Source: Arsukibacterium sp.
GTDB taxonomy: Bacteria; Pseudomonadota; Gammaproteobacteria; Enterobacterales; Alteromonadaceae
Direction of reading: 5' to 3'
DNA length: 64,000 bases
NCBI RefSeq assembly: GCF_033721375.1
Contig: NZ_JAWWAP010000004.1
Span: 240,662-304,661, forward strand
Every line of letters begins with the position of its first letter. Positions within the stretch are counted from its first letter, which is position 1. The notes beneath the pieces were generated by a model, which was given only the letters and a program-made list of their open reading frames with translations, had not been told where the DNA came from and searched no databases. Positions 1 through 64,000 of this stretch are shown here, one piece after another. Made by a program: the position numbers and the translations under genes.

Positions 1-465
1 TTGTCCGGCTTGCTGGCGACTGAGCTGATAAAACTGGTTATCTCCGGCCTGTTGCAACAGGTACTGGTTATTACCGTCGTTATTATCAGCAACATTGGCC
101 GGATACAGCAGCCAGATCACCGGGCTCGACTCACCAACCAGCTGCACGCTGGCTTGTGCCACCGGCACCCGGCTATGCATCGGCACGGCCTCCACCGGTA
201 TCAACTGGCTATGCTGCCAGGCCAGCGCCAGTTGTGCCGGGTCAACATTGTCAGCTGACGGTTGTATTTGCCACTGCGGCCCGGCCTTCACCAGGCGCCT
301 GCCAGCAAAACCTATCATCAACAGCTGGGCGTCTGCCGGAATAAGCCGGTGCTCGGTAGCCATTTTCTGTTGCAAGCGTTGTGGAATGCCATACAACACA
401 AACATCAGAATAAGCACGGCAAAAATCAGCACGTTATTCCAGTTTCGACGAGAAAGTTTCAACAT
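1..465 (-). CDS. hypothetical membrane-anchored protein, partial (3' end lies beyond the left edge)
   Basis: The minus-strand frame is open from 522 to the window edge; I checked every in-frame triplet and found no tta/cta/tca. ATG at 465. The N-terminus MLKLSRRNWNNVLIFAVLILMFVLYG is a basic stretch followed by one hydrophobic helix. It is absent from the ORF track because it has no stop in the window. No family recognised. Confidence 0.45.
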   Translation of the reverse strand, partial: MLKLSRRNWNNVLIFAVLILMFVLYGIPQRLQQKMATEHRLIPADAQLLMIGFAGRRLVKAGPQWQIQPSADNVDPAQLALAWQHSQLIPVEAVPMHSRVPVAQASVQLVGESSPVIWLLYPANVADNNDGNNQYLLQQAGDNQFYQLSRQQAGQ

Positions 466-531
466 AGCTATCGTAGCTGCGCAAGGCAGCACCAGTCTGC
501 AAAGGGGCAGCGGCATAGTAACTTAGGCGGG

Positions 532-568
532 GTGTAAAAAGCAAAAACCCGGCGTTGGCCGGGTTTTC
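532..568 (-). terminator. rho-independent terminator after rpmG
   Basis: On the minus strand, a cccggc/gccggg stem with a 4-nt loop is followed by tttttgcttttt. It starts 8 nt downstream of the rpmG stop. Confidence 0.7.
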
Positions 569-575
569 AGGACGA

Positions 576-731
576 TTACTTGATTTTCGCTTCTTTGAAA
601 ATCACGTGCTTGCGCACTTTAGGATCGAACTTTTTAATTTCCATTTTTTCTGGCATGGTACGCTTGTTCTTCGTTGTAGTGTAGAAGAAGCCAGTACCGG
701 CAGAAGAAACTAAACGGATTTTATCGCGCAT
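576..731 (-). CDS. rpmG: 50S ribosomal protein L33
   Basis: Hand translation gives [51 protein letters not shown] (51 aa), near-identical to E. coli L33. It is below the ORF-track length cutoff and sits immediately downstream of rpmB, as in the rpmBG operon. Confidence 0.95.
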
Positions 732-742
732 GAGTTAATTCC

Positions 743-979
743 TTATACCTTGTGACCGTTGGCACGAACGTCTACTAACACAGCGTCGATACCTTTCTTG
801 TCAATAATACGCATACCACGGGTGGTAGTACGTAAAGTAACAAAACGGTTTTCGCTTTCAACCCAGAAACGGTGAGTTTGCAGGTTAGGCAGGAAACGGC
901 GCTTTGTCGCGTTGTTGGCGTGCGAACGACGGTTACCTACCATCGGACCTTTGCCAGTTACTTGGCATACTCTAGACAT
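743..979 (-). CDS. rpmB: 50S ribosomal protein L28
   Basis: [50 protein letters not shown] matches the L28 family sequence. Followed by rpmG. Confidence 0.97.
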
Positions 980-1158
980 GTCTATATTTCTCCAAAATTA
1001 CGTCAGCTCGAGCTATCATTCACCCTTCTGGCCTTGAAGGTTGCCCCGAAAATGGATGAGGGCGCACTTTATACACGAAAGCCCCATTAAACTCAAGAGA
1101 ATTTAAATGGCACTTCAGGCAGATCCATTGGCGATCCGCCCATCTCGTTCAAAAATTG

Positions 1159-1833
1159 TTAAAGCCAGCCGCGTTCTGCAAAAGACACAACTTCTGCATC
1201 GCCCACCACAAAATGGTCCAGTATTTTAATATCTACCAAAGCCATGGCCTGGGTCAGGCGCTCCGTTATTGCCCTGTCGGCGCGGCTTGGCTCTGCCACC
1301 CCGGAAGGATGATTATGAGCCAATATAACGGCGGCGGCATTATGCGCTAAAGCGCGCTGAACTACAATACGCGGATATACCGGCGATGCGTCGATAGTGC
1401 CCATAAATAGCGGCTCGCTGGCAATTAAACGATGCTGATTATCAAGATAAAGTAGTAAGAACACTTCACGCTGTTCATGGCCAATGGTATGCGATAAAAA
1501 TTTTTTCACCAGCGCCGGTTCAGTAAACACGGTTTCCCGCTGCAATTGCTGCTGCATATAGCGCTTGCTAAGCTCCAGCACCGCCTGCAACTGGACAAAC
1601 TTTGCCTCGCCCAGGCCCTTAGCCTGACAAAACTCATGCTGGCTGGCCCCCATTAAGCGCCGTAAAGAGCCAAAGTGGTTCAGCAACTGGCGGGCCAGCG
1701 TTACCGCGTCACAGCCACTGACCCCGGTGCGCAGAAATATCGCTAACAGCTCGGCATCCGATAATGCCTTAGGCCCCAGTTGCAGCAGTTTTTCCCGCGG
1801 TCGTTCGGTTACTGGCCAGTCAGAAATTGCCAT
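1159..1833 (-). CDS. radC: RadC/YicR-family JAB-domain protein (UPF0758)
   Basis: 224 aa with an N-terminal HhH-like region ([10 protein letters not shown]) and the C-terminal JAMM motif HNHPSG. Conserved position between rpmBG and coaBC. Confidence 0.9.
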
Positions 1834-1915
1834 CTGAATCCTCCCTGAATTGATGCTGATTTTTACGTTCCGTGTTATCTTATGCCGATGATTTCCGGAC
1901 CAGCTTTAGGTATTT

Positions 1916-3187
1916 ATGCAGCAGACACTGGCAGCCAAACGTATATTACTGGGCATTAGTGGCGGTATCGCCGCATACAAAAGTGCCGATTTAGTCCGCC
2001 GCTTAAAAGAGCGGGGCGCCGAGGTAAGAGTGATCCTGACCGACGCAGCCCAGCAATTTATTACCCCGCTTACCTTGCAGGCGGTATCCGGCAACCCGGT
2101 TAGTACCAGTATGCTCGACCCGGCAGCAGAAGCAGCAATGGGTCATATTGAACTGGCCAAATGGGCCGACCTGATTGTGGTTGCTCCGGCCTCTGCCGAT
2201 GTTATCGCCCGGCTGGCGCATGGTATGGCCAACGATTTACTGACCACCTGCGTGCTGGCCTCTGCCGCGCCTGTGGCGGTAGCGCCCGCCATGAACCAGC
2301 AGATGTATAACAATATAGCTACCCAGCAAAACTTAGCAACACTAAAAAAACATAAATTTCACATTTATGGCCCGGGTGCCGGTGAGCAGGCCTGTGGCGA
2401 TGTCGGCTATGGCCGGATGCTGGAACCGTTAGAGCTGGTGGCATTAGTTGAACAAACTATTGGCCAGGGCACTCAACAGACCAATGAGCAAAGCCAGTTA
2501 CCAGCAAGCCCATTAGCCGGCCTGCGTTTTACTATTACTGCCGGCCCTACCCGCGAAGCACTGGACCCGGTGCGGTACTTATCAAACCACAGCTCTGGCA
2601 AAATGGGTTTTTCTTTAGCCGCCGCTGCTGCTGCGATGGGTGCTGATGTCACCCTGATTAGTGGGCCGGTACAACTGGCTACCCCGGCCGGGGTTAAGCG
2701 GACAGATGTTATCAGCGCACAGCAGATGCATGATGTGGCATTAAAAGCAGCGGTAAAAAGCGATATTTTTATCGGCTGCGCGGCTGTGGCCGATTACCGG
2801 GCAGCTGATGTGGCAAGCAATAAGCTTAAAAAAGGTGCCGGCGACGAGCTGCAGCTAACCCTGATTAAAAACCCGGATATTATTGCTGCGGTAGCGGGCC
2901 TGCATGAACAACGCCCTTTTACCGTCGGCTTTGCTGCTGAGACGCAGGATGTCCTGAATTATGCCCGGCAAAAGCTGCTGAAGAAAAAACTCGATATGAT
3001 TTGCGCCAATGATGTTTCGCAACCTGATGCCGGCTTTAACAGCGATCAGAATGCGGTAACACTGCTGTGGCAAAGTGGCGAGCAGACACTGGCCCTGCAA
3101 AGCAAGAGCGCGCTGGCCGAAAGCCTGATAACCCTGATTTCTAAGCAATTTTCTAATAAAAGCACAACGAGCGAAGCCAACAAATGA
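1916..3187 (+). CDS. coaBC: bifunctional phosphopantothenoylcysteine decarboxylase / phosphopantothenate-cysteine ligase
   Basis: 423 aa. N-terminal flavoprotein motif [13 protein letters not shown] and PAMNxxM, with a C-terminal CoaB domain. Its end overlaps the dut start (ATGA), as in the dfp-dut arrangement. Confidence 0.95.
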
Positions 3188-3642
3188 ATAAAGCAATTGA
3201 GCTGAAGATCCTTGACCCCCGTATTGGTAACGAATTCCCGCTGCCGGCCTACGCCACCCCGGGTTCAGCCGGCCTTGATTTACGCGCCTGTCTTGATCAG
3301 ACACTGACCCTGGAACCAGGCCATACGGTATTAATTCCAACCGGTATTTCGATTTTTATCGGTGATGCTAATTTATGCGCCACTATTTTACCGCGCTCTG
3401 GCCTGGGCCATAAACACGGTATCGTGCTTGGTAATCTGGTGGGCTTAATTGACTCTGATTATCAGGGGCCATTAATGGTGTCTATGTGGAACCGGGGCCA
3501 GCAGGCATTCAGCATTGAACCAGGCGACAGGATTGCCCAGCTGGTGTTTATGCCGGTGGTACAGGCAGAGTTTAAGCTAGTTGATAGCTTTGACGCCTCA
3601 GAGCGTGGTGAAGGTGGTTTTGGTCACTCGGGTAAAAGCTAG
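3184..3642 (+). CDS. dut: dUTP diphosphatase
   Basis: 152 aa. The motifs [35 protein letters not shown] and GGFGHSG are classic trimeric dUTPase motifs. Confidence 0.97.
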
Positions 3643-3698
3643 TTAGTCTTAGATTACATGATGGAAACGGAACTCTTAGTTTGAGTATAAAACCTCCA

Positions 3699-3791
3699 GG
3701 CAACACACTTGTTCACCGCCTTCAAGGATCACATCCATGTGCCCTTTCAGGCTCCGCGGCATCCATGCCGCTGTTCCGCAAGTATGTTGCC
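3699..3791. repeat. palindromic intergenic element, family 1, copy 1 (about 93 bp with 13-bp terminal inverted repeats)
   Basis: Termini ggcaacacacttg (3699-3711) and caagtatgttgcc (3779-3791) are inverted repeats. The core, on its reverse complement, matches 4655-4720 (ggaacagcggcatggatgccgcg...gatgtgatccttgaag) with a handful of mismatches and contains the internal palindrome gcggcat..atgccgc. Confidence 0.6.
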
Positions 3792-3876
3792 TTACGGTTT
3801 CTTCAAGTTTAGGGGTAGCCGTCCTTAAAGGCGGCGAAAGGCGCATACTGGCTGGACGAGCCTTACACCGCAACAT

Positions 3877-3920
3877 GCGGCTGTTCCACAAGTATGTTGC
3901 CTTACGGTTTTCTTTAAGTT
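3877..3920. repeat. partial second copy of the family-1 element end (direct repeat of 3767-3809)
   Basis: gcggctgttccacaagtatgttgccttacggttttctttaagtt compared with gccgctgttccgcaagtatgttgccttacggtttcttcaagtt, 110 bp upstream. Confidence 0.55.
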
Positions 3921-3970
3921 GCAGCAGGCCAAGCAGTAGATACTCAATAAGTTTATTTTCAGGAACAGCT

Positions 3971-4561
3971 ATGTCAACACCGCGTCGCGGCAACAGAAAA
4001 GAAGATATTTTGCAGGCGTTAGCCGCCATGTTGCAAAGCAATAATGGCCAGCGTATTACCACTGCTGCCCTCGCCGAAAAAGTCGGGGTGTCCGAGGCTG
4101 CGCTATATCGCCACTTTCCCAGCAAAGCCAGGATGTTTGAAGGCTTAATTGAGTTTATTGAAGATACCCTGCTCTCCCGGATAAACAGCATTTCAGATGA
4201 GCATAAAGATACTCAAAGCCGGATAGAACTGATGATGCAGCTTATTCTGGTATTTGCCGAGCGTAACCCCGGCTTTTGCCGCATTCTTACCGGTGATGCG
4301 CTGCAGGGAGAGCAGGAACGCTTACTGGAGCGGGTTGCTGCGCTGTTTGAAAAGCTGGAAACCCAGTTTAAACAAACCCTGCGCGAGCGCAAATTGCGCG
4401 AAGGTAAAGGCTTTAGTATTGATGAAGGCGAGCTGGCTAACCTGTTACTGGCAACAGTTGAGGGCAAAATAAGCCAGTTTGTCCGCTCGGGTTTTAAACG
4501 CCTGCCTACCGCTGCCTGGCAAAACCAGTGGGCACTATTACAACAAGCATTATTTAACTGA
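3971..4561 (+). CDS. slmA: nucleoid occlusion factor SlmA (TetR family)
   Basis: From the ATG at 3971, [67 protein letters not shown] aligns closely with E. coli SlmA. The longer track ORF from 3737 reads through the repeat element and is rejected. Confidence 0.9.
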
Positions 4562-4642
4562 GAAAGTTACTTTGGGATGTATACCTGACATAAAGCGTCA
4601 GGTCAGAAAAAGTGGTGAAGTGCTACTGTAGAGCAAGGTGTC

Positions 4643-4734
4643 AGGTAATGCTTATGGAACAGCGGCATGGATGCCGCGCAGGCTGAAGGGGCACAGGGAT
4701 GTGATCCTTGAAGCCGGTGGAGTAAGCGTTACCT
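4643..4734. repeat. palindromic intergenic element, family 1, copy 2 (inverted relative to copy 1)
   Basis: The core ggaacagcggcatggatgccgcgcaggctgaaggggcacagggatgtgatccttgaagccggtgg is flanked by the arms aggtaatgcttat and agtaagcgttacct, which are complementary to each other. Confidence 0.6.
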
Positions 4735-4762
4735 GATGCCTTGCGTTCCTATTTACAGTGAC

Positions 4763-5410
4763 TTATATCTTCACACCATATTGCGCCCGATAAGCTTTCA
4801 CCGCCTGCAGATGCTCAGCCATTTCTGGCTTATCCGCTAAATAGCTGATTAAATCCGGCAGGCTGATAATAGCCACAACCTTAGTGTTAAAATCGCGCTC
4901 CACTTCCTGAATAGCCGACAGCTCACCCTGACCACGTTCCTGCCGGTCCAGCGCCACCAGCACGCCACTAAGCTCAGCACCCTGTGCCTGAATAAGCTGC
5001 ATCGACTCACGAATGGCGGTACCGGCGGTAATCACATCATCCACCAGCATAATCCGGCCCTTAAGCGGCGAGCCGACTACATTGCCACCCTCGCCATGGG
5101 TCTTCGCCTCTTTGCGATTAAAGCAGTAAGGCACATCGAGATCATAATGATCTGCTAATGCCACTGCTGTAGTAGTGGCAATAGGTATGCCTTTATAAGC
5201 CGGACCAAACAACACATCGAATTCAATTGCCGCATCCTGTAACGCCGCGGCATAAAACCGGCCCAGTTTCGCCAGATCACTACCGGTATTAAACAAGCCG
5301 GCATTAAAGAAATACGGGCTGGTGCGGCCCGATTTCAGCGTAAACTGGCCAAACTTTAGTACCTGACGGTTCAGGGCAAATTCAATAAAATCTCGTTGAA
5401 ACTGCTTCAT
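4763..5410 (-). CDS. pyrE: orotate phosphoribosyltransferase
   Basis: 215 aa with the PRPP-binding motif [13 protein letters not shown] and a typical PyrE N-terminus ([29 protein letters not shown]). Lies downstream of rph, as in the rph-pyrE operon. Confidence 0.97.
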
Positions 5411-5428
5411 GCTCTTGTTGCCCCCTGC

Positions 5429-6142
5429 CTACGCCAGCACCCGTTTTTGCTCTTCAATAATTTCCCGGATGGCATGGCGACCCAAATCCATCATTTGCTG
5501 CATTTCATCAAAGCTGAAGGGTTCAGTTTCGGCCGTGCCCTGTACTTCAATAATTTTGCCGGTTTCAGTCATGACGATATTCATATCAGTTTCGGCATTA
5601 GAGTCTTCCGCGTAATCTAAATCGGCTACCGGCGTGCCTTTGTAAACACCGACTGAAACCGCAGCAACCATGTATTTTAACGGATTGGTTTTAATGGTGC
5701 CTTTGGCGCGCATAAAATTCAGCGCATCAACCAGCGCCACACAGGCACCGGTAATCGACGCCGTGCGCGTGCCGCCATCAGCCTGGATCACATCACAGTC
5801 AATGGTAATGGTATTTTCACCCAGCAGCTTTAAATCGACTGCGGTGCGCAGTGCCCGGCCAATTAAGCGCTGAATTTCCATGGTGCGGCCACCTTGTTTA
5901 CCGCGCGCCGCTTCGCGGTCATTGCGGGTATGGGTTGCCCGTGGCAGCATGCCATACTCGGCGGTTACCCAGCCTTTGCCCTGGCCTTTCATAAAGCGCG
6001 GCACCCCTTCAACCACACTGGCAGTACAAATTACCTTGGTATTGCCAAACTCAACCAACACCGAGCCTTCAGCATGAGCAGTAAATTGACGGGTAAAAGT
6101 AAGGGGACGGATCTGACTGGCGGTTCTGCCACTTGGACGCAT
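5429..6142 (-). CDS. rph: ribonuclease PH
   Basis: 237 aa. [42 protein letters not shown] and [16 protein letters not shown] are canonical RNase PH sequences. Confidence 0.97.
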
Positions 6143-6267
6143 AGCTGCACTCCTGAAATTAACAATGGCGGCTATTATAGGTGTTTAAACAACTGAGGGC
6201 GAGCGATTCGCCAAATTCCGTTGGCCTGCGGTATACTCTGGTTTTATTTGCCGCCAGAGAGTTTTTT

Positions 6268-7128
6268 ATGATCCACAGCATGACCGCCTTCGCCCGTCAC
6301 GAAACTAAAGCCAGCTGGGGCACCGCCCAGTGGGAAATCCGCTCAGTTAATCAGCGCTATCTGGAAAGCTATTTCCGGCTGCCCGAGCAATTCCGTGGTC
6401 TGGAAAGTTTGCTGCGTGACAAACTGCGCAACAGTCTGCAACGTGGCAAAATTGAAGTGAATCTGCGTTATCATGCCAATCAGGCCGCTGGCGAACTGAC
6501 CCTGAACGAAGTATTCGCCGAGCAATTGCTGCAAAAAGCCCAGCAACTGCTGCAAAAAACGCCGCAGGCACAACTGAATATTGCTGACATTCTGCGCTGG
6601 CCCGGTGTGATGGAAACCCCCACTGAAGATTTAGACGCGCGGCAGGGTGAACTGCTGGCCGGGTTTGATGCCGCACTGCAGGATTTTCTGGCCGGCCGTG
6701 GCCGTGAAGGTGAAGCAATAGAACAAATGATCCAGCAGCGTTTAACCGCCATTGGCGAGCAAGTGGCTTTTGTCCGAACTCATCTGCCCCAGGCCATGCA
6801 ATGGCAGCGCGATCGGATTGTAAACCGCTTAAACGACATTAAAGCCGATATTGAACAAGGCCGTTTAGAGCAGGAAATGGCGTTTTTAGCCTCAAAATCT
6901 GATGTTGCTGAAGAGCTCGACCGGCTCGACGCCCATATCAAAGAAACCCGCCACACCCTGAAAAAAGGCGGCGCCTGCGGCCGGCGGCTCGATTTTATGA
7001 TGCAGGAATTTAATCGCGAAGCGAATACCCTCTCATCCAAAGCCATCAGCACCGAGATCACCAATGCCGCGGTGGAGCTTAAAGTGCTGATAGAGCAGAT
7101 GAGAGAACAAATCCAAAACGTAGAATAA
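6268..7128 (+). CDS. yicC: YicC-family stress-induced protein (putative endoribonuclease)
   Basis: From the ATG at 6268, MIHSMTAFARHETKASWGTAQWEIRSVNQRYLESYFRLPEQFR parallels E. coli YicC. The C-terminal DUF1732 motif FMMQEFNREANTLSSKA is present. Confidence 0.9.
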   Translation: MIHSMTAFARHETKASWGTAQWEIRSVNQRYLESYFRLPEQFRGLESLLRDKLRNSLQRGKIEVNLRYHANQAAGELTLNEVFAEQLLQKAQQLLQKTPQAQLNIADILRWPGVMETPTEDLDARQGELLAGFDAALQDFLAGRGREGEAIEQMIQQRLTAIGEQVAFVRTHLPQAMQWQRDRIVNRLNDIKADIEQGRLEQEMAFLASKSDVAEELDRLDAHIKETRHTLKKGGACGRRLDFMMQEFNREANTLSSKAISTEITNAAVELKVLIEQMREQIQNVE

Positions 7129-7139
7129 CTCTGGCCAGC

Positions 7140-10100
7140 TTACACCTCAGCCAGCTGTTGACCGCGGCTGGCAATCAGCCACTTCCTGGCAAGCAGTTCG
7201 TCAAGCTCAGCCCGATTATCACTGGCCGCTAAATTGGCAGGCGCATCGGGCCCCGGTTGCAACAGCATATAATCAGCCCGGCCGCTGTTTTTAATTTTAT
7301 ACAAGGCCGCATCGGCCAGATACAAACTGTATTGCCAGTCCCAGCCCGGCGGCTGAACGGTTGCGCCGATTGAACAGGTTATGCTAACCGGTACCCCCAG
7401 CTGTTGTTGCCAGGGATAACTATGTACCAGCTGCTGTAAGCGCTCGATATAATGTTGTACCTCACCGCTTTGCTCCAGGATCAACAGAAACTCCTCACCG
7501 CCCCAACGGATAAGGTGATCATTACTGCGGCTATGCTGCTGTAAAATGGCGGCAAAATGTTTAAGCACATTGTCACCAAGCTGATGACCGAATTGATCAT
7601 TAATCCGTTTAAAGTAATCCAGATCCAGTAAAATCCAGGTAAGTGGCTGCTCATTGCGCTGGGCCCGGGCCAGCATAGCGTCGATATTCACATCCAGATA
7701 ATGGCGGTTATGCAGTTCAGTTAAGGCGTCCTGCATACTCATCTGCTGCAGTTTCTGGTTCGCCTGATACAACTCCTGGGTCCGTTCCGTTACCTGGCGG
7801 CTCAGCTCTTTGCGGGCATGGGCCAGCGACGTTAGCCGTAACCGGTACACCAGCCAGAATATCGCCAGTAATAACCCTGCCAGCAGTAGCCGCGCAGTTA
7901 AGGTTTCATGCCAGTAAGGTTGTAAATGAACGTCCATGGTCGCCGCATCGCTCCAGCGATAATCGCCGGCCACTTTCACCTGCACATGAAAACGATAATT
8001 GCCCGGCGGTAAATTGGTATAAAACGCCTCGCGCCGGCTGCCTGCATCAACCCAGCTTTGCTCGTAGCCTTCCAGCTGATAGCGGGTATCAATTGATGAT
8101 GCCTGATAGTAATAAGGTGCACTGAACCGGAAATGCCAGTCCCGCTGCGTCGGTGCCAGCCTGACTGAATTCTTACTATGCTGCTGATTAGCAACCGTTA
8201 AACTTTCAATGACCGGTACCGGAACTGGAGCAGTGCTGTTCAGCCGATCCAGCCGCAACGCAATAATGCCGTCAAGGGTAGGAAACCAGATCCGGCCCTG
8301 ATGAACAACGCCTTTATTGCTGCCGGCGCCGTTACAGCAGCGGTGCGAGTCGGTAGCAGCTTCTGGCTGGCGATCATCCACCAGCATATACAGTTCAGAT
8401 ACCTCGCCTTGTTGCAACGCAGGGTAATCGAGCCGGTAGAACCCCTCAAAGTTGCTGATAACCAGTTTATCGTTTACCAGTGCGGCATGCATTACGCCAT
8501 TACCGGGCAGACCGTTTTGCTGACTGAAATGCTGCCAGTTGCCCGGCTTACCTAAAATAAAGCCCTGGTCAAAACTGCCTATCAGCATATTGCCATCAGG
8601 AAACTCAACTATCGCACTGATAAATTTATTTGAAAGTGGTATATCCAGCACCGGTTCAAACTGGTCAGCATCGCGCAGATATAAACCCGACTCCGTACCT
8701 ACCCACAACCGGCCAAGGCTGTCAGCCAACAATGCTCTGATACTTAATGTCGTTAACGGTGGGGTGATGTCCTGCTGTGACAGTTCACCCTGTTCGATAA
8801 AATAGAGCCCGCCATTGCTGCCTACCCATACCCGCTGCTGCTCTGCAGTCATTGTGGTGATCAGCAAATGAGCGGTTTGCGGAAAGTTCTTCTGCCAGGC
8901 CAGAGTCTCAGCATCCAGCAAACTCAGGCCTGCCCGGGTACCCACCCACAGGTCATCCTGCTGATGCAGCAGGCTGTAAACATAAGGACTGGCTAACTGC
9001 TGATTGGCCAGTAACGGCTGAAACTCGCCATATCGTAACAATGCCATACCCTGGCTGGTTCCCACCATTAAATGCTGGTCCCAGGGCAGCACCGCCCAAC
9101 TGTAGGGATCCGGTAAACCGGCAGCGGTGCTGTATCGTTCCGTCAGAGCATTGCGTAAACGGATAACACCATGAGTGCGGCTGCCGAGCCAGATATTGTT
9201 ATGCTGATCCTGCAGCATACTTTCAATCCAGCGGAACGGTTTTTCTGCATTGCCGGGCTGCTGTATCTGGATAGCCTGACCCGAGATGACCTGATACAGA
9301 CCGTTAAGCGTAGACACCCACAATTGCTGTTGTTTGTCCTGATACATCAGTTCAATTCTGCTGTAGGGCGCCGTACCGGGCAGCTCAAGAGCCTGCCAGC
9401 GACCTTGCTGCCAGCGATACAGGCCTTTGCTTGTGCCAAGCAGTTTTGTGCTTCCTCTGACCGCTAACTCTGTCACCTGCAGTTCCTCGGTAGCGTCAGG
9501 CGCAGGATACCAGCGATACAGTTGCTGCTGATAAGAAGCGAAGCCATGCTGGCCTCCTATCCATAGCGTATCCTGCTGCGGATAAAGCTGAAAAACCGGT
9601 CCGTTGTGCTCAGCAACCGGTACGAGTTGCTGCTGTTGCCATTGATACAACTGATTGGCACCAATAAAAAACCGGCCATCTGCCAGCTCAGCAAAGCTGG
9701 TTATCGAGCCGGGCCTGATTTCGCTGGTAGCAACAGCAGTAAATTCGTTACTGGTGTAATAGCTTAAGCCGTTTACCGTGCCTATCCACAGCCGTTTTTC
9801 ACTGTCGAAATACAAGGCGGTAATTAAATTAGATTGCAGTTGCGGCGTGTTAGCGGTGTTAAAAACAGTAAACTTGTGACCATCAAACCGGGCCAGTCCG
9901 CTCTGGGTACCCAACCAGATATAACCTTGTTCATCCTGGGCTATTGCTGTAACAGAGACTTGTGGTAATCCGGCTTCAACTGACCAGTCGCGAAATAACA
10001 ACGACGCTTTATCCAAAGCGCCCGGCATCGCCATAGCACCGGCACTGACTGAGCACAGCATCAACCACTGTATTGCTGCCACAACATATCTGAACACCAA
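7140..10100 (-). CDS. sensor diguanylate cyclase (periplasmic two-component-regulator propeller repeats, Y_Y_Y-like domain, TM helix, coiled coil, GGDEF)
   Basis: 986 aa with an N-terminal signal or anchor. Many repeats of the type W(I/V)GTxxGL are typical of Reg_prop. TM helix LLLAGLLLAIFWLVY. The C-terminal GGDEF domain carries RSND-HLIRW-GGEEF, i.e. an RxxD I-site five residues before an intact GGEEF. GTG start at 10100; the exact start is uncertain. Confidence 0.88.
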   Translation of the reverse strand: MVFRYVVAAIQWLMLCSVSAGAMAMPGALDKASLLFRDWSVEAGLPQVSVTAIAQDEQGYIWLGTQSGLARFDGHKFTVFNTANTPQLQSNLITALYFDSEKRLWIGTVNGLSYYTSNEFTAVATSEIRPGSITSFAELADGRFFIGANQLYQWQQQQLVPVAEHNGPVFQLYPQQDTLWIGGQHGFASYQQQLYRWYPAPDATEELQVTELAVRGSTKLLGTSKGLYRWQQGRWQALELPGTAPYSRIELMYQDKQQQLWVSTLNGLYQVISGQAIQIQQPGNAEKPFRWIESMLQDQHNNIWLGSRTHGVIRLRNALTERYSTAAGLPDPYSWAVLPWDQHLMVGTSQGMALLRYGEFQPLLANQQLASPYVYSLLHQQDDLWVGTRAGLSLLDAETLAWQKNFPQTAHLLITTMTAEQQRVWVGSNGGLYFIEQGELSQQDITPPLTTLSIRALLADSLGRLWVGTESGLYLRDADQFEPVLDIPLSNKFISAIVEFPDGNMLIGSFDQGFILGKPGNWQHFSQQNGLPGNGVMHAALVNDKLVISNFEGFYRLDYPALQQGEVSELYMLVDDRQPEAATDSHRCCNGAGSNKGVVHQGRIWFPTLDGIIALRLDRLNSTAPVPVPVIESLTVANQQHSKNSVRLAPTQRDWHFRFSAPYYYQASSIDTRYQLEGYEQSWVDAGSRREAFYTNLPPGNYRFHVQVKVAGDYRWSDAATMDVHLQPYWHETLTARLLLAGLLLAIFWLVYRLRLTSLAHARKELSRQVTERTQELYQANQKLQQMSMQDALTELHNRHYLDVNIDAMLARAQRNEQPLTWILLDLDYFKRINDQFGHQLGDNVLKHFAAILQQHSRSNDHLIRWGGEEFLLILEQSGEVQHYIERLQQLVHSYPWQQQLGVPVSITCSIGATVQPPGWDWQYSLYLADAALYKIKNSGRADYMLLQPGPDAPANLAASDNRAELDELLARKWLIASRGQQLAEV

Positions 10101-10276
10101 ACCAGCTCCTTGCCTTGTTTACACTCTGATAATAGTTGTTACTTTACTAAAATGCCGCGGTTAGTTTTTACCAAAAGCTGACGAATGGTGGTTTTTAACC
10201 GCTGAGCGGTAGTATTGCGCTATTGGTCTTACCAGTGATAAGCTCGGCAGATATTTACTCTGACAACTGGCTGATC

Positions 10277-10753
10277 ATGTCTTTGTTTAAAGCTAACTGG
10301 GGGCTCAGGCTTTTTGCCTGGCGCTATATTCCGTTAATTGGCTTCTGTTCACCGCGAATTGTCCGGATGAGCAGCAGCACCCTGGAAGTCACTATGCCAC
10401 ATAGCTGGCGCACTAAAAACCATCTGGGCAGCGTCTACTTTGGCGCGCTGGCGATTGGTGCCGACTTAGCCGGAGCATTTCTGGTGTTCTCTAAAGCCAA
10501 AGCCCGCGGTATTAATGCAAATTTTGCTTTTAAAGATGTCCAGGGCCAGTTTTTAAAGCGGCCGGAAGCCACCGTGCATTTCACCAGCAACGATGGCGAT
10601 ATTATCGATCAGATGCTGGATCAGTCGCTGGCCAGTGGTGAACGGATTAACAAGCCGGTATCCGTGGTGGTCACCTGCCCCAGCCTGCATGGTTCAGAGC
10701 CAATGGCAACCTTCACTCTTACCCTGTCAGTCAAAGCAAAAGCCAAACGCTAG
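10277..10753 (+). CDS. DUF4442-like hot-dog-fold protein (putative thioesterase)
   Basis: 158 aa from the ATG at 10277. The pattern ...IVRMSSSTLEVTMPHSWRTKNHLGSVYFGALAIGADLAGAF resembles my recollection of DUF4442/PaaI-like proteins. The family assignment is from memory only. Confidence 0.5.
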   Translation: MSLFKANWGLRLFAWRYIPLIGFCSPRIVRMSSSTLEVTMPHSWRTKNHLGSVYFGALAIGADLAGAFLVFSKAKARGINANFAFKDVQGQFLKRPEATVHFTSNDGDIIDQMLDQSLASGERINKPVSVVVTCPSLHGSEPMATFTLTLSVKAKAKR

Positions 10754-10833
10754 CGTTGGGTTTGCACCCGCGCGGCTGACAGTCTAAAATTGCCGTTTAA
10801 TTTAACCGGCCCGTGGCCTGGCAGAGCGAAACA

Positions 10834-11466
10834 ATGCAAGAACTCAGTGGTAACCTTTTTATTGTCTCGGCCCCCAGTGGCGCTGGCAAATCATCCCTTA
10901 TCAGTGCGTTACTAAAAAACCATAGCGATATGCTGGTCAGCGTATCGCACACAACCCGTCAGCCAAGACCCGGTGAAATTGATGGCGTGCACTACAACTT
11001 TACCAGTGTCAGTCAATTTAAACAGCTGATCGCCGATAACGAATTTCTGGAGTGGGCCGAGGTATTTGGTAATTATTACGGTACCTCACGTAGCGCTATT
11101 GTTGCTAACCTGCGCCAGGGCATTGATGTGTTTCTGGACATTGACTGGCAGGGTGCGCGCCAAATCCGCCAGCAGGCGCCCGGCACTCTGGGTATTTTCA
11201 TTCTGCCACCCAGCCTGAATGAGTTACAGCAGCGTCTTGAGAATCGTGGACAGGACAGCGAAAGCATTATTGCCAAACGGATGGCTCAGGCGCAGAGCGA
11301 GATGAGCCATGCTGATGAGTATGAGTATCTGATTATTAACGACAACTTTAATACTGCCCTGGCTGAATTTGAACGCATTGTCCTGGCACAGCGCAACAGC
11401 TACCAAAGCCAGCTGTACAAGCAGCAGGCCCTGCTTAAGCAACTGTTGGCGAAACCAGCAAAATAG
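10834..11466 (+). CDS. gmk: guanylate kinase
   Basis: From the ATG at 10834, [32 protein letters not shown] and [10 protein letters not shown] align along the whole length with E. coli Gmk. Confidence 0.95.
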
Positions 11467-11514
11467 CGTAAACTAGGCGGTCTTGTAATATACCTGAACA
11501 CTCCGGAGTGGCGA

Positions 11515-11790
11515 ATGGCTCGCGTAACAGTTGAAGATGCAGTAGATAAAATTGGTAACCGTTTTGATTTAATTCTGGTTGCGGCCCGTCGTGCCCGCCA
11601 ACTGTCAGTTGAAGGCAAAGAACCGATGGTTGATCGTGAAAACGATAAACCTACCGTAGTGGCGCTGCGTGAAATTGAGCAGGGTTTTATTACCAACAGC
11701 ATTCTTGACGAGCAGGAAAAACGCGATCAAATGCAGCAGGAAGCAACTGAAATGGCTGCGGTAGCTGCAATTATTGGTTCTGATCAGTAA
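11515..11790 (+). CDS. rpoZ: DNA-directed RNA polymerase subunit omega
   Basis: [30 protein letters not shown] is the canonical RpoZ N-terminus. Position between gmk and spoT. Confidence 0.96.
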
Positions 11791-11908
11791 AAACCCCCTG
11801 TCAAACCCTGCCAGCGGCGCTTTAGCCGTTGGCATCTGCGTGTTTTAGACGTATATTCTTAAATTACCGGCATCATGAATTTTTAGCTGTCGAAGTTTGG
11901 GAGCGTTT

Positions 11909-14029
11909 GTGTATTTATTTGAAGGCCTGAAAAATCAAATTTCCGCCTATCTGCCTGCCGAACAGGTGAGTCTGGTGCAGCAGGCCTATGTAGTCGCGCG
12001 CGATGCCCATGCGCCGCAAACCCGATCCAGCGGTGAACCTTACATTACCCATCCGGTTGCCGTTACCAGTATTCTGGCAGAAATGCGGATGGACCACGAA
12101 ACCCTGATGGCCGCGCTGCTGCACGATGTTATTGAAGATACCGAATACAGCAAAGAAGATTTAGCCCGGCTGTTTGGCGACACAGTCGCCGAGCTGGTGC
12201 AGGGGGTCAGTAAGCTCGACAAGGTTAAGTTTAAAGATTATCAGGAATTCGAAGCCACCAATCTGCAGAAAATGTTTATGGCGATGACCCAGGACATCCG
12301 GGTTATTTTAATCAAGCTGGCCGATCGCACCCATAATATGCGCACCCTCGGCGCCCTGCGCCCGGAAAAACGCCGCCGCATCGCCAAAGAAACGCTTGAA
12401 TTGTATGCGCCGATAGCCAACCGGCTGGGTATTCACAATATTAAAAACGAGCTGGAAGATTTAGGCTTTCAGGCCTTGTACCCTATGCGTTACCGCGCAC
12501 TGGGAAGTGCCGTTAAACTGGCCCGGGGTAACAGACGCGAATTGCTGGAAAAAGTACAGAATGAAATACGCGGCAGGATCAGTGATGCCGGCATTGAAGC
12601 CGACGTCAGTGGCCGCGAAAAGCACCTGTACAGCATCTACCGCAAAATGAAAAATAAAGAGCTGATGTTCAACGACGTTATGGACATCTATGCTTTTCGG
12701 GTAGTGGTTAATTCCATTGATAACTGTTACCGCATTCTCGGCCTGGTGCACAACCTGTATAAGCCGATTGAAATCCGCTTTAAAGATTATATTGCCATCC
12801 CGAAACAAAATGGTTATCAGTCATTACACACCTCGCTGATTGGCCCGCATGGTATTCCGGTTGAAATTCAGATGCGCACCCGGGAAATGGATGAAATGGC
12901 CGATAAAGGCATTGCCGCCCACTGGATGTATAAGTCAAACGGCGAGCACAAAGATACCACAGCCCAAATCCGTGCCCATCGCTGGATGCAAAGCCTGCTG
13001 GAATTACAGCAAAGTGCCGGCACCAGCTATGAATTTGTCGAAAACGTTAAATCTGAGCTTTACCCGGAAGAGTTATACGTCTTTACCCCAAAAGGTAAAA
13101 TTGTTGAGTTGCCGATTGGCGCCACCGCAGTCGATTTTGCCTATGCGGTGCATACTGACGTTGGTAACCGCTGTGTTGGTGCCAAGGTAGACCGCCGCCC
13201 GTATTCACTCAGTAAACCGCTGGAAACCGGCCAGACCGTTGAAATTGTTACCAGCCCCGGCGGTAAACCTAATGCCAACTGGCTTAATTATGTGGTTACC
13301 AGCCGCGCCATTCTGGGTATTCGCAACTATTTAAAACGACAGCAGCAAAATGAAGCCATCAGTCTCGGCAAGCGGTTACTGACGTCGGCCCTTGGCGAAG
13401 TAAAACTGGAAGACATTGCACCGGAGCGGATTGAGCAGGTATTAAAAAACGTTCATCAGCAATCCTTTGATGCCCTGTGCAGTGAAATTGGTTTGGGTAA
13501 TCAGCTGCCGGTCGCTATCGCCAGGCGGTTACTGGGTGAATTTGAAGCCGATGACACCAGCGGTAAAAACAGTTCGCCATTACCGAAAAGTAATGCCTTT
13601 ATTGTTGGCTCTGAAGGCATGCTGGTAACCTTTGCCAAATGCTGCCGGCCAATACCGGGCGATGAAATTGTTGCCAATGCCACCCCGGGTAAAGGTCTGA
13701 ACGTGCATCGCAGCGACTGCCGTAATATTAAAGGCTGGGAACGGGATCCGGCCAAGTTCTTCCCGATCCGCTGGGATAACACCAGCGATAAGCAGTTCCT
13801 GTGCGATATCCGGGTATTTATTATTAACCGCCAGGGGGTTCTCGCCAAACTGACGACCCTGATTGCCAGCCAGAACTCCAATATTCAGGATCTGGTTACC
13901 GATGATCGCGATACCGGCGAATACGTAATTAAAATTACTCTCTCCGTGCAGGACAGGGTGCATCTGGCCAATGTTATGCGTAAGATCCGCGTTGTGCCAG
14001 ACGTGCAAAAAGTTTACAGAAGGAAATAA
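11909..14029 (+). CDS. spoT: bifunctional (p)ppGpp synthetase/hydrolase SpoT
   Basis: A GTG at 11909 gives [10 protein letters not shown]..., which aligns with E. coli SpoT MYLFESLNQ. HD domain (HDVIEDT), synthetase, TGS and ACT regions are all present. An alternative TTG start lies at 11897. Confidence 0.93.
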
Positions 14030-14033
14030 TTCT

Positions 14034-14426
14034 ATGTCAAAAGTCATTATCCGCACTGAAGCAGCCCCTGCTGCTATTGGCACTTACAGCCAGGCGGTAA
14101 AAATTGGTACCACGGTTTATTTATCAGGTCAGATCCCATTAGTGCCGTCTACCATGCAAATGGTCTCAGAAGATTTTGCCGAGCAGACTCATCAGGTGTT
14201 TAAAAACCTGACCGCAGTCTGTGAAGCCGCCGGCGGCAACCTGAATAATATGGTGAAAGTTAATATTTTTCTGACCGATCTTGGCCAGTTTGCCACGGTA
14301 AATCAGATTATGAGCGAATACTTTGCCGAACCGTATCCGGCCAGAGCCGCAGTCCAGGTCAGTGCGCTGCCCCGTGGATCACAAATTGAAATTGACGGTG
14401 TAATGGAAGTGCCGTCTACTCATTAA
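14034..14426 (+). CDS. ridA: RidA/YjgF-family reactive-intermediate deaminase
   Basis: [36 protein letters not shown] and [21 protein letters not shown] are typical RidA sequences. The start at 14034 has a GGAA-type RBS upstream. Confidence 0.9.
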
Positions 14427-15259
14427 TGATAAAATCAGCCGTGTTACGTCACCTCTGGCCGCTGGCTGCCTGGCTTTATTTACTGCCACAACCGGCTGTG
14501 GCCGAAATTCAGCCACCGGTTATTGCGCCCCCTACCCTGGTCTGGTGCCTGGATCATTTCCCGCACTTTCATGAGTATGACAGCGGCGACACCCCTACTG
14601 GCCCATCGGTAGAATTAATTCAGGAACTGGCCAGACGGGCGGGTTTTCAGCTGAGCTTTACCCCACGCACCAATCTGGCCCGTTGTCTGAAGCTGATGGA
14701 GCAGGGAGAAGTCGACCTGATGACCAACCTCAGATACAGCGATGAGCGCAACCAGTTCATGTATCTGCTGCCGTATAGCAATAATGTCGCGGAAAGCTTA
14801 TTTCTGCGAATAGCCGATAACCGGCTTATCGACAGTAAAGCCCAGTTACGCAGCCTTACCCTGGCCACCTTACGCCACTATTTGTATAACCCGGCCACTA
14901 TGGCACTTATCGCAGAAGAGTCACGCCATATCGCCCAGGTTGACAGCATAGAAGTGGCGCTGGAAATGTTATTGCGCAAACGAATTGACGGCCTGGTTGC
15001 GCCGACAATCAGCACCACCGAAGCCATTAATGCGGTAAGCAGTTATCAGCAGCGCTTTAAAATTGCCCCACTTGATTTTAGCGGTAACACACCGAACAAC
15101 ATTCATCTCGCTATTGCCAGAAACAGCCCACATGCTGCTTTACAGCCGTTGTTGCAACATCATTTGCAAACCATGATTGACGATGGCACGGTAGAGCGGC
15201 TTATCCGCAACCCGGAAAACCGGCCTGACGTTAACGAGCTGAAACTGCAACAACCTTAA
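14426..15259 (+). CDS. periplasmic solute-binding-protein family 3-like protein
   Basis: Signal peptide (WPLAAWLYLLPQPAVA), then a pattern typical of SBP_bac_3 orphan binding proteins (GxxVELIQELARRAGFQLSF..., CLKLMEQGEVDLM, RIDGLVAP). The start overlaps the ridA stop (TAATG). Confidence 0.6.
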   Translation: MIKSAVLRHLWPLAAWLYLLPQPAVAEIQPPVIAPPTLVWCLDHFPHFHEYDSGDTPTGPSVELIQELARRAGFQLSFTPRTNLARCLKLMEQGEVDLMTNLRYSDERNQFMYLLPYSNNVAESLFLRIADNRLIDSKAQLRSLTLATLRHYLYNPATMALIAEESRHIAQVDSIEVALEMLLRKRIDGLVAPTISTTEAINAVSSYQQRFKIAPLDFSGNTPNNIHLAIARNSPHAALQPLLQHHLQTMIDDGTVERLIRNPENRPDVNELKLQQP

Positions 15260-15325
15260 ATGCTTTGCCTCTGCCCATTCCCGGTTTACACTGAAAGCAT
15301 GCTCCTGTGATTGTAAGAGACCCCT

Positions 15326-17407
15326 TTGCCGCATACCCGACTGGATAGCCTCAGCATCAGCCTGATCAAGGGCGTAGGTGCCAAAGTGGCAGAGCGCCTG
15401 GAAAAGCTTGGCATCGCCAGTGTCCAGGACTTACTGTTTCATCTGCCGCTACGTTACGAAGACCGCACCCGCATTTATGCTATCGCCGACTTAATGCCAG
15501 CAATCCACGCTACTGTGCTGGCAGAGGTGATCAGCAGTGAAATTCAGTTTGGCAAAAGACGTAGCTGGCTGGTAAAGGTCACTGACGGCAGCGGTTTTTT
15601 AACCTGCCGGTTTTTTCACTTTAGCGCAGCGCAGAAAAATGCGGTAACACCCGGGGTGAAACTGCGGTTGTTTGGCGAGGTTAAACGCGGCCCGCGGGGC
15701 GTTGAGATGCTGCATCCGGAATACCGGGTACAACAGGACGAGCAACTGCAACAGGTCGCGGAAACCCTTACCCCGGTGTACCCGACCACCGAAGGTATTA
15801 AACAGGCCAGCTGGCGCAAACTCACCGATACCGCACTGGAATACCTGAGCCGCTATGCCCCGGCAGAGTACTTACCGGCAACCTTGCTAAGTTCGCCCTG
15901 GTCACTGGCCGAGGCGCTGGCGTATATTCACCGGCCGCCACCGGATGCCCAGCTCAGTCTGCTGGAAGAAGGGCGTCACCCGGCGCAGCAGCGGCTTATT
16001 CTGGAAGAACTGGTGGCCCAGCAACTGAGCATGCATCAGCTGCGCAGTCAGAGCCAGCGCCAGCGGGCGATTGCCCTGAACCACAACCGCGATATTGAGC
16101 AAACTTTTTTAGCCAGCTTGCCGTTTCAGCTGACTGCTGCACAGCAGCGGGTGGTGGCTGAGCTGCGGCAGGATCTCGCCAAGCCGCTGCCAATGCTGCG
16201 TCTGGTTCAGGGTGATGTTGGCTCGGGCAAAACCCTGGTGGCGGCCTTAGCTGCGCTGACGGCAATCAGTCAGGGTTATCAGGTGGCGCTGATGGCACCG
16301 ACTGAACTGCTGGCCGAACAGCATGCCACAAACTTCAGCAACTGGTTCAGCCCACTTGGCATTACCGTGGCCTGGTTGGGTGGCAAAACCAAAGGCAAGG
16401 CCCGCGATGAGGTGCTGAGCCAGCTGGCCGATGGCCGGGCCCAGATGGTGCTGGGCACCCATGCGTTATTCCAGCAAAGTGTCAGCTTTTGCAAACTGGC
16501 GCTGATTATTATCGACGAGCAACACCGCTTTGGCGTGCATCAACGGTTAGCCCTGCGGGAAAAAGGCGGTATTGCCGGCGTCTATCCGCACCAGCTGGTG
16601 ATGACGGCTACCCCTATTCCACGCACGCTGGCGATGACCGCCTATGCTGATCTGGATACCTCAGTTATCGATGAGTTACCGCCAGGTCGCACTCCGGTTA
16701 CCACCGTTGCGATTCCTGACAGCCGGCGCCAGGAGATTATCGAGCGGGTGCGCAATGGCGTATTGCAGGATAAACGCCAGGTATACTGGGTGTGTACCTT
16801 AATTGAAGAATCTGAAGTATTACAATGTCAGGCGGCCGAAGACACCGCAGCCAGCCTGGCCGCTGCCTTACCAGAGCTGAAAATTGCCCTGGTACATGGC
16901 CGATTAAAAAGTGCTGAAAAACAAGATATTATGGCGCGTTTCAGCAGTGGCGAGCTAGACTTACTGGTTGCCACCACGGTAATAGAAGTCGGGGTCGACG
17001 TACCCAACGCCAGTTTAATGATTATTGAAAATCCGGAGCGGCTGGGTCTGGCCCAATTGCATCAGTTACGCGGCCGGGTTGGTCGCGGCAGCGCGGTATC
17101 CCATTGCGTGTTGTTGTATCATGCGCCATTATCAAAAACAGCACAGGCCAGGCTAAGCGTATTGCGCGACTCTAACGATGGCTTTGTGATTGCCCAGCGC
17201 GACCTGGAAATCCGCGGCCCCGGTGAGCTGCTGGGCACCCGCCAGACCGGCCTGCTGCAGTTTAAAATTGCCGACATCAGCCGCGATGCCGAGCTTATTC
17301 CACATGCCCGCCAACTGGCTGCAACGCTGTGGCAGCAGGACCAGAGCGCCTGCCTGCAACTGATCCGCCGCTGGCTGGCGAATAAAGATATTTACGGCAA
17401 CGCCTGA
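15326..17407 (+). CDS. recG: ATP-dependent DNA helicase RecG
   Basis: 693 aa. LFHLPLRYEDRT wedge region, helicase motif I GDVGSGKT, DEQHRFGV, and QLHQLRGRVGRG. TTG start. Confidence 0.95.
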   Translation: MPHTRLDSLSISLIKGVGAKVAERLEKLGIASVQDLLFHLPLRYEDRTRIYAIADLMPAIHATVLAEVISSEIQFGKRRSWLVKVTDGSGFLTCRFFHFSAAQKNAVTPGVKLRLFGEVKRGPRGVEMLHPEYRVQQDEQLQQVAETLTPVYPTTEGIKQASWRKLTDTALEYLSRYAPAEYLPATLLSSPWSLAEALAYIHRPPPDAQLSLLEEGRHPAQQRLILEELVAQQLSMHQLRSQSQRQRAIALNHNRDIEQTFLASLPFQLTAAQQRVVAELRQDLAKPLPMLRLVQGDVGSGKTLVAALAALTAISQGYQVALMAPTELLAEQHATNFSNWFSPLGITVAWLGGKTKGKARDEVLSQLADGRAQMVLGTHALFQQSVSFCKLALIIIDEQHRFGVHQRLALREKGGIAGVYPHQLVMTATPIPRTLAMTAYADLDTSVIDELPPGRTPVTTVAIPDSRRQEIIERVRNGVLQDKRQVYWVCTLIEESEVLQCQAAEDTAASLAAALPELKIALVHGRLKSAEKQDIMARFSSGELDLLVATTVIEVGVDVPNASLMIIENPERLGLAQLHQLRGRVGRGSAVSHCVLLYHAPLSKTAQARLSVLRDSNDGFVIAQRDLEIRGPGELLGTRQTGLLQFKIADISRDAELIPHARQLAATLWQQDQSACLQLIRRWLANKDIYGNA

Positions 17408-17419
17408 GGGACAACAGCA

Positions 17420-18238
17420 ATGAAAAATCTGCAACCACTTATGCAACCTCTTTTGCAACCACTAAGCCCGCTGCAAATTCGCCAACAGTGCCGCAGTGGT
17501 CAGTTCAGCGCTACCACCTCGGGTTTGGCGCCAGGCTTTGTTCAGGCCAATATGGTCATTTTACCAAAGCAGTATGCCGCCGATTTTTTGCAGTTCTGTC
17601 ATTTTAACCCTAAGCCCTGTCCGCTGCTGGGCATGGCGGCAATGCCCGGCGCCATTGATATGCCGGCGCTGGCGCAGCAGCTGGATATTCGCCGCGACTT
17701 ACCCAGATACCGGATTTTCCAGGATGGCAAGCTGAGCAATGAAGTCACTGATGTCACAACGTACTGGCGGGATGATTTAGTGACTTTCCTGATTGGCTGC
17801 TCGTTTTCGTTTGAAGAATCTTTACTGGCCGATGGCCTGGAGATCCGTAATATCACCGAACAGGTCAATGTGCCAATGTATCGCACCAACCTTGAGTGCA
17901 CCCCGGCAGGGGCATTTCACGGCGGTATGGTGGCCAGTATGCGGCCAATGACCCCGGCCGATGCCATCCGGGCTATTCAGATTTGCTCGCGTTTTCCTCA
18001 GGTACACGGCGCGCCGGTGCACTTTGGCGATCCGGCCGCTATTGGTATCAGCAATATCGATAAACCCGATTTTGGTGATGCAGTCACAATAAAACCGGGC
18101 GAAGTACCGGTATTCTGGGCCTGCGGTGTTACGCCTCAGGTCGCTATAGCCAATGCCAAAGTAGACTTTTGCATTACTCACAGCCCCGGCCATATGCTGG
18201 TACTGGATGTCCCAAACAGCAAACTATCAATACTTTGA
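17420..18238 (+). CDS. DUF1445/UPF0317 putative hydro-lyase (D-glutamate cyclase-like)
   Basis: The N-terminal block [38 protein letters not shown] matches the conserved signature I recall for the UPF0317 putative hydro-lyase family. 272 aa is the typical length. Confidence 0.8.
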
Positions 18239-18260
18239 AAATAATGACCGGGCCGCTTGC

Positions 18261-21200
18261 TCAGCTTTTAAAGTAGCTGCGTAAGGTACTGCCACTGCTG
18301 AATACGCTGATCATGCTGCCCAGTACGCCGGCAATCGAAGCGGCGACGATATGCAGTGACTGTCCCGAGGTCAGCGCAATGCCACCGACGATCACCACCA
18401 CCACTACCGCAAAACTGAGCCGGTAGTTTTTCCAGACACCGGCTTCGCCCACTTTTACCAGCTGGCGCAGCGTTTCAGAAGGCTCAGCATTTTGCACAAA
18501 CTGGCGGAAGCTGCGGTTCACCAGCTCTAAACGACCCCGGCTTACCCGCAGCAGGCCATTCATTGCTAAATGCTCAATCATCAGGTAATTCAGTGGGTTA
18601 AGCTGATGACCATTGGAAAGATTAAACAAGGCCAGTTTTTCTTCGTTGCTGCAGCTCTCCCACTTGTAGCGATACAGCGCATCGGCATGATGCAGAATAA
18701 AATTTAACGTGGCCCATTGCCGGGTACTCAGGCCATCGCTGCCACGCCAGATACTTTGCTTATCCTCTGTCTGTTGGCTCAGCTGCTCTGTCGTTACCGG
18801 CAGGGGGCCAAGCAACGGGTAAGCCGTTATTTCCTGCTGCAACATCTCGGTATCCAGCGGCTGAGCCAATGCCGGGGGTAGCTGGACGTTAAAATTCAGC
18901 AGACATTCTGACCACGCAAGATACTCGGTCTGCTCCAGCATGCTGCCACCGGCTGCGGCCAGGTCGTCTTTTATTGTTAATCGCTGCAGGCTGTTAAACC
19001 CCATCACCAGGTTAAACTCAGTTAACGTGCCCAGTAACGTCAGGTTTTTTAACTCGTTGATAAGCGCCAGTAATTGCTGCCGCCGCCGCGGCCCATCCAG
19101 GCAGGTCTCTATCTGACTAAGGGTAACCCGGACAGGCTCATCGGCCCGGGTTTGCTGCAGCGTTATTGACACATTCTGCAACTGTGAATCATCGTTAAGT
19201 TGCCTTAACAGGGCACTTTGCCGGTACAGCTGGGCAAAGCCCGGCAGCGACGGCGAACGGTTATCACCATCACTATCTGCCAGCTGCTGCTGTTTTATCA
19301 GCAGCATTAAATTAACCCCGGCAGGCGGGCAGGCAGTTAACTGTAAGTGCAGCCCCGCAGTTAACCGCCTGCTGGGGCTCTGTTGCGCCTGCTGACACAA
19401 TTGATAAATATGCCGCAAAAAATCACTGTTATAGCCTAAGCGTTGCCATAACACCCGACGCACGTACAGCTGCCAGAGCAGCAGCAATAATCCCAGTGGC
19501 AGTAAAAAGCGTAAGCACACCGCAGCCAGCTGGCCCGCTGATTGCACACTGCTGGCACTATCGCGTAACTGCTGCAAAGCCTGGTCAGGCACATCAAGCG
19601 GCTCAACCCGTACCAGAAACGTTTTTACCCATTGCCATAAATAAGTATTGCCAATAATCGTACTCAGCTTTGGATAGTCATCTGGCATACCGCTGCTGTT
19701 TACGTCGGCGCAGCGCTGCTGCACCTCGGTATAAGACCAGTTTACCGGTAACAGTTGCCAGGGTTGCCAGCGCTGCTCAGTCATCGAATTGGGAAAACGG
19801 TTTAAAGCAAACTCATGAATTTCGGCCCGCTCGCGGTTAAATTCAATACATTGCATTTTGGCATAATGCGCCTGCAACGCCTGCTGCGGCACCTTGCTGA
19901 TATAGGACAGATAGCTGAACGGCGCCAGGGTAATCAGCGCCACGCTGCCGGCAATAATCAGTTTGGCAACAGGTTTAATAACCGGCGCCTGCGGCTTGCG
20001 CTGGCGTAAAAACAGGCCGGCACAGCCAGTAATCACCAGTAGCAAGGCCGCACTTAACCAGGGCAATAACGGGTTCAGCTGCGCCGACGGTATGGTCAGT
20101 TGCAGTGCCGTACGTAATGCAAAAAAGCCATATACCAGCCCCCAGATTAATGAAACCAGCAACAACAAACGCCGGCTGTCAAAACCAAGCGGAATAGTCA
20201 GCCGGTTTTTCAGCTGTTTGCTGTTAAAGAAGCGTCTTGCCAGTTGTAAGCCTGTGATCAGTAATAAAAAAAACACTATCATACTGACACTGAAAATCAG
20301 GAACTGGTTGCTCATAATGGCATCGACATGGTCTTGCGGGTAAAACAGTACCAGCGCCCATTCATCAACCGGCGTGCCACTCAGAATAAAATTGCCCGGT
20401 TGACCATGATAAAAACCGGCCAGTCCAGCTTTGATGCCATCGCCGGTCGGCTCGCCTGATTTAATCGTCTGGCTAAGCAGGTTATTCTCGCTGCCTATAT
20501 AGTAAATATTCTCGACAAAAGTGCGGCTGTTATCGTTGTGATAAAGCACTTTACCGCTGCGGCGCTCTACCACCATAAACTGCAGACCATGGGCAGGCGG
20601 CGGGGCCAGACTGACCGACGGCAGCACCACATCGGCAACCAGCACAAAGCCGGCATCAGCGTAGCTGTCAGCATCAGGTTCAGCCATCAGTGGCATAGCT
20701 ATGGTCGTGCCGCGGGTGCCGTTATTTATGTTCAGCAAGCGCTGAATATACACATTGTTAAATTGCTGACCAGCCAAATCCAGTTGCCAGCCATTGCCCT
20801 GGCGCACCCGTTTAAAATAATCACGATGCGATAAATCATAAATTTTTAGCGCGGCATTATTTTCCAGATAATACACCGAGGGCAGGCTGGAACGGCCGGC
20901 AGCATCAAGCAGTGTTACCGACAGCAAACGGCCGGGAGTCAACGTCGCATCCCGCCGGTAATAGCTTCGCAGTGAGCAGGGCGGATCAGCGGCTACCTGC
21001 ATCGACTGCGGATAAAAATCAAAAATTAACTCCGTCGATGTACAGTCAGTCAGTAACTGCCGGTAATTGACTTTCTGCAACTGGCGCACCGGCTGCAACA
21101 ACTCGGCATAAGGCGCAGCGCCCTGCCAGTGCCGCTGATAATATGCGCCATACTGTTGCAATTCAGAAAATACCGCTTTAATGTCTGCCGTCAACCCGGC

Positions 21201-22274
21201 CCGCAGCTGCGTTATATATTGTTCAGCCTGTTGCTGCCGGCTTTGTTGCCATACCGACACCGTTAGATAGCTGAAAATCAGCGCCAGCAACACGGCGAAA
21301 AAACCATAGGCAATCAGATAACAGAAACTGGCGTATAAGCGGTTAACCGACTGGTTTTTCGGTTGCAGATACATCCGCAGTACCGACCAGACAAAAATCA
21401 GACTGACCAGGGTGGCAAACAGCAACGGAATATTCCAGTAACCACTGCCCTGCTCGGCTAATTGTTGCCGGGGCAGCAAGCCAACCAGATATAACTGCTG
21501 CACCGACTGATCCTCAGCCATGCTGTTTACTGCCACCAGCCCGGCCGCCAGCCGCATCGGATAAATAAACAACCGGTAATCGCCATAAGACAGTTTCATA
21601 TCCAGCTGCACACTGTAACTGGGTAACCTTGGCTCTGGTCGTTGGCCGCTGTCGGTAACTTCACTGAAAAAATCACTGAACTGATGCTTACTCAGCGCTT
21701 CAGTCACACTGGTAAGATTAACAAAAGAAATGGTGGTTTCGCCGCCGGTGCTGGCAAGTACCTGACTGTCTTCGGTAACAAACAGCAGCTGACTGAAGCC
21801 GCGCTCTGGCTCCGGTAAAAAATCAGCATGCTGAATTTCAGCCTCAGTATAACTGACTGTGTCTTTATCCAGCCACTGGTACCAGCGCAGTTGCACCTTG
21901 TCCTGGGTCAGCCAGTACCGGTTAGTGTAGGTTGGGCAATCAGTATTGACATCAGCAGCCTGCTGCGGGCATTTAGCGCTAAGCTTTTGCCGGGTGGTAA
22001 CTTTATAACTGGGAAATAAGGCGCGGATCGCCGTTTCGCTTTCCTGATAGTCATATAAGCTTTGCAGCTTAATCAGGTTTTCAGTGAAAGTACTACCTGC
22101 TTCGGCCAGCACCCTGAAGTAATCCTGGTTTATCACACTACTGCGGGCCTGGGCATAACGGTAATAACCAAATACCATTAATCCCAGTAACGCCGCCATC
22201 AGCAATATCAGACCAGCAATCCGTTTCGGGCCGGTTTTTGGCGGGCGTTGCGTCGACGCAGTGTTGTTGCTCAT
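18261..22274 (-). CDS. large multi-pass membrane protein of unknown function (two Cache-like periplasmic modules, cytoplasmic degenerate NTPase/winged-helix-like region, C-terminal TM tail)
   Basis: A single uninterrupted 1337-codon ORF from the ATG at 22274 (TTG alternative at 22322). Hydrophobic helices lie near residues 20-40, 290-350, 655-780, 905-930 and 1290-1325. It contains an HRDYFKRVRQGNGW segment reminiscent of Cache domains. No catalytic output domain recognised. Confidence 0.8.
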   Translation of the reverse strand: MSNNTASTQRPPKTGPKRIAGLILLMAALLGLMVFGYYRYAQARSSVINQDYFRVLAEAGSTFTENLIKLQSLYDYQESETAIRALFPSYKVTTRQKLSAKCPQQAADVNTDCPTYTNRYWLTQDKVQLRWYQWLDKDTVSYTEAEIQHADFLPEPERGFSQLLFVTEDSQVLASTGGETTISFVNLTSVTEALSKHQFSDFFSEVTDSGQRPEPRLPSYSVQLDMKLSYGDYRLFIYPMRLAAGLVAVNSMAEDQSVQQLYLVGLLPRQQLAEQGSGYWNIPLLFATLVSLIFVWSVLRMYLQPKNQSVNRLYASFCYLIAYGFFAVLLALIFSYLTVSVWQQSRQQQAEQYITQLRAGLTADIKAVFSELQQYGAYYQRHWQGAAPYAELLQPVRQLQKVNYRQLLTDCTSTELIFDFYPQSMQVAADPPCSLRSYYRRDATLTPGRLLSVTLLDAAGRSSLPSVYYLENNAALKIYDLSHRDYFKRVRQGNGWQLDLAGQQFNNVYIQRLLNINNGTRGTTIAMPLMAEPDADSYADAGFVLVADVVLPSVSLAPPPAHGLQFMVVERRSGKVLYHNDNSRTFVENIYYIGSENNLLSQTIKSGEPTGDGIKAGLAGFYHGQPGNFILSGTPVDEWALVLFYPQDHVDAIMSNQFLIFSVSMIVFFLLLITGLQLARRFFNSKQLKNRLTIPLGFDSRRLLLLVSLIWGLVYGFFALRTALQLTIPSAQLNPLLPWLSAALLLVITGCAGLFLRQRKPQAPVIKPVAKLIIAGSVALITLAPFSYLSYISKVPQQALQAHYAKMQCIEFNRERAEIHEFALNRFPNSMTEQRWQPWQLLPVNWSYTEVQQRCADVNSSGMPDDYPKLSTIIGNTYLWQWVKTFLVRVEPLDVPDQALQQLRDSASSVQSAGQLAAVCLRFLLPLGLLLLLWQLYVRRVLWQRLGYNSDFLRHIYQLCQQAQQSPSRRLTAGLHLQLTACPPAGVNLMLLIKQQQLADSDGDNRSPSLPGFAQLYRQSALLRQLNDDSQLQNVSITLQQTRADEPVRVTLSQIETCLDGPRRRQQLLALINELKNLTLLGTLTEFNLVMGFNSLQRLTIKDDLAAAGGSMLEQTEYLAWSECLLNFNVQLPPALAQPLDTEMLQQEITAYPLLGPLPVTTEQLSQQTEDKQSIWRGSDGLSTRQWATLNFILHHADALYRYKWESCSNEEKLALFNLSNGHQLNPLNYLMIEHLAMNGLLRVSRGRLELVNRSFRQFVQNAEPSETLRQLVKVGEAGVWKNYRLSFAVVVVVIVGGIALTSGQSLHIVAASIAGVLGSMISVFSSGSTLRSYFKS

Positions 22275-22470
22275 GTTGCTGGCCTGTCCGTTAGCAGTTA
22301 AGTAATAACGCAAACTCAGCAAATTGCAAACTACAGCAGTCTGCCTCCCCTCTTGTAGTTAGTGACCAATTTCAAATGTTCAGCATTTTTGCTGTTTACG
22401 ATTATCGCTATTGAGCAGTTTGCCGGCTTTGCCTACAATGGCGCACATTTTCTTTATTAAGGCCAATGCC

Positions 22471-22743
22471 ATGAACGATACAACCGCCGATACGGTAAAC
22501 AACGAACAGGCCCGCCCGGAATTACCAGACCGCTTGTCGGTAAACCCGCGCAGCCCGCATTACGTGGAACAGATTTTTCAGTACGATGTCGGTATTAAGC
22601 TAAACGGCAAAGAGCGCTTTGACGTTGAAGAATACTGTATCAGCGAAGGCTGGGTTAAAGCAGCGGCAGCCAAAGCGCTGGACCGTCGCGGCCAACCGTT
22701 ATTAATGACATTAAAAGGCAAAGTAGAAGCTTTTTATCGCTGA
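22471..22743 (+). CDS. DUF3297-family protein
   Basis: 90 aa from the ATG at 22471. LPDRLSVNPRSPHYVEQIFQYDVGIKLNGKERFDVEEYCISEGWVKAA...LKGKVEAFYR matches my recollection of the DUF3297 consensus. Confidence 0.6.
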   Translation: MNDTTADTVNNEQARPELPDRLSVNPRSPHYVEQIFQYDVGIKLNGKERFDVEEYCISEGWVKAAAAKALDRRGQPLLMTLKGKVEAFYR

Positions 22744-22758
22744 TAAAGCAGAGTAAAT

Positions 22759-22815
22759 AACCAATAACCTCAGGGCGTGCTGGCGTTTGGTGGTTATTGG
22801 TTTAATCCTTATTTT
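22759..22815 (+). terminator. possible terminator after the DUF3297 gene
   Basis: An 11-bp stem aaccaataacc/ggttattggtt with a long (22-nt) loop, followed by aatccttattttttt. The loop length is not canonical. Confidence 0.4.
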
Positions 22816-22959
22816 TTTACGCTGGCAGTAATACCTCCCCCCTGGCTATTGCTTATTCGCCTGACAACATGAATAATTTATTCCTGAGCAGATATTTTCC
22901 GGGTTATAGAACACAACGGTGATCTATTAACTGATCCCGGTATCGCCACAGGAGGCAGC

Positions 22960-23703
22960 ATGCTACTTAATTGCGATTTAGGTGAAAGCTTCGGCAGCTG
23001 GACCATGGGCCTCGACAGCCAGGTTATGCCTTATATCGACCAGGCGAATATTGCCTGTGGTTTTCATGCCGGCGACCCTGATGTAATGCAGCGTACGTTG
23101 CAACTGGCAAAACAGCATGGCGTGCAAATTGGCGCTCATCCGGCCTATCCTGATCTTAACGGCTTTGGCCGGCGCAGTATCCAGTGCTCGCACAATGAAA
23201 TTATTAACCTGCTGCATTATCAGATTGCCGCACTGGAAGGCATGGCGCAGTGTTACGGCTTAAGCTTGTGTTACGTAAAACCGCACGGTGCCCTGTATAA
23301 CGATATGATGAGCAAACCGGCAATCTGGCAGGCAGTACTGCAGGCCATTGCCAGCTACCATAAACCGCTGAAACTGATGCTGCTGGCCGATAATAACCGG
23401 CCAACTTATCAGCAACAGGCAGCAGAGCTTAAAGTTGAACTGTTGTTTGAAGCCTTTGCCGATCGCCGCTACACCGATGATGGCAAACTAACGGCGCGCA
23501 GCGAAAAAGGCGCGGTGCTGCATGGCAACGATGTCCTCGCCCAGGTAAATGAGTTAATTAACGATGGCAGTGTTACCACCGCCAGCGGCCAGCGCCTGGC
23601 GCTGCATGCCGATACCCTGTGCGTGCATGGCGATAATCCGGGCGCCGTTGAGCAGGTAGCGCAAATCCGGGCGCTGTTAAACCGCGCTCAGGCAGCAACA
23701 TGA
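22960..23703 (+). CDS. pxpA: 5-oxoprolinase subunit A (LamB/YcsF family)
   Basis: MLLNCDLGESFGSWTMG...IACGFHAGDP...GAHPAYPDLNGFGRR is the LamB/YcsF signature. First gene of a translationally coupled pxpABC set. Confidence 0.9.
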   Translation: MLLNCDLGESFGSWTMGLDSQVMPYIDQANIACGFHAGDPDVMQRTLQLAKQHGVQIGAHPAYPDLNGFGRRSIQCSHNEIINLLHYQIAALEGMAQCYGLSLCYVKPHGALYNDMMSKPAIWQAVLQAIASYHKPLKLMLLADNNRPTYQQQAAELKVELLFEAFADRRYTDDGKLTARSEKGAVLHGNDVLAQVNELINDGSVTTASGQRLALHADTLCVHGDNPGAVEQVAQIRALLNRAQAAT

Positions 23704-24410
23704 CCAGCAGCCAGCCGCTGTACCAGTTAACCCTTGCCGGCGAAAATGCGGTTATGGTCTATTTCGAACAGAAAATGGCGCCGGATATTGCCGGATTAGT
23801 ACAGCAGGCCGCCACGCTTATCCGGGAGGCCCTGGGGCCGCATCTGCTGGAGCTGCTGCCCTCTTATGCCTCGGTTATGGTGGTGTTTAACCCCTTTAGC
23901 TGCGATCATTTTACCGTTAAACACTTGCTGCGTCAGGCCCTTAGCAACCTTAGCGCCAACAAGCAGCAGTCCGGCCGGCGTATTGAGTTGCCGGTTTATT
24001 ACAGCGAGCAAAGCGGCCCCGATCTGGCGCTGATTGCCAGAACCAAACAGCTGACAATTGATGAAGTTATAAAACTGCACCAGCAGCAGATTTACCGGGT
24101 ATATGCCATCGGTTTTGCGCCGGGTTTTGCCTATCTTGGCGAAGTAGCCGAACAACTGGCGATGCCGCGCTTAAAAACACCACGCGCCAAAGTACCCCGC
24201 GGTGCCGTCGCCATTGCTGATCGCCAGACTGCGGTATATCCGGCAGTATCGCCCGGCGGCTGGAATTTAATCGGCCTGTGCCCTACGCCGATGTTTCAAC
24301 CGCATAAGCAGCCGGCAATGCCGGTTGCGGTCGGTGACGAAGTGCAGTTTGTTGCTATCAGCAAAACCGAGTTTTTAGCCCTCGGTGGCGAGATTGGTGG
24401 CGAGCTATGA
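23700..24410 (+). CDS. pxpB: 5-oxoprolinase subunit B (KipI/allophanate hydrolase subunit 1 family)
   Basis: 236 aa with a typical CT_C_D pattern (YRVYAIGFAPGFAYLG...PRGAVAIADRQTAVYP..SPGGWNLIG). Its start overlaps the pxpA stop. Confidence 0.88.
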   Translation: MTSSQPLYQLTLAGENAVMVYFEQKMAPDIAGLVQQAATLIREALGPHLLELLPSYASVMVVFNPFSCDHFTVKHLLRQALSNLSANKQQSGRRIELPVYYSEQSGPDLALIARTKQLTIDEVIKLHQQQIYRVYAIGFAPGFAYLGEVAEQLAMPRLKTPRAKVPRGAVAIADRQTAVYPAVSPGGWNLIGLCPTPMFQPHKQPAMPVAVGDEVQFVAISKTEFLALGGEIGGEL

Positions 24411-25429
24411 GCCATTTTCAGGTACTTAACCCCGGCGTCCTCAGCCTTATTCAGGACAACGGCCGCTTTGGCCAGAGCCAGCTTGGCTTAACCAACGGCG
24501 GCCCGCTCGATGTCGGCTCGGCGCGCCTGGCGAATGCCCTGGTAGGAAACGGTGCCAATGCTCTTGTTGGTAACGGTGCCCTGGTAGGTAATACTAATAC
24601 AACTACCGCCAATGCCAGCTTAATAGAATGCAGCATCGGTGGCCTGCAACTGCAGGCCCACTGCGCCACTACTTTTGCCGTTACCGGCGCCAGGGTAGCG
24701 CTGACTGTAAATGGCCAGCCAAAAGCGCTGTGGCAAAGTCATTCTGTGCAAAGCGGCGATATTATCGAGCTGGGTATGGCAAGCCAGGGCCTGCGCGCTT
24801 ATTTAGCAGTGGCCGGCGGCTTTACCATTACTCCGCAGTTTGGCAGTAGCGCCACGGTTATGCGTGAGGGTATCGGCGGCCTGGATCAAAACGGCGCCAA
24901 ACTGCAGCCTGGCGATAAGCTGCCATTAACCACCAGCACTGCCCTGCCAGGCCGGAGTTTAGCTAAAGCGCTGCAACCCGATTTTAATTTCAGCAAAGGC
25001 CTTACCCTGCGTCTGATTGAGGGTTATCAGAGCCCATTATTCAGTACAGTTGAGCGCCAGCGCTTTTATCTTAATAGCTATACTGTTACTCCAAAAGCCG
25101 ACCGGATGGGCGTTACACTTAGCGGCCCGGCTATCAGCTGCAGTAGCACCAGCCTGTTATCTGAAGGAATCTGTTATGGCGCGGTGCAAATACCCCCTGA
25201 TGGCCAGCCAATTGTACTACTTAATGATCGACAGACCCTGGGCGGCTATCCGAAAATAGGCAGCGTGCTGTCACTCGACTGCTGGCAACTGGCCCAGGCC
25301 CCTGCCGGCACCGTATTACAGTTTGTTAAAACCGACCCGCAGCAAGCCCATAATGCGCTGTTGCTGGCGCAGGCCCGTTATCAGCGAATGCTGCAACAAC
25401 TTGACGGAGTGACAAATGCCAACTGCTGA
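24407..25429 (+). CDS. pxpC: 5-oxoprolinase subunit C (KipA/allophanate hydrolase subunit 2 family)
   Basis: Aligns with E. coli PxpC/YbgK (LSLIQDNGRFGQSQLGLTNGGPLD, SDRMGVTL, GAVQIPPDGQPIVLLNDRQTLGGYPKIG). Contains an in-frame tandem duplication at 24533-24592. Confidence 0.88.
   Translation: MSHFQVLNPGVLSLIQDNGRFGQSQLGLTNGGPLDVGSARLANALVGNGANALVGNGALVGNTNTTTANASLIECSIGGLQLQAHCATTFAVTGARVALTVNGQPKALWQSHSVQSGDIIELGMASQGLRAYLAVAGGFTITPQFGSSATVMREGIGGLDQNGAKLQPGDKLPLTTSTALPGRSLAKALQPDFNFSKGLTLRLIEGYQSPLFSTVERQRFYLNSYTVTPKADRMGVTLSGPAISCSSTSLLSEGICYGAVQIPPDGQPIVLLNDRQTLGGYPKIGSVLSLDCWQLAQAPAGTVLQFVKTDPQQAHNALLLAQARYQRMLQQLDGVTNANC
24533..24592 (+). repeat. in-frame 24-bp tandem duplication within pxpC
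   Basis: aatgccctggtaggaaacggtgcc / aatgctcttgttggtaacggtgcc / ctggtaggtaat encodes NALVGNGA-NALVGNGA-LVGN. The two full units differ only at synonymous positions. Confidence 0.85.
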
Positions 25430-26288
25430 TTTGCTACAGCTTAGCCAGCAAATAGAACAGTTACTGGTCGCCCGTAATTTACGTGGCATGCAGCTGCTGC
25501 AGCAACAGCTGCGCCCCGGCTATATCCTGCGCACAGCCCGGCTAATAAATCAGTGCCAGGGTACGGTATTAATTGGCACCGGTTTTCCGGTACTCGATAC
25601 CTTTGAAACCGATGGCCCGGTTGGCGCCATTGCGCTGTATCAGCTACTGGAGCAACTGGGAGCCAAACCGGTGCTGATAAGCGGTAATCCGCTGTGCAGC
25701 GTACTGGCCAGCCGCTATCTTACTTATCAGATTAGCGTTAATCAGCAGCACAACCTGCCGGCAATTGCCAGCGCGGCATTGGCAGAACTGCAGCCACAGT
25801 TAATTATCTCCATTGAACGGCCCGGTTTTACCGCCAATAATCGTTACGCCAATATGCGTGGCGAAGATATTACCGAGCGCTGCGCCAGTTTCGACCATTT
25901 TTTAAGCCTGGCTGGCTGCCCCACTATTGGTATTGGCGATGGCGGCAATGAAATTGGCATGGGCAATATGGCAGAGTTTTTAGGCCAGCTGAATATTACC
26001 CCGGCCGTAACCGAATGCGACGAGCTTGTAGTTGCCGACGTGTCTAACTGGGCAGCCTGGGGTATTATTGCCATGGTATCAGTACTACAGGGCCGCGATT
26101 TATTGAGCGGCGCAAACCCGCTGGCCATTTTGCAGTTTTTATCAGCCCACGGCAGTGTTGATGGCGTCACCCGGTTAAATACGTTAACTGAAGATGGCCT
26201 GGCCCATACTGAAGGCGAGCAACTGATTAATGAATTAAAAGCTCTGGTTGAAGAACCAAATCGAGTTGCCCACGCCAACACGCCGTAA
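25416..26288 (+). CDS. DUF4392-family protein (D-glutamate cyclase-like accessory domain)
   Basis: 290 aa. GTGFPVLDTFETDGPVGA and IGIGDGGNEIGMGN resemble the DUF4392 conserved blocks as I recall them. The start overlaps the pxpC end by 14 nt. The last roughly 10 codons and the stop lie inside repeat element 26258-26354. Confidence 0.65.
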   Translation: MPTADLLQLSQQIEQLLVARNLRGMQLLQQQLRPGYILRTARLINQCQGTVLIGTGFPVLDTFETDGPVGAIALYQLLEQLGAKPVLISGNPLCSVLASRYLTYQISVNQQHNLPAIASAALAELQPQLIISIERPGFTANNRYANMRGEDITERCASFDHFLSLAGCPTIGIGDGGNEIGMGNMAEFLGQLNITPAVTECDELVVADVSNWAAWGIIAMVSVLQGRDLLSGANPLAILQFLSAHGSVDGVTRLNTLTEDGLAHTEGEQLINELKALVEEPNRVAHANTP

Positions 26289-26354
26289 ATACATCCCTGT
26301 AGGCTCGTTTCCGCCCGTCCAGGGCTTCAACGGTCGGCTTAGGGCAAATCGATT
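26258..26354. repeat. palindromic intergenic element, family 2, copy A (about 97 bp)
   Basis: About 83 nt (cacgccaacacgccgtaaat...ttccgcccgtccagggcttcaacggtcggcttagggcaaatcgat) match 35774-35856 with roughly a dozen mismatches. The terminal arms aatcgagttgccc and gggcaaatcgatt are inverted repeats. Confidence 0.65.
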
Positions 26355-26409
26355 CGTTTTAAAAAGTTCGTATCAGGTTCCGCACAACCGATTTTAAAGT
26401 GAGAACAGC

Positions 26410-27276
26410 ATGAGCATAGTGTATTTAAATGGTGATTTTATCCCGGCCGCAGAGGCCAGAATTTCACCGATGGATCGCGGTTTTTTATTTGGCGACGGCA
26501 TTTACGAAGTTATCCCCAGCTACAATGGTCGCTTTGTCGGCTTTAAGCCGCATATCGCCCGCATGCAGGATGGCCTGGCCCAACTGTCAATTGAACCTGG
26601 TTTGGCGCTTGCCGACTGGCAAAGCATTTGCCAGCGCCTGCTTACTGATAACCGTGCTACCAATGGCGATAATCAGGCAGTGTATATTCAGGTTAGCCGC
26701 GGTACCGATACCAAGCGTAACCATGCATTTCCGGCTAATATCAAAGCCACCGTCTTTGCCTATGCCTTCCCAATCGCCGCCGAACCGGTGGCCGATAAAA
26801 GTAAAGCTACCACTTTTAATGTTGTCACCGGCCAGGATTTGCGCTGGCAGCGCTGCCATATTAAATCAACATCATTGCTGGGCAACGTGTTGCATTATCA
26901 GCAGGGGTACGCCAGTGGCGCCCAGGAAATACTGCTGTTTGATAAAGACGGCAACTTAACCGAGGGCGCTGCAGTAAATGTGTTTGTTATAAAAGACGGC
27001 GTTATCGCCACGCCGCCGCTTACCACTAAATTACTGCCAGGTATTACCCGCTTATTGCTATTAAATATTCTGCGCAAACACAGCAGCATCAAAGTAGAAG
27101 AGCGCGATATTTCCGAGCAGGAAGTATTCGCCGCCGACGAAATCTGGCTTACCAGCTCCAGCAAGGAAATAGCGCCGGTACTCAAAGTAAACGAGCATAC
27201 GGTAGGCACAGGCGAAGTTGGCGATGTCTGGCTGGCGGCGCAACAGCTATTTAGCGCCCATAAGTATGATGAGTAA
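26410..27276 (+). CDS. dat: D-amino-acid (D-alanine) aminotransferase, fold-type IV PLP enzyme
   Basis: DRGFLFGDGIYEVIPSYNG and especially DLRWQRCHIKSTSLLGNVL parallel Bacillus Dat (DIRWLRCDIKSLNLLGAVL, with the catalytic Lys). 288 aa. Confidence 0.82.
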   Translation: MSIVYLNGDFIPAAEARISPMDRGFLFGDGIYEVIPSYNGRFVGFKPHIARMQDGLAQLSIEPGLALADWQSICQRLLTDNRATNGDNQAVYIQVSRGTDTKRNHAFPANIKATVFAYAFPIAAEPVADKSKATTFNVVTGQDLRWQRCHIKSTSLLGNVLHYQQGYASGAQEILLFDKDGNLTEGAAVNVFVIKDGVIATPPLTTKLLPGITRLLLLNILRKHSSIKVEERDISEQEVFAADEIWLTSSSKEIAPVLKVNEHTVGTGEVGDVWLAAQQLFSAHKYDE

Positions 27277-27295
27277 GCAGATCTCTAACTCGCCA

Positions 27296-27372
27296 CCGAA
27301 TCCCCCCTCTTTGCCAAAGAGTGAGCACTAACCCGTCCCACTTTAGCAAAGGGCGACCACAGGGGGATTTGC
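27296..27372. repeat. hairpin-rich REP-like element downstream of dat
   Basis: The outer inverted repeat aatccccc...gggggatt encloses two small palindromes (ctctttgccaaagag and ctttagcaaag). Only one copy occurs in the window. Confidence 0.4.
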
Positions 27373-27691
27373 TTTGATCTCAGGCCGGTTAATTGTATTC
27401 TGACCCCGATTTTTTTGCTGGATTTTTAGCCACTGGTACGATCAATCAACAGGATCCTGCGATCAAAAACCGGAACAGTCAGCAAAAAGGCCAAAAAATA
27501 AATTTTTTAACTAATACCTTTGTACTATAAAAAAGCGTGGCCGCAGCCCCTTTAAAAAACTATTTTTCTATTTAAGATAATAACTTAGCTATTTTTCGAT
27601 TATTAATTAACATTTAGCTTGCGCTACCCTGAAAAATCACCAAAATAGACATCAGCCCCCACGGCTAATTAAATCCTCAGGAGAAGTAAAA

Positions 27692-28093
27692 ATGAAACGT
27701 ACACAACAAGGTTTTACCTTAATTGAATTAATGATCGTGGTAGCGATCATCGGTATTTTAGCTGCAGTAGCACTGCCAGCTTATCGTGAATATGTAGCCA
27801 CCTCATACGGCGGCCAGGCGATGAAAGCTGTTTCATCTTATGTAAGTAAAATGCAAGCATGTGTTCAAACAGGTATTGGTTGCCAATCATTAAATGATGA
27901 AGTTACAGCTGAGCCTAAGCTTGCTTCAGGTGGCACTATCGAAGAAGCATTAGCAGCTGAGTTAACTTGGACAAATGACGGCTGTATTTTAACAGCAAAC
28001 TTAACTGCCCCTGGCGTATTAACTTATACCGCTACAGGTGTAGGCACAACTACTACTGCACAATGCGAAAAAGGTGCAGGTTTAGATAGCTAA
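27692..28093 (+). CDS. pilA: type IVa major pilin
   Basis: [34 protein letters not shown] is the class III signal with Gly-1, Phe+1 and Glu+5. 133 aa with four Cys, including a C-terminal pair. It ends ...GAGLDS. Good RBS (aggagaag). Confidence 0.93.
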
Positions 28094-28107
28094 TATCTAC
28101 TTGACTA

Positions 28108-28144
28108 AAGAAGCACTTCGGTGAGCGAAGTGCTTCTTTTTTTA
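28108..28144 (+). terminator. rho-independent terminator after pilA
   Basis: A 12-bp stem agaagcacttcg / cgaagtgcttct with loop gtga, followed by a run of seven T. Confidence 0.85.
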
Positions 28145-28165
28145 CCTCAAGGTGTAGTTTAAAAC

Positions 28166-29605
28166 GTGCAAAATTTTAGCTTAAAATACTTCCATCCCGT
28201 TTTTTACCTGCTTATTGTACCTAATTTTTTTCTATTTTTTGTTGCGGATTACCTTGGCATCGGCCGCTCGCCCGTCAACCTTGATTATTTATTTGCAGCG
28301 TTATTTGTATACTCTCGGGTTCCCATTATTGGCTATTTGGTATTCATAGTTTTTTTCATATTAGATATTTTAGCACTGCTGGTACAAGTATTTACGTTTG
28401 CCCGCCTGGAGCACTTAGTCTATTTATCAAGTTTTTTGCCTGATGCGCCTAAAGCATATCAAATCGCGACGTTGGCAGCCCTGCTGTGGTTAGCTGTGTT
28501 TATGGTTAATGCCGTAAAACTGAATAAAAATACCAACCTAACTCAAGCATTAGTATTGTTTAATCTTGCGCTTGGAATATTTGGAGTACACGTTTACACA
28601 GTAGACGCTAATAACACAGACAAGGTATGGCGCGTTCACAATGCTCCGCTGGTTGGCAGCCCGACATTACATACGTTGAAACATCGCAGCACGTTGTTTT
28701 ATCAATATTTCTATGCTGATGGCGAAACTTTTAGTAAGTTTGTTCCGCCAAGTGCCACGCAATTTAATAATGCACTATTTTACGAGAGTGGAAATGAGAA
28801 ATTATTACTCATTGTTAATGAGTCTTGGGGGGTAACTAAAGACGAGCGGATAAACGCGGAGTTAATGCGCCCGATTACACAATTAAATGATATGGTGAAA
28901 AACGTTCACAGCGGTCAAATTAATTTCTTAGGCGCGACAGTCGCGGGCGAACTTCGCGAGCTTTGCCATCTTTCTCCAAACCATTTTAATTTAAGAAACG
29001 CAGCTAGTGGCCTGGAAAACTGCATTCCTCATAAACTTAAGCAGCAAGGTTACTCCACCTCAGCATTTCATGCAGCATCAGGTGTAATGTATGACAGAAT
29101 TTATTGGTACGCAAAAGCCGGCTTTGATAGTGCCAGGTTTTTTGAAAATCTAAGCTGGACTCGCCGCTGTTACTCTTATCCTGGAGGCTGTGATGTCGAA
29201 CTAATTAACGCAGTAGTGGCTGATGTGGCACAACCAGGTAAGCGATTTACCTATTGGCTGACACTTAATTCACATGCCATTTACGACGAAAGGGATATTG
29301 TGACAGATCAATTCGACTGCCTGCAGTTTGCTGTTGAATCGAGCACACAGACCTGCCGTAATTTGAAACTACAAGCACAATTTTTCCATGTATTGGCCGA
29401 GCAAATTGCTGATAACAAATTGGCTGGCGCAAAAGTATTGATTGTTTCAGACCATGCGCCAGTTATTACAAATAAAATAGAGATGGAAAAATACTTTATC
29501 GACAACAAAGTGAACTGGCTCAGTTTCGATATTCCAGCAAATGCAGACATCTTCACTATAGAGAATGGCAAGACAACAGCTGCTTTACTAAGTGGCAAGC
29601 AATGA
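28166..29605 (+). CDS. membrane-anchored LtaS/OpgB/EptA-like sulfatase-superfamily transferase (candidate pilin phospho-form transferase)
   Basis: 479 aa. About 5 N-terminal hydrophobic helices precede a soluble domain with the motif order LLLIVNESWG, LGATVAGELRE, TSAFHAASGVMYDRIYWYAKAGFD, WLTLNSHAIYD, VLIVSDHAP. This parallels the metal-ligand, nucleophile and His motifs of LtaS-type alkaline-phosphatase-superfamily enzymes. GTG start. Markedly AT-rich. Confidence 0.7.
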   Translation: MQNFSLKYFHPVFYLLIVPNFFLFFVADYLGIGRSPVNLDYLFAALFVYSRVPIIGYLVFIVFFILDILALLVQVFTFARLEHLVYLSSFLPDAPKAYQIATLAALLWLAVFMVNAVKLNKNTNLTQALVLFNLALGIFGVHVYTVDANNTDKVWRVHNAPLVGSPTLHTLKHRSTLFYQYFYADGETFSKFVPPSATQFNNALFYESGNEKLLLIVNESWGVTKDERINAELMRPITQLNDMVKNVHSGQINFLGATVAGELRELCHLSPNHFNLRNAASGLENCIPHKLKQQGYSTSAFHAASGVMYDRIYWYAKAGFDSARFFENLSWTRRCYSYPGGCDVELINAVVADVAQPGKRFTYWLTLNSHAIYDERDIVTDQFDCLQFAVESSTQTCRNLKLQAQFFHVLAEQIADNKLAGAKVLIVSDHAPVITNKIEMEKYFIDNKVNWLSFDIPANADIFTIENGKTTAALLSGKQ

Positions 29606-29710
29606 GCTGCTATGTAAACTGGAAGCATTTCGAACCCAACCACTTTTTTAACCTTTTGCCGCTCCCGCTTTATTAAGTGACACCGAAAGTCAGCTTTTTC
29701 CGAACGATGA

Positions 29711-29974
29711 ACGAAATGTATTATGCCGGCTCACCATCAAACCAGTCAGTTCGTTCACTATCTCGCTGGTATGTCTTTTACACTTTATCTATTCCATTAC
29801 AAGCTGCTTCAGTTATATACATGTATGTTCAGTCAAAATGTTTTAGTTGGTGTAATAACTCTTGTGAGTGTTCTTTTAATCGCTCCGTGGACAGAAGGGC
29901 GTAAAGCCTATTGGTTAGGCTTTATCAACCAAATCAGTAGTCATTTGAGAAAGCGAATACGCGAAAGGTATTAA
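29711..29974 (+). pseudogene. 3' remnant of an acyltransferase-3 (OafA-like) gene
   Basis: The frame opens at 29711. FVHYLAGMSFTLYLFHYKLL followed by a hydrophobic helix resembles the conserved C-terminal SYSxYLxH region of acyltransferase_3 proteins, which normally run about 350 aa. Only about 85 codons are present. Confidence 0.4.
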
Positions 29975-30051
29975 ACTTGAATAACCGCTAAATGCTGGCA
30001 TAATCAAAGCATTCACGGGAAATTTATAGCATCTTAGGATATTTACGCTGT

Positions 30052-31746
30052 ATGGCGGTTAATGCAAATTCCACCTTATTAAAGCGCTTATTGCAACAGG
30101 GCATTATCGATAGCGATAAAGCCACAAAAGCGATTAGCGAAAGAAGCGGCAATTACCGTACCCTGCCGGAACTGTTAATTAATGAAAAGTTAATAGGCTC
30201 CGCCCGGCTGGCGGAAATGGCCACCCAGGTTAGCCATGCCCTGAGTATCGACCTGGATTATTACGATTTAGTCTCGGTACCGGAAGATTTACGTAATGAA
30301 AAGCTGATCCGTAAAAACGATATGCTGCCGCTGGCCAAACGTGGCCGTACTATGTACCTGGCCGTAATAGACCCAACCAATATTGCCGCGATAGAAGATT
30401 TTGAGTTTAATACCGGCCTCAATGCTGAAGTGGTAGTAGTTGAATTTGATAAGCTGCAAAAACTAATTGAAAAGTTGTTTGACAGCAGTTTTAACCTGGC
30501 CGGTGATGCCGCCGACTGGGATTTAGGATCCTTAGGTATAGTTGAAGAGCAGGAAGACGAAGGAGCCGTTACCGCCGATAAAGAAGACCAGCCGATTATC
30601 GCCTTTATTAATAAAATGCTACTCGATGCGATACGCAAGGGCGCCTCGGACTTACACTTTGAGCCCTATGAAAAACTGTATCGGATTCGCTTTAGGATAG
30701 ACGGTATTTTAAATGAAGTCGCTAACCCGCCGGTGGCGCTGGCCAGCCGGCTATCGGCCCGCTTAAAAGTTATGTCGCGGCTCGACATTGCCGAGAAGCG
30801 AGTACCGCAGGATGGCCGGATAAAACTTAAATTATCGGCTAAAAAATCGATCGATTTTCGGGTCAGCAGTCTGCCTACCCTCTGGGGCGAGAAAATTGTA
30901 ATGCGGATCCTCGATTCTGACAGCGCCATGCTGGGGATTGACGTATTAGGTTATGAAGATATTCAGAAGCAGCGCTATTTAGCAGCGCTGGCTCAGCCGC
31001 AGGGCATGATTTTAGTGACCGGCCCGACCGGTAGCGGTAAAACGGTGTCGCTTTATACTGGCCTGGCGATTTTAAATACCAGCGAGACTAATATATCTAC
31101 CGCCGAAGATCCGGTTGAAATTAACCTCACCGGTATTAATCAAGTGCAGGTAAACCCGCGCGCTGGCTTAACCTTTGCTACCGCATTAAAATCATTTTTA
31201 CGCCAGGACCCGGATGTGGTCATGGTCGGTGAAATCCGGGATTTAGAAACGGCCGAAATAGCCATTAAAGCGGCCCAGACCGGTCACTTAGTGTTATCAA
31301 CGTTGCACACTAACTCGGCCCCGGAAACCCTGACTCGACTGCTTAATATGGGCGTACCGGCCTATAATGTGGCCAGTTCTGTCAGCTTGATTATTGCCCA
31401 GCGCCTGGCCCGCCGGCTCTGCCCGCAGTGTAAAGCACCAGAGAAACTGCCCGATCAGGAGTTACTGCGCCAGGGCTTTACCGAAGAGCAGCTTGACAGC
31501 ATCACCATTTTTAAACCGGTCGGTTGCGATCATTGCACCAATGGCTATAAAGGCCGGGTCGGTATTTATGAAGTAATGCCCATCAGCGGTAAAATGGCCG
31601 ATATTATTATGGCCGATGGTAACTCTTTAGATATTGCTACCCAGGCCCAGAAAGAAGGCATCAATAGCTTACGCCAGTCGGGCTTAATTAAAGCCGCCGC
31701 CGGGGTAACCAGCCTGGCCGAAGTTAACCGCGTAACTAAAGGTTAA
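30052..31746 (+). CDS. pilB: type IV pilus assembly ATPase PilB
   Basis: 564 aa. GSPII_E N-terminal domain, Walker A GPTGSGKT, Asp/His boxes, and the tetracysteine motif CPQC...CDHC. Confidence 0.95.
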
Positions 31747-31765
31747 CTGCGGGTTTTGAGTGCTT

Positions 31766-31828
31766 AGTGACAAGTGACAAGTGACAAGTGACAAGTGACA
31801 AGTGACAAGTGACAAGTGACAAGTGACA
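31766..31828. repeat. perfect heptanucleotide microsatellite (AGTGACA)x9
   Basis: Nine uninterrupted AGTGACA units, counted directly. They start 20 nt after the pilB stop and end 77 nt before the pilC start. Confidence 0.98.
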
Positions 31829-31904
31829 TTTTGCTACGGCGACCGAATACCTAACAAGCTGAATTTTACATAGGGCGTGATAGCGCCACAACAGGACAAT
31901 CAGT

Positions 31905-33134
31905 ATGGCTCAGGCACAAAAATTTAAAATTAAAGAGCTGGAAATTTATCAATATAAAGGGGTAAACCGTCGCGGCAAAAAAGCCGATGGCGAGTTAAAA
32001 GGTAATAGCATAGCCGAAGTAAAGGCTCTGCTTCGCCAGCAGGGTATTACCCCGTCTAAGGTAAAACGTAAACCGAAATCATTGTTTGGCGGCGAGAGAA
32101 AAATCACCGCGATGGATATTGCCGTGGTAACCCGCCAGATTGCTACTATGCTGGGTGCCGGTGTACCACTGGTGCAAAGTGTCGATCTCATTGCCAATGG
32201 TGCTGATAATAAAGGTCTGCGCACCTTAATGCAGAAAATTTCAGTAAAAATCCAGTCGGGTTTGCCGCTATCCGAAGTGCTGCGCGAGCACCCAAAATAT
32301 TTTGATGAGCTTTACTGCGATTTAGTTAAATCGGGCGAGCAGTCCGGTGCGCTGGATCGGATATTTGACCGCATCGCGATTTATAAAGAGAAGGCTGAAG
32401 CCCTTAAATCTAAAATTAAAAAAGCGATGTTTTACCCGATAGCAGTATTAGTGGTTGCCGCTATTGTTACCTCAATTTTGTTGATTTTTGTGGTTCCGCA
32501 ATTTGCTGAAATTTTTGCTAGTTTTGGTGCTGAACTCCCGGCTTTTACCCAGTTTGTCTTGGGTATCTCGGAAATGATGCAAGAGTACTGGTGGATCGTT
32601 TTAGCGGGTCTATTTGCTTTTGGCTATGTGGTTAAAAAAGCTTATGCCAATAATTTAAAATTCCGCACTATGGCCGATGGCTGGATTATAAAAGCACCTG
32701 TTATCGGTAGTATTTTAAATAAAGCGGCAGTCGCCCGCTTTGCCCGCACCTTATCGACTACCTTTGCTGCCGGCGTGCCATTAATTGAAGCGCTGGAGTC
32801 AGCGGCCGGCGCCTCGGGTAACGAAGTCTACCGTAATGCAATTATGCATATCCGGGAAGAAGTCTCGTCCGGTACCCAGATGTATTTAGCGATGAAACAA
32901 ACTGATCAGTTTCCGGAAATGGTCATTCAGATGGTATCGATTGGTGAAGAGTCCGGCGCGCTGGATGGCATGCTGGAAAAAGTCGCCAATATTTATGAGC
33001 AGGAAGTGGATGATGCCGTAGATGGCTTAACCGCGCTGCTGGAGCCAATGATAATGGCGGTATTGGGCGTGGTTATCGGTGGTTTAATTATTGCCATGTA
33101 TCTGCCTATTTTCCAAATGGGTGCGATTATTTAA
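31905..33134 (+). CDS. pilC: type IV pilus platform protein PilC
   Basis: 409 aa with two GspF/T2SSF repeats (TRQIATMLGAGVPL... and ARTLSTTFAAGVPL...) and a typical PilC ending, IIAMYLPIFQMG. Confidence 0.95.
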   Translation: MAQAQKFKIKELEIYQYKGVNRRGKKADGELKGNSIAEVKALLRQQGITPSKVKRKPKSLFGGERKITAMDIAVVTRQIATMLGAGVPLVQSVDLIANGADNKGLRTLMQKISVKIQSGLPLSEVLREHPKYFDELYCDLVKSGEQSGALDRIFDRIAIYKEKAEALKSKIKKAMFYPIAVLVVAAIVTSILLIFVVPQFAEIFASFGAELPAFTQFVLGISEMMQEYWWIVLAGLFAFGYVVKKAYANNLKFRTMADGWIIKAPVIGSILNKAAVARFARTLSTTFAAGVPLIEALESAAGASGNEVYRNAIMHIREEVSSGTQMYLAMKQTDQFPEMVIQMVSIGEESGALDGMLEKVANIYEQEVDDAVDGLTALLEPMIMAVLGVVIGGLIIAMYLPIFQMGAII

Positions 33135-34045
33135 TGACTGAACTTGCCAGCTATTTAAGCCAGCATAGCTGGCTTTTTATTACCCTTGTTACCGTGATCA
33201 GTTTACTGATTGGCAGCTTTTTAAATGTGCTGGTATACCGCCTGCCAAAAATGATGGAGCGCGAGTGGCAGCAGGAGTATCAGGCCTATTTTCAGGCAGA
33301 TGCCAGTTTAACCACTGATCCCAGAACTGCAGCTAAACCCGCTGCAACAGAACCCTTTAACCTGGCAGTACCGCGATCGCGCTGCCCGAACTGCCATACC
33401 CCTATTGCCGCCCGCGATAATATTCCGGTAGTAAGCTGGTTGCTGTTAAAAGGCCGCTGCCGCCACTGTCAGGCACCGATAAGCAGCCGTTATCCGGCGG
33501 TGGAAGCATTAACTGCCATATTATCAGCGCTGGTGGCCTGGCAATATGGCTTTGGCATGCCGGCGCTTGTGCTGATATTTGTCACCTGGGGCTTAATAGC
33601 CCTGAGTTTTATTGATATCGATACCATGCTGTTACCCGACAGCCTGACCCTGCCACTGCTGTGGCTGGCGCTGTTATTCAGCCTGACTGATTCAGCCTTA
33701 GTTAATCCTTCTCAGGCTATCGTTGGCGCCGCTGCCGGCTACCTCAGCTTATGGCTGGTGTACTGGGGCTTTAAACTGCTGACCGGTAAGGAAGGCATGG
33801 GTTATGGCGATTTTAAATTGCTGGCCATTTTTGGCGCCCTGCTTGGCTGGCAACAGCTGCCACTGATTATTTTACTATCGTCGGTAGTGGGCGCAGTGAT
33901 TGGTGCCAGCATGCTGGCCATTCAGGGTCGCGACAAGGCAACGCCTATTCCATTCGGCCCGTACATTGCTGCCGCTGGCTTTATTGCCCTGCTATGGGGT
34001 GAGCAACTGACTAACGCCTATTTAAATTACCTTGGGCACTATTAA
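33134..34045 (+). CDS. pilD: prepilin peptidase / N-methyltransferase PilD
   Basis: 303 aa. Zinc-binding CPNC...CRHC motifs, the catalytic Asp regions (IDIDTMLLPD and GMGYGDFKL), and a multi-TM profile. The start overlaps the pilC stop. Confidence 0.95.
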   Translation: MTELASYLSQHSWLFITLVTVISLLIGSFLNVLVYRLPKMMEREWQQEYQAYFQADASLTTDPRTAAKPAATEPFNLAVPRSRCPNCHTPIAARDNIPVVSWLLLKGRCRHCQAPISSRYPAVEALTAILSALVAWQYGFGMPALVLIFVTWGLIALSFIDIDTMLLPDSLTLPLLWLALLFSLTDSALVNPSQAIVGAAAGYLSLWLVYWGFKLLTGKEGMGYGDFKLLAIFGALLGWQQLPLIILLSSVVGAVIGASMLAIQGRDKATPIPFGPYIAAAGFIALLWGEQLTNAYLNYLGHY

Positions 34046-34850
34046 TTTAGTGACTAATTCAGTGACTAACCCAGCGACAAACCCAGTGACTGAAACGGTG
34101 GCTGACACAGTGACAAGCGACAGCGCTGCCCCTGCTAACAGTGATAGTAATACCCTGCTCAGCAACAGGCGCTTTATTGTTGGTTTAACCGGGGGTATTG
34201 GCTCGGGTAAGTCGACAGTAGCAAGCCTGTTTAACGGGCTGGGTATACCGGCGGTCGATGCCGATGTGGTCGCTCGCGAAGTAGTCGCAAAAGGCAGCCC
34301 GTTACTGGCAAAAATTGTTGAGCATTTCGGGCCAGAGCTACTGACAGCAGAACAGACATTAAACCGGCCGCTGCTGCGCCAGCTGATTTTTAACGATCCG
34401 GCTGCCAAACAGTGGCTGAACAGCGTTATGCACCCGGCTATCCGCACTGCTATGCTACAGCAGTTAGCCCAGTTGCCGCCCGCGCCCTATGTGTTATTAA
34501 TTGCGCCCCTGCTGCTGGAAAATAAGCTGCATAATCTGGTAAACCGGGTACTGGTCGTCGATATAACTGAACAAAACCAGCTTACGCGTACTCTAAGCCG
34601 GGATGCTGTTGCATCTGGTGCCACGCCTGAGCAGGTGCAGGCAATTATTGCCAGCCAGATCAGCCGCTCTGAGCGCTTAGCTTTGGCTGATGATATTATT
34701 GATAACAATGCTGTTATTGAAAGAACGGATATTGAGAAGATTGTTATTGAAAGAACCGATATTGACAGCGGCGGCGAAACAGCGATGCTGGATCAGCAGG
34801 TACAGCAACTACACCAGCGTTATTTAGCGCTGGCACAGGATTTTACCTAA
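34032..34850 (+). CDS. coaE: dephospho-CoA kinase with repeat-derived N- and C-terminal extensions
   Basis: The core FIVGLTGGIGSGKSTVASLF...DADVVAREVV...VLVVD aligns with E. coli CoaE. There is no ATG near the core, so the start is ambiguous (TTG at 34032, or one of several in-frame GTGs in 34049-34120). The protein is about 65 aa longer than typical CoaE. Confidence 0.85.
   Translation: MGTINLVTNSVTNPATNPVTETVADTVTSDSAAPANSDSNTLLSNRRFIVGLTGGIGSGKSTVASLFNGLGIPAVDADVVAREVVAKGSPLLAKIVEHFGPELLTAEQTLNRPLLRQLIFNDPAAKQWLNSVMHPAIRTAMLQQLAQLPPAPYVLLIAPLLLENKLHNLVNRVLVVDITEQNQLTRTLSRDAVASGATPEQVQAIIASQISRSERLALADDIIDNNAVIERTDIEKIVIERTDIDSGGETAMLDQQVQQLHQRYLALAQDFT
34049..34120. repeat. degenerate 12-bp tandem repeat x6 (agtgactaaNNN type)
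   Basis: The units agtgactaattc, agtgactaaccc, agcgacaaaccc, agtgactgaaac, ggtggctgacac and agtgacaagcga encode VTNS-VTNP-ATNP-VTET-VADT-VTSD in the coaE frame. They share the GTGACA core with the 31766 microsatellite. Confidence 0.8.
34722..34775. repeat. 30-bp period tandem duplication inside the coaE 3' region
   Basis: tgttattgaaagaacggatattga at 34722 and tgttattgaaagaaccgatattga at 34752, encoding VIERTDIEKI / VIERTDIDSG. Confidence 0.85.
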
Positions 34851-34895
34851 ATGCTGAGATTACAGATGCTGAATTTACTCATGCTGAAATAATCG
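34851..34895. repeat. 15-bp period tandem repeat x3 (atgctgaNat...) between coaE and zapD
   Basis: atgctga recurs at 34851, 34866 and 34881, starting immediately after the coaE stop codon. Confidence 0.7.
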
Positions 34896-34938
34896 GGCCC
34901 GCTGGTCCGGTTAAGTTTAATACAGGCCAGAATTCATT

Positions 34939-35718
34939 ATGACGGACAACATGACAGACACTATGACGGACACCACCGCCATTGTTTACGAGCATCCGCT
35001 GAACGAAAAAATCCGCACTTATCTGCGCCTGGAGTTTCTGTTCCAACAGGTGCATTGTCAGTTGGCGCTGGCCGATGAAAATCAGCAACAAAGTTTTTTT
35101 ACCAATTTGTTTGCGTTAATTGAGGTAATGGACCGCAACGATGTGCGCCCGGATTTAATAAAAGATATCGAGCGCTGTGAAAGCCAGCTGGTTATTTGGT
35201 CGCAGCATCCGTCGGTGTCGGATACTAAATTACAAACCATGCTGCAGGCCGCGGTAAGAATGCAGTCCGAATTATTGCGCAGTGGTAAGTTACTGGGCGC
35301 TCTGAAAGACGATAACTTTTTAGCGCCGCTGCGTCAGCGCTTCAGCATTCCCGGCGGCTGCTGTTACTTTGATATGCCACAGTTGCAATACTGGTTTAGC
35401 TTGCCGTTGGCTGAGCGCCAGGCGCAGGCAGAAGATTGGCTGAACCAGGTATCGCTGGCTGAACAGGCTATCCGCTATGTATTAAGCTTTATTCGCGAGC
35501 GTGGCCATTATCAGGATGTGCTGGCCGACAATGGCTTTTATCAGCAAAACGCTGAGCAATATGAGTTATTGCGGATTAAGTACCCGGCCGGCGAAGGCAC
35601 TTACCCGACTGTCAGCGGTAATAAATACCGTTACGCTATTCGCTTTATGCAGCTGGATGCCGACAGCGCCCGCAGTGCCGCCGCTAAAACGCAGCAATTT
35701 CAACTGGCTTGTTGCTAG
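34939..35718 (+). CDS. zapD: cell division protein ZapD
   Basis: YEHPLNEKIRTYLRLEFLFQQ, RQRFSIPGGCCYFDMPQLQYW and the C-terminal FQLACC align with E. coli ZapD (YacF). The N-terminus is a 12-bp repeat x3 (MTDN-MTDT-MTDT) with three in-frame ATGs, so the start is ambiguous. Confidence 0.9.
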   Translation: MTDNMTDTMTDTTAIVYEHPLNEKIRTYLRLEFLFQQVHCQLALADENQQQSFFTNLFALIEVMDRNDVRPDLIKDIERCESQLVIWSQHPSVSDTKLQTMLQAAVRMQSELLRSGKLLGALKDDNFLAPLRQRFSIPGGCCYFDMPQLQYWFSLPLAERQAQAEDWLNQVSLAEQAIRYVLSFIRERGHYQDVLADNGFYQQNAEQYELLRIKYPAGEGTYPTVSGNKYRYAIRFMQLDADSARSAAAKTQQFQLACC

Positions 35719-35762
35719 AACTGCATCTAAAAGTTTAGTCGAGTTTGGCGTAAAAAGCTGAC

Positions 35763-35857
35763 ACCGATTCACCCACGCCGACACGCCGTAAACCCATCCA
35801 TGGGGTCTCGGTTCCGCCCGTCCAGGGCTTCAACGGTCGGCTTAGGGTAAACCGATG
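35763..35857. repeat. palindromic intergenic element, family 2, copy B
   Basis: It matches 26258-26354. The arms caccgattcaccc and gggtaaaccgatg are imperfect inverted repeats. Lies between zapD and yacG. Confidence 0.65.
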
Positions 35858-35953
35858 TCTGCTTCAATAAGTTCTGCTTAACTCCTACCTGTGCTACCAA
35901 AGCGAAACTGCTATACTAAACGCCGGATTTAAAGTTTTAATCAGAGTTATGTT

Positions 35954-36187
35954 ATGCCAACAACCGTTAAATGCCCTACCTGCAGTAATGCCGTGGTCTG
36001 GGATGCCAGTTCCGCTTTCCGTCCTTTTTGCTCTGAGCGTTGTAAGTTAATCGATTTAGGCGACTGGGCGGCTGAAAACCACCGCATTCCCGATAAAGCC
36101 CCAATAGATGCCGACTTATCTGAACAGTATCTGGCTGAATTGGAACAGGAATTTATTGCTCAGGATAATCAGTTTTTTAAAAATTAA
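35954..36187 (+). CDS. yacG: DNA gyrase inhibitor YacG (zinc-ribbon protein)
   Basis: [37 protein letters not shown] is the YacG signature with four Cys. Conserved position after zapD. Confidence 0.9.
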
Positions 36188-36277
36188 ACATTAGAAAATT
36201 ATCCTATTTCGTCACAATATTTTACATTTTTATAATAGGTACAAGGATAATTCTTATTTATTCAACAACTTATTTTC

Positions 36278-36293
36278 TGGCATATTTTGTGCA
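36278..36293 (+). promoter_or_regulatory. candidate sigma-54 (-24/-12) promoter
   Basis: TGGCATATTTTGTGCA against the consensus TGGCACG-N4-TTGCA. GG and GC are at the exact canonical spacing and 9 of 12 defined positions match. It ends 44 nt upstream of the PEP-CTERM gene ATG, in an AT-rich intergenic region. Confidence 0.55.
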
Positions 36294-36337
36294 AAAAATC
36301 TGGTGTTGTAATAAATGTACAGTAAATAACTTTCAGG

Positions 36338-37351
36338 ATGAAAACTATGAAACTTTTAAAACTGGCTGCTGCGGCGGCCTTGTTTGGTATGGCAGGGGTT
36401 TGCCAGGCCTCAATGATTATTACTAATGGTAATGTCAGCCTGGGTGTCGATGATTACGGCCAGCTTAATGTTCCAGGTGGCAATGCAGATGTTACCGGCT
36501 TAACCGGCGTCGGTTTACGCTACCTTAGTGATGGTTTGGAATATGAGTCAACCTATCACGGTTGTTTATGTGAAGGTTGGGGTGTAGCTGCTACTAATAT
36601 TTCCGGCTTCGCTAACAATAACTTTGGCGCCCCGTCAAACCTTAGCCTGGTAAGCTTTGACAGTACTGCCTCTACCGCTACCTCGGTAACTACCATGGGC
36701 GGTTTGCTACAAATTACTCATGACTTTGCCCTGGCAGCAGAAACCGACGACTTATTCCGCGTTTCAGTAACCATTGAAAACATCAGCGGTGCCGATATAG
36801 CAGAGCTGTTGTATCGTCGTACCTTTGACTGGGATACCTCGCCAACGCCATTTGAAGAGTTCGTAACTATTGGTGGCACTGCGGCTGCCAGTTCAGTATT
36901 TGCAGCCAACGATAATGGCTTCTGCAGTTCCGACCCTTTAGACTCATGCAGCCAGTTGCTGGCATCAGGCGATTTCACTGCCAGTGGCCCGGAAGATCAT
37001 GGTGCGAACTTTGATTTTAACTTCGGTGCCTTACTTACCGGCGAAACCTTCAGCTTCGATATTTTTTATGGTGGCGCCGCTAACCGCAATGCAGCCCTGT
37101 CAGCCTTAGCCAGTGTAGAGGCAGAAGTATATTCGTTCGGCTGGTCTGCTTTAGATGTTGATCAGGATGGTTTTGGTGATGACGAAGGCGAAATTACTCC
37201 TACCTATATTTTTGGTTTCTCTGGTGTTGGTGGTACGGTAATTATTGATCCGGACGACCCGGTAGCGGTACCGGCGCCTGCTAGTATGCTGTTATTTGCC
37301 GGTGGTTTAGTCGCCTTGTTTGCCCGTCGCAAACGCTATGCTAAGCTATAA
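36338..37351 (+). CDS. secreted PEP-CTERM-anchored protein of unknown function
   Basis: Signal peptide MKTMKLLKLAAAAALFGMAGVCQA. The C-terminus VAVPAPASMLLFAGGLVALFARRKRYAKL has the PEP-CTERM architecture: a VPxP motif, a hydrophobic helix and a basic cluster. The body is Gly/Asp/Ser-rich with no recognised domain. Confidence 0.75.
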   Translation: MKTMKLLKLAAAAALFGMAGVCQASMIITNGNVSLGVDDYGQLNVPGGNADVTGLTGVGLRYLSDGLEYESTYHGCLCEGWGVAATNISGFANNNFGAPSNLSLVSFDSTASTATSVTTMGGLLQITHDFALAAETDDLFRVSVTIENISGADIAELLYRRTFDWDTSPTPFEEFVTIGGTAAASSVFAANDNGFCSSDPLDSCSQLLASGDFTASGPEDHGANFDFNFGALLTGETFSFDIFYGGAANRNAALSALASVEAEVYSFGWSALDVDQDGFGDDEGEITPTYIFGFSGVGGTVIIDPDDPVAVPAPASMLLFAGGLVALFARRKRYAKL

Positions 37352-37375
37352 CCAATTAACGCAGTAAGCCTGTAT

Positions 37376-37408
37376 AAAGCCTTGCCTTAGCGCAGGGCTT
37401 TATTTTTT
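37376..37408 (+). terminator. rho-independent terminator after the PEP-CTERM gene
   Basis: A 10-bp stem aaagccttgc / gcagggcttt (one G-U pair) with a 6-nt loop, followed by atttttt. Confidence 0.7.
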
Positions 37409-37448
37409 GCCCTTAACTATTTGTTAGCGTAATCGCCTTTTTAACGGA

Positions 37449-37988
37449 ATGAAAATTATGGCAACCTATACATTTCACCCTTTATTGTTTGTTGCAAAAG
37501 TACTGGCTGGCACCGTAATAGTGAGCACACTGCTGATTGCAGTGCTGAGTGCCCCCGCTTTTGCTGATGAAACAAAACCTGCAGTAACAGAATTTGGTGA
37601 TTGGCGGGCAGTTTGTAAAACCAACTGTGTTATTGCCCAGGGCCTGCAAAACCCGGAACAACCGTCCATTATTTACTCCAGCCAGATTTCATACGTCAGC
37701 GGTAACAACGACCCGGTATTACAGCTTAATTTGCCTTTAGGAATATATCTGCCACCGGGGGTGGCGATTGATATCGGTACCAATAAACACCGGGCGCCGG
37801 TAACAGTATGCCTGCCGGAAGGTTGCAAAGTACTGTTGCAGTTAACCCCGGCAATTGTGCAACAACTGCGGGATAACGCCGCTTATACGGTACAACTGTT
37901 TGTTAACGAACAAAGCCCACGCCAGCTGAAGTTTTCACTGCGCGGCTTTAGTGAAGCGCTGGCCAGTTTAACGGCTGGTAGCAACTGA
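37449..37988 (+). CDS. IalB-like (invasion-associated locus B family) periplasmic protein
   Basis: N-terminal signal or anchor, FGDWRAVCKTNCVIAQ, then LNLPLGIYLPPGVAIDIG...VTVCLPEGCKVLLQL. The paired-Cys layout and LPxG motifs are as I recall for PF06776. Confidence 0.55.
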   Translation: MKIMATYTFHPLLFVAKVLAGTVIVSTLLIAVLSAPAFADETKPAVTEFGDWRAVCKTNCVIAQGLQNPEQPSIIYSSQISYVSGNNDPVLQLNLPLGIYLPPGVAIDIGTNKHRAPVTVCLPEGCKVLLQLTPAIVQQLRDNAAYTVQLFVNEQSPRQLKFSLRGFSEALASLTAGSN

Positions 37989-38050
37989 GACCTGATACTT
38001 ATCTACAAGGGATACAAAAAGGTACGGGCAAAAGAAAGCTGCTGCGGTGG

Positions 38051-38518
38051 TTATAAAAAATCCTGTTGCAGCCGCTCAACAATCGGCTGGTTGGCATCGG
38101 GGAAGCTGATAGCAGCCAGATCGCTGACATTCGCCCACTGCAGCGGTTGGCCCTCCAGCCCTGCGGGTGTGCCGCTAAAATCGGTAACCAGCCAGATATC
38201 CAGCTTAACCTGACGCTCCGGGTAGGTATAATTCAGCTGCATAAACGGCCTGGCTTGCAGCACGGTAATGGCCAGCTCTTCCTGCAGCTCACGAGCCAGG
38301 GCAGCTTCGACCGTTTCGCCGGGCTCAACTTTACCGCCCGGAAACTCCCATTTGCCACCCTGATGCTGTTTACTGCTGCGCAGGGCCAGCAACACTTGTT
38401 TATGCTGAGCTTGCTGCCTGATAATGACACCTACTGCCACATGTAGCTGTGGCAGGGTATCGGTTAGCTGACTAGCGTTAATCACGTTGTCGGACACAGG
38501 ATTAGCTGAGCTTGCCAT
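38051..38518 (-). CDS. mutT: 8-oxo-dGTP diphosphatase MutT (Nudix)
   Basis: Nudix box [31 protein letters not shown]. The ATG at 38518 overlaps the secA end by 17 nt. The longer track ORF up to 38725 runs inside secA and is rejected. Confidence 0.85.
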
Positions 38519-41231
38519 GACACTGTTTATACTTTTTACCTGAACCGCACGGGCATGGGTCGTTGCGGCCGACTTTTTCACCGTCGCGCACCACAGGCTC
38601 CGGCATGGCGCCAGCTGCGGCAGCTGCAGCCGGTGCTGCACCCGCCATCTGGCCGGCTTCAGCATGCTGATAGTTATGCGGTACCGCATCAGCTTTACGG
38701 CGCTGCTCTTCCACCGCTTCAACATCTTCCGCGGCTTTAACCTGTACCCGGCTTAAAATGCCAATAACGTCGGTTTTCAGCTCGTCCAGCATATTTGAAA
38801 ATAATTCAAAGGCTTCGCGCTTATATTCCTGCTTCGGGTTCTTCTGGGCATAACCGCGCAGGTTAATACCCTGGCGCAGGTGATCCATTGCCGCCAGATG
38901 CTCTTTCCAGTGGGTGTCCAGGCTTTGCAACATAATCGCTTTTTCAAACTGGCGCAGTACTTCCACCCCAACCATTTGCTCTTTATGCTTATAGCCTTCG
39001 CTAAATTCCAGCTGAATTTTATCGCGCAGTTTTTCTTCAAACAGCTTTTTATCATCAGCCAGCCATTGGCTTACCGGTAACTCCAGAGCAAAGTCAGCTT
39101 TTAAACGCTGCTCCAGCCCCGGAATATCCCACATTTCGTCTAACGATTGCGGCGGAATATACTGGCTGATCACCGAGTCGACGACATCCTCTCGAATAGC
39201 GCTGACCGTTTCGCTGATATCAGTGGCATCCAGCAGTTCGTTGCGTTGCTCGTAGACCACTTTACGCTGGTCGTTAGCAACATCATCAAACTCCAGTAAT
39301 TGCTTACGGATATCGAAGTTACGTGCCTCTACTTTGCGTTGGGCGTTTTCAATAGCCCGGCTTACCCAGGGGTGTTCAATCGCTTCGCCTTTTTCCATTC
39401 CTAACCGGCGCATCATGCCGGCCATCCGGTCTGAGGCGAAAATCCGCATTAACGCATCGTCCAGTGACAGATAAAAGCGCGATGAGCCCGGATCGCCCTG
39501 CCGGCCTGAACGACCACGCAGCTGATTATCTATCCGCCGCGATTCATGCCGCTCGGTACCAATAATATGCAAACCACCGGCCGCTATCACCTCATCATGC
39601 CGCTGTTGCCAGTCCGCAGTGATTTTAGCCACCTTATCATCGGTTTTCTCGGTTAACCCAGCTAATTCAGCTTGTAAGCTGCCGCCCAGCACAATGTCAG
39701 TACCCCGTCCTGCCATGTTAGTGGCGATGGTAACGGCACCCGGCCGGCCGGCGTCAGCAATAATCTGTGCTTCATTGGCGTGGAACTTGGCATTAAGCAC
39801 CTGATGCTTAATTTTGGCTTTATTCAGTAAGCCTGATAAGTATTCTGAGCTTTCAATCGAGGCGGTACCGACCAGCACTGGCCGTTTGGCGTCGCGGGCT
39901 TTAACAACATCTTCAATAATGGCGTTGTACTTGTCTTCTGCAGTTAAGTACACCAGATCGGCCATATCGTTCCGGACCATTGGCCGGTTGGTTGGCACCA
40001 CAATGGTTTCCAGGCCATAAATTTGCTGAAATTCGAATGCTTCTGTATCGGCAGTACCGGTCATCCCGGCCAGTTTGTCGTACAAACGGAAGTAATTCTG
40101 GAAAGTAATGGACGCCAGGGTCTGGTTTTCGTTCTGGATCCGCACCCCTTCTTTCGCTTCTACCGCCTGGTGTAAACCTTCCGACCAGCGCCGGCCTTCC
40201 ATGGTACGACCGGTATGTTCGTCAACAATAACGATTTCGCCGTCTTTCACCACGTAGTCGACATCGCGCTTAAACAGCTGATGGGCCCGCAGTGCAGCAT
40301 AAACATGGTGCAGCAGGGTAATATTGGCCGCAGAGAACAAGGTGTCTTCTTCACCAATCATGCCGGCTTCGCGCAGCATATCTTCGACTTTAATCTGGCC
40401 CTGTTCGGTCAGGTAAACCTGACGGGCTTTTTCGTCAACGGTAAAGTGACCATCGCCGTGGTTGCCCTCTTCGTCCTCTTTTTCCTGCTTTTCCAGCTGC
40501 GGTACCAGAGTATTGATTTGCTTGTACAGCTCAGAGCTGTCTTCAGCCGGGCCGGAGATAATCAGCGGGGTACGGGCTTCATCAATTAAAATCGAGTCCA
40601 CTTCATCGATAATGGCAAAGGCTAAATCGCGCTGCACCCGGTCCTGCGGTGAGAACGCCATATTATCGCGTAAATAATCGAAACCAAATTCGTTATTAGT
40701 GCCGTAAGTTACGTCGGCCTGATACGCCTGCTGTTTTGCCTGATGGGCTAAACCCGGTACGTTAACGCCAACAGTTAAGCCTAAGAAACTGAACAACGGC
40801 TCGTTGGTTTCAGCATCGCGCCGGGCCAGATAATCATTGACGGTAATAACATGCACGCTTTTGCCGCTAAGAGCATTCAGATAAGCAGGCAGCGTGGCCG
40901 TAAGGGTTTTACCTTCACCGGTACGCATTTCGGAAATGCGGCCCTGATGCAGTACGATACCGCCCAGCAACTGCACATCAAAATGGCGCATTTTAAACAC
41001 CCGGGTACTGGCTTCGCGCACTGTGGCAAAAGCTTCCGGCAAAATATCTTCCAGCGTGGCGCCGTCTTGCACTCGCTGTTTAAATTCAGCCGTTTTCTGT
41101 TTTAAGGCTTCATCGGATAACGCCTGGTATTCGGCTTCCAGGGCATTAATCTGCTTCACATATTTCTGCTGTTTCTTCAGGAAGCGGTCGTTACGGCTGC
41201 CAACTAATTTGGCGAAAAATTTTCCAAACAT
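38502..41231 (-). CDS. secA: preprotein translocase ATPase SecA
   Basis: 909 aa. [21 protein letters not shown]-terminus, Walker [29 protein letters not shown], and the C-terminal zinc-finger [14 protein letters not shown]. Confidence 0.98.
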
Positions 41232-41442
41232 TATCCAGATACCATTTAAGTTAAAACTGCTTTGCAGCCCTGGCCAGGCCAGTTATTTATTGTCGTTGTA
41301 TGTTACTGCCTGCCGGCAAAGCGGCTCTTGGCAGAATATGGTGCCAACCGGGGTCAGTTTCAAGCCCGGCGAACTGTGGCAGCACCGATAAAACCTGTTA
41401 CACTTAACCGGCCTGCTGTTAAGCCTGTTAAGTAAGCTGTTG

Positions 41443-41904
41443 ATGAAACGCTATAGCCATAAACCCAAAGATTTAACCAAGCTGTTTGGCCAGAGCTCGC
41501 TGGCTACGATGCAGCAACAGTATGAACTTATTCGCAAATTAAATACCGAGTTATGCCATATTTTACAGCTGGAACAACTGAGTTTCTGTCAGGTGTCGAG
41601 CATTAATGCCGGGCGGGCGGTTATTTTATGTCAATCGCCAGGCTGGGCTAACCGGTTAAAGATGCAGCGCGATGCCATTCTAGACAATTTCAGGCAAAAA
41701 ATCTTGCCTGATTTAGCCGGAATTGATATTGAAGTGTCGCCGCATGGCCAGATTGCCCGGCCAGCAGTAACAACCCCGTCTAAAGCACCTGCCAATATCA
41801 AACAACATGATTTATCTGACAGCGCCCGCGCCGCGCTGCAACAGGCACTGGAGCACAGCGACGATAAAGTAAAACAGGCATTAGCCCGACTACTGGCCAA
41901 ATAA
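41443..41904 (+). CDS. DUF721/DciA-like protein (putative replicative-helicase operator)
   Basis: 153 aa. QVSSINAGRAVILCQSPGWANRLKMQRDAILDNFRQ fits the DUF721 pattern (..G.L.v.v.spawa.rL....il..l). It is divergent from secA, between secA and lpxC. Family call from memory. Confidence 0.5.
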   Translation: MKRYSHKPKDLTKLFGQSSLATMQQQYELIRKLNTELCHILQLEQLSFCQVSSINAGRAVILCQSPGWANRLKMQRDAILDNFRQKILPDLAGIDIEVSPHGQIARPAVTTPSKAPANIKQHDLSDSARAALQQALEHSDDKVKQALARLLAK

Positions 41905-41906
41905 TT

Positions 41907-41949
41907 AAAATGGGTCGGAGTGAATAATTTATTCACTCCGACCCATTTT
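41907..41949. terminator. 43-bp perfect palindrome, likely a bidirectional terminator
   Basis: aaaatgggtcggagtgaataa-t-ttattcactccgacccatttt has 21-nt arms that are exact reverse complements, with A and T runs on both flanks. It starts 3 nt after the DciA-like stop. Confidence 0.7.
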
Positions 41950-41960
41950 AATGCAGGTGT

Positions 41961-41990
41961 AAAAAAACCGGCATTTAGCCGGTTTTTTTT
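41961..41990. terminator. bidirectional rho-independent terminator (serves lpxC on the minus strand)
   Basis: aaaaaaaccggc-attta-gccggtttttttt: a GC stem flanked by an A7 run and a T8 run. Confidence 0.8.
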
Positions 41991-42016
41991 CATTCTTTTT
42001 TAAATTCAGTGCAGGA

Positions 42017-42928
42017 TCAGGCCAGTTGTGGTGCCAGATAGGAGATAGGCATCTGGGCTTTATCTTCAAAACTGACAAACTCCCAGTTTTCCTGCTCGGC
42101 TAACACGGCACATAACAGCTGGTTATTTAACGCATGGCCGGTTTTGTACGAGATAAACTCGCCCAGTACGCTGTAACCCGCCATATATAAGTCACCGATG
42201 GCATCGAGAATTTTGTGTTTGATAAATTCGTCTTCATAGCGCAGACCATCCTGGTTTAATACCCGGAACTCATCCAGTACCACAGCGTTATCGAAACTGC
42301 CGCCCAGTGCCAGGTTATTGGCCCGCAGATATTCGATATCGTGCAAAAAGCCAAAGGTACGGGCGCGGCTGATGTCTTTGATAAAGCCGGCTGCAGAGAA
42401 GTCCATTTGCATCCGCTGGGTAGTTTCAGCAATCACCGGGTGGTCAAAATCGATAGCGAAGTCGATTTTAAAGCCGTTATGCGGGCGGATTTCGGCCCAT
42501 TTATCGCCGTCTTCTACTCGCACGGTGCGCTTGATCCGGATAAATTTCTTTGCCAGTTTTTGCTCGCTAACACCAGCTTCCAGCAACAGATAAACAAACG
42601 GGTTGGCACTGCCATCCATAATCGGAATTTCAGCTGAATCAACTTCAATAATCAGATTATCAATACCCAGGCCAGCAATAGCCGCCATTAAATGCTCGGT
42701 AGTAGACAGGCGCACACCCTGCTCATTGATCAAACACGTACACATTACCGTGTCACCCACCATTTCGGGGGTAACTTTAAAGTCGACTATCGGCTCAAGG
42801 TCAACACGACGGAACATAATGCCCGTGTTGTCAGGTGCAGGCCGGAGAGTGAGCGTAACCTTTTCACCCTTGTGTAACCCAACACCAATAGTACTGACTG
42901 TTTTAGCGACGGTACGTTGTTTAATCAT
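42017..42928 (-). CDS. lpxC: UDP-3-O-acyl-N-acetylglucosamine deacetylase
   Basis: [40 protein letters not shown] and [11 protein letters not shown] are canonical LpxC sequences. 303 aa. Confidence 0.97.
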
Positions 42929-43136
42929 AATTTCTTCCTGCTCAAAATTTAAGCAATCTCAAAATGGCGGCGAAGCTTAGCACAACTTCAGCAACTTTGC
43001 CAATTTAGCTGCATCGACTGCAAGCAGCTATCCTGACTAACCCCAGCTGAACAGTAGCTTAACTTCAACTGTTGCTAATATTACTTCAGCCACCTGGCAT
43101 GCGCCAGACATTTAACAGCCAGCCATGGCAGGCAGC

Positions 43137-44297
43137 TTAATCAGCCTGCTTACGTAAAAACGCCGGGATATCAAAAATATCGATACCGCCTTTGCTTTCC
43201 GGCTGGGTTTTAGTCTGTACTGCTTCTTCTTTTTGCGGATTAGCCGCCGGCGCTGCATGGCGCATGGTATTACCCTGCTGCACATAAGCCTGTACTGGTT
43301 CAGCACGGTGGCTTGGCACCAGGCTGATGTCCGGCCGGCGATCAGCGCCAATACCGGTTGCAACTACGGTAACCCGTAATTCGTCGTGCATTTCCGGGTC
43401 AATAACCGCACCTACCACTACAGTGGCATTTTCAGAAGCAAAAGCTTTTACCGCATTACCGACGGTTTCAAACTCTTCAATGCTGATATCCAGGCCGGCA
43501 GTGATATTAACCAGAATGCCTTTGGCACCTGATAAGTCGATATCTTCCAGCAGCGGGCTGGAAATAGCCTGTTCAGCCGCTTCTTCAGCACGATCCGGGC
43601 CTGAGGCGCGGCCGGTGCCCATCATCGCAGTGCCCATTTCAGACATCACAGTACGTACGTCAGCAAAGTCGACGTTGATCAGACCAGGTCGGGTAATTAA
43701 TTCAGCAATACCCTGTACTGCACCCAGTAATACGTTATTCGCTGCTTTAAATGCATCCAGCAGGCTGGTGCCTTTTCCAAGTACTTTCAACAACTTATCA
43801 TTCGGGATGGTGATAAGCGAATCGACATACTTGCTCAGTTCCAGAATACCTTCGTCGGCATAGGCAGTACGCTTTTTACCTTCAAACGGGAACGGCTTGG
43901 TGACTACAGCCACTGTTAAAATACCCAGCTCACGCGCCACTTCAGCAACGATAGGCGCAGCACCGGTACCGGTACCACCACCCATGCCAGCCGCGATAAA
44001 AATCATATCTGCGCCCTGCAGGGTTTTCTTGATGGTTTCGCGGTCTTCTTCGGCAGAACGGCGGCCAATTTCCGGATTAGCACCGGCACCTAAGCCTTTG
44101 GTTACACCGGCACCTAATTGCAGGGTGACATTGGCAGAAGAATTACGCAGCGCCTGGGCGTCGGTATTGGCCGCCACAAACTCTACGCCTTCGATATTGC
44201 TGGCTACCATATATTCGACAGCATTACCGCCACCGCCGCCAACACCTATTACTTTAATTACAGCTTCTTGGCTGTGGTTTTCCATTAACTCAAACAT
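43137..44297 (-). CDS. ftsZ: cell division GTPase FtsZ
   Basis: From the ATG at 44297, MFELMENHSQEAVIKVIGVGGGGGNAVEYM aligns with E. coli FtsZ. GGGTGTGAAP tubulin signature and the C-terminal DIPAFLRKQAD peptide are present. A GGAGAGAG RBS lies upstream. Confidence 0.97.
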   Translation of the reverse strand: MFELMENHSQEAVIKVIGVGGGGGNAVEYMVASNIEGVEFVAANTDAQALRNSSANVTLQLGAGVTKGLGAGANPEIGRRSAEEDRETIKKTLQGADMIFIAAGMGGGTGTGAAPIVAEVARELGILTVAVVTKPFPFEGKKRTAYADEGILELSKYVDSLITIPNDKLLKVLGKGTSLLDAFKAANNVLLGAVQGIAELITRPGLINVDFADVRTVMSEMGTAMMGTGRASGPDRAEEAAEQAISSPLLEDIDLSGAKGILVNITAGLDISIEEFETVGNAVKAFASENATVVVGAVIDPEMHDELRVTVVATGIGADRRPDISLVPSHRAEPVQAYVQQGNTMRHAAPAANPQKEEAVQTKTQPESKGGIDIFDIPAFLRKQAD

Positions 44298-44322
44298 AGC
44301 TCTCTCTCCGTTTTTACGCTCT

Positions 44323-45558
44323 TTAAAACTCACCTTTGAACCAGCTGCTGATTTTTTTCAGCAAGCTGCTAACTGGATCGCGGCTTTGTGCCGCATTTTT
44401 TTGCTGGGCCCGGACATCCTTGCCATACAGCAACAACCCGACTACGCTGGCGTAGGCCGGGTCTTGTACATATTCTTTTAAACCGCTGACATGCATCGGC
44501 TGGCCAACCCGCACCGGCATCTGAAACACGTCTTCGGCAAACTCCACTGCACCTTCCATTTTCGAGGTGCCGCCGGTTAGCACTAAACCGGCAGCGATTT
44601 GCTCTTCCAGGCCAGAGCTGCGAATTTCTTCCAGCACCAGTTCGAACAACTCGTGGTAGCGCGGCTCTATTACTTCGGCCAGGGTATGACGTGACATCGA
44701 ACGCGCCGGCCGGCCACCGACACTGGGGACTTCAATGCTTTCTTCCTTACCTACCATGCTGCGCAGGGCACAGGCATACTGCACTTTGATATCTTCGGCG
44801 TGGCTGATTGGCGTGCGGAAAATCTTGGCAATATCGCTGGTAACCTGATTACCGGCCACCGGAATAACCGCGGTATGGCGCAGCGCGCCGTTGGTGTAAA
44901 TGGATAAGTCGATGGTACCGCCACCCATATCCACCACACAGACACCCAGCTCTTTTTCATCGTCAGTCAGCACGGCATAACTGGATGCCAGCGACGAGAA
45001 AATCAGCTGATCGACTGCCAGACCGCAGCGCTCAACGCACTTTTCAATATTTTTAGCCATATCGTTGGCACAGGTAATAATATGGGCTTTCGCCTCCATT
45101 CTTACCCCTGACATGCCGATCGGGCTTTTAATACCCTCCTGCATATCAACTGAGAATTCCTGTGGCAATACATGCAACATCCGCCGCTCAGCCGAAATAG
45201 GCACCGATTTAGCCGCATGAATAACACTGGCGACGTCATCGGCGGTGACTTCAGTATCATTGATCGGCACCATACCGCTTTCGTTCTGGCAGCGGATATG
45301 TTTACCGGTAATGCCTAAATACACTGACGAAATCTGGCAATCGGCCATCAGCTCGGCTTCATTAATTGCCCGCTGTACCGCCTGCACCACCAGATTCAGA
45401 TCATTAACGCCGCCTTTGTCCATGCCTCGCGAGGCATGAGTACCCACGCCGACGATACTGAGCCGGTTATCCGGGGTAATTTCGCCTACTACGGCTTTAA
45501 TCTGCGCGGTACCTATGTCCAGCCCTACGATCAGATCTCGTTCTATCGACTTTGTCAT
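44323..45558 (-). CDS. ftsA: cell division protein FtsA
   Basis: 411 aa. LIVGLDIGTAQIKAVVGE, VVDMGGGTIDLSIY (actin-like ATPase motifs), and a C-terminal amphipathic helix SLLKKISSWFKGEF. Confidence 0.97.
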   Translation of the reverse strand: MTKSIERDLIVGLDIGTAQIKAVVGEITPDNRLSIVGVGTHASRGMDKGGVNDLNLVVQAVQRAINEAELMADCQISSVYLGITGKHIRCQNESGMVPINDTEVTADDVASVIHAAKSVPISAERRMLHVLPQEFSVDMQEGIKSPIGMSGVRMEAKAHIITCANDMAKNIEKCVERCGLAVDQLIFSSLASSYAVLTDDEKELGVCVVDMGGGTIDLSIYTNGALRHTAVIPVAGNQVTSDIAKIFRTPISHAEDIKVQYACALRSMVGKEESIEVPSVGGRPARSMSRHTLAEVIEPRYHELFELVLEEIRSSGLEEQIAAGLVLTGGTSKMEGAVEFAEDVFQMPVRVGQPMHVSGLKEYVQDPAYASVVGLLLYGKDVRAQQKNAAQSRDPVSSLLKKISSWFKGEF

Positions 45559-46310
45559 GCTTTTCTCTTTGGCTCCGTATTGGCATAACGCACGGCAATG
45601 CCGGTGTCATAGCGCAAATCGACTTCAGCTAATTCCTGTTCCCGATGGTTTTGCATGGTCGGGTACAATTCAATAAAACGTTGTAAGCGTTTCATGGTGT
45701 CCTGCCGCCCCAGTTGCAGCGCCAGCCCACCCTGCAGTTGCAGCCGCCAGGAAAAACGCTCGGTTAACCAAAGTTGCTCGGCGTTGAACTGATGTAACTG
45801 CAGTAACGACTGCATATGATGAAACATTGTCAGGGCATCCTGCTCACTGCCCTCGGGGCCGTGGAGCCGGGGCAGCGCCGGGATCAGCTCGCTTAACGGG
45901 GCAATAAACAGCTCCCCTTTATTATTTAGCAAGTGCTGCTGATTCCAGACTGCGACCGGCTGCTGCTCTGTCACAACCACCACCAGGGTATCGGGCCATT
46001 GTTTGCGCACGGCTGCCTGATAAACCCAGGGTTGTTGCTGCAGGAACTGCTGCACCTGATCAACGTCCACCCGAAAAAAATTACCAACATACTCCTGATG
46101 CAACTGCTGCTGTAATGCCTGTTGCTGAATATGCTGAAAATCACCGTATAACCGCACCTGTTTTATCGGTGCGCCCTGCTGGCTTTGCAGCCAGCCATGA
46201 ACCTGAACACCACCCCAGCTCAGCAGCGCCAGCGCCAGCACAAAAAACAGCAGACCGGCGATAAAGCCGGGCCTGTGGTTTAACTGCTGCAATGACTGAC
46301 GCAAGCTCAT
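45555..46310 (-). CDS. ftsQ: cell division protein FtsQ
   Basis: 251 aa with a single N-terminal TM (GFIAGLLFFVLALALLSWG) and POTRA plus FtsQ-type domains (WPDTLVVVVTEQQPVAVW). Conserved position between ddl and ftsA. Confidence 0.9.
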   Translation of the reverse strand: MSLRQSLQQLNHRPGFIAGLLFFVLALALLSWGGVQVHGWLQSQQGAPIKQVRLYGDFQHIQQQALQQQLHQEYVGNFFRVDVDQVQQFLQQQPWVYQAAVRKQWPDTLVVVVTEQQPVAVWNQQHLLNNKGELFIAPLSELIPALPRLHGPEGSEQDALTMFHHMQSLLQLHQFNAEQLWLTERFSWRLQLQGGLALQLGRQDTMKRLQRFIELYPTMQNHREQELAEVDLRYDTGIAVRYANTEPKRKA

Positions 46311-46311
46311 A

Positions 46312-47250
46312 TTATTGGCCCTGCTTCATTTCGCTGATCGGCAGCGTTTGCGTTAAAATGCTCAGTACCAACTCGCTGAAACTTAAGCCGGCTGCTTTGG
46401 CGGCCATTGGCACCAGCGACTTTTCCGTCATGCCCGGCACGGTATTCACTTCCAGTAAAAAGTGTTCGCCCTGTTCGTTCAGCATTAAATCAACCCGACC
46501 CCAGCCCGAGGCGCCGACTGCTTTAAATGCGGCCAGCGCATCACGCTGCATAGCTGTCGTTTGCTCCGCCGTTAACGGCGCCGGACACAGATATTCGGTG
46601 CTGTTGGCCTGATATTTGGCTTCGTAATCATAAAAGGCCCTTGGGGTGCGCATTTCAACAACCGGCAGCACCGTATCGCCCAGAATGGCAATGGTAAATT
46701 CACGGCCACTGATCCAGCGCTCGACCAGAATTTCACTGTCGTATTTAAGCGCGGCGGCGATGGCCTGCTCCAGCTCTGCTGCCGTGCTGGCGGCACTCAT
46801 ACCAATACTGGAGCCTTCATTGGCCGGTTTAACCATTACCTTGCCACCCAGCTCTTGCAGCAACCCTGCATAATCTATGGTATCGCTATGCACTACCGCA
46901 AAAGGCGCTGTCGGTAGCTGCTGAGCGATAAACAAACGCTTACAGCGAATTTTATCCATCGCCAGTGCCGAGCCGAGTACACCGCTGCCGGTGTATGGCA
47001 GCCCCAGTAACTGCAGTGCGCCCTGCATAGTGCCGTCTTCGCCGCCGCGGCCATGTAATACAATAAATACCCGGTCCGCTTTTACGTCGCTTAGCAGTGC
47101 CGGCAGCGCCTGTTCGGCCGGATCAAAGGCTACCGCATCAATGCCGGCTTGCTGTAACGCACTCAGTACCGCTTTGCCCGAGCGCAGCGACACGTCGCGC
47201 TCAGCAGAATGACCACCCAACATCACTGCCACTTTGCCAAAGTTACTCAT
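46312..47250 (-). CDS. ddl: D-alanine--D-alanine ligase
   Basis: [31 protein letters not shown], and EVNTVPGMT at the C-terminus. Confidence 0.95.
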
Positions 47251-48701
47251 GCTGCACTCTCCGACAATTGCTTTAACCGGCTGATATCCAACCCGGTTGC
47301 GGCCAGCTCTTTCACCAGAGTGCCAATATTGCCGGCGCCCTGGGTTAGCACGATATCACCGTCTGCCAGCACTTCAGCCAGCGCACCGGCCAGCGCTTTG
47401 GGTTCGGCAACATATACCGGCTCTATCTGGCCCCGGGCGCGGATTGACCGGCACAGGTTGCGGCTGTCAGCGCCGGCAATCGGGGCTTCACCGGCAGCGT
47501 AAACTTCCAGCAACAATAATTTGTCGACGCTGGAAAGCACCTGGGTGAAATCTTCATATAAATCGCGGGTACGGCTGAACCGGTGCGGCTGATAAGCCAT
47601 CACCAGCCGACGCTCTGGCCAGGCACTGCGCACCGCCGCTATCGTCGCGGCCACTTCCGTCGGGTGATGACCGTAATCGTCAATTAACAATACCTTGCCG
47701 CGGCCAGTGTCAAACTCGCCATATTGCTGAAAACGCCGGCCTATGCCTTCAAATTTCCCCAGCGCTGCCAGAATGGCCTGCTCGCTGATCCCTTCATCTG
47801 CCGCCAGGGCAAAGGCCGCAGTGGCATTTAACGCATTATGTTTACCCGGTAAATTAAGCTGCACTTCACGCTGGTTACCGGCAGGATCGGTGATCAGGAA
47901 AAAGCTGCGGGTACCCTGCTGCGTAAAGTCAGAAATCTGGTAATCGGCATCGTCACTAAAGCCATAAGTCAGCACGGTGCGGCCAATGGCCGGGATCAGC
48001 CCGCGCAGCACTTTGTCATCGATACACACCACCGCCATGCCATAAAACGGCAGGTTATGACAAAACTCCAGATAGGTGTCTTTCAGCTTTTCAAAATCAC
48101 CTTCGTAAGTGTCCATATGATCGGCTTCGATATTGGTAATTACCGTCGCCATCGGTTGTAAATGCAGGAAAGACGCATCGCTTTCGTCCGCTTCGGCAAT
48201 CAGGTAGCGCCCCGCTCCCAGCCGGGCGTTAGAGCCGGCTGAATTCAGTAAGCCACCAATAACAAAAGTCGGGTCGGTACCGGCTTCGGCGAAAATAGAC
48301 GCCAGCAGGCTGGTGGTGGTAGTTTTACCGTGGGTACCGGCGATGGCGATACCGTGGCGAAAACGCATCAGCTCACCAAGCATTTCGGCGCGGCGCACCA
48401 CCGGGATCCGCTGAGCCAGTGCGGCAGCCACTTCGGGGTTCGCCGGCTTAATAGCACTGGATACTACGACCACACTGGCACCATCCACCTGGCTGGCATG
48501 ATGGCCAAATTTTACTTCTGCTCCCAGCGACACCAGCCGTTCCACCACGGAATTAACCGCCAGATCAGAGCCGGTTACTTTGTAGCCTTCGTTCAGCAGT
48601 ACTTCGGCAATGCCGCCCATACCGGCGCCGCCGATACCGACAAAGTGGATCCGCTCTACCCGGCGCATCGCCTGTTTTTTATGTTGCAGCGTGGTAATCA
48701 T
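47247..48701 (-). CDS. murC: UDP-N-acetylmuramate--L-alanine ligase
   Basis: [18 protein letters not shown] and [12 protein letters not shown] prefer the ATG at 48701, which forms an ATGA overlap with the murG stop. The track ORF starts 27 nt further upstream, at 48728. Confidence 0.95.
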
Positions 48702-49783
48702 ACTACTTGTCCTGTTACTTGCCGGCACAGCGCGGCAATATGAGCCGCCGCATCCGTTGTTGCCAGACTGCTGGCACGCTGCGCCATTTGCTGCAGCGGT
48801 GCTTTATCGGTTAACCAGGGGCGCATAACCTGCTTCACACCCTGTTGTTGTAATTGTTGCTGCGGTAATAACACGGCAGCATCCCGGTCGGCCAGCACCC
48901 GGGCATTGGCACTCTGATGATCATCAATCGCCGTTGGCAGCGGCACAAAAATGGCGGCCACCCCGACAGCGGCTACTTCGCTGACGGTCAGCGCACCAGC
49001 GCGGCAAATCAGCACATCGGCCCAGCGATACGCGCCGGCCATATCATCAATAAAGGCACTGACCTCAACCTCGCCACCGCCCGCTTTTAGCTCCTGATAC
49101 GCCTGTAGTACTTCGTCATACATGGCGGTGCCGGTTTGATGGCGTACAGCAATGCGGCCAGCTTTGGCCAGCTCAGTCAGTTGCGCCGGCAGCGCCAAAT
49201 TCAGCGCCCGGGCACCGAGGCTGCCGCCGATAATCAGAATATTCAGACTGTCGGATTGTGGCCGGTTTGCCCGGCAATGCAGCAGTTCAGCCCGGATAGG
49301 GTTGCCCACCAGTTGCCGTTTACTGTGGCCTTTAAAGGCGCTGTCAAAAGCCACCAGCACCTGGTTGGCCAGCCTGGCCAGTAATTTATTGGTGCTGCCG
49401 GCAACCGCATTCTGCTCATGAATCAGCAGCGGCGTGCCGCTAAGCCAGCTTGCCAGGCCACCGGGGCCACTGGCATAACCACCAAAACCCAGCGCTATGG
49501 TCGGTTTTAACTGCCGGCATACCCTGGCCGCCTGCCACAGTGCTTTTACCAGCATCCAGGGCGCGGTCAGTTTGCTGCCAAGCCCTTTGCCGCGCAGGCC
49601 CGCCACGCTGATACCGTAAAACGGCCAGCCAAAACCCGGCACCAGCTGTGCTTCCATCCGATCACTGCTGCCCAGCCAGGCGATATCCCAGCCTTCGGCC
49701 TGCAGCGCCTTTGCCGCCGCCTGCGCCGGGAATATATGGCCACCGGTGCCACCTGCCATAATCAGTGCCAGCGGTTTAGCCAT
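48698..49783 (-). CDS. murG: undecaprenyldiphospho-muramoylpentapeptide beta-N-acetylglucosaminyltransferase
   Basis: [19 protein letters not shown]-terminal G-loop, 361 aa, dcw position. Confidence 0.96.
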
Positions 49784-50999
49784 GTTTGCCTCCGCTTAGC
49801 GCCTGTTTACCTTTTAAGCGCACTTCAAAATCAATCCGTAGCAGCAGGCCGGCGGCAAGCAGCATAATGACCAGACTACTGCCGCCTGAGCTGACAAACG
49901 GCAGCGTTAAGCCTTTGGTTGGCAGGGCGCCGGTTGCCACACCGACATTCACCGCGGCCTGAAAGCCAATCCAGATAGCTAGCGCGTATGCCATAAAGCC
50001 ATGAAAACTTAATTGTTTGGCCAAGGCGCGCTGACCAATCCACAGCGCCCGGTAGACCAGGACAAACAGCAGCGTCATCAGTACTGCCACGCCGATAAAG
50101 CCGGTTTCTTCAGCAATGACCGCCAGAATAAAGTCGGTATGGGCTTCGGGCAGGTACTCCAGTTTCTGAATACTGTTACCCAGGCCCTGACCAAACCAGC
50201 CACCGCGGCCAAACGCCATTAATGACTGAGTCAGCTGGTAACCACTGCCAAAGGGATCGGCCCACGGGTCAAGAAACGCAGTAACCCGCTTCCAGCGGTA
50301 TTCGCTGTAAACAATTAACACGCCAATCGCCATCAGACCGGTGGCCATTAAACAGAGGAACTGCCAGATTTTAGCGCCGGCTAAAAACAACAGCGCAACG
50401 GCTGTGGCGAACATGACAATAACGGTGCCTAAATCCGGCTGCATCAGTAGCAGTACTGCAAACAAAAACAGCACCGCTAATGGTTTTAAAAAGCCTTTCA
50501 GGTTATCCCGCACTTCCTCATGCCGGCGCACCAGATAACTGGCCAGGTAAACAAAAAAGAATAACTTGGCCGGCTCTGCGGCCTGTAAACCAATGGGGCC
50601 CAATGATAACCAGCGGGTACTGCCATTAACATTGCGACCAAACAGCAACACTGCCACCAGCAACAGAATACCCAGCAGCAGTAGCCACATATTGCCACGA
50701 TGCCACCAGCTTACCGGGACCCGTAATACCAGCACAGCCAGCGTCAGGCCAATACCCAGATACACCATATGGCGGATAGTAAAATGCAGCGGATTATTAA
50801 ATAACCGCTCGGCCACCGGCATCGAAGCACTGGTTACCATGACCACGCCGATAGCCAAAATCAGCATCAGCAGGGTTAAAAACAGTTTGTCGTAGGCCGC
50901 GTTGTCATCGCGCTGCCAGGCGGCACTGATACTCTGCCACGGATTCTGCCAGACGCTTTGCCATGCACTTTGCCAGACAGTTAAGTTAAGCTGCTTCAT
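49776..50999 (-). CDS. ftsW: peptidoglycan glycosyltransferase FtsW (SEDS family)
   Basis: Aligns with E. coli FtsW (DPFGSGYQLTQSLMAFGRGGWFGQGLGNSIQKLEYLPEAHTDFI). ATGA overlap with the murD stop. The N-terminus carries a WQ-repeat extension. Confidence 0.95.
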   Translation of the reverse strand: MKQLNLTVWQSAWQSVWQNPWQSISAAWQRDDNAAYDKLFLTLLMLILAIGVVMVTSASMPVAERLFNNPLHFTIRHMVYLGIGLTLAVLVLRVPVSWWHRGNMWLLLLGILLLVAVLLFGRNVNGSTRWLSLGPIGLQAAEPAKLFFFVYLASYLVRRHEEVRDNLKGFLKPLAVLFLFAVLLLMQPDLGTVIVMFATAVALLFLAGAKIWQFLCLMATGLMAIGVLIVYSEYRWKRVTAFLDPWADPFGSGYQLTQSLMAFGRGGWFGQGLGNSIQKLEYLPEAHTDFILAVIAEETGFIGVAVLMTLLFVLVYRALWIGQRALAKQLSFHGFMAYALAIWIGFQAAVNVGVATGALPTKGLTLPFVSSGGSSLVIMLLAAGLLLRIDFEVRLKGKQALSGGKHG

Positions 51000-52330
51000 A
51001 GCTTCAGCTCCTTAACCGCTTTGGCAAACAATTCGCCGCGCTGGGCATAACTTTTAAACATATCCAGGCTGGCACAGGCCGGTGATAACAACACCATATC
51101 GCCACTCTGAGCCAGTTTGGCGGCCTGCTGAACTGCCGCAGTTAAATCTTTTACCTGAATAGCGTGCGGGTGCAATGAGGCAATGGCCGGGCCATCCTGC
51201 CCCAGGGTGATGACATGGCTGACATCACGCTGCAACACCGGTTGTAGTTCAGTAAGATCAGCCCCTTTGCCATCGCCACCGGCAATCAGGATTAGCTTGC
51301 CACTGATCTCAGGCCGCAGGCCGGCAATTGCCGCCAGCGTTGCGCCAATATTGGTGGCCTTAGAATCATTGATCCAGCGAACCCCTTTGTCTGAGCGAAC
51401 CAGCTGGCAGCGATGAGCCAGGCCACCGAACTGCTGCAAGGTGCGGACAATGGCCTTTCTGTTTGCGCCTGCGCTAAGCGCTAATGCCGCAGCCGCCAGC
51501 GCATTAAACTGGTTATGGCTACCGGTAATAGCCAGCTGACTGACCGGCAATAAAGGTTCACCGGCAACGTTAAGCCATGGCTCACCTTTTACCGTTGTAA
51601 TGCCGTAGTCAGCGTCTTGCAGGCTAATCGCCAGCCGCTCAGCCTCACCTGCTGCAGCACCCGGATAGGTTAACGGGTCCGCCTGGTTATAAACGGTCAG
51701 CTCGCTATGCTGATAAACCCGCTGTTTTGACGCCGTATAGGCGGCCATATCAACATAACGGTCCAGGTGGTCGGCACTGACGTTCAGCAAACAGCTGGCC
51801 CGGCTTTGCAGGCTGATTGTGGTATCTAACTGAAAACTGGATAGTTCCAGCACAAATACGGCTGCATCCTGCTGGCGGATGGCATCCAGTACCGGTAAAC
51901 CAATATTGCCGGCGGCGACAGCGTTAATACCGCTTTGCTGCAGCATTTCCGCCACCAGCGTGGTGACAGTCGACTTGCCATTAGAGCCGGTGATAGCAAT
52001 AACCGGTTTTTGATTAAAACGACCAAACAGTTCAACATCGCCCAGCACTTCCACGCCCTGCGCTTTGGCAAAGCGAATGGCCGGGTGGCTGAGAGCCAGC
52101 CCGGGGCTGACAATAATCATGTCCATTTGTGCCAGCCGGTTGGCGTCAAACTCGCCCAGGTAAATCCCGTCTACCTTGTCGGCCGCAATTTGCTCCAGCC
52201 CGGCAGGTTTGCTGCGGCTGTCCATCAGTACCGGTTTTACCCCATGCGCCAGCAAAAAGCGTACTGTGGCCAGACCCGACAGGCCCAGCCCCACTACCGC
52301 TATGCGTTTGGCGTTAAGGTTCGTTTGCAT
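50996..52330 (-). CDS. murD: UDP-N-acetylmuramoylalanine--D-glutamate ligase
   Basis: IAVVGLGLSGLATVRFL and ITGSNGKSTVTTL. 444 aa. Confidence 0.96.
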   Translation of the reverse strand: MQTNLNAKRIAVVGLGLSGLATVRFLLAHGVKPVLMDSRSKPAGLEQIAADKVDGIYLGEFDANRLAQMDMIIVSPGLALSHPAIRFAKAQGVEVLGDVELFGRFNQKPVIAITGSNGKSTVTTLVAEMLQQSGINAVAAGNIGLPVLDAIRQQDAAVFVLELSSFQLDTTISLQSRASCLLNVSADHLDRYVDMAAYTASKQRVYQHSELTVYNQADPLTYPGAAAGEAERLAISLQDADYGITTVKGEPWLNVAGEPLLPVSQLAITGSHNQFNALAAAALALSAGANRKAIVRTLQQFGGLAHRCQLVRSDKGVRWINDSKATNIGATLAAIAGLRPEISGKLILIAGGDGKGADLTELQPVLQRDVSHVITLGQDGPAIASLHPHAIQVKDLTAAVQQAAKLAQSGDMVLLSPACASLDMFKSYAQRGELFAKAVKELKL

Positions 52331-52333
52331 CAG

Positions 52334-53416
52334 TTATCTCAGTTTCAGGGTCGCCAGACCCACCAGCACAAAAATGATCGATAATATCCAGAAGCGGACA
52401 ATAACCCGCGGCTCCGGCCAGCCTTTTAATTCGTAGTGATGATGAATGGGTGCCATCCGGAAAATCCGCTGGCCCCGTAATTTGTATGATCCCACCTGCA
52501 GAATGACTGACACCGTTTCAATGACAAAAATGCCGCCCATAATAAACAGCACAATTTCCTGGCGGACTAAAATAGCAATCACGCCCAGCACAGCACCCAG
52601 TGCCAGGGATCCGACATCGCCCATAAAAACCTGGGCCGGATAGGTGTTAAACCACAGAAAGCCCAGACCGGCGCCGATCATCGCTGCGCACAGCACCACC
52701 AGCTCACTGGCATAGGGCAGATAAGGGATATTCAGATAACCGGCAAAATTCACGTTACCACTGGCATAAGCAATAATGGCAAAAGCGCCGGCGACCATAA
52801 TGGTGGGTACTATCGCCAGGCCGTCCAGGCCATCGGTCAGGTTAACGGCATTGCTGGTACCGACGATAACAAAGTAACTTAACGCCAGAAATAGCAGCCC
52901 CAGCTGTGGCATCACATCTTTTAAAAACGGCACCAGCAGCGCGGTTTCAGCCGGCCGCTCTGCGGTCATATATAAAAATAAAGCAGTGATAATGGCGAAT
53001 ACCGACTGCCAGAAATATTTCCAGCGTGCGATCAGGCCTTTCGGGTCTTTGCGGATCACCTTGCGGTAGTCATCGATAAAGCCGATGGTGCCAAAACTGA
53101 CCAGCACAAACAGCACCACCCAGACATATTTGTTAGTTAAATTCGCCCATAACAGGGTACTGACCAGAATAGAGCCTAAAATCAGTAAGCCCCCCATGGT
53201 AGGGGTGCCTTTTTTCGAAAAATGGCTTTCCGGGCCATCGCCCCGCACTACCTGGCCAATCTGCATTTTCTGCAGCCGGGCAATCAGGATCGGCCCGAAA
53301 TATAAGCTTAAAAATAATGACGTTAACACGCCCAGAATTGACCGGAAGGTCAGATAGCTGAACACATTAAAAAAGCTAATGTACTGGGTTAAATATTCGG
53401 CTAACCACACTAGCAT
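52334..53416 (-). CDS. mraY: phospho-N-acetylmuramoyl-pentapeptide transferase
   Basis: MLVWLAEYL..., [22 protein letters not shown] and [11 protein letters not shown]. 360 aa, polytopic. Confidence 0.97.
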
Positions 53417-54813
53417 GGGCTACGCTCCTGCTGACATCGTTCTAGCAAGTCCTGCACTACTAACTCCATTTTCGCACTACGAGAGCCCTTAACGAGTATC
53501 GTGACATTCTGCTGGGTTGTAATAAGCGGTATCAGCCGGTCTAACATCGACTGCCGCGAGCTGAAATGTGAGCCTTGTCCGTTGAACAGGTCACTGGCGC
53601 TCTGTGATAACACACCCAGGGTGAATAACAGATTAATACCGGCATCTTTGGCATATAAGCCGATTTCTTCGTGGTATAAACGGGCATTTGCGCCCAGCTC
53701 TGCCATGTCACCTAACAGCAATACCCGGTAGCCCTGATAACTGGCCAGCAAATCAATTGCGGCTTTTACCGATTCAACATTGGCATTGTAACTGTCGTCT
53801 ATCAGCTTAATGCTTTTGCTAAGTTCAATAATATTGGTCCGGCCTTTTACCCCGGCCATCTGCGCCAGCCCCAGCTGGACATCGCTAAGCTTAGCGCCAA
53901 CCGCCATTGCTGCAGCCGCAGCCGCCAGCGCATTAGCAACGTTGTGCTTGCCCGGCAGGCTAAGCTGCACCAGCACCTGCTCGTTACGGTACACCAGGTT
54001 AAACTGGGCACAGCCCTGACTGTTCAGGCTGATTTGCTCTGCCCTGATATCAGCAGTGCTGTTATCAGCATTACTGTCAGTTTTATAATCACTGGCGAAG
54101 CTGATAATGTTTAAATGCTTACAACGGTTACGCCAGTATTCGGTAAACTCACTGTCGTGTTGCATGATGGCAATACCACCATCGGCTACGCCGGAGAAAA
54201 TCTCGCCTTTTGCTCTGGCCACGCCGTAAGTATCGCCAAAGCCTTCCAGATGTGACGCTGCAGCGTTAGTAATAATGGCGACATCCGGCTTTACCAGGGA
54301 GGTGGTATAGGCAATTTCACCGGCATGATTGGCGCCCAGCTCCATCACGGCAAATTGATCCTGCGCCGTTAAGCGCAGCAGGGTTAAAGGCACCCCAATA
54401 TCGTTGTTAAAATTGCCCTGGGTCGCCAGCACCTGGCCACAGCGGCTTAAAATAGCAGCCAGCATTTCTTTGACTGTGGTTTTACCGGCACTGCCGGTAA
54501 CCGCGATAGTTTTTGGCTGAACCCGGGCTTTAACCGCTGCCCCCAACTGGCCCAGTGCCAACCGCGTATCAGAGACCACTATCTGGCTGATATCCGCATC
54601 CAGTGGCCGCTCGGCGACAATAGCAGCTGCGCCTTTGGCAATGACATCGGCAACAAAGCGACTGCCATCAAAGTTAGGGCCTTTTAAGGCAATAAACAGC
54701 GCGCCGGCGCTTATCGTTCGGCTATCTGTGCTGACCTCGCTGATTGGCTGGTTGGCGCCTATTAACTGCCCCTGTAATAAGGTAGCTATTTCTGCACAGC
54801 TTAGCGTTATCAT
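53410..54813 (-). CDS. murF: UDP-N-acetylmuramoyl-tripeptide--D-alanyl-D-alanine ligase
   Basis: [13 protein letters not shown] and [11 protein letters not shown]. 467 aa. Overlaps mraY and murE, as is typical. Confidence 0.95.
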
Positions 54814-56279
54814 AATGCCATCTCCGACATAAGTTGCCGCACGTAAGCACGTTCATCATAGTGTTGCTGTTCGTGCCCGATAATCTGGGTGGTTTCATGG
54901 CCTTTGCCGGCCAGCAAAATGACATCGCCGGGCTGGGCACTGGCCAGCGCCAGCTTAATTGCCAGCTGGCGGTTTTCCTCGATCCGGTAATTGTCGGCAT
55001 CCTGCATACCGGCCGCAATATCCTGACAAATCTGTAGTGGCGCTTCGCTGCGCGGGTTATCTGAGGTAACTATGCAGTGATCAGCGTATTGCTGCGCCAG
55101 CTGGCCCATTAGTGGCCGCTTGCCTTTATCGCGATCGCCACCACAACCAAATACACACCATAGCCGGCCTTTACAATGCTGACGTAGTGCCTGCAGCGCC
55201 TGTTGTAAGGCATCCGGGGTATGAGCGTAGTCAACCACCACAGTGACACCATGGCTGAAAGGAAATTGTTCCATCCGCCCGGCCAGCGGTTGCAGGCTGC
55301 TGGCAGCATGCAGTAATTCAGTTAAGTCGTAGCCCAGCGCCAGCAAGCTGCTGATGGCCGCCAAGGCGTTCTGTATATTAAATTCGCCCAGCAGTGGTAA
55401 CTGCAGTTTATGCTCGCCGGCCTGGCTGGTTAGTAAGCACTGAAAACCCCGGGCAGTAGCGGTTAGCTGGTGATAGCCCAGAAAGCGGCTATGTCCCTGA
55501 CAATCTTCTGCTTTGCCATAGGCCCATACCGGAATATCGTTGCGACTGGCTAGCGCCTTACCCAGCGCATCAGACACATTCAGTACCGCACAACGACTCG
55601 TTTCAGGTTGAAACAGCAGACTTTTCGCCTGGCCATACTCGGCCATGCTGCCATGATAATCGAGGTGATCCCGGCTTAAATTGGTAAATACCGCCACCTG
55701 AAACTGGATACCGGCGACCCGCTGCTGCGCCAGCGCATGCGACGACACTTCCATTGCTACCAGCTGACGCTTATTGGCAGCGAATTCTGCCAGAATGCGT
55801 TGTATTTCAATGTAATGAGGCGTGGTATTCAGCAACGGTGTCAGCTGCTGCCAGTGGCCGTAGCCCAGGGTACCAATAACCGCTGAGCGCGTATCACAAT
55901 GCTCTGCCAGCTGGTTGACAAAACAACTGGTACTGGATTTACCATTAGTGCCGGTAATGCCTATCAGCTGCAGATGCTGTTGTGGCTGCTGATAAAACCG
56001 GGCCGCCAGTAGCGGCATTTGCGCCGGCAAATCGTCCAGCACCACTATCCGATCGTCCTGACCGCTTAGCTTTGCAGTGCTATTGGTCAGCACCAGCGCC
56101 GCTCCCTGGGCCAGCGCCTGCTCAATGTAGTTGTTACCATGCTCGCGGGTGCCCGGCAGGGCGACAAACACATCACCCTCGGTAACCCGGCGACTGTCCA
56201 GTTGCAAATGGCGCAGTGGCCGGTCAGCTAGCCGTTTTGCTAGTTCAGGCAACCATAAATGGAGCTGGTTAGTTGCCAT
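54810..56279 (-). CDS. murE: UDP-N-acetylmuramoyl-L-alanyl-D-glutamate--2,6-diaminopimelate ligase
   Basis: ITGTNGKSST, VDYAHTPDAL, and a DNPR motif (TSDNPRSE) indicating meso-DAP specificity. Confidence 0.95.
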   Translation of the reverse strand: MATNQLHLWLPELAKRLADRPLRHLQLDSRRVTEGDVFVALPGTREHGNNYIEQALAQGAALVLTNSTAKLSGQDDRIVVLDDLPAQMPLLAARFYQQPQQHLQLIGITGTNGKSSTSCFVNQLAEHCDTRSAVIGTLGYGHWQQLTPLLNTTPHYIEIQRILAEFAANKRQLVAMEVSSHALAQQRVAGIQFQVAVFTNLSRDHLDYHGSMAEYGQAKSLLFQPETSRCAVLNVSDALGKALASRNDIPVWAYGKAEDCQGHSRFLGYHQLTATARGFQCLLTSQAGEHKLQLPLLGEFNIQNALAAISSLLALGYDLTELLHAASSLQPLAGRMEQFPFSHGVTVVVDYAHTPDALQQALQALRQHCKGRLWCVFGCGGDRDKGKRPLMGQLAQQYADHCIVTSDNPRSEAPLQICQDIAAGMQDADNYRIEENRQLAIKLALASAQPGDVILLAGKGHETTQIIGHEQQHYDERAYVRQLMSEMAL

Positions 56280-58020
56280 TATTACCTCCCGCCCGGCTGA
56301 TCAGCGCCGGACCGGTATCGGCATCAGGCGTCACATTTAATAGTTGCAGGCTGGCACCCATAATGCTGGCAAAAACCGGCGCGGCAATTTCGCCACCATG
56401 ATAAAAATCACCAGCGGGTTCATTGATAACCACCACCGTGACAATCCGCGGATTAGACACTGGCCCTACACCGGCAAAAGAAGCAATATAATCATCACCA
56501 TAGCCGCCAGCGACGGCTTTACGTGCCGTACCTGTTTTACCGCCAACCCGGTAGCCGTGCACCTGCGCCCGGTTGGCGGTGCCACCGGGGCCAATATTGG
56601 CTTCCATCATTTCCAGCATGGCCAGCGCATGTCTCTCTGCCAGCACCCGTTGTCCCGGATCCGGTTCATTATTCTTCAGAATGCTCAGCGGCCGGTTGAT
56701 ACCGCCATTTGCCATAGTGGCGTAAGCCCGGGCTAACTGCACGGCAGTAACAGATAAGCCATAGCCATAAGAGAAAGTTGCGCGCTCAAAATCAGACCAA
56801 CGCTGGCGGTAACTGAAAAGACCGCTGCTTTCACCATTTAAACCCAGACCGGTATCTTCACCCAGGCCCATATTGTTATATAACGCGACCACATGCTGAT
56901 GCGGCATATCCAGCACCAGCTTTGCCACGCCCATGTTGCTGGATTTCTGAATAATGCCGGTTAAATCCAGCTCTTTATAATTTCTCGGGTCGCGCACCCA
57001 GCTGCCGCCAATTCGCATCGTGCCCGGATGGGTGTCAACCACGGTATCCAGGGTGGCGCTGCCAAACTCCAGCGCGCTTAGCACGGCCAGTGGTTTCATC
57101 GTCGAACCCGGTTCAAAGGTGTCGGTAATGGCCCGGTTACGAAAGCGGTGAACCGGCGTATTGCGCCGGTTATTCGGGTTGAAGGACGGACTGTTAACCA
57201 TGGCCAGAACTTCGCCGCTGGCCACATCGACCACCACCGCTGAACCGGAGGTAGCACCATGCGACAATACTGCTTTTTTCAGTTCACGATAGGCTACTGT
57301 CTGAATACGCTGGTCAATGCTCAGCTGTAAATTTGCCGGCGCTGTGGCGTCCTGTCGTTCCAGTACTTCAATTTCCCGGCCTTTGGCATCTTTGCGAAAT
57401 ACTTTGCGACCCGCCGTGCCGGTCAGTAAGTCGTTAAAACGCTTTTCAATGCCTTCCACCCCAACATCATCGACATTGGTAAAGCCGATTAACTGCGCAG
57501 TCACTTCGCCGGCCGGGTAATAGCGTTTTGATTCCTGACGGAAGTAAATACCCGGCACTTTCAGTTTTTTTACATAGTCGACCACTGCCGGATTGACCTG
57601 ACGCTGCAGGTAGACAAAGCGTCGTTTCGGGTCATCGCCTATCCGGCTCAGCAGTTGCTGTGGGCTCATTTGCATAATGTCAGCCAGCGCGTGCCAGCGC
57701 CGCTCGTCAGCAGGGGCGTTGCGTTCGATAACAATTTTAGGGTCAGCCCAGATGGCTTCTACCGGCACACTGACTGCCAGCGCTTCACCGTGGCGGTCAA
57801 ATACCATGCCGCGCATTACCGTATCAGCCTCAACCCGCAAGCTGCGGCGATCACCCTGGGTCACCAGCATTTCCGGCTCGACTACCTGCAACCAGGCAGC
57901 CCGGGCCAGCAATGCCACAAATACTGAGGTCAGCATTACCATTACAAACGCAAAACGCCAGCTGATAACTGACGGATACTGACGGGCTTTTGCCTGGCTT
58001 TTTGCTGGTTTAGCTGTCAT
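56269..58020 (-). CDS. ftsI: peptidoglycan D,D-transpeptidase FtsI (PBP3)
   Basis: N-terminal TM, PBP dimerisation domain, and the transpeptidase motifs STMK (EPGSTMKP), SSN (KSSNMG) and KTGT. Confidence 0.96.
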   Translation of the reverse strand: MTAKPAKSQAKARQYPSVISWRFAFVMVMLTSVFVALLARAAWLQVVEPEMLVTQGDRRSLRVEADTVMRGMVFDRHGEALAVSVPVEAIWADPKIVIERNAPADERRWHALADIMQMSPQQLLSRIGDDPKRRFVYLQRQVNPAVVDYVKKLKVPGIYFRQESKRYYPAGEVTAQLIGFTNVDDVGVEGIEKRFNDLLTGTAGRKVFRKDAKGREIEVLERQDATAPANLQLSIDQRIQTVAYRELKKAVLSHGATSGSAVVVDVASGEVLAMVNSPSFNPNNRRNTPVHRFRNRAITDTFEPGSTMKPLAVLSALEFGSATLDTVVDTHPGTMRIGGSWVRDPRNYKELDLTGIIQKSSNMGVAKLVLDMPHQHVVALYNNMGLGEDTGLGLNGESSGLFSYRQRWSDFERATFSYGYGLSVTAVQLARAYATMANGGINRPLSILKNNEPDPGQRVLAERHALAMLEMMEANIGPGGTANRAQVHGYRVGGKTGTARKAVAGGYGDDYIASFAGVGPVSNPRIVTVVVINEPAGDFYHGGEIAAPVFASIMGASLQLLNVTPDADTGPALISRAGGNNGN

Positions 58021-58325
58021 TGCTGCCTCACCATAATGTCGCGTTCACCGCTGGGCCGCTGCATATTTAAGCGTCGCCTGGCGATATCCTCCACCCGGCT
58101 GTGCTCTGCCAGCGAACGTTGTTCAAGCAACAAATTGCGCCATTGGGTATCAAGCTGGTCCCGCTGTTGATAGTAAGTATCCTGAGCGATGGTCAGCTGG
58201 CGGTTTAAATGGGCCAGATACACCACCGCCAGCGCAGAAACGATACATGCCAGCAACAGCACACCGGCCAGCTTATGCTGACGCCAGTCCTGACTGATTA
58301 ATCGTTCCAGCTGGATCTGACTCAT
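58017..58325 (-). CDS. ftsL: cell division protein FtsL
   Basis: 102 aa with a single TM ([20 protein letters not shown]) followed by a coiled-coil or leucine-zipper-like segment. Position between rsmH and ftsI. Confidence 0.88.
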
Positions 58326-59296
58326 GTCTGTTGCTCCCCGCCGGCCTGTTTCGGAGCAATACCCTGCTTTTCTGCGATGCGCAGCACCGCACTGCGGGCA
58401 CGCGGGTTGGCGGCCAGTTCGGCGTCAGAGGGCATCAGTGCTTTGCCAATCAGTTTCAGCGGAATGGCTTTGTTTAGCTGGGCGTCGGTTAATGGCATCC
58501 CCCTGGGTACCGGTTCACCTTTGGAATAACGACGCATAAACTGCTTCACAAGCCGGTCTTCCAGCGAATGAAAGCTTATTACCACCAGCCGGCCACCGGG
58601 TTTCAGCACTGCCATCGCAGCGTGCAGCGCCAGATTGACCTGTTCCAGCTCACTGTTGACGTAGATCCGGATAGCCTGAAAACTACGGGTAGCAGGATGC
58701 TTTTTCTCTTTGTGGCTTTTAGGCACGCTGTCGCTAATCAACTTCGCCAGCTGTGCAGTACGGGTAAAGGGGGTCTCAGCCCTGGCGGCCACAATGGCCT
58801 GAGCAATCCGCCAGGCAAACCGCTCTTCGCCATATTCACGCAGCACAAAGCTGATATCTTCTACATCGGCAGTCGCCAGCCACTGGGCGGCCGACATACC
58901 ACTGCTTGGGTCCATCCGCATATCTAGCGGGCCGTCCCGCATAAAGCTGAAACCACGGTCGGCGTCATCCAGTTGCGGGGAAGACACGCCTAAATCCAGC
59001 AGAATGCCGTCTAATTTGCCACTGAGCTGATGCTGCTCAGCCACGGTTGCCAGGGCGGCAAAGGGGGTATGGGTGATATGAAAACGCGCATCAGCTTGCA
59101 GTGGGGCTGCAGCAGCGATAGCGGCGGGGTCGCGATCTATTGCAAATAAGCGGCCATTCGGGCCAAGCTGTTTCAGAATTTCCCTGCTATGGCCGCCACG
59201 CCCAAAGGTACCGTCCAGGTAAATCCCGTCGGCTTTAATTGCGAGTCCGTCAATTGCTTCTTTCAGCAAGACAGAGATATGAGCATGGCTTGTCAT
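58322..59296 (-). CDS. rsmH: 16S rRNA (cytosine1402-N4)-methyltransferase
   Basis: [33 protein letters not shown] and ISFHSLEDR are canonical MraW/RsmH motifs. Confidence 0.96.
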
Positions 59297-59761
59297 TTAC
59301 AGTACAAAGTCCTGTAATCGTTCAGATAATTCAACATTGCCGGCCTGTGCCTGTTCCAGCTCAATATCAGCGGTTAAGCGATCATGCCAGGCGGCTTCGT
59401 CCCAGATTTCGAATTTATTCAGCTGGCCTACCAGCCGGATATTTTTACTCAGACCCGCGTGCTGACGCAGTGGCGCCGGCACTAAAATACGGCCGTTTTT
59501 ATCCATATCGCAGTCAGTGGCATTGCCCAGCAACAAGCGTTGCAGACGGCGTTCCTGCGGGTTCAGGCTGGACAGCGATTTCAGTTTTTCTTCTATTTCT
59601 TCCCACTCTGCCAGCGGATACAATAATAAGCAGGGATCGTGCAGGTCGATGGTGCAGATCAGGTGGCCCTGATTTTCAGACAACAGGACTTCCCGGTAGC
59701 GCGCAGGCAGCGCCAACCGTCCCTTATCATCCATTGTCAGTGTAAACGAGCCACGAAACAT
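59297..59761 (-). CDS. mraZ: transcriptional regulator MraZ
   Basis: [23 protein letters not shown] plus a second DxxGR-type repeat ([13 protein letters not shown]). 154 aa. First gene of the dcw cluster. Confidence 0.95.
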
Positions 59762-59837
59762 AACTTATCTGCCTGGTTAATCGGGCTGCATTTTTCAGCG
59801 CAGCGCCCGCCTGAATCGTCTGGATTATTCCAAAATG

Positions 59838-59866
59838 ATCCACAATTACCCACAAATCCCCACAAC
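59838..59866 (-). promoter_or_regulatory. MraZ operator: three direct TGTGG(G) boxes at exact 10-bp spacing
   Basis: The minus strand reads TGTGGGGATT-TGTGGGTAAT-TGTGGATCAT (plus-strand CCACA at 59840, 59850 and 59860). It lies 77-105 nt upstream of the mraZ ATG, just downstream of the candidate promoter. Confidence 0.7.
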
Positions 59867-59871
59867 GATAC

Positions 59872-59901
59872 AGTTTAGGGCTCTGCTTTAACCAATGTCA
59901 A
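59872..59901 (-). promoter_or_regulatory. candidate sigma-70 promoter of the dcw/mra operon (Pmra)
   Basis: The minus strand reads TTGACA (59901-59896), an 18-nt spacer, then TAAACT (59877-59872), directly upstream of the MraZ boxes. Confidence 0.55.
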
Positions 59902-60156
59902 GGTAAAAACCAAGTCTGCTGATCGATAAAGATCCAGTAAAATCGGGCGCTGGCTTAAAGTTGATGATTTTGGTGGGGAAAAGTGGTGTCACTGAAAATC
60001 AGCAGGCGCAGGCTGCTGGCAATTAATTTTACTTTGCCGGCTTTTTCAGCAGAAAACTTGCTATTGCCGAATAAATTATTCAATATAAATTTACATATCG
60101 CATAACTAATTTTTTATAACCGGCTGACAGGCCGGTTGAGCCTAAGACCACCGCCT

Positions 60157-61002
60157 ATGCTGAGTTTACTAAAGATACGTGGCATGCTGGACCAAATGTC
60201 GGTTATAGAGCGCAAGCTGGCCGAGTTTATTCTGGACAATGCGCATATGCTGCGCGATTACTCGTCGCAACAGCTAGCTGATGCTGTCGGGATCAGTCAA
60301 TCCAGTGTGGTCAAGTTTTGTCAGAAGCTGGGCTATAAGGGTTATCCTGATCTGAAGCTGGCGATTAATGAAGCGGTGGTCACGGCCAGCACCCTGAGCC
60401 GGGATCAGGCCGATAAAAACAGTGATGACGGCAGCTTGATCGGCATTGGCGAGCAGTTACAGTTCAGTCTGCAGCAGCATTTACGCACCTTACTGACCAT
60501 TAATGATGAAAAAACCCTGCTAAAGGCCGCCCGCTTATTACAGGGTGCCGATAAAATATTACTGGCCGGCTTCGCCAAGTCGGCGATTGTAGTGGCAGAT
60601 ATGCAGTTCCGGCTGCTGCAACTGGGTAAACTGGCGTTGCATCATGCCGATCCGGCATTAGCATTGCAGCTGGCCCGCAGTTTAACCGACACCAGTGTTT
60701 TGCTGCTGGTCTCGGATTCCGGCCAGAACAATGATTTGCTGAAACTGGAACATTATGCCAAAAGCCGCCAGCTGAAAATTATTTCACTGACCAGCTATAA
60801 AACCAATGCCCAGAGCCTGGCGGCTGACATTACGTTGTTTACCTTAAGCGCCGAAGAAGATATCCGTTTAAATCCGATACTCACCCAGCTGGCCCAGCAG
60901 CATTTATGTCATATGCTGTATCTGCAACTTTGCCAGTGGCAGAATAACGATTTAGCCTTAACTGAAAGCACCGAATTACTGGGCCTGCTGGAAAAACCCT
61001 GA
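60157..61002 (+). CDS. RpiR/MurR-family transcriptional regulator (HTH_6 + SIS domain)
   Basis: SVIERKLAEFILDNAHMLRDYSSQQLADAVGISQSSVVKFCQKLGYKGYPDLK is the RpiR HTH. The C-terminal half is SIS-like. I prefer the ATG at 60157 to the TTG at 60136. Confidence 0.85.
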   Translation: MLSLLKIRGMLDQMSVIERKLAEFILDNAHMLRDYSSQQLADAVGISQSSVVKFCQKLGYKGYPDLKLAINEAVVTASTLSRDQADKNSDDGSLIGIGEQLQFSLQQHLRTLLTINDEKTLLKAARLLQGADKILLAGFAKSAIVVADMQFRLLQLGKLALHHADPALALQLARSLTDTSVLLLVSDSGQNNDLLKLEHYAKSRQLKIISLTSYKTNAQSLAADITLFTLSAEEDIRLNPILTQLAQQHLCHMLYLQLCQWQNNDLALTESTELLGLLEKP

Positions 61003-61066
61003 CCGCGCCTGGTTAACCGGGTCTGCTGGCAAAGCACTAAGCTATCAGTGCAATATCCCCAGGCTA

Positions 61067-62161
61067 TCAGTCCAGCATCACCAGGCCATCAATAGCGGTA
61101 ATACCCAGTCCCGGCGCATTGCCGATAGTAATATCAGCATCATTAAAATTCACGCTGCTGCGCACCGGGTCAAAAGCACAGAGCGATGGCCCGTCTAAAT
61201 CAATTTTGGTAATAACATCAGACTTGGCTACCGCGACATGCACCGCCGCAGCCACGCTGATACTACCCTCCAGCATACAGCCAATCATGCACTGCATATC
61301 ATAAAACGAGCAGATATCAGCAATTTTAATCGCGTTGGCAATGCCGCCGGTTTTCATCAGTTTAATATTGATAATATCGGCCGCACGCATTTTGATCAGC
61401 TCTATCACTTCGCGCGGGCCAAAGCTGCTTTCATCGGCCATTACCGGGGTATGCACCCGCTCGGTAATATATTTTAAGCCCTCTAAGTCATACGCTTTTA
61501 CCGGCTGTTCCACCAACTCCAGCCGCACTCCGGCATCTTCCAGTTTACGCAGGGCATACACCGCCTCTTTGGCCGTCCAGCCCTGATTGGCATCGAGCCG
61601 GATTAACGCTTTGCCGGCTACTGCGGCATAAATGGCTTTCACCCGCTCAATATCGACGCCGATATCTTTGCCCACTTTTACCTTCAGGGTTTCAAAACCG
61701 CGGTCGATAGCGCTGAGTGAATCGGCGACCATTTTATCGATATAGTCGACGCTGATAGTGATATCAGTGGTTATTTTTGGCACACCGCCACCGAGAATTT
61801 TATATAGTGGTGCCTGATAAAGCTGGGCGAATAAATCATACACCGCCATTTCCACCGCTGCTTTGGCACTGTAGTTTTTCATAATAGCGCCCTGGATCAG
61901 CCGGATAATATGATTTAAATCGGCAATTTGCTGGCCAACCAGCTTGGGCTTTAACACGCTTTTTATCGCATCAATAATCGAGCCATGAATATCACCGGTA
62001 ATTACTGCCGTGGCAGGGGCCTCACCATAGCCAATATGGCCGGTGTCGGTTTCAATCATGACCACTACATCTTCAATTTGCTGCACGGTGCGCAGCGCCG
62101 TTTTAAACGGGGTTTTCAGTGGTATGGTAAGCATGCCCAGCCGGATGTCGGTAATTTTCAT
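61067..62161 (-). CDS. L-Ala-D/L-Glu (dipeptide) epimerase, enolase superfamily
   Basis: MKITDIRLGMLTIPLKTPFKTALRTV..., KVKVG, RLDANQGW, EQP, MADES and the DLD region match the muconate-cycloisomerase-subgroup dipeptide epimerases (YcjG/YkfB type). Adjacent to an NlpC/P60 peptidase. Confidence 0.8.
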   Translation of the reverse strand: MKITDIRLGMLTIPLKTPFKTALRTVQQIEDVVVMIETDTGHIGYGEAPATAVITGDIHGSIIDAIKSVLKPKLVGQQIADLNHIIRLIQGAIMKNYSAKAAVEMAVYDLFAQLYQAPLYKILGGGVPKITTDITISVDYIDKMVADSLSAIDRGFETLKVKVGKDIGVDIERVKAIYAAVAGKALIRLDANQGWTAKEAVYALRKLEDAGVRLELVEQPVKAYDLEGLKYITERVHTPVMADESSFGPREVIELIKMRAADIINIKLMKTGGIANAIKIADICSFYDMQCMIGCMLEGSISVAAAVHVAVAKSDVITKIDLDGPSLCAFDPVRSSVNFNDADITIGNAPGLGITAIDGLVMLD

Positions 62162-62172
62162 AGGTGCCTCGG

Positions 62173-63624
62173 TTAACGCAACGATTTAAGCGCGTATATT
62201 TTATCCAGATAACTGCTGTCGGCCGAAAGCCGCAGCGGGGTTAACGGCGTTACCGCTACCCCATTTAAAATCCCCTGATACAGCTCAGGTGTAGCGTCAG
62301 CATTTTGCCCGGACACTTTGTCAGACGCGTCGCCAGATGCTTTGTCAGACGCTTTGTAAGACTCTTTATAAGAAAAGTAGGCCAGCTCATGTACTGAGTG
62401 GATAACAAAGGGCTCGCCATTATCCTCACCCAGATACAGCATCACATGGCCCGGCCGGTAAATTAAATCACCGGCGCTGGCTTTGCTGATTGCGGCCAGT
62501 TTTTCATGCTGGCTGCTTTGGGCGCTAAAGCGGATATTCTGACCATAGCTGCCCTCGCCCTGCTGACCGGAGTTACGCGGCATCAGCAGGCCAAAGCTAC
62601 GGTAAATTTCAATAATAAAGCCGGTGCAATCCCGGCTGTCGTAATCATGGCCCCAGCCGTAGCGATCGCCCAGAAACTTAAATGCCTGCTGCAGCACGTT
62701 TGCCGGCGTATAGGGCAGATAACCGACCCTGACATCCTGCTGGCGGGCAATCAGTGCCGGGGTAAACGCCAGGCTGCCATCAGCACTGCGTAGCGGCAGT
62801 TTTACAATATAACTGGCATGCGGGTTCTGGCCATTGACGTTATGGCCGGTGTCATCAGTAGTTAACAGCGGCAGCCGGGTGCCCATATCCAGCAGCAGTT
62901 CTGAAATTGCCGGTACCGCAGGCGTATAGCTGGTATAGGCCCGGGCACCGGTTACCAGCAGAAACGGCGTTTGCTCACTGTACTCAAGTACCTGTTGCCT
63001 GCTGCCAGTAGCAACATCGGCTGCCTGCACCCAACCGGTATAATGATAATTCTGTACCAGCAGCCAATTAGCATCGTGGCTTTGGTGCAGCACCGCGACT
63101 GGCTCGCCCGGAAACAGCGCGGTTTCCTGAAAGCGGTCTAAGTCCAGCGCCATCTGTTCATTGTGCACTCTGTCTTCGGTTGGCATGCTGCGTAAATCGG
63201 TGCGCTTAACTACTAAAGCAAAACGGACCGGATTAGCAGGTTGCACGGCATCAGTATTCAGGTTTTGCCGGTAGTGCTGCCACTGGGTAGCGGTTACTGG
63301 CTGGCCATTGGCGTAAAAACGCTGCTGCTTAGCCGATGCACTGGCATTATCGATAATGTCAGCCAGCTGTGCTGCCGTAAAGCTGGCTGGTAAATCTGCC
63401 AGCCGGGTCATTTCAGGCTGTCTGGCAAAGGTTTCGCTGTTTCTGGTGCTGATTTGCGCCCCGGTTAACAACAGCCGGTCGGGATCAGCGACCTTCGCCA
63501 GCCAGAAGTCGGCACTGAGGTGATCGGGCTTTAACATAGGAATATCTGACTTCGCATAAACATTTTCCTGAACAATGCTGCTGCCTACGCAAAAAAGTAT
63601 TATTAACCAATAACCTGGTCTCAT
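62173..63624 (-). CDS. NlpC/P60-family gamma-D-glutamyl-L-diamino acid endopeptidase (YkfC-like, with SH3b-like N-terminal domains)
   Basis: Signal peptide, then the catalytic Cys context YDSRDCTGFIIEIYRSFG and the His context GDLIYRPGHVMLYLG. A low-complexity insert ASDKASGDASDKVSG lies near the C-terminus. Confidence 0.75.
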   Translation of the reverse strand: MRPGYWLIILFCVGSSIVQENVYAKSDIPMLKPDHLSADFWLAKVADPDRLLLTGAQISTRNSETFARQPEMTRLADLPASFTAAQLADIIDNASASAKQQRFYANGQPVTATQWQHYRQNLNTDAVQPANPVRFALVVKRTDLRSMPTEDRVHNEQMALDLDRFQETALFPGEPVAVLHQSHDANWLLVQNYHYTGWVQAADVATGSRQQVLEYSEQTPFLLVTGARAYTSYTPAVPAISELLLDMGTRLPLLTTDDTGHNVNGQNPHASYIVKLPLRSADGSLAFTPALIARQQDVRVGYLPYTPANVLQQAFKFLGDRYGWGHDYDSRDCTGFIIEIYRSFGLLMPRNSGQQGEGSYGQNIRFSAQSSQHEKLAAISKASAGDLIYRPGHVMLYLGEDNGEPFVIHSVHELAYFSYKESYKASDKASGDASDKVSGQNADATPELYQGILNGVAVTPLTPLRLSADSSYLDKIYALKSLR

Positions 63625-63866
63625 TTCACCCTCTTATCAGCAGCAGGAAAATACCGGCTGACTTTTATAATAGCTGCAAATAGAATCAAATATTCCAATT
63701 AATAGTAATTTTTAGCATAAATTATTTTCAAAACCAAAAAATTATTGCTATGTTAATTTTGTGCAGAAAATAAACACCTCGCACTATAACTATAAACGGG
63801 TATTAAAAAGGGCAAGCAGAACCCTGTTACGGACAGCTACAAAACGCAACTCCAGGAGAGATACTG

Positions 63867-64000
63867 ATGAAGTATAACGAGCTTAAATTTATAAAAAGTC
63901 GGTTGGCGCAAGCAACCCAATTCGCTTTTCGCTCCCCGGCTACGGTCACTGCGATGGTACTGGCAGGAATTCTGACCTGTGCACCGGCAGCAGCACAACA
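63867..64000 (+). CDS. secreted or outer-membrane protein, 5' fragment only (runs off the right edge)
   Basis: An AGGAGAG RBS sits 7 nt upstream of the ATG. MKYNELKFIKSRLAQATQFAFRSPATVTAMVLAGILTCAPAAAQ looks like a long signal peptide of the kind seen on TonB-dependent receptors. Too short to assign a family. Confidence 0.5.
   Translation, partial: MKYNELKFIKSRLAQATQFAFRSPATVTAMVLAGILTCAPAAAQ

Follow-up and report, generated by a model that had tools for sequence, protein, structure and literature searches.

Bacteria use Cache domains more commonly than any other extracellular sensor, and the outputs described for these domains comprise, to our knowledge, kinases, chemoreceptor signalling domains, cyclic-nucleotide enzymes and phosphatases. 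STAND proteins such as NLRs, Avs and MalT are normally soluble cytoplasmic sensors, and in these as in the Cdc6-type proteins, the winged helix (WH) that follows the NBD belongs structurally to the switch. Among membrane-bound systems, the NTPase domain of KAP proteins is interrupted by their transmembrane (TM) helices, and LapD is a c-di-GMP receptor with a degenerate GGDEF-EAL.

The gene described here lies on the minus strand, at positions 18261..22274, of a 64,000-nucleotide stretch of Arsukibacterium sp. DNA (the window), where 1337 codons and a stop form the single uninterrupted 4-kb ORF already seen in a preliminary description of the sequence. The ATG at 22274 gives a product of 1337 residues, which is the length of the database orthologues and identical to orthologue P0003, and starting instead at an in-frame TTG at 22322 would lengthen it to 1353. 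The gene converges at its 3′ end with a D-glutamate-cyclase gene (DUF1445, PF07286; 17420-18238) and diverges at its 5′ end from a DUF3297 gene (22411-22743). Since both neighbours are on the opposite strand, the gene is monocistronic, as had been proposed together with the convergent arrangement, and so it is in every locus examined in all clades. No conserved neighbour gene was seen in any clade among these loci, and in the neighbourhoods examined the output is not encoded adjacent to the gene. The same description considered the protein an orphan, which it is not: database searches returned 34 strong full-length or near-full-length homologues, homologues occupy 40 genomic loci, and full-length relatives occur in some 40 species of Arsukibacterium, many Alteromonadaceae and marine Nitrosomonas. 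Moreover, a C-terminal module (WH and TM hairpin) is common to 1958 protein clusters at 50% identity, all of them unnamed. Outside the Cache domain, none of the 38 superfamily members scanned with Pfam gave a match above chance level, and searches located the superfamily in no family library and in no paper. The family is patchy, with no member among the 399 other genomes sampled evenly from the same class, and marine bacteria seem, from its tree, to have exchanged it horizontally; a function that is accessory and specific to a niche would be in keeping with this.

Hydropathy and the positive-inside rule predict an inner-membrane protein with 10 TM helices, all of whose parts are encoded on the minus strand. 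A cytoplasmic N-terminus with four K/R residues and TM1 (residues 1-37, helix 19-37; 22164..22274) precede periplasmic domain 1 (38-280; 21435..22163), which in the AF2 secondary structure consists of a long stalk helix followed by two beta-rich modules. TM2 (281-299) and TM3 (316-334), joined by a short basic cytoplasmic loop (281-334 as a whole; 21273..21434), form a well conserved pair with 41% identity to distant family members, and lead to periplasmic domain 2 (335-657; 20304..21272). The four helices TM4-TM7 (658-676, 702-720, 736-754 and 765-787; segment 658-787, 19914..20303) are poorly conserved, with 21% identity to distant members, and are followed by periplasmic domain 3 (788-915; 19530..19913), helical in the AF2 model and carrying two cysteines that are conserved across the family. 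TM8 (916-938, helix 916-934; 19461..19529) leads into a cytoplasmic region of about 345 residues (approximately 939-1282). The chain closes with a post-WH helix, the TM9-TM10 hairpin and a short basic tail (1263-1337; 18264..18488), the hairpin itself spanning residues 1286-1325 with a polar tip GGIALTSGQS in a segment 48-64% identical to distant members. Three parts are conserved most strongly: the Cache core, the WH module and the TM hairpin. The layout originally proposed was close to this one, and the peptide strings then quoted are all present, but two helices instead of two or three follow the first periplasmic domain, the cluster has four helices instead of about five, and the cytoplasmic region is shorter than the 400 residues estimated.

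Periplasmic domain 2 is a double-Cache sensor fold (core residues 445-649), bracketed by TM3 and TM4. A Foldseek search of the PDB with residues 1-690 as modelled by AF2 (pLDDT 72) gave 54 matches at E<=1e-3 (best E 1.4e-5), and nearly all of the 50 listed were dCache/tandem-PAS ligand-binding domains; this match could be to periplasmic domain 1 or 2, and sequence evidence assigns it to domain 2. In this regard, Pfam dCache_1 (PF02743) matches residues 451-607 with 19.8 bits (E 6.1e-4), below the 45-bit gathering threshold, and reaches E<=0.01 in only 2 of 21 family members. Relative P0036 exceeds that threshold with 50.2 bits, and P0203, P0204, P0205 and P0207 stay under it at 25-35 bits. When compared by hhalign with 16 dCache_1 proteins of related genomes, domain 2 matched with 67.5% probability (E 5e-5, 147 columns), versus 1% for domain 1 (E 0.056) and 0.2% for domain 3. 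The suggestion of Cache-like periplasmic modules was thus correct for the second segment, where HRDYFK...GTRGTTIAMPL falls inside a genuine dCache fold by Foldseek and hhalign, and was not borne out for the first, which has no Cache sequence signal by Pfam or hhalign. The domain 2 motif block, SHRDYFKxVR...NVYIQRLLNINxGTRGTTISMP, is unusually invariant in the family. As in the dCache_1 receptors (Mlp24/Mlp37, Tlp3, CtaA, DctB and the Aeromonas caviae diguanylate cyclase 7k5n), the domain sits between two TM helices, has a long stalk helix and tandem PAS-like modules, and carries the motifs R-D-[YW]-F and G-T-x-x-x-T-I-[AS]-x-P. Unlike them, the protein places its Cache unit within a 10-TM architecture with two further periplasmic domains, and lacks an output of the kinase, MCP, GGDEF/EAL or cyclase type; the earlier reading had likewise seen none of the kinase, GGDEF/EAL, MCP or HTH kind, and Pfam detects no recognisable cytoplasmic output domain.

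The cytoplasmic insert between TM8 and TM9 comprises an alpha/beta domain (939-1100; 18975..19460), a helical linker (1101-1185; 18720..18974) with a conserved EYLsWaECLmdF helix, and a winged-helix-like unit (1186-1262; 18489..18719). The AF2 model is of moderate confidence, with a mean pLDDT of 68 (70-89 in the cytoplasmic core, ~50 in the hairpin), and was read for the order of secondary structure elements along the chain; it places a strand-loop-helix at 975-1002, a Walker-B-type strand at 1048-1053, a sensor-1-type strand at 1084-1091 and an H-H-H-beta-beta arrangement of winged-helix type at 1184-1251. The stretch LQLTACPPAGVNLMLLI, which had been taken for a degenerate Walker A, is indeed modelled as strand-loop-helix (residues 975-1002, 19269..19352; strand LHLQL, loop TACPPAGVN, helix LMLLIKQQQLADS). 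LHLQL-TACPPAGVN replaces the GxxxxGK[ST] signature, and GK[ST] occurs there in none of the 29 aligned family members. The Walker-B remnant (1048-1056; 19107..19133) reads VRVTLSQIE, with a family consensus V.LWDIE; in the profile alignments VTLSQIE replaces hhhhD, so that the canonical Asp position is S/W and the downstream Glu alone is kept. On these alignments, the query family has lost the Lys/Thr of Walker A and the first Asp of Walker B. The WH module, with the signature YR.KWESCS..EKLAL..L.....NP.N...IEHLA.NGL, is the most conserved part of the protein and is 58% identical to distant members; its profile matched nothing in Pfam or the PDB, and the assignment made at the outset is supported by the secondary structure and not by any profile or fold match to winged-helix families.

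Distant relatives of identical architecture keep the motifs intact. P0035 has the Walker A HVLIIGPPLSGKT with a Walker B IALDHFEH, and intact Walker A sequences were also found in P0201 (HHLVIGLAESGKT), P0203 (NYIVLGPMRSGKS) and P0205 (NLILVGPPNSGKS). By co-linearity, the Walker-A remnant probably corresponds to HVLIIGPPLSGKT of P0035, and RVTLSQIE, already singled out as a Walker-B stretch, occupies the place of hhhhDHFEH in the intact relatives. With the NTPase-like part alone, hhalign connected the query family to clade C (87.5%, E 3.6e-6), and clade C to the Walker-A-intact clade B (95.2%, E 2.4e-8), over 150-166 columns from which the WH and TM parts were excluded. Clade C in turn matched NACHT with 81.8% (E 1.1e-5), nSTAND1 and AAA with 27-31% and ABC with 3.6%, making NACHT the best resemblance among the four families compared; the Walker B of the relatives with its downstream acidic residue (DHFEH, GIDE/GLDE) and the sensor-1 strand after it align with NACHT DGlDE...IvssR. 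The intact P0205 segment also gave weak co-linear Pfam matches to TniB, AAA_22 (E 0.009), nSTAND1 (E 0.034) and AAA_16. This chain of homology is transitive and relies on small home-made alignments, with about 22 comparisons tried. The query itself had no direct HMMER match to P-loop, STAND or wHTH families, its isolated NTPase-like segment matched nothing in Pfam at E<=10, and its family scored below 1% against NACHT, nSTAND1 and AAA by hhalign. The STAND-like label of the preliminary description gains indirect support, through the intermediate clade. Judged by these profiles, the cytoplasmic module is homologous, via intermediates, to a P-loop NTPase module with intact Walker A and B in distant relatives. 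Its AF2 secondary-structure order, with an alpha/beta domain, a helical linker and a winged-helix-like unit in turn, fits that of the STAND NTPases, especially NACHT (PF05729) and the nSTAND families. Unlike in them, neither Walker A nor the first Asp of Walker B remains in the query family, the sensor is N-terminal, periplasmic and of Cache type instead of a set of C-terminal repeats, and the module has a membrane anchor on each side.

Altogether, we lean, with moderate confidence, towards a stand-alone inner-membrane ligand receptor whose pseudo-NTPase, of STAND descent, serves as a conformational switch that needs no nucleotide. The Cache domain would bind either a small ligand or a partner in the periplasm, and TM3/TM4 together with the membrane bundle would pass the signal on to TM8. 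With the NBD-like domain suspended at TM8 and the winged helix at the conserved TM9-10 hairpin, the two would sit on separate anchors, and we propose that relative movement of the anchors therefore opens or closes an NBD/WH clamshell. Such a movement, a step that is purely our inference, would stand in for the ADP/ATP exchange of canonical STAND switches, and the open form might self-associate or recruit an unlinked partner.

A signal running in the opposite direction is an unlikely alternative, in which the dead NTPase/WH would be the input, sensing a cytoplasmic ligand or protein, and the periplasmic Cache-like domains the output, capturing or releasing a partner as in LapD. LapD offers an analogy only, as a membrane receptor with a dead enzyme fold as conformational switch and a periplasmic PAS/Cache-like domain, and it differs in its unrelated cytoplasmic fold, its HAMP domain, its two TM helices and its known partner LapG. 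A cytoplasmic enzyme-derived domain that is dead yet strongly conserved, as is the degenerate GGDEF-EAL of LapD, would fit this scheme, as would the lack of a recognisable cytoplasmic output domain, and the invariant Cache motif block could equally belong to a protein interface or to a ligand pocket. However, a conserved periplasmic partner gene was not found nearby, no second-messenger-binding motif was identified, and the best fold matches are the ligand-binding dCache domains of chemoreceptors and kinases.

It is quite unlikely that the protein is a membrane effector, with the TM4-8 bundle or the C-terminal hairpin forming a Cache-gated pore or transporter and the STAND-like module oligomerising, possibly as part of a system for conflict or abortive infection. 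Conservation of the TM9-10 hairpin is among the highest in the protein, but TM5-7 are poorly conserved; Foldseek matches to 2TM SLATT effectors are at noise level (E 1.7-5.8), and Pfam SLATT or holin matches are no better than chance. The intact relative P0035 adjoins integrases, a SIR2_2 gene and IS elements, whereas all loci examined show genus-stable synteny amid housekeeping genes (recG/pxpABC, csdA-sufE/recDB, spoU) and GC content is unremarkable. Defence proteins that are TM P-loop NTPases, Tmn among them, are reported (PMC13001434), but PADLOC-DB gave no match at E<=1 for the query or for four intact relatives. The KAP (PF07693) and Tmn/YobI transmembrane NTPases also join a P-loop-type module to TM helices at the cytoplasmic face, and they are not known to carry a periplasmic sensor. 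The query has no Pfam match to KAP and no PADLOC match, and unlike in KAP its TM hairpin comes after the winged helix, outside the alpha/beta domain.

We also consider it improbable that the alpha/beta domain is not NTPase-derived, its resemblance being convergent and only the WH/TM-hairpin module being common with the Walker-A-bearing relatives. This would agree with the direct comparison between the query family and intact clade B, which is not significant (E 0.39-0.64), and with a Foldseek search against PDB/BFVD that yielded no P-loop, STAND or wHTH match (best E ~1 and 0.5), the archaeal AAA+/WH protein 2fna appearing in the PDB search only at E 8.7. Against it, the entire architecture is co-linear, the intermediate clade C is connected to either side (P 4e-6 and 2e-8) without WH and TM columns, and the loop residue G986 is invariant across the family. 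A ToxR/CadC-like transcription factor whose WH binds DNA at the membrane on a periplasmic signal is highly improbable: the winged-helix-type secondary structure with a membrane anchor on either side and the lack of another output domain would allow it, but the putative recognition helix LMIEHLAMN (consensus MIEHLALNG; MIEHLA(L/M)NG) is hydrophobic and acidic, without basic or polar DNA-reading residues, no DNA-binding wHTH family matched in Pfam or the PDB, and a WH placed after an NBD is a switch part in STAND/Cdc6-type proteins.

Returning to the receptor with a pseudo-NTPase switch, a broader and much more tentative view is that it may represent an undescribed one-protein class of transmembrane signalling, in which a NACHT-like NOD (NBD, helical, WH) is set between two membrane anchors and driven directly by periplasmic Cache sensors. 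Such a superfamily would mix nucleotide-using and nucleotide-independent members, the latter being the great majority of those examined, with helix movement replacing ATP/ADP exchange. The finding adds a large unnamed superfamily of polytopic membrane proteins that couple a Cache sensor to a switch of STAND/NACHT-like type, and a STAND version with a periplasmic sensor would carry STAND logic to extracellular signals. Moreover, with intact and eroded nucleotide motifs side by side, the superfamily offers a natural experiment in the passage from a nucleotide switch to a pseudo-enzyme.

The gene is a single uninterrupted ORF (window 18261-22274, minus strand) that encodes 1337 residues from the ATG at 22274, equal in length to its closest database orthologue, P0003 of Arsukibacterium indicum (85% identity). 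An in-frame TTG located 16 codons upstream (window 22275-22322, minus strand) could serve as the start instead and would extend the ORF to 1353 aa; GGACAGG stands ahead of the ATG, and starting there agrees with orthologue lengths. As the preliminary description had proposed, the gene is monocistronic, since its neighbours lie on the opposite strand on both flanks, a PF07286 (D-glutamate cyclase/DUF1445) gene in convergent and a DUF3297 gene in divergent orientation. The membrane layout offered there was also essentially right: Kyte-Doolittle hydropathy and the positive-inside rule give ten TM helices with N- and C-termini both cytoplasmic, three periplasmic segments (residues 38-280, 335-657 and 788-915, hereafter domains 1 to 3), and, separating TM8 from the TM hairpin that ends the protein (TM9-TM10), a cytoplasmic stretch of ~345 residues.

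Residues 1-690, modelled with AF2 (pLDDT 72), form two units, each with a long helix running on from a TM helix and followed by beta-rich modules. When this region was compared as a whole with the PDB, Foldseek returned 54 matches at E<=1e-3 (best 7k5n, 1.4e-5), and among the 50 of them listed almost all were double-Cache/tandem-PAS ligand-binding domains. Three lines of sequence evidence place these matches, and with them the Cache fold, on domain 2: a Pfam dCache_1 match at residues 451-607 (E 6e-4, below threshold), scores of 25-50 bits against dCache_1 for its counterpart in relatives, above threshold in P0036, and profile-profile alignment against a set of 16 bona fide dCache_1 members drawn from related genomes (67.5%, E 5e-5), in which the RDYF and GT..TTI.MP motifs line up. 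Of the Cache-like periplasmic modules first suggested from the sequence, domain 2 is thus supported; domain 1 gave no Cache signal in the same comparison (1%) and would be Cache-like on its AF2 topology alone. An internal duplication relating domains 1 and 2 was not supported (E 0.093, 29 columns). Domain 3 (residues 788-915; window 19530-19913, minus strand) is helical, and its two cysteines kept family-wide (...MQC... and ...QRCAD...) are compatible with a periplasmic disulfide. A protein with such a sensor might, less probably, signal inside-out in the manner of LapD; in the reading that we favour, a ligand outside acts on the module inside.

In the AF2 model of residues 640-1337 (pLDDT 68, cytoplasmic core 70-89), the cytoplasmic alpha/beta domain (residues 939-1100) contains a strand at 975-979 (LHLQL), a loop at 980-988 (TACPPAGVN), a helix at 989-1002, strands at 1036-1040 and 1048-1053 (VRVTLS, then QIE), a long helix and a strand at 1084-1091; a helical stretch follows, then an H-H-H-beta-beta unit at 1184-1251, two further helices and finally the TM hairpin. 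For residues 640-1337, Foldseek gave nothing significant in PDB or BFVD. The whole protein and segments cut from it, searched against Pfam, NCBIfam, PADLOC and PDB sequences, yielded only the sub-threshold dCache_1 match, the PDB sequence matches to Rab-21, ApoA-I, Pep12p and de novo TIM barrels being chance or compositional, so the module goes unrecognised directly by family libraries, PDB sequence search or fold search. Direct hhalign of the query-family domain against NACHT, nSTAND1, AAA and ABC profiles, a panel built from genome hits, was likewise not significant. A cytoplasmic module without NTPase ancestry is a less probable rival explanation that agrees with these direct searches; the decisive evidence for an NTPase origin comes from the relatives.

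In this regard, P0035, a weak match in the homology search with the window protein, has the same architecture and a winged-helix-like (WH) module 40% identical to that of the window protein (residues 1186-1262), and carries HVLIIGPPLSGKT shortly after the TM8 equivalent and IALDHFEH further downstream. Searching with P0035 recovered relatives with equally canonical Walker A motifs (P0201, P0203 and P0205) and others in which Walker A is eroded (P0202, P0204, P0207 and P0036). Profile comparisons limited to the alpha/beta-plus-linker part, with WH and TM segments left out, linked the query family to clade C, a motif-less clade of 1700-1900 aa proteins (87.5%, E 3.6e-6), and clade C to the Walker-A-bearing clade B (95.2%, E 2.4e-8), whereas the direct comparison of query family and clade B was not significant (E 0.64); these hhalign probabilities, like those that follow, belong to a set of some 22 comparisons between small custom alignments, made with secondary structure unscored. 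Clade C matched NACHT (81.8%, E 1.1e-5), with DGlDE opposite xGIEx and coincident sensor-1 strands, and merged clades B and C did so too (81.0%, E 1.2e-5), with lower probabilities for AAA (31%, E 5.1e-4), nSTAND1 (27%, E 6.8e-4) and ABC_tran (3.6%, E 0.012). Moreover, the intact P0205 segment showed weak co-linear Pfam matches to TniB, AAA_22, nSTAND1 and AAA_16. On the basis of these alignments, the window protein has lost the Lys and Thr of Walker A as well as the canonical Asp of Walker B; loop 980-988 would occupy the P-loop position, by co-linearity and by the predicted strand-loop-helix, and its G986 is still invariant across the query family. The proposal of an inactivated STAND-like module is therefore supported transitively through clade C, but by no significant direct match.

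Identity to distant family members is highest in the WH module and the helix after it (58% each), followed by the TM9-10 hairpin (48%), the Cache core (45%) and the TM2-TM3 pair (41%), and drops to 21% in TM5-7 and 19% in TM8. A WH signature, YR.KWE.C[ST]..EKL.L..LA.....NP.N...[IL]E.L...G, together with a polar-tipped hairpin, is the hallmark of the superfamily, the wider set of proteins with a common C-terminal module. Among the WH residues, R1202, W1205, E1206 and E1212 are invariant. A WH module could make the protein a membrane-tethered transcription factor; its putative recognition helix, however, is hydrophobic/acidic, which speaks against DNA binding and argues for a structural role like that of the WH in STAND and Cdc6-type proteins. 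Another rival reading is a gated pore or effector built on the TM hairpin. For the hairpin, SLATT or holin-like matches were at noise level only, and a PADLOC search gave no defence-system match.

The gene is single-copy, with no paralogues found by genome search in its own genome, and its unremarkable GC content led us to reject foreign DNA by composition. The same genome encodes, outside the window (contig C12:94999-96258), a canonical nSTAND1-family NTPase (PF20703, E 6e-86) within an open frame of 1094 aa, which has no sequence relationship to the window gene described here. No conserved operon partner was found, the best neighbour cluster occurring in 11 of 33 loci and mirroring genus-level synteny, as seen for DUF2750, csdA-sufE, recD and recB. 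In Arsukibacterium, recG and DUF1445 lie on one side and DUF3297 and pxpABC on the other; in Aliiglaciecola and Paraglaciecola, the gene lies between csdA-sufE with DUF2750 and recD with recB; and in Neptunicella it is flanked by a DUF4397 gene and one for a spoU-type methylase. The genes of two distant relatives also stand alone, with unrelated neighbours. Given the lack of a conserved neighbour, the unremarkable GC and the PADLOC result, the window protein looks self-contained and outside any defence island, at least for the query family. Two synteny contexts that are otherwise unrelated both have recombination helicase genes in the convergent neighbourhood downstream: Arsukibacterium has recG at a distance of one gene (window 15326-17407), and Aliiglaciecola/Paraglaciecola have recD-recB right next to the gene (L007 12187-17717), which is probably a coincidence. 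Between ridA and recG lies a gene for a family-3 solute-binding protein (SBP_bac_3; window 14426-15259, plus strand) without transporter genes nearby. The setting of the Walker-A-intact P0035 is more mobile or defence-like than that of the window gene: on its contig (JGI sample 3300047160) it adjoins two genes of integrase type, a SIR2_2 gene and an IS110 fragment, and upstream of it lie a contractile-sheath/AAA cluster and the gene of a sigma-54 activator.

The protein had been presented as an orphan, a status that did not survive the searches. Protein homology search found 34 strong homologues (1000-1570 aa), every one 'hypothetical', and scanning genomes gave 40 loci, spread over Arsukibacterium, about ten genera of Alteromonadaceae and marine Nitrosomonas. 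When a profile built on the C-terminal 400 residues was run against 1.84 billion representatives, 1958 clusters matched at E<=1e-3, of which 446 reached E<=1e-10; many are 1400-1900-aa proteins that share this overall TM layout. Superfamily members are recorded as 'hypothetical protein'; 38 of them scanned against Pfam gave nothing above chance level outside the Cache domain, 15 distant ones having no match whatever, and full-text literature searching yielded no description of such an architecture. The family is patchy, since no match turned up among 399 further genomes sampled evenly from its class. Three genomes carry a broken-up orthologue, namely L005 (8001-12014; 187+598+590 aa) and L036 (2802-7005; 681+726 aa), both MAGs, and L024 (8001-12249; 107+1289 aa), through frameshifts, pseudogenes or assembly errors. 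In the maximum-likelihood tree, a clade of Nitrosomonas marina and marine Nitrosomonas MAGs (L013, L019, L037 and L039; 100/100) is nested within an Alteromonadaceae clade (98/97) and Arsukibacterium sits on a long branch. Both features suggest horizontal transfer, and the nested clade suggests that this 4-kb gene passed between ammonia oxidisers and marine Alteromonadaceae.

Altogether, the protein has a Cache sensor on the outer side and, on the inner side, an NTPase-derived/WH module that lacks the nucleotide motifs and is anchored in the membrane at either end. In the mechanism that we propose, ligand-induced helix movement would change how TM8 and the TM9-10 hairpin are placed relative to each other, so that the NBD/WH pair may be opened or closed without nucleotide exchange, and this change may in turn lead to self-association or partner recruitment.

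Follow-up and report, generated by a model that had tools for sequence, protein, structure and literature searches.

The 64,000-nt window analysed here (the whole stretch of DNA that was examined) carries a conserved operon in its Arsukibacterium form: five co-directional genes, pxpA, pxpB, pxpC, a DUF4392 gene and dat, and, 5 kb upstream, a DUF1445 gene. There is good support for placing these genes in a D-glutamate (D-Glu)/5-oxoproline module in which the DUF4392 protein would be catalytic and would act together with PxpC and DUF1445. Our favoured reading, to which we give a probability of roughly 45%, is that the operon runs the D-glutamate economy of the cell, with DUF4392 inverting 5-oxoproline. 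The sequence-only reading of this DNA had proposed a "D-glutamate/5-oxoproline salvage module"; the D-Glu/5-oxoproline part stands, whereas "salvage" is too narrow a term, because the glutamate racemase MurI is absent and its loss tracks the operon. A literature search found no paper describing a DUF1445-pxpABC-DUF4392-dat operon.

The features of the locus are as follows.

17420-18238, plus strand: DUF1445 protein (UPF0317, "putative hydro-lyase"); matches to PF07286, NF003969 and PDB 3db9/2pif
22960-23703, plus strand: pxpA (LamB/YcsF), 5-oxoprolinase subunit A; PF03746, NF003816
23700-24410, plus strand: pxpB, 5-oxoprolinase subunit B; PF02682, TIGR00370; 4-nt overlap with pxpA
24407-25429, plus strand: pxpC, 5-oxoprolinase subunit C; PF02626, TIGR00724; 4-nt overlap with pxpB
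25416-26288, plus strand: DUF4392/GLUCM-like_C, predicted TON_0340-type two-metal enzyme; PF14336; 290 aa
26258-26354, plus strand: dispersed REP-like repeat; second copy in the window, genome BLAST matches, hairpin fold
26410-27276, plus strand: dat, fold-type IV D-amino-acid transaminase-like; PF01063, PDB matches, catalytic-Lys motif

Gene content of the Arsukibacterium locus

An ORF check returned the five plus-strand frames between 22960 and 27276 as they had been described. The overlaps of 4, 4 and 14 nt claimed for pxpA, pxpB, pxpC and DUF4392 are borne out by the coordinates, and the gap before dat, given as 122 nt, measures 121 nt. Three adjacent genes match the models of the 5-oxoprolinase subunits: PxpA matches PF03746 (E = 2.9e-94) and NF003816 (357 bits, cut-off 213), PxpB matches PF02682 (E = 7.6e-67) and TIGR00370 (167 bits, cut-off 146), and PxpC matches PF02626 (E = 3.4e-77) and TIGR00724 (239 bits, cut-off 230). 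With the equivalog model NF045499, PxpC reaches 197 bits, well short of the cut-off of 500, and so diverges from the curated equivalogs. Since pxpA and pxpC are each the sole copy in the genome, PxpABC is predicted to catalyse the ATP-dependent opening of 5-oxo-L-proline here and must keep an L-specific housekeeping role; pxpA is also single-copy in four of the five complete genomes with the operon. The ATG of the DUF4392 gene, itself single-copy, lies at 25416 behind a GGAG and within the end of pxpC (TGA at 25427-25429), and DUF4392 is translationally coupled to PxpC.

Dat contains a fold-type IV domain (PF01063, E = 3e-47) and the DLRWQRCHIKS stretch claimed around its catalytic Lys was found (RCHIKS motif). 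Among the NCBIfam models, it scores highest with two for D-amino-acid transaminases, NF005209 (245 bits, cut-off 320) and TIGR01121 (217 bits, cut-off 277), ahead of the BCAT and PabC models and below the cut-off in both cases, and its top PDB matches are the D-amino-acid aminotransferases 4m0j, 4pbc and 3daa. The genome has no other close Dat and a single alanine racemase (Alr). The DUF1445 gene noted at 17420-18238 is real (PF07286, E = 5e-67; NF003969, 411 bits, cut-off 324) and single-copy; its product matches PDB 3db9 and 2pif with E = 1e-89 and is homologous to the N-terminal half of the D-glutamate cyclase of animals. Here two genes lie between it and pxpA, one for a membrane receptor (4 kb) and one for a DUF3297 protein. 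At 61067-63624 on the minus strand, where the sequence-only reading saw murein-peptide recycling genes that release D-Glu, are an enolase-superfamily MR/MLE enzyme and an SH3b-NlpC/P60 protein; they are of recycling types, as claimed, but a YcjG-like epimerase would not set D-Glu free.

Conservation of the operon and domain fusions of DUF4392

The usual form of the operon is DUF1445-pxpA-pxpB-pxpC-DUF4392-dat(-alr). We sampled 80 genome loci with enough flanking sequence, from at least 25 gammaproteobacterial genera. PxpC is directly upstream of, or fused to, DUF4392 in 73/76 loci, PxpA is found in 68/69 and DUF1445 in 61/67, and Dat lies within 5.5 kb in 49/56, so that the previously suspected association of DUF4392 with pxp, dat and DUF1445 proves near-universal in the orthologous clade. 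All six genes are colinear in 49/80 loci; DUF1445 heads the operon in most other genera, with pxpA directly downstream of it in at least 49 of the 80. Each of the 17 loci retrieved for the GTDB genus has the pxpABC-DUF4392-dat order, and two loci of another family (G152 and G319) have the six-gene form including DUF1445. In 34 loci the flanks contain an alanine racemase gene on the same strand as the operon; by a strict adjacency criterion, such a gene directly follows dat in 23/60. Nearly all related loci repeat the same order, and the gene arrangement is therefore not due to chance.

DUF4392 is fused to PxpC (P0123, L094, L124 and L139), to DUF1445 in the reverse order to the animal protein (P0240), to a MurD-like ligase (L114, L117 and L120) and, in four representative clusters, to NlpC/P60. 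These independent fusions point to D-glutamate or 5-oxoproline as the likely substrate of DUF4392 and, along with the co-occurrence, they support the earlier proposal that the protein works on these compounds. In L120, DUF4392 has a non-homologous OplB-type oxoprolinase as its neighbour, which ties it to the activity of an oxoprolinase and not to a single protein. There are also many lineages, including archaea and many metagenome loci, in which DUF4392 is found with neither DUF1445 nor pxp genes, and adjacent DUF1445/DUF4392 pairs without pxp genes are seen in L129, L142, L147, L159 and L173. DUF1445, in turn, occurs without DUF4392 in B. subtilis, C. glutamicum and 15 genomes of the family sample.

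DUF4392 is a predicted two-metal enzyme

That the 290-aa ORF belongs to PF14336, as had been supposed, is confirmed by a match over profile positions 4-291 of 291 (E = 1.5e-63; 215.5 bits, cut-off 27.9). It shares family, fold and six acidic ligands with TON_0340 from Thermococcus onnurineus (PDB 4dwz, 4fc5, 5gkx and 5gl2-4; PMC5132392), with ~33% identity and E = 3e-34 against 4dwz, 4fc5 and 5gkx, and differs in that the archaeal host of TON_0340 is without DUF1445. E64, D66, E134, D175, E179 and D260 of DUF4392 are invariant in alignments of 40 and 31 sequences and correspond to the TON_0340 residues E59, D61, E115, D157, E161 and D246, a correspondence drawn from the pairwise alignment and the TON_0340 paper. 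The AF2 model of DUF4392 (pLDDT 95.3) has the TON_0340-family fold, a single domain with a parallel five-stranded sheet, and Foldseek aligns it with TON_0340 at TM 0.73-0.82 (4dwz, 4fc5 and 5gl2; E = 1e-21); the closest fold to DUF4392 is that of DHH phosphoesterases. Taken together, alignment and model show a predicted TON_0340-type Mn/Mg two-metal active site that is intact in DUF4392. The sole measured activity of the family is the weak Mn-dependent phosphatase of TON_0340 (kcat/KM of 190 M-1 s-1 with AMP), and apo TON_0340 is inactive (PMC5132392).

Loss of MurI tracks the operon

In this genome, which is 100% complete, the best match to the MurI model TIGR00067 reaches 33 bits against a cut-off of 147, and tblastn with same-genus and same-family MurI finds only a 25%-identical paralogue. 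The D-Glu-adding murD is canonical and abuts mraY. Among the DUF4392-positive genomes of the family sample (n = 75), MurI is present in 24 and missing from 51, and among the DUF4392-negative ones (n = 46) it is present in 44 and missing from two; in Halieaceae, DUF4392 is found in 95/101 genomes and MurI in 1/101. Within the family sample, MurI-less bacteria thus almost always carry the operon. DUF1445 accompanies DUF4392 in all 75 positive genomes, and MurI is kept in each of the 15 genomes with DUF1445 but without DUF4392, where it could perform the stereo-inversion that DUF4392 or Dat would perform here; the four DUF1445-positive, DUF4392-negative loci that were fetched read DUF1445-DctPQM-pxpABC.

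Dat accompanies DUF4392 in every genome tested and could thus account for the MurI pattern by itself. In cells without MurI, a Bacillus-type Dat can make D-Glu out of D-Ala and 2-oxoglutarate. The Dat encoded here resembles that enzyme (PDB 3daa/1daa) in its fold type IV and catalytic-Lys motif, and differs in scoring below the NCBIfam Dat cut-offs and in sitting inside an oxoprolinase operon. Because MurI is absent here and its loss tracks the operon, the operon's Dat is probably the biosynthetic source of cell-wall D-Glu.

A candidate D-Glu to L-Glu route and its alternatives

In the favoured reading, Alr and Dat would make D-Glu for MurD from L-Ala, D-Ala and 2-oxoglutarate in a reversible manner, and DUF1445, a homologue of the putative cyclase half of the animal D-glutamate cyclase DGLUCY, would interconvert D-Glu and 5-oxo-D-proline. 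DUF4392 would stand at the junction of the DUF1445 step and the oxoprolinase, its likeliest reaction being a metal-assisted inversion of 5-oxoproline at C2 from D to L, although racemase chemistry for this protein is a guess. PxpABC, as the sole housekeeping 5-oxoprolinase of the cell, would open the ring to L-Glu at the expense of ATP. If true, the operon would provide an irreversible D-Glu to L-Glu valve in place of the reverse reaction of MurI, a valve that would be partly redundant because Dat and Alr already link D-Glu to central metabolism. Full-length mouse DGLUCY, which contains both DUF1445 and DUF4392, yields 5-oxo-D-proline but no L-Glu, and the D-form is what humans excrete (PMC5339696), which argues against racemisation by the DUF4392 domain; this counter-evidence is softened by the fact that the assays were run without divalent metal, given the inactivity of apo TON_0340. 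Also speaking against the favoured reading are the weak phosphatase activity and DHH-like fold of the family and the many lineages in which DUF4392 is found apart from DUF1445 and pxp genes.

No racemase would be needed if DUF4392 and DUF1445 formed a split D-glutamate cyclase/ATP-independent 5-oxo-D-prolinase, that is, a bacterial DGLUCY. PxpABC would then serve the L-isomer only, Dat and Alr would carry D-Glu to 2-oxoglutarate and L-Ala, and the operon would be a utilisation/repair set for both 5-oxoproline enantiomers. The animal fusion of the two domains has proven D-Glu cyclase activity, with both directions assayed, and the adjacent DUF1445/DUF4392 pairs without pxp, the reverse-order fusion P0240 and the universal presence of DUF1445 in the DUF4392-positive family genomes all speak for such a pair. 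We nevertheless consider it unlikely: each family is widespread without the other, the coupling or fusion of DUF4392 in this operon is with PxpC, while DUF1445 lies at the opposite end, the DGLUCY cyclase is active without added metal whereas DUF4392 is a putative metal enzyme, and it would not be clear why DUF4392 is linked to two unrelated oxoprolinases. The translational coupling and the repeated fusions to PxpC could rather mark DUF4392 as a fourth component of the ATP-dependent oxoprolinase, which would hydrolyse a phosphorylated intermediate or supply a D-specific lactam site and so let the complex open 5-oxo-D-proline to D-Glu, feeding MurD in cells without MurI (anabolic) or Dat and Alr (catabolic). 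Yet in E. coli, B. subtilis and 39 of the 46 DUF4392-negative family genomes PxpABC does its work with no DUF4392 present, adjacency to the unrelated OplB-type enzyme is hard to square with a scaffold-specific subunit, and this role, combined with a DUF1445 cyclase from the same operon, would amount to a futile cycle. We find this role improbable as well, even though the weak phosphatase activity of TON_0340 and the DHH-like fold, the three carboxyl/amide-activating ATP-dependent partners (PxpBC, the MurD-like ligase and an AIRS/PurM-like protein), the Mn2+ importer in pxp operons elsewhere (PMC10448178) and the MurI loss would suit it.

A metal-dependent glutamate racemase acting on Glu instead of 5-oxoproline and replacing MurI seems quite improbable, as Dat, the textbook MurI substitute, is always alongside DUF4392, about a third of the operon genomes keep MurI, and DUF4392-bearing archaea have no need of cell-wall D-Glu. 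At the class level, moreover, ~65% of genomes give no MurI hit, and almost all of these are without DUF4392. What such a racemase would account for is the DUF4392/MurI anti-correlation, the fusions to a MurD-like ligase and NlpC/P60, and the fact that every partner enzyme makes or uses glutamate; the negative racemase assay of DGLUCY, having been run without metal, also leaves room for it. The only published activity of the family, on AMP, would fit a generic small-molecule Mn phosphatase riding in the operon outside D-Glu/5-oxoproline chemistry, but with its position conserved in more than 70 loci and its fusions made repeatedly to D-Glu/5-oxoproline enzymes, such a passenger is very hard to credit.

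Comparison with known systems

DGLUCY (C14orf159/9030617O03Rik, EC 4.2.1.48; PMC5339696) has the same DUF1445 and DUF4392 families and acts on D-Glu and 5-oxo-D-proline, presumably the substrates here as well. It is one polypeptide, whereas here DUF1445 (17420-18238) and DUF4392 (25416-26288) are separate and 7 kb apart, and in most other genera the two flank pxpABC at opposite ends. The bacterial DUF4392 is coupled to PxpC rather than to DUF1445, and the bacterial operon further includes an ATP-dependent oxoprolinase, Dat and, frequently, Alr. The B. subtilis operon pxpA-ycsG-ycsI-pxpB-pxpC has the same three pxp genes and a DUF1445 gene, ycsI; as described by Niehaus 2017 (cited in PMC10448178), it is without DUF4392, dat and alr and has an Mn2+ importer instead. 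The DgcN-DgcA route of marine bacteria (Yu 2023, summarised in PMC12363236) parallels the favoured reading in that D-Glu is derivatised, racemised and converted to L-Glu, and both would be energetically costly, irreversible D-to-L routes; DgcN-DgcA uses N-acetylation, whereas the operon here would use lactam formation, and the proteins are unrelated. A 2025 catalogue of D-amino-acid genes has no cyclase or oxoproline route among its entries.

A REP-like repeat behind DUF4392

Most of the gap between DUF4392 and dat is taken up by the REP-like repeat, which also provides the end of the DUF4392 reading frame, some 10 codons plus the stop. A second copy lies in the window at 35763-35857, an exact 31-mer being common to both, and the repeat has 18 BLAST hits across the genome and folds as an imperfect long hairpin (z -1.9). 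In the DUF4392 model, the C-terminal tail has a pLDDT of 60.

The pxpABC–DUF4392–dat locus of Arsukibacterium

Three genes for the ATP-dependent 5-oxoprolinase PxpABC are followed in the window by a DUF4392 gene and a transaminase gene, with a DUF1445 gene further upstream. All were called by ORF listing together with family scans:

17420-18238, + strand, DUF1445 gene
22960-23703, + strand, pxpA
23700-24410, + strand, pxpB
24407-25429, + strand, pxpC
25416-26288, + strand, DUF4392 gene (290 aa; PF14336 in family scans)
26410-27276, + strand, dat, fold-IV transaminase gene

The overlaps of 4, 4 and 14 nt described between pxpA, pxpB, pxpC and the DUF4392 gene in the sequence-only reading are borne out by the ORF listing, the ATG of the DUF4392 gene lying inside the 3′ end of pxpC behind GGAG, and the gap before dat measures 121 nt rather than 122 nt. 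The PF14336 identity and the DUF1445 gene proposed in that reading both hold in family scans, and the DLRWQRCHIKS motif is present in Dat, which among both families and PDB entries matches D-amino-acid transaminases best, with scores under the NCBIfam cut-offs. In Arsukibacterium the DUF1445 gene has been displaced by an insertion that comprises a large gene for a membrane receptor and one for a DUF3297 protein. All operon genes and the DUF1445 gene are single-copy in the host genome, which is 100% complete. An extra pxpABC copy specialised for the D-isomer was rejected, since pxpA and pxpC occur once in the host and pxpA occurs once in 4/5 complete operon-bearing genomes.

DUF4392 retains a two-metal site

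The host DUF4392 protein is 33% identical to TON_0340 from Thermococcus onnurineus, whose crystal structures reveal two Mn2+/Mg2+ ions bound by six invariant acidic residues in a small cavity open to solvent; TON_0340 is a weak Mn-dependent phosphatase, inactive in the apo form, and its fold is closest to the DHH/RecJ core (PMC5132392). The metal ligands E64, D66, E134, D175, E179 and D260 are all invariant in alignments of distant homologues (6/6), and the AF2 model (pLDDT 95) superposes on TON_0340. On these two grounds we read the metal site as intact, and conclude from alignment and model that DUF4392 is probably an intact metal enzyme and not a degenerate accessory protein. The next-best fold matches to the model are DHH NrnA/RecJ-like enzymes (TM ~0.4); profile and fold searches for a newer solved homologue returned only TON_0340 and distant DHH enzymes.

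Conservation and fusions of the operon

PF14336 is rare in the class (3/401 genomes) and present in 24/24 genomes of the host's GTDB genus, where all 17 loci fetched have the order pxpA-pxpB-pxpC-DUF4392-dat. Two loci of another family (genomes G152 and G319) have DUF1445-pxpA-pxpB-pxpC-DUF4392-dat. A scan of species-representative genomes, many of them MAGs and those reached through loci counted without kinship information, yielded 80 loci from at least 25 genera, with all six genes colinear in 49; they include Oceanospirillaceae-type genera, Halieaceae, Porticoccaceae, Thiotrichales, Alteromonadales and two MAGs labelled Bacteroidia. Genes at these loci are longest-ORF calls, with approximate start codons and gap lengths.

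Neighbours of DUF4392 among loci with enough flank
PxpC directly upstream of or fused to DUF4392: 73/76
PxpA present: 68/69
DUF1445 present: 61/67
Dat within 5.5 kb of DUF4392: 49/56
Alanine racemase immediately 3′ of dat: 23/60

The association of DUF4392 with PxpC, PxpA, DUF1445 and Dat, suspected from one locus, is upheld across these loci. Flank clustering places an alanine racemase in 34 loci, and a LysR regulator frequently lies between DUF4392 and dat. In two members of the host's genus (L019:9253-10103 of genome G421, and G401:C241:2323-3049), a frameshift or stop interrupts DUF4392, leaving two ORFs, while the remaining operon is intact.

The survey of fusions covered representatives clustered at 50% identity together with metagenome loci. 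PxpC is fused to DUF4392 in the cluster representative P0123 and in three loci (L094, from a complete genome, L124 and L139), and DUF4392 is fused to DUF1445 in P0240, with the domain order reversed relative to animals. Other fusion partners are a MurD-like ligase (loci L114:622-2364, L117:7881-9611 and L120:1066-2841), NlpC/P60 (clusters P0195, P0203, P0232 and P0263), a NagB-like domain (P0258) and SAM methyltransferases (P0148 and others). At L120 the order is an OplB-type oxoprolinase of the Hydantoinase_B family, unrelated to Pxp, then the DUF4392-MurD-like gene and DUF1445. The DUF1445-DUF4392 pair stands alone at five loci (L129, L142, L147, L159 and L173), and locus L158 has a Firmicutes-like order, Na:Ala symporter-dat-pxpB-pxpC-DUF1445-pxpA-DUF4392. 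DUF4392 has functional links with enzymes of D-Glu and with oxoprolinases of two unrelated kinds; its operon is conserved, its two-metal site intact and its coupling to PxpC stoichiometric. Glutamate, mostly D-glutamate, and 5-oxoproline are the common denominator of all its partners.

In four Halieaceae genomes (G721, G699, G706 and G694), DUF4392 matches fall within open frames of 521-759 aa, which suggests further PxpC-DUF4392 or other fusions. Distant DUF4392 genes occur in recurrent strings with AIRS/PurM-like, gamma-glutamyltranspeptidase and class III aminotransferase genes (L112, L118, L130, L155, L162, L165 and L170), and at L107, L122 and L134 straight after genes of a TAXI-TRAP transporter (NMT1_3, DUF1850, DctM), a class that binds glutamate and pyroglutamate (PMC12344293).

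MurI and the operon across lineages

A TIGR00067 search of the complete host genome found no glutamate racemase (MurI), and tblastn with same-genus and same-family MurI returned only a paralogue of 25% identity, which is shared by relatives that do have MurI. The genome encodes one Dat and one Alr. The dcw cell-wall cluster shares the window with the operon, and murD, a canonical equivalog match, abuts mraY (51011-53308, − strand); an alternative MurL/MurD2 route is unlikely in the host, because this arrangement leaves no MurL-type insert at that locus.

TIGR00067 matches at E ≤ 1e-20 occur in 136/395 high-quality Gammaproteobacteria, and MurI hits in 11/41 operon genomes; since only 34% of the class sample has a match, enrichment of MurI loss over the whole-class background is not supported and we claim none. 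The low class-level count reflects either many lineages without canonical MurI or divergent forms missed by the search. The MurI-loss pattern appears only in lineage-matched family comparisons, and there it is striking.

MurI and DUF4392 in two lineages
Amphritea family, 121 genomes: DUF4392 in 75, MurI in 68
Amphritea family, DUF4392-positive (n = 75): with MurI 24, without 51
Amphritea family, DUF4392-negative (n = 46): with MurI 44, without 2
Halieaceae, 101 genomes: DUF4392 in 95, MurI in 1

For the Amphritea family the Fisher test of MurI against DUF4392 gives p = 3.7e-13, which overstates the effect because related genomes are not independent. PxpA is found in 114/121 genomes of this family, and DUF1445 in 75/75 DUF4392-positive and 15/46 DUF4392-negative genomes. 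All 15 genomes with DUF1445 but without DUF4392 keep MurI, and at least 11 of them have a pxpA at a distance of ~3.5 kb from DUF1445. The four DUF1445-only loci fetched (L185-L188, from the family of genome G440) all read LysR-DUF1445-DctP-DctQ-DctM-pxpA-pxpB-pxpC, which looks like a TRAP-linked cluster for pyroglutamate uptake and utilisation.

Operon-type Dat (≥50% identity) accompanies DUF4392 in 74/75 Amphritea-family genomes, and every operon genome tested that lacks an adjacent dat has Dat elsewhere, so Dat is the most economical substitute for MurI. An attempt to tell Dat apart from DUF4392 in this role failed, Dat being present in every operon genome tested; the data do not separate the two.

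A possible route from D-glutamate to L-glutamate

In the pathway that we propose, Alr and Dat would interconvert alanine and D-Glu, in the host probably supplying MurD, and DUF1445 would interconvert D-Glu and 5-oxo-D-proline. DUF4392 would invert the 5-oxoproline enantiomers and PxpABC would open 5-oxo-L-proline at the expense of ATP, the whole acting as an irreversible D-Glu to L-Glu valve whose logic parallels that of the DgcN/DgcA route (PMC12363236). As the sole oxoprolinase in the genome, PxpABC is necessarily competent for the L-isomer. We favour DUF4392 as a candidate 5-oxoproline racemase because inversion is the only step without a gene and DUF4392 the only gene without a step, and because it is coupled to an oxoprolinase and, elsewhere, to DUF1445.

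The main counter-evidence to a racemase is that full-length mouse DGLUCY, the animal D-glutamate cyclase with DUF1445 and DUF4392 domains, made 5-oxo-D-proline and not L-Glu (PMC5339696). However, its assay mix consisted of Tris, DTT and substrate only, divalent metal being absent (PMC5339696), and TON_0340 in the apo form is inactive. The mouse result and the isolated DUF1445-DUF4392 pairs would also suit DUF4392 as a split-cyclase partner of DUF1445, a less likely role that would require no racemase. Tight coupling to PxpC could mark a fourth oxoprolinase component or a D-specific lactamase. A direct metal-dependent glutamate racemase would fit the loss of MurI, for which Dat is the more economical substitute. 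The broader reading, to which we tentatively give a probability of about 0.3, is that DUF4392 is a new metal-dependent racemase (of 5-oxoproline or glutamate) which with DUF1445, PxpABC and Dat forms a MurI-independent D-glutamate economy, replacing glutamate racemase in large marine clades (nearly all Halieaceae, most of the Amphritea family), and that the second domain of animal DGLUCY has the same unrecognised activity.

A full-text literature search found no paper describing the operon, nor one that gives DUF4392 a role in bacteria, and neither a cyclase nor an oxoproline route is listed in a D-amino-acid gene catalogue of 2025 (PMC12363236); we do not class the operon as another instance of a pathway already characterised. 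The DUF4392 family is universal in distribution (archaea, bacteria, vertebrates) and has crystal structures, but is orphan as to substrate. The evidence from operon and fusions leaves D-glutamate or 5-oxoproline as the candidates, a choice that can be tested in isolates already in culture (Rheinheimera, Amphritea, Marinobacterium, Neptunomonas); Amphritea, Marinobacterium lutimaris and Neptunomonas antarctica offer isolates without MurI. Were the operon to supply and balance D-Glu in cells without MurI, it would account for peptidoglycan in whole marine families that lack glutamate racemase, and would add a marine D-amino-acid turnover route missing from current gene catalogues (PMC12363236).

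Other features of the window

A REP-like dispersed repeat of ~97 bp, with window copies at 26258-26354 and 35763-35857, gives the DUF4392 gene its stop codon and final ~10 codons, and this tail is the sole low-confidence portion of the AF2 model. The two copies have an exact 31-mer in common, and 18 BLAST hits occur in the host genome. No exact inverted repeat was found in the 3′ element, whose RNA fold is an imperfect hairpin only (z −1.9).

Further along the window lie three genes near its end:

60136-61002, RpiR/SIS regulator
61067-62161, − strand, enolase-superfamily MR/MLE enzyme, likely of the L-Ala-D/L-Glu epimerase type
62173-63624, − strand, SH3b-NlpC/P60 protein of the YkfC-like gamma-D-Glu-DAP endopeptidase type

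The MR/MLE and SH3b-NlpC/P60 genes adjoin each other and look like a murein-peptide recycling pair, with the regulator beside them.

Follow-up and report, generated by a model that had tools for sequence, protein, structure and literature searches.

The window analysed here comprises 64,000 nt of an Arsukibacterium sp. contig and contains an AT-rich island with a type IV pilin gene, pilA, a terminator, and a gene which codes for a predicted membrane phosphotransferase of 479 residues. The genes for pilus assembly follow on the same strand. The features, in coordinates of the window, are:

27200 to 30200, no strand: AT-rich variable island with the pilin cassette, from an aminotransferase-like core gene (ending at 27276) to pilB
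27692 to 28093, plus strand: pilA, major type IV pilin, 133 aa (Pfam N_methyl, E 8e-11; NCBIfam pilin models)
28107 to 28146, plus strand: intrinsic terminator (28107-28139 in the text), 14-bp stem (6 G-C pairs) and a T-run after it
28166 to 29605, plus strand: gene for a PptB-like/LtaS-type phosphotransferase, 479 aa, GTG start (by Pfam, profile, fold, and homology)
28166 to 28606, plus strand: its N-terminal membrane domain with about 5 TM helices (AF2 helices, hydropathy)
28790 to 29530, plus strand: its predicted periplasmic catalytic domain (invariant columns, alignment to GacH motifs)
29732 to 29965, plus strand: 3′ remnant of an acyltransferase-3 gene (tblastn and weak profile matches)
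30052 to 31746, plus strand: pilB, assembly ATPase (context gene, ORF)
31905 to 33134, plus strand: pilC, platform protein (context gene, ORF)
33134 to 34045, plus strand: pilD, prepilin peptidase (context gene, ORF)

The G+C content is 0.37-0.44 within the island (~27200 to 30200), compared to 0.50-0.58 upstream and 0.45-0.54 downstream. PilA has the leader MKRTQQG/FTLIELM with a prepilin N-methylation motif, carries four Cys, and ends in ...GAGLDS, its last residue being Ser133. The sequence statements of the initial annotation, namely the pilA coordinates, the tail of the pilin, the 479-aa ORF, and the AT-richness, thus all hold. Homologs of pilB, pilC, and pilD flank the cassette in related loci, the PilB homologs matching Pfam T2SSE. 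Among the Rheinheimera relatives, the gene content from the enzyme gene to pilB varies. In Arsukibacterium, this interval holds the acyltransferase-3 remnant, equivalent to residues 297-374 of a protein of 374 aa, with the ~296 first codons being absent. It is 54% identical (tblastn, E 2e-26) to an intact Rheinheimera gene (L006:7433-8557), which overlaps the stop codon of the enzyme gene, and has weak matches to Pfam Acyl_transf_3 and NCBIfam MdoC; the gene is split in another locus (L005).

The terminator after pilA had been described as strong, and its RNA fold bears this out (z = -4.0; none of 200 shuffled sequences folds equally well). The enzyme ORF had been reported to start 22 nt later. 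This does not apply to the distance from the pilA stop codon, which is 72 nt, while the distance from the terminator is about 20-27 nt, so the earlier figure must refer to the latter. Pilin-accessory cassettes are described as generally carrying a terminator after the pilin gene, ahead of the accessory gene (PMC11841053), and the Arsukibacterium locus shows the order known from pilin-modification cassettes: pilin, terminator, accessory gene. The terminator probably attenuates read-through into the accessory gene.

An identical NCBI protein of Arsukibacterium sp. (P0001) is annotated with the same length and start. All five motifs by which the protein was initially recognized occur within the ORF in the order originally given: LLLIVNESWG (residues 213-222), GATVAGE (256-262), FHAASGVMYDRIYWYAKAGFD (301-321), LTLNSHAIYD (365-374), and LIVSDHAP (425-432). 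The estimate of about five N-terminal TM helices agrees with five hydrophobic helices within residues ~10-145 (at aa ~10-30, 40-50, 53-76, 97-117, and 126-145 according to AF2 and hydropathy). The KLNKN loop at 118-122 fits the cytoplasmic side, and the C-terminal domain is therefore placed in the periplasm. Among 39 aligned family sequences with 28-80% identity, E219, S220, T258, E262, H302, R311, H370, D429, and H430 are invariant, as are six Cys (267, 286, 335, 342, 385, and 397). T258 is the predicted nucleophile.

The sole Pfam match of the ORF is PF00884 (Sulfatase; 32 bits, cut-off 25). When searched against PDB, the single sequence returned nothing meaningful and a family profile was needed. 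With this profile (hmmsearch), matches up to E = 1 were confined to the phosphoglycerol-transferase branch (GacH, E 8e-7; LtaP, 5e-5; LtaS, 1e-4), and no EptA, MCR, or EptC chain was among them, which argues against membership in the PptA/EptA group. In the profile alignment, the motifs of the enzyme pair with those of GacH as ESwG/SESL, GaTvagE/GGTANME, H..YdR/H..FNR, nsH/QNH, and gDH/GDH. Thus, E219, T258, D429, and H430 align to the GacH motifs SES, GGT..E, and GDH, and in GacH and LtaP the counterparts of the columns H302...Y309-D310-R311 and H370 are the motifs H...[FY]N-R and QNH.

The AF2 model (pLDDT 85) consists of five TM helices and an alpha/beta domain. Its best Foldseek matches are LtaP (4uop), VP1736 (3lxq), and LtaS (2w8d/4uoo/2w5q), with E-values from 2e-9 to 6e-8 (LtaP 2e-9, LtaS 7e-9). 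Weaker matches were obtained for phosphoethanolamine (PEtN) transferases (EptC, E 8e-8; MCR-1, 2e-7; BcsG; range 8e-8 to 2e-5), and PbgA/YejM structures (6v8q, 6xlp) are also among the matches. The initial proposal of an LtaS/EptA-superfamily fold with an active-site Thr is thereby upheld; as judged from alignment and model, fold and active site are of the LtaS/GacH type. These motif matches hint indirectly at phosphatidylglycerol as the donor and at sn-glycerol-1-phosphate as the transferred group.

The Gram-positive enzymes LtaS, LtaP, and GacH likewise have five TM helices and an extracytoplasmic domain of alkaline-phosphatase fold, with a Thr nucleophile, a Glu/Asp/His metal site, and the H...R...H motifs. 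In both sequence and fold, no PDB entries match better; identity to the Arsukibacterium enzyme is about 15%, and the catalytic domain of the latter is much shorter (~290 aa with three predicted disulfides, vs. ~420 aa). Their acceptor is a glycolipid or rhamnan, whereas that of the Arsukibacterium enzyme would be a protein Ser in a Gram-negative host.

Members of the enzyme family were found in 316 species-level genomes and form 685 clusters at 50% identity. The locus set comprises 80 loci, and 75 species-level loci had enough upstream DNA for a pilin count. A pilin gene is located directly upstream of the family member in 49 of the 75 loci, either on the same strand at a distance of up to 400 bp (39 loci) or with one gene between (10 loci). 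Within 6 kb, a pilin was detected in 62 of the 75 loci and none in the remaining 13. The survey of related genomes suggested in the initial annotation thus shows most homologs to be pilin-linked, and the NCBIfam OpgB model is not matched. The refuting condition set there, homologs that lack a pilin link and group with OpgB-type enzymes, therefore fails to refute the proposal. Acyltransferase-3 proteins and periplasmic PF00144 proteins of beta-lactamase fold are recurring companions. A TfpO-like (Wzy_C) gene occurs in nine of the 80 loci and a PMT_2-like protein accompanies the enzyme in two. No phage-borne copies of the enzyme gene were found.

A C-terminal Ser is present in 31 of the 49 pilins encoded directly upstream of the enzyme gene (preceded by Gly in 21 of them), compared to 5 of the 57 other pilins from the same loci (Fisher p = 2e-9, which overstates independence because the loci are related by descent and cassette transfer). 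The pairing with Ser-ended pilins extends over Gamma- and Betaproteobacteria, with at least 15 genera represented. In an NJ tree, the clade of the Arsukibacterium enzyme is almost uniformly paired with ...G-S pilins, which are otherwise very diverse (107 to 157 mature residues), while pilins adjoining the Neisseriaceae/Moraxellaceae clade have variable tails. The anticipated co-occurrence of the family with Ser-terminated pilins is thus observed, and within the clade of the Arsukibacterium enzyme it is nearly universal. A Wzy_C/TfpO-like gene is absent within 6 kb from 24 of the 31 loci with a Ser-ended pilin; in the nine loci which also hold a TfpO-like gene, the Ser could bear a glycan instead.

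PptB of Neisseria meningitidis adds phosphoglycerol to pilin Ser (Chamot-Rooke et al. 2011, as cited in PMC8445170 and PMC10948894). PptB-dependent phosphoglycerol on PilE Ser69 was observed by mass spectrometry and cryo-EM, and the known Neisseria sites (Ser69, Ser93/97) are internal. With the product of a gonococcal ORF (L115:5875-7332), the Arsukibacterium enzyme shares 33% identity across 451 aa (E 8e-71). The pptB qPCR primers published in PMC5383330 and in PMC8445170 have their sites within this ORF. By these primers, which come from one laboratory, the ORF is taken to be pptB, whereas the pptB deletion primers of another paper map to an ScpA-family ORF 3.5 kb off. The region upstream of the gonococcal ORF is a repeat with 19 occurrences in the chromosome, in keeping with the reported control of pptB, a contact-regulated gene, by CREN. 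PptB is therefore a closer precedent than PptA, which the initial annotation had put forward.

The gonococcal ORF is unlinked to pilE, with argS upstream and an ABC permease gene downstream, while the N. mucosa ortholog (67% identical) is pilin-linked. On N. mucosa DNA, the pptB primers mapped no better than shuffled primers, and the forward primer, scanned against metagenomes, had 31 chance matches, none encoding a homolog. A protein search with a partial Neisseria sequence gave 8 matches, and no N. meningitidis name occurs among the 120 matches listed in a further search. Our literature search found nothing on NMV_0885 (PptB) or on pptB together with sulfatase.

We consider it likely, at roughly 60%, that the ORF codes for a pilA-linked accessory phosphoglycerol transferase of the PptB family, an inner-membrane protein which acts on pilin and has its active site on the periplasmic side. 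This reading draws on sequence comparison, the structural model, the synteny and covariation with Ser-ended pilins, and analogy to PptB. As judged from the gonococcal ORF, PptB shares the family, the architecture of five TM helices plus catalytic domain, and the invariant motifs; its substrate is type IV pilin and its product phosphoglycerol on Ser. In pathogenic Neisseria, however, pptB is unlinked to pilE and Ser69/93/97 are targeted, while the Arsukibacterium gene is the accessory gene of a pilA cassette, separated from pilA by a terminator, and for the clade of its product covariation with a pilin end of Gly-Ser is seen. The acceptor is probably the C-terminal Ser of the pilin. Because the Neisseria PptB sites are internal and the pilins of the Neisseriaceae/Moraxellaceae clade have variable tails, the C-terminal site is not family-wide.

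According to the mechanism which we propose, pilA would be strongly transcribed and the terminator (28107-28139) would pass a fraction of the transcripts into the accessory gene. Thr258, positioned at the metal site of Glu219, Asp429, and His430, would attack a membrane phospholipid (most likely phosphatidylglycerol) at its phosphodiester, releasing diacylglycerol and leaving a glycerol-phosphate-Thr intermediate. Glycerol phosphate would then be transferred to a pilin Ser hydroxyl prior to assembly, when the pilin is anchored in the inner membrane and its globular domain is periplasmic. In the clade of the Arsukibacterium enzyme, the acceptor would be the C-terminal Ser (Ser133 of the precursor) on an exposed tail after the last disulfide. 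Each subunit of the pilus surface would thus carry a negatively charged tag, which would alter pilus-pilus bundling, by analogy with PptB, and recognition by phages and antibodies, by analogy with TfpO glycosylation.

Two elements of this proposal, the head group and the site, might differ. We regard it as rather unlikely, though worth keeping in mind, that the enzyme modifies pilin with another chemistry (PEtN or another head group) or at an internal Ser or Thr. PEtN transferases of the superfamily (EptC, MCR-1, BcsG) are strong Foldseek matches, but at the sequence level only the GacH/LtaP/LtaS branch is matched, and the enzyme has the H...[YF][ND]R motif in common with LtaP and GacH. An internal site would be in line with Neisseria PptB and with the pilins beside Neisseriaceae-clade enzymes, which do not end in Ser; the near-universal ...G-S tails of otherwise diverse pilins in the Arsukibacterium enzyme's clade argue for the C-terminus. 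The TTTT stretch and an alpha-beta-loop Ser of the pilin are the candidates for an internal site. PptA decorates pilin Ser residues. PptA and EptA belong to the same superfamily and use the same general ping-pong chemistry with a different donor head group, yet they resemble the enzyme at the fold level only, with weaker Foldseek matches than the LtaS-type proteins.

The relatives GacH and OpgB act on polysaccharides. The enzyme might accordingly decorate a glycan (a pilin sugar, LPS, capsule, or periplasmic glucan) and reside beside pilA only because horizontally acquired genes for surface variation collect in the pilA-pilB interval, as could be suggested by the AT-rich and variable island, the companion acyltransferase-3 (a family which includes OpgC/MdoC), the Wzy_C and PMT_2-like companions, and the 13 loci without a nearby pilin. 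We consider this doubtful. The ORF matches neither OpgB nor any other NCBIfam model at E ≤ 1, so that together with the pilin linkage an identity with the glucan enzyme OpgB (MdoB) can be rejected, and tblastn detected no Wzy_C-like ORF in the 64-kb window. Same-strand pilin adjacency is conserved across two proteobacterial classes, mere hitch-hiking does not predict covariation with the last pilin residue, and the modification that needs the homolog PptB is one of the pilin protein. Hardly credible is a non-catalytic accessory or assembly factor which keeps the fold, like PbgA/YejM with its structures among the fold matches, and aids pilin in the manner of TfpX/Y/Z, accessory proteins without an enzymatic role (PMC11841053): the Thr nucleophile, the metal ligands, and the phosphate-binding His/Arg are invariant down to 28% identity, the pattern expected of an active enzyme.

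TfpO (PilO) and TfpM are encoded just downstream of pilA with a terminator between, and the Ser/Thr end of the pilin is the modified residue (PMC11841053). They share the genomic slot and the predicted target with the Arsukibacterium enzyme, but are polytopic Wzy_C proteins which use undecaprenyl-linked glycans, while the latter has an alkaline-phosphatase fold and, with Sulfatase as its sole Pfam match, no Wzy_C domain. The position behind pilA and a terminator, next to a Ser-ended pilin, therefore indicates the same slot as TfpO and not membership in the TfpO family. Dichelobacter FimB and Eikenella PilB were also considered and rejected, FimB proteins being TfpY-like (PMC11841053); a protein of 479 aa does not fit the TfpY/FimB/tfpB accessory class of small (~200-260 aa) membrane proteins. 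Nor is the enzyme the old “tfpB” of the Moraxella bovis/lacunata inversion: in M. lacunata (L072), the inversion ORF codes for a different membrane protein (195 aa), and the LtaS-like gene is outside the pilin inversion, just beyond piv.

To our knowledge, the pilin-linked modification enzymes known so far are glycosyltransferases (TfpO, TfpW, TfpM), and we know of phospho-form pilin modification from Neisseria only, where the genes are unlinked to pilE. It is conceivable, if a long shot, that the family, being widespread, represents a sixth class among the pilin accessory enzymes and places a teichoic-acid-like decoration on the pilin C-terminal Ser. By analogy with its relative LtaS, the enzyme could add more than one glycerol phosphate. 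With such a multi-phosphoglycerol tag, the companion acyltransferase-3 (overlapping the enzyme gene in L006) and the PF00144 proteins, which share their fold with FmtA, a D-Ala esterase acting on staphylococcal teichoic acid, would make sense as tailoring enzymes. If true, Gram-negative surface filaments would carry a protein modification of a new kind.

The pairing of enzyme gene and Ser-ended pilin points to a putative chemical tag on the pilin tail which would be widespread across the at least 15 genera of carriers. Pilin modification governs how pili bundle and adhere, whether antibodies recognize them, and how susceptible the cells are to pilus-specific phages. If our interpretation is correct, PptB-type phosphoglycerol tagging would be a common cassette-encoded option in Pseudomonas, Acinetobacter, Moraxella, Psychrobacter, Kingella, Marinobacter, Halomonas, and many environmental bacteria. 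A Gly-Ser-ended pilin followed by the enzyme gene would then be a sequence signature which predicts the tag, and the tag would be a new variable for work on pilus phages and pilus vaccines.

In the window, pilA is followed by the gene of a putative phosphotransferase, in this order:

27692-28093, forward strand: pilA, coding for a 133-aa type IV prepilin with the mature tail [15 protein letters not shown]
28107-28139: hairpin followed by a T-run (terminator), with a G+C-containing 14-bp stem
28166-29605: 479-aa ORF with a GTG start
29732-29965 (ORF 29723-29974): acyltransferase-3 remnant, last ~78 codons
from 30052: pilB, pilC, and pilD, located 3' of the enzyme ORF

The G+C content is 0.37-0.44 at ~27200-30200, compared to ~0.50-0.58 upstream and 0.45-0.54 downstream within the window. 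A recheck of the sequence showed that the initial annotation had described pilA, the terminator, the ORF, and the AT-rich interval correctly; its gap of 22 nt in front of the ORF holds as the distance from the terminator, but the distance from the pilA stop codon is 72 nt. An identical 479-aa protein from Arsukibacterium sp. (Gammaproteobacteria, Chromatiaceae) is present at NCBI. Between pilB and pilC, which are 158 nt apart, a heptanucleotide is repeated perfectly in tandem, (AGTGACA)x9 (100% match, window 31766-31828); this array could act as a slipped-strand switch on pilC expression. A comparable repeat is absent from six Rheinheimera loci and from the rest of the window.

The only Pfam match of the ORF is Sulfatase (PF00884, 32 bits), and none of the NCBIfam models matches it. 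Residues E219, S220, T258, E262, H302, R311, H370, D429, and H430 as well as six cysteines are invariant in an alignment of 39 family sequences (28-80% identity to the window ORF). The family profile, when compared to the PDB, matched only phosphoglycerol transferases: GacH (E 8e-7), LtaP, LtaS, and the LtaS-like VP1736. In the profile alignment, GacH and LtaP have their catalytic motifs at conserved columns of the family. In the AlphaFold model (pLDDT 85), some five TM helices at the N-terminus precede a compact alpha/beta domain. Foldseek ranks LtaP, VP1736, and LtaS at the top (E 2e-9 to 6e-8), followed by EptC, MCR-1, GacH, PbgA, and sulfatases. Profile and Foldseek results thus bear out the LtaS-type fold which had been proposed initially. 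Because of the topology and the six invariant cysteines, the active site is predicted to be periplasmic. Based on the conserved catalytic residues, the profile matches, the modeled fold, and the topology, we consider the ORF to be an intact LtaS/GacH-type phosphotransferase, which very likely is catalytically competent.

The family search matched 316 species-level genomes (685 clusters at 50% identity, E <= 1e-30). The hosts are Gamma- and Betaproteobacteria which make type IV pili; they include Rheinheimera, Pseudomonas sensu lato, Marinobacter, Halomonas, Alcanivorax, Acinetobacter, Psychrobacter, and Moraxella as well as Kingella, Eikenella, Simonsiella, Neisseria, Cardiobacterium, Snodgrassella, Thauera, and Hydrogenophaga. 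Gene neighborhoods were sampled for 80 loci, 75 of which have sufficient upstream DNA. A pilin gene is encoded on the same strand within 400 bp upstream of the enzyme gene in 39/75 loci, upstream with one intervening gene in 10/75, elsewhere within 6 kb in 13/75, and is not found within 6 kb in 13/75. The initial annotation had considered that homologs might not be pilin-linked; the outcome favors linkage, with a pilin within 6 kb in all but the last 13 loci.

Tandem paralogs of the enzyme gene occur in three loci from rumen Neisseriaceae MAGs (L043, L053, L066), which have no pilin within 6 kb, and in Hydrogenophaga (L073-L076), with two pilins 2.4-3.7 kb upstream of the paralogs. In Moraxella (M. 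lacunata L072 2531-8572; also in L057, L059, and L069), the family gene adjoins piv, which codes for the recombinase of the invertible tfpQ/tfpI segment, and a TfpY-like gene and another pilin are located 3' of it. The family gene is therefore outside the inversion and within the pilin locus.

A survey for co-occurrence with Ser-terminated pilins, as suggested initially, revealed a C-terminal Ser in 31/49 directly upstream pilins versus 5/57 other pilins from the same loci (Fisher p = 2e-9; joint inheritance and exchange of the cassettes make the loci less independent than this value implies). The end is Gly-Ser in 21 of the 49, usually as C-x-x-G-S; the 57 others mostly have the usual ...C-[RKE] end. 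At least 15 genera contribute Ser-tailed pilins, whose lengths and sequences vary widely. In a neighbor-joining tree of the enzymes, nearly all pilins that accompany the clade of the window have a ...G-S end. A C-terminal Ser is a hallmark of pilins modified by TfpO and TfpM. Genes with the TfpO-like Wzy_C domain are found in only 9/80 loci, are absent within 6 kb of 24/31 Ser-tailed pilins, and were not found in the window. The enzyme of the betaproteobacterium Thauera mechernichensis (L017) nests among Pseudomonas-group enzymes (L009, L022, L026). The short pilin encoded with it (...TTSCALGS) is similar to those of the Pseudomonas group (...TTTCSAGS, ...TASCSVGS), which suggests that pilin and enzyme were transferred together as one cassette.

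In N. meningitidis, phosphoglycerol on PilE Ser69 and Ser93/97 requires pptB and weakens pilus bundling (PMC8445170, PMC10948894). The window ORF matches one gene in each of two gonococcal chromosomes from PLSDB. These 2.17 Mb "plasmid" records (NZ_CP119140.1, NZ_CP119142.1) are mislabeled complete Neisseria gonorrhoeae chromosomes with a nearly empty gene table. The gene in locus L115 (NZ_CP119140.1 1006511-1019836) is at L115:5875-7332 and codes for a 485-aa protein (Pfam Sulfatase) with 33% identity to the window ORF over 451 residues (E 8e-71) and 67% to the product of a pilin-linked N. mucosa gene. Two pilins lie upstream of the N. mucosa-type enzyme gene in L112, and the first one (L112:966-1454) contains a long insert rich in Ala and Gly, AAAGGAAGGAAAGGAASAGS, ahead of the D-region. 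Published pptB qPCR primers (PMC5383330, PMC8445170) map inside L115:5875-7332 with an amplicon of ~80 bp. The forward primer has two mismatches and its site is at the KG[VT]EVII motif; pptB_rev is exact on L115:7278-7297 except for a 4-nt duplication as printed (extra ACCT, ACCTTCCGCTACCT[ACCT]CAAACA), probably a misprint in the table of primers. The intergenic region upstream of the gene is a repeat found at 19 places in the chromosome, in line with the report that pptB is under CREN control. From primer mapping, homology, and this repeat, we treat PptB as a member of the family, with the caveat that its identity is judged via the gene targeted by the qPCR primers. The deletion primers 5'_pptB/3'_pptB (PMC12819557 supplement) have their sites (0-1 mismatch) precisely at the two flanks of a ScpA-family ORF (L115:1469-2323), 3.5 kb upstream of the LtaS-like gene. 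Possibly, one of the pptB assignments (PMC12819557 vs. PMC5383330) is in error, or N. meningitidis Z5463 has a different gene order.

Donor, acceptor, and effect of the pilin modification we infer as follows. Transcripts reading through the pilA terminator would express the accessory gene at a low level, a pattern described in other pilin cassettes (PMC11841053). Thr258 would attack the phosphodiester of a phospholipid head group, most likely of phosphatidylglycerol, because sequence similarity is exclusive to GroP transferases. A Ser of periplasmic pilin would then receive the phospho-form prior to assembly, the terminal Ser being the predicted acceptor in the enzyme clade of the window. It is unlikely that pilin is the target but receives another head group or is modified at an internal site; the PilE sites and the variable tails of pilins neighboring the Neisseriaceae/Moraxellaceae/Cardiobacteriaceae enzyme clade would suit this, and the ...G-S pairing speaks for the terminus. 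An acceptor other than pilin, for example a glycan, would agree with the loci devoid of a nearby pilin, and is quite improbable in view of the linkage in the others. A non-catalytic helper is highly improbable, given the invariant catalytic residues.

Modification of pilin may involve companion genes. An acyltransferase-3 gene 3' of the enzyme gene is intact and overlaps its stop codon in an uncultured Rheinheimera (L006:7433-8557), is split in two in R. maricola (L005:7560-8587), and is a remnant in the window, where the cassette is thus decaying. Periplasmic PF00144 (beta-lactamase-fold) proteins with an N-terminal membrane anchor are encoded in eight cassettes (L007, L008, L012, L014, L016, L027, L029, L049), either between pilin and enzyme gene or just 3' of the latter (e.g., L016:4739-5923, L012:7498-8661). 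FmtA, a teichoic-acid D-Ala esterase, has this fold; the protein may tailor the modification. TfpY-like proteins, second pilins, and tandem enzyme paralogs also recur. Such companions suggest further tailoring of whatever group is attached.

Our literature search returned no paper reporting that the pilin accessory slot can hold an LtaS-like gene, and none on a link to Gly-Ser tails. The kind of enzyme is already known from PptB, which does not apply to the cassette arrangement, to its breadth, or to the predicted C-terminal site.
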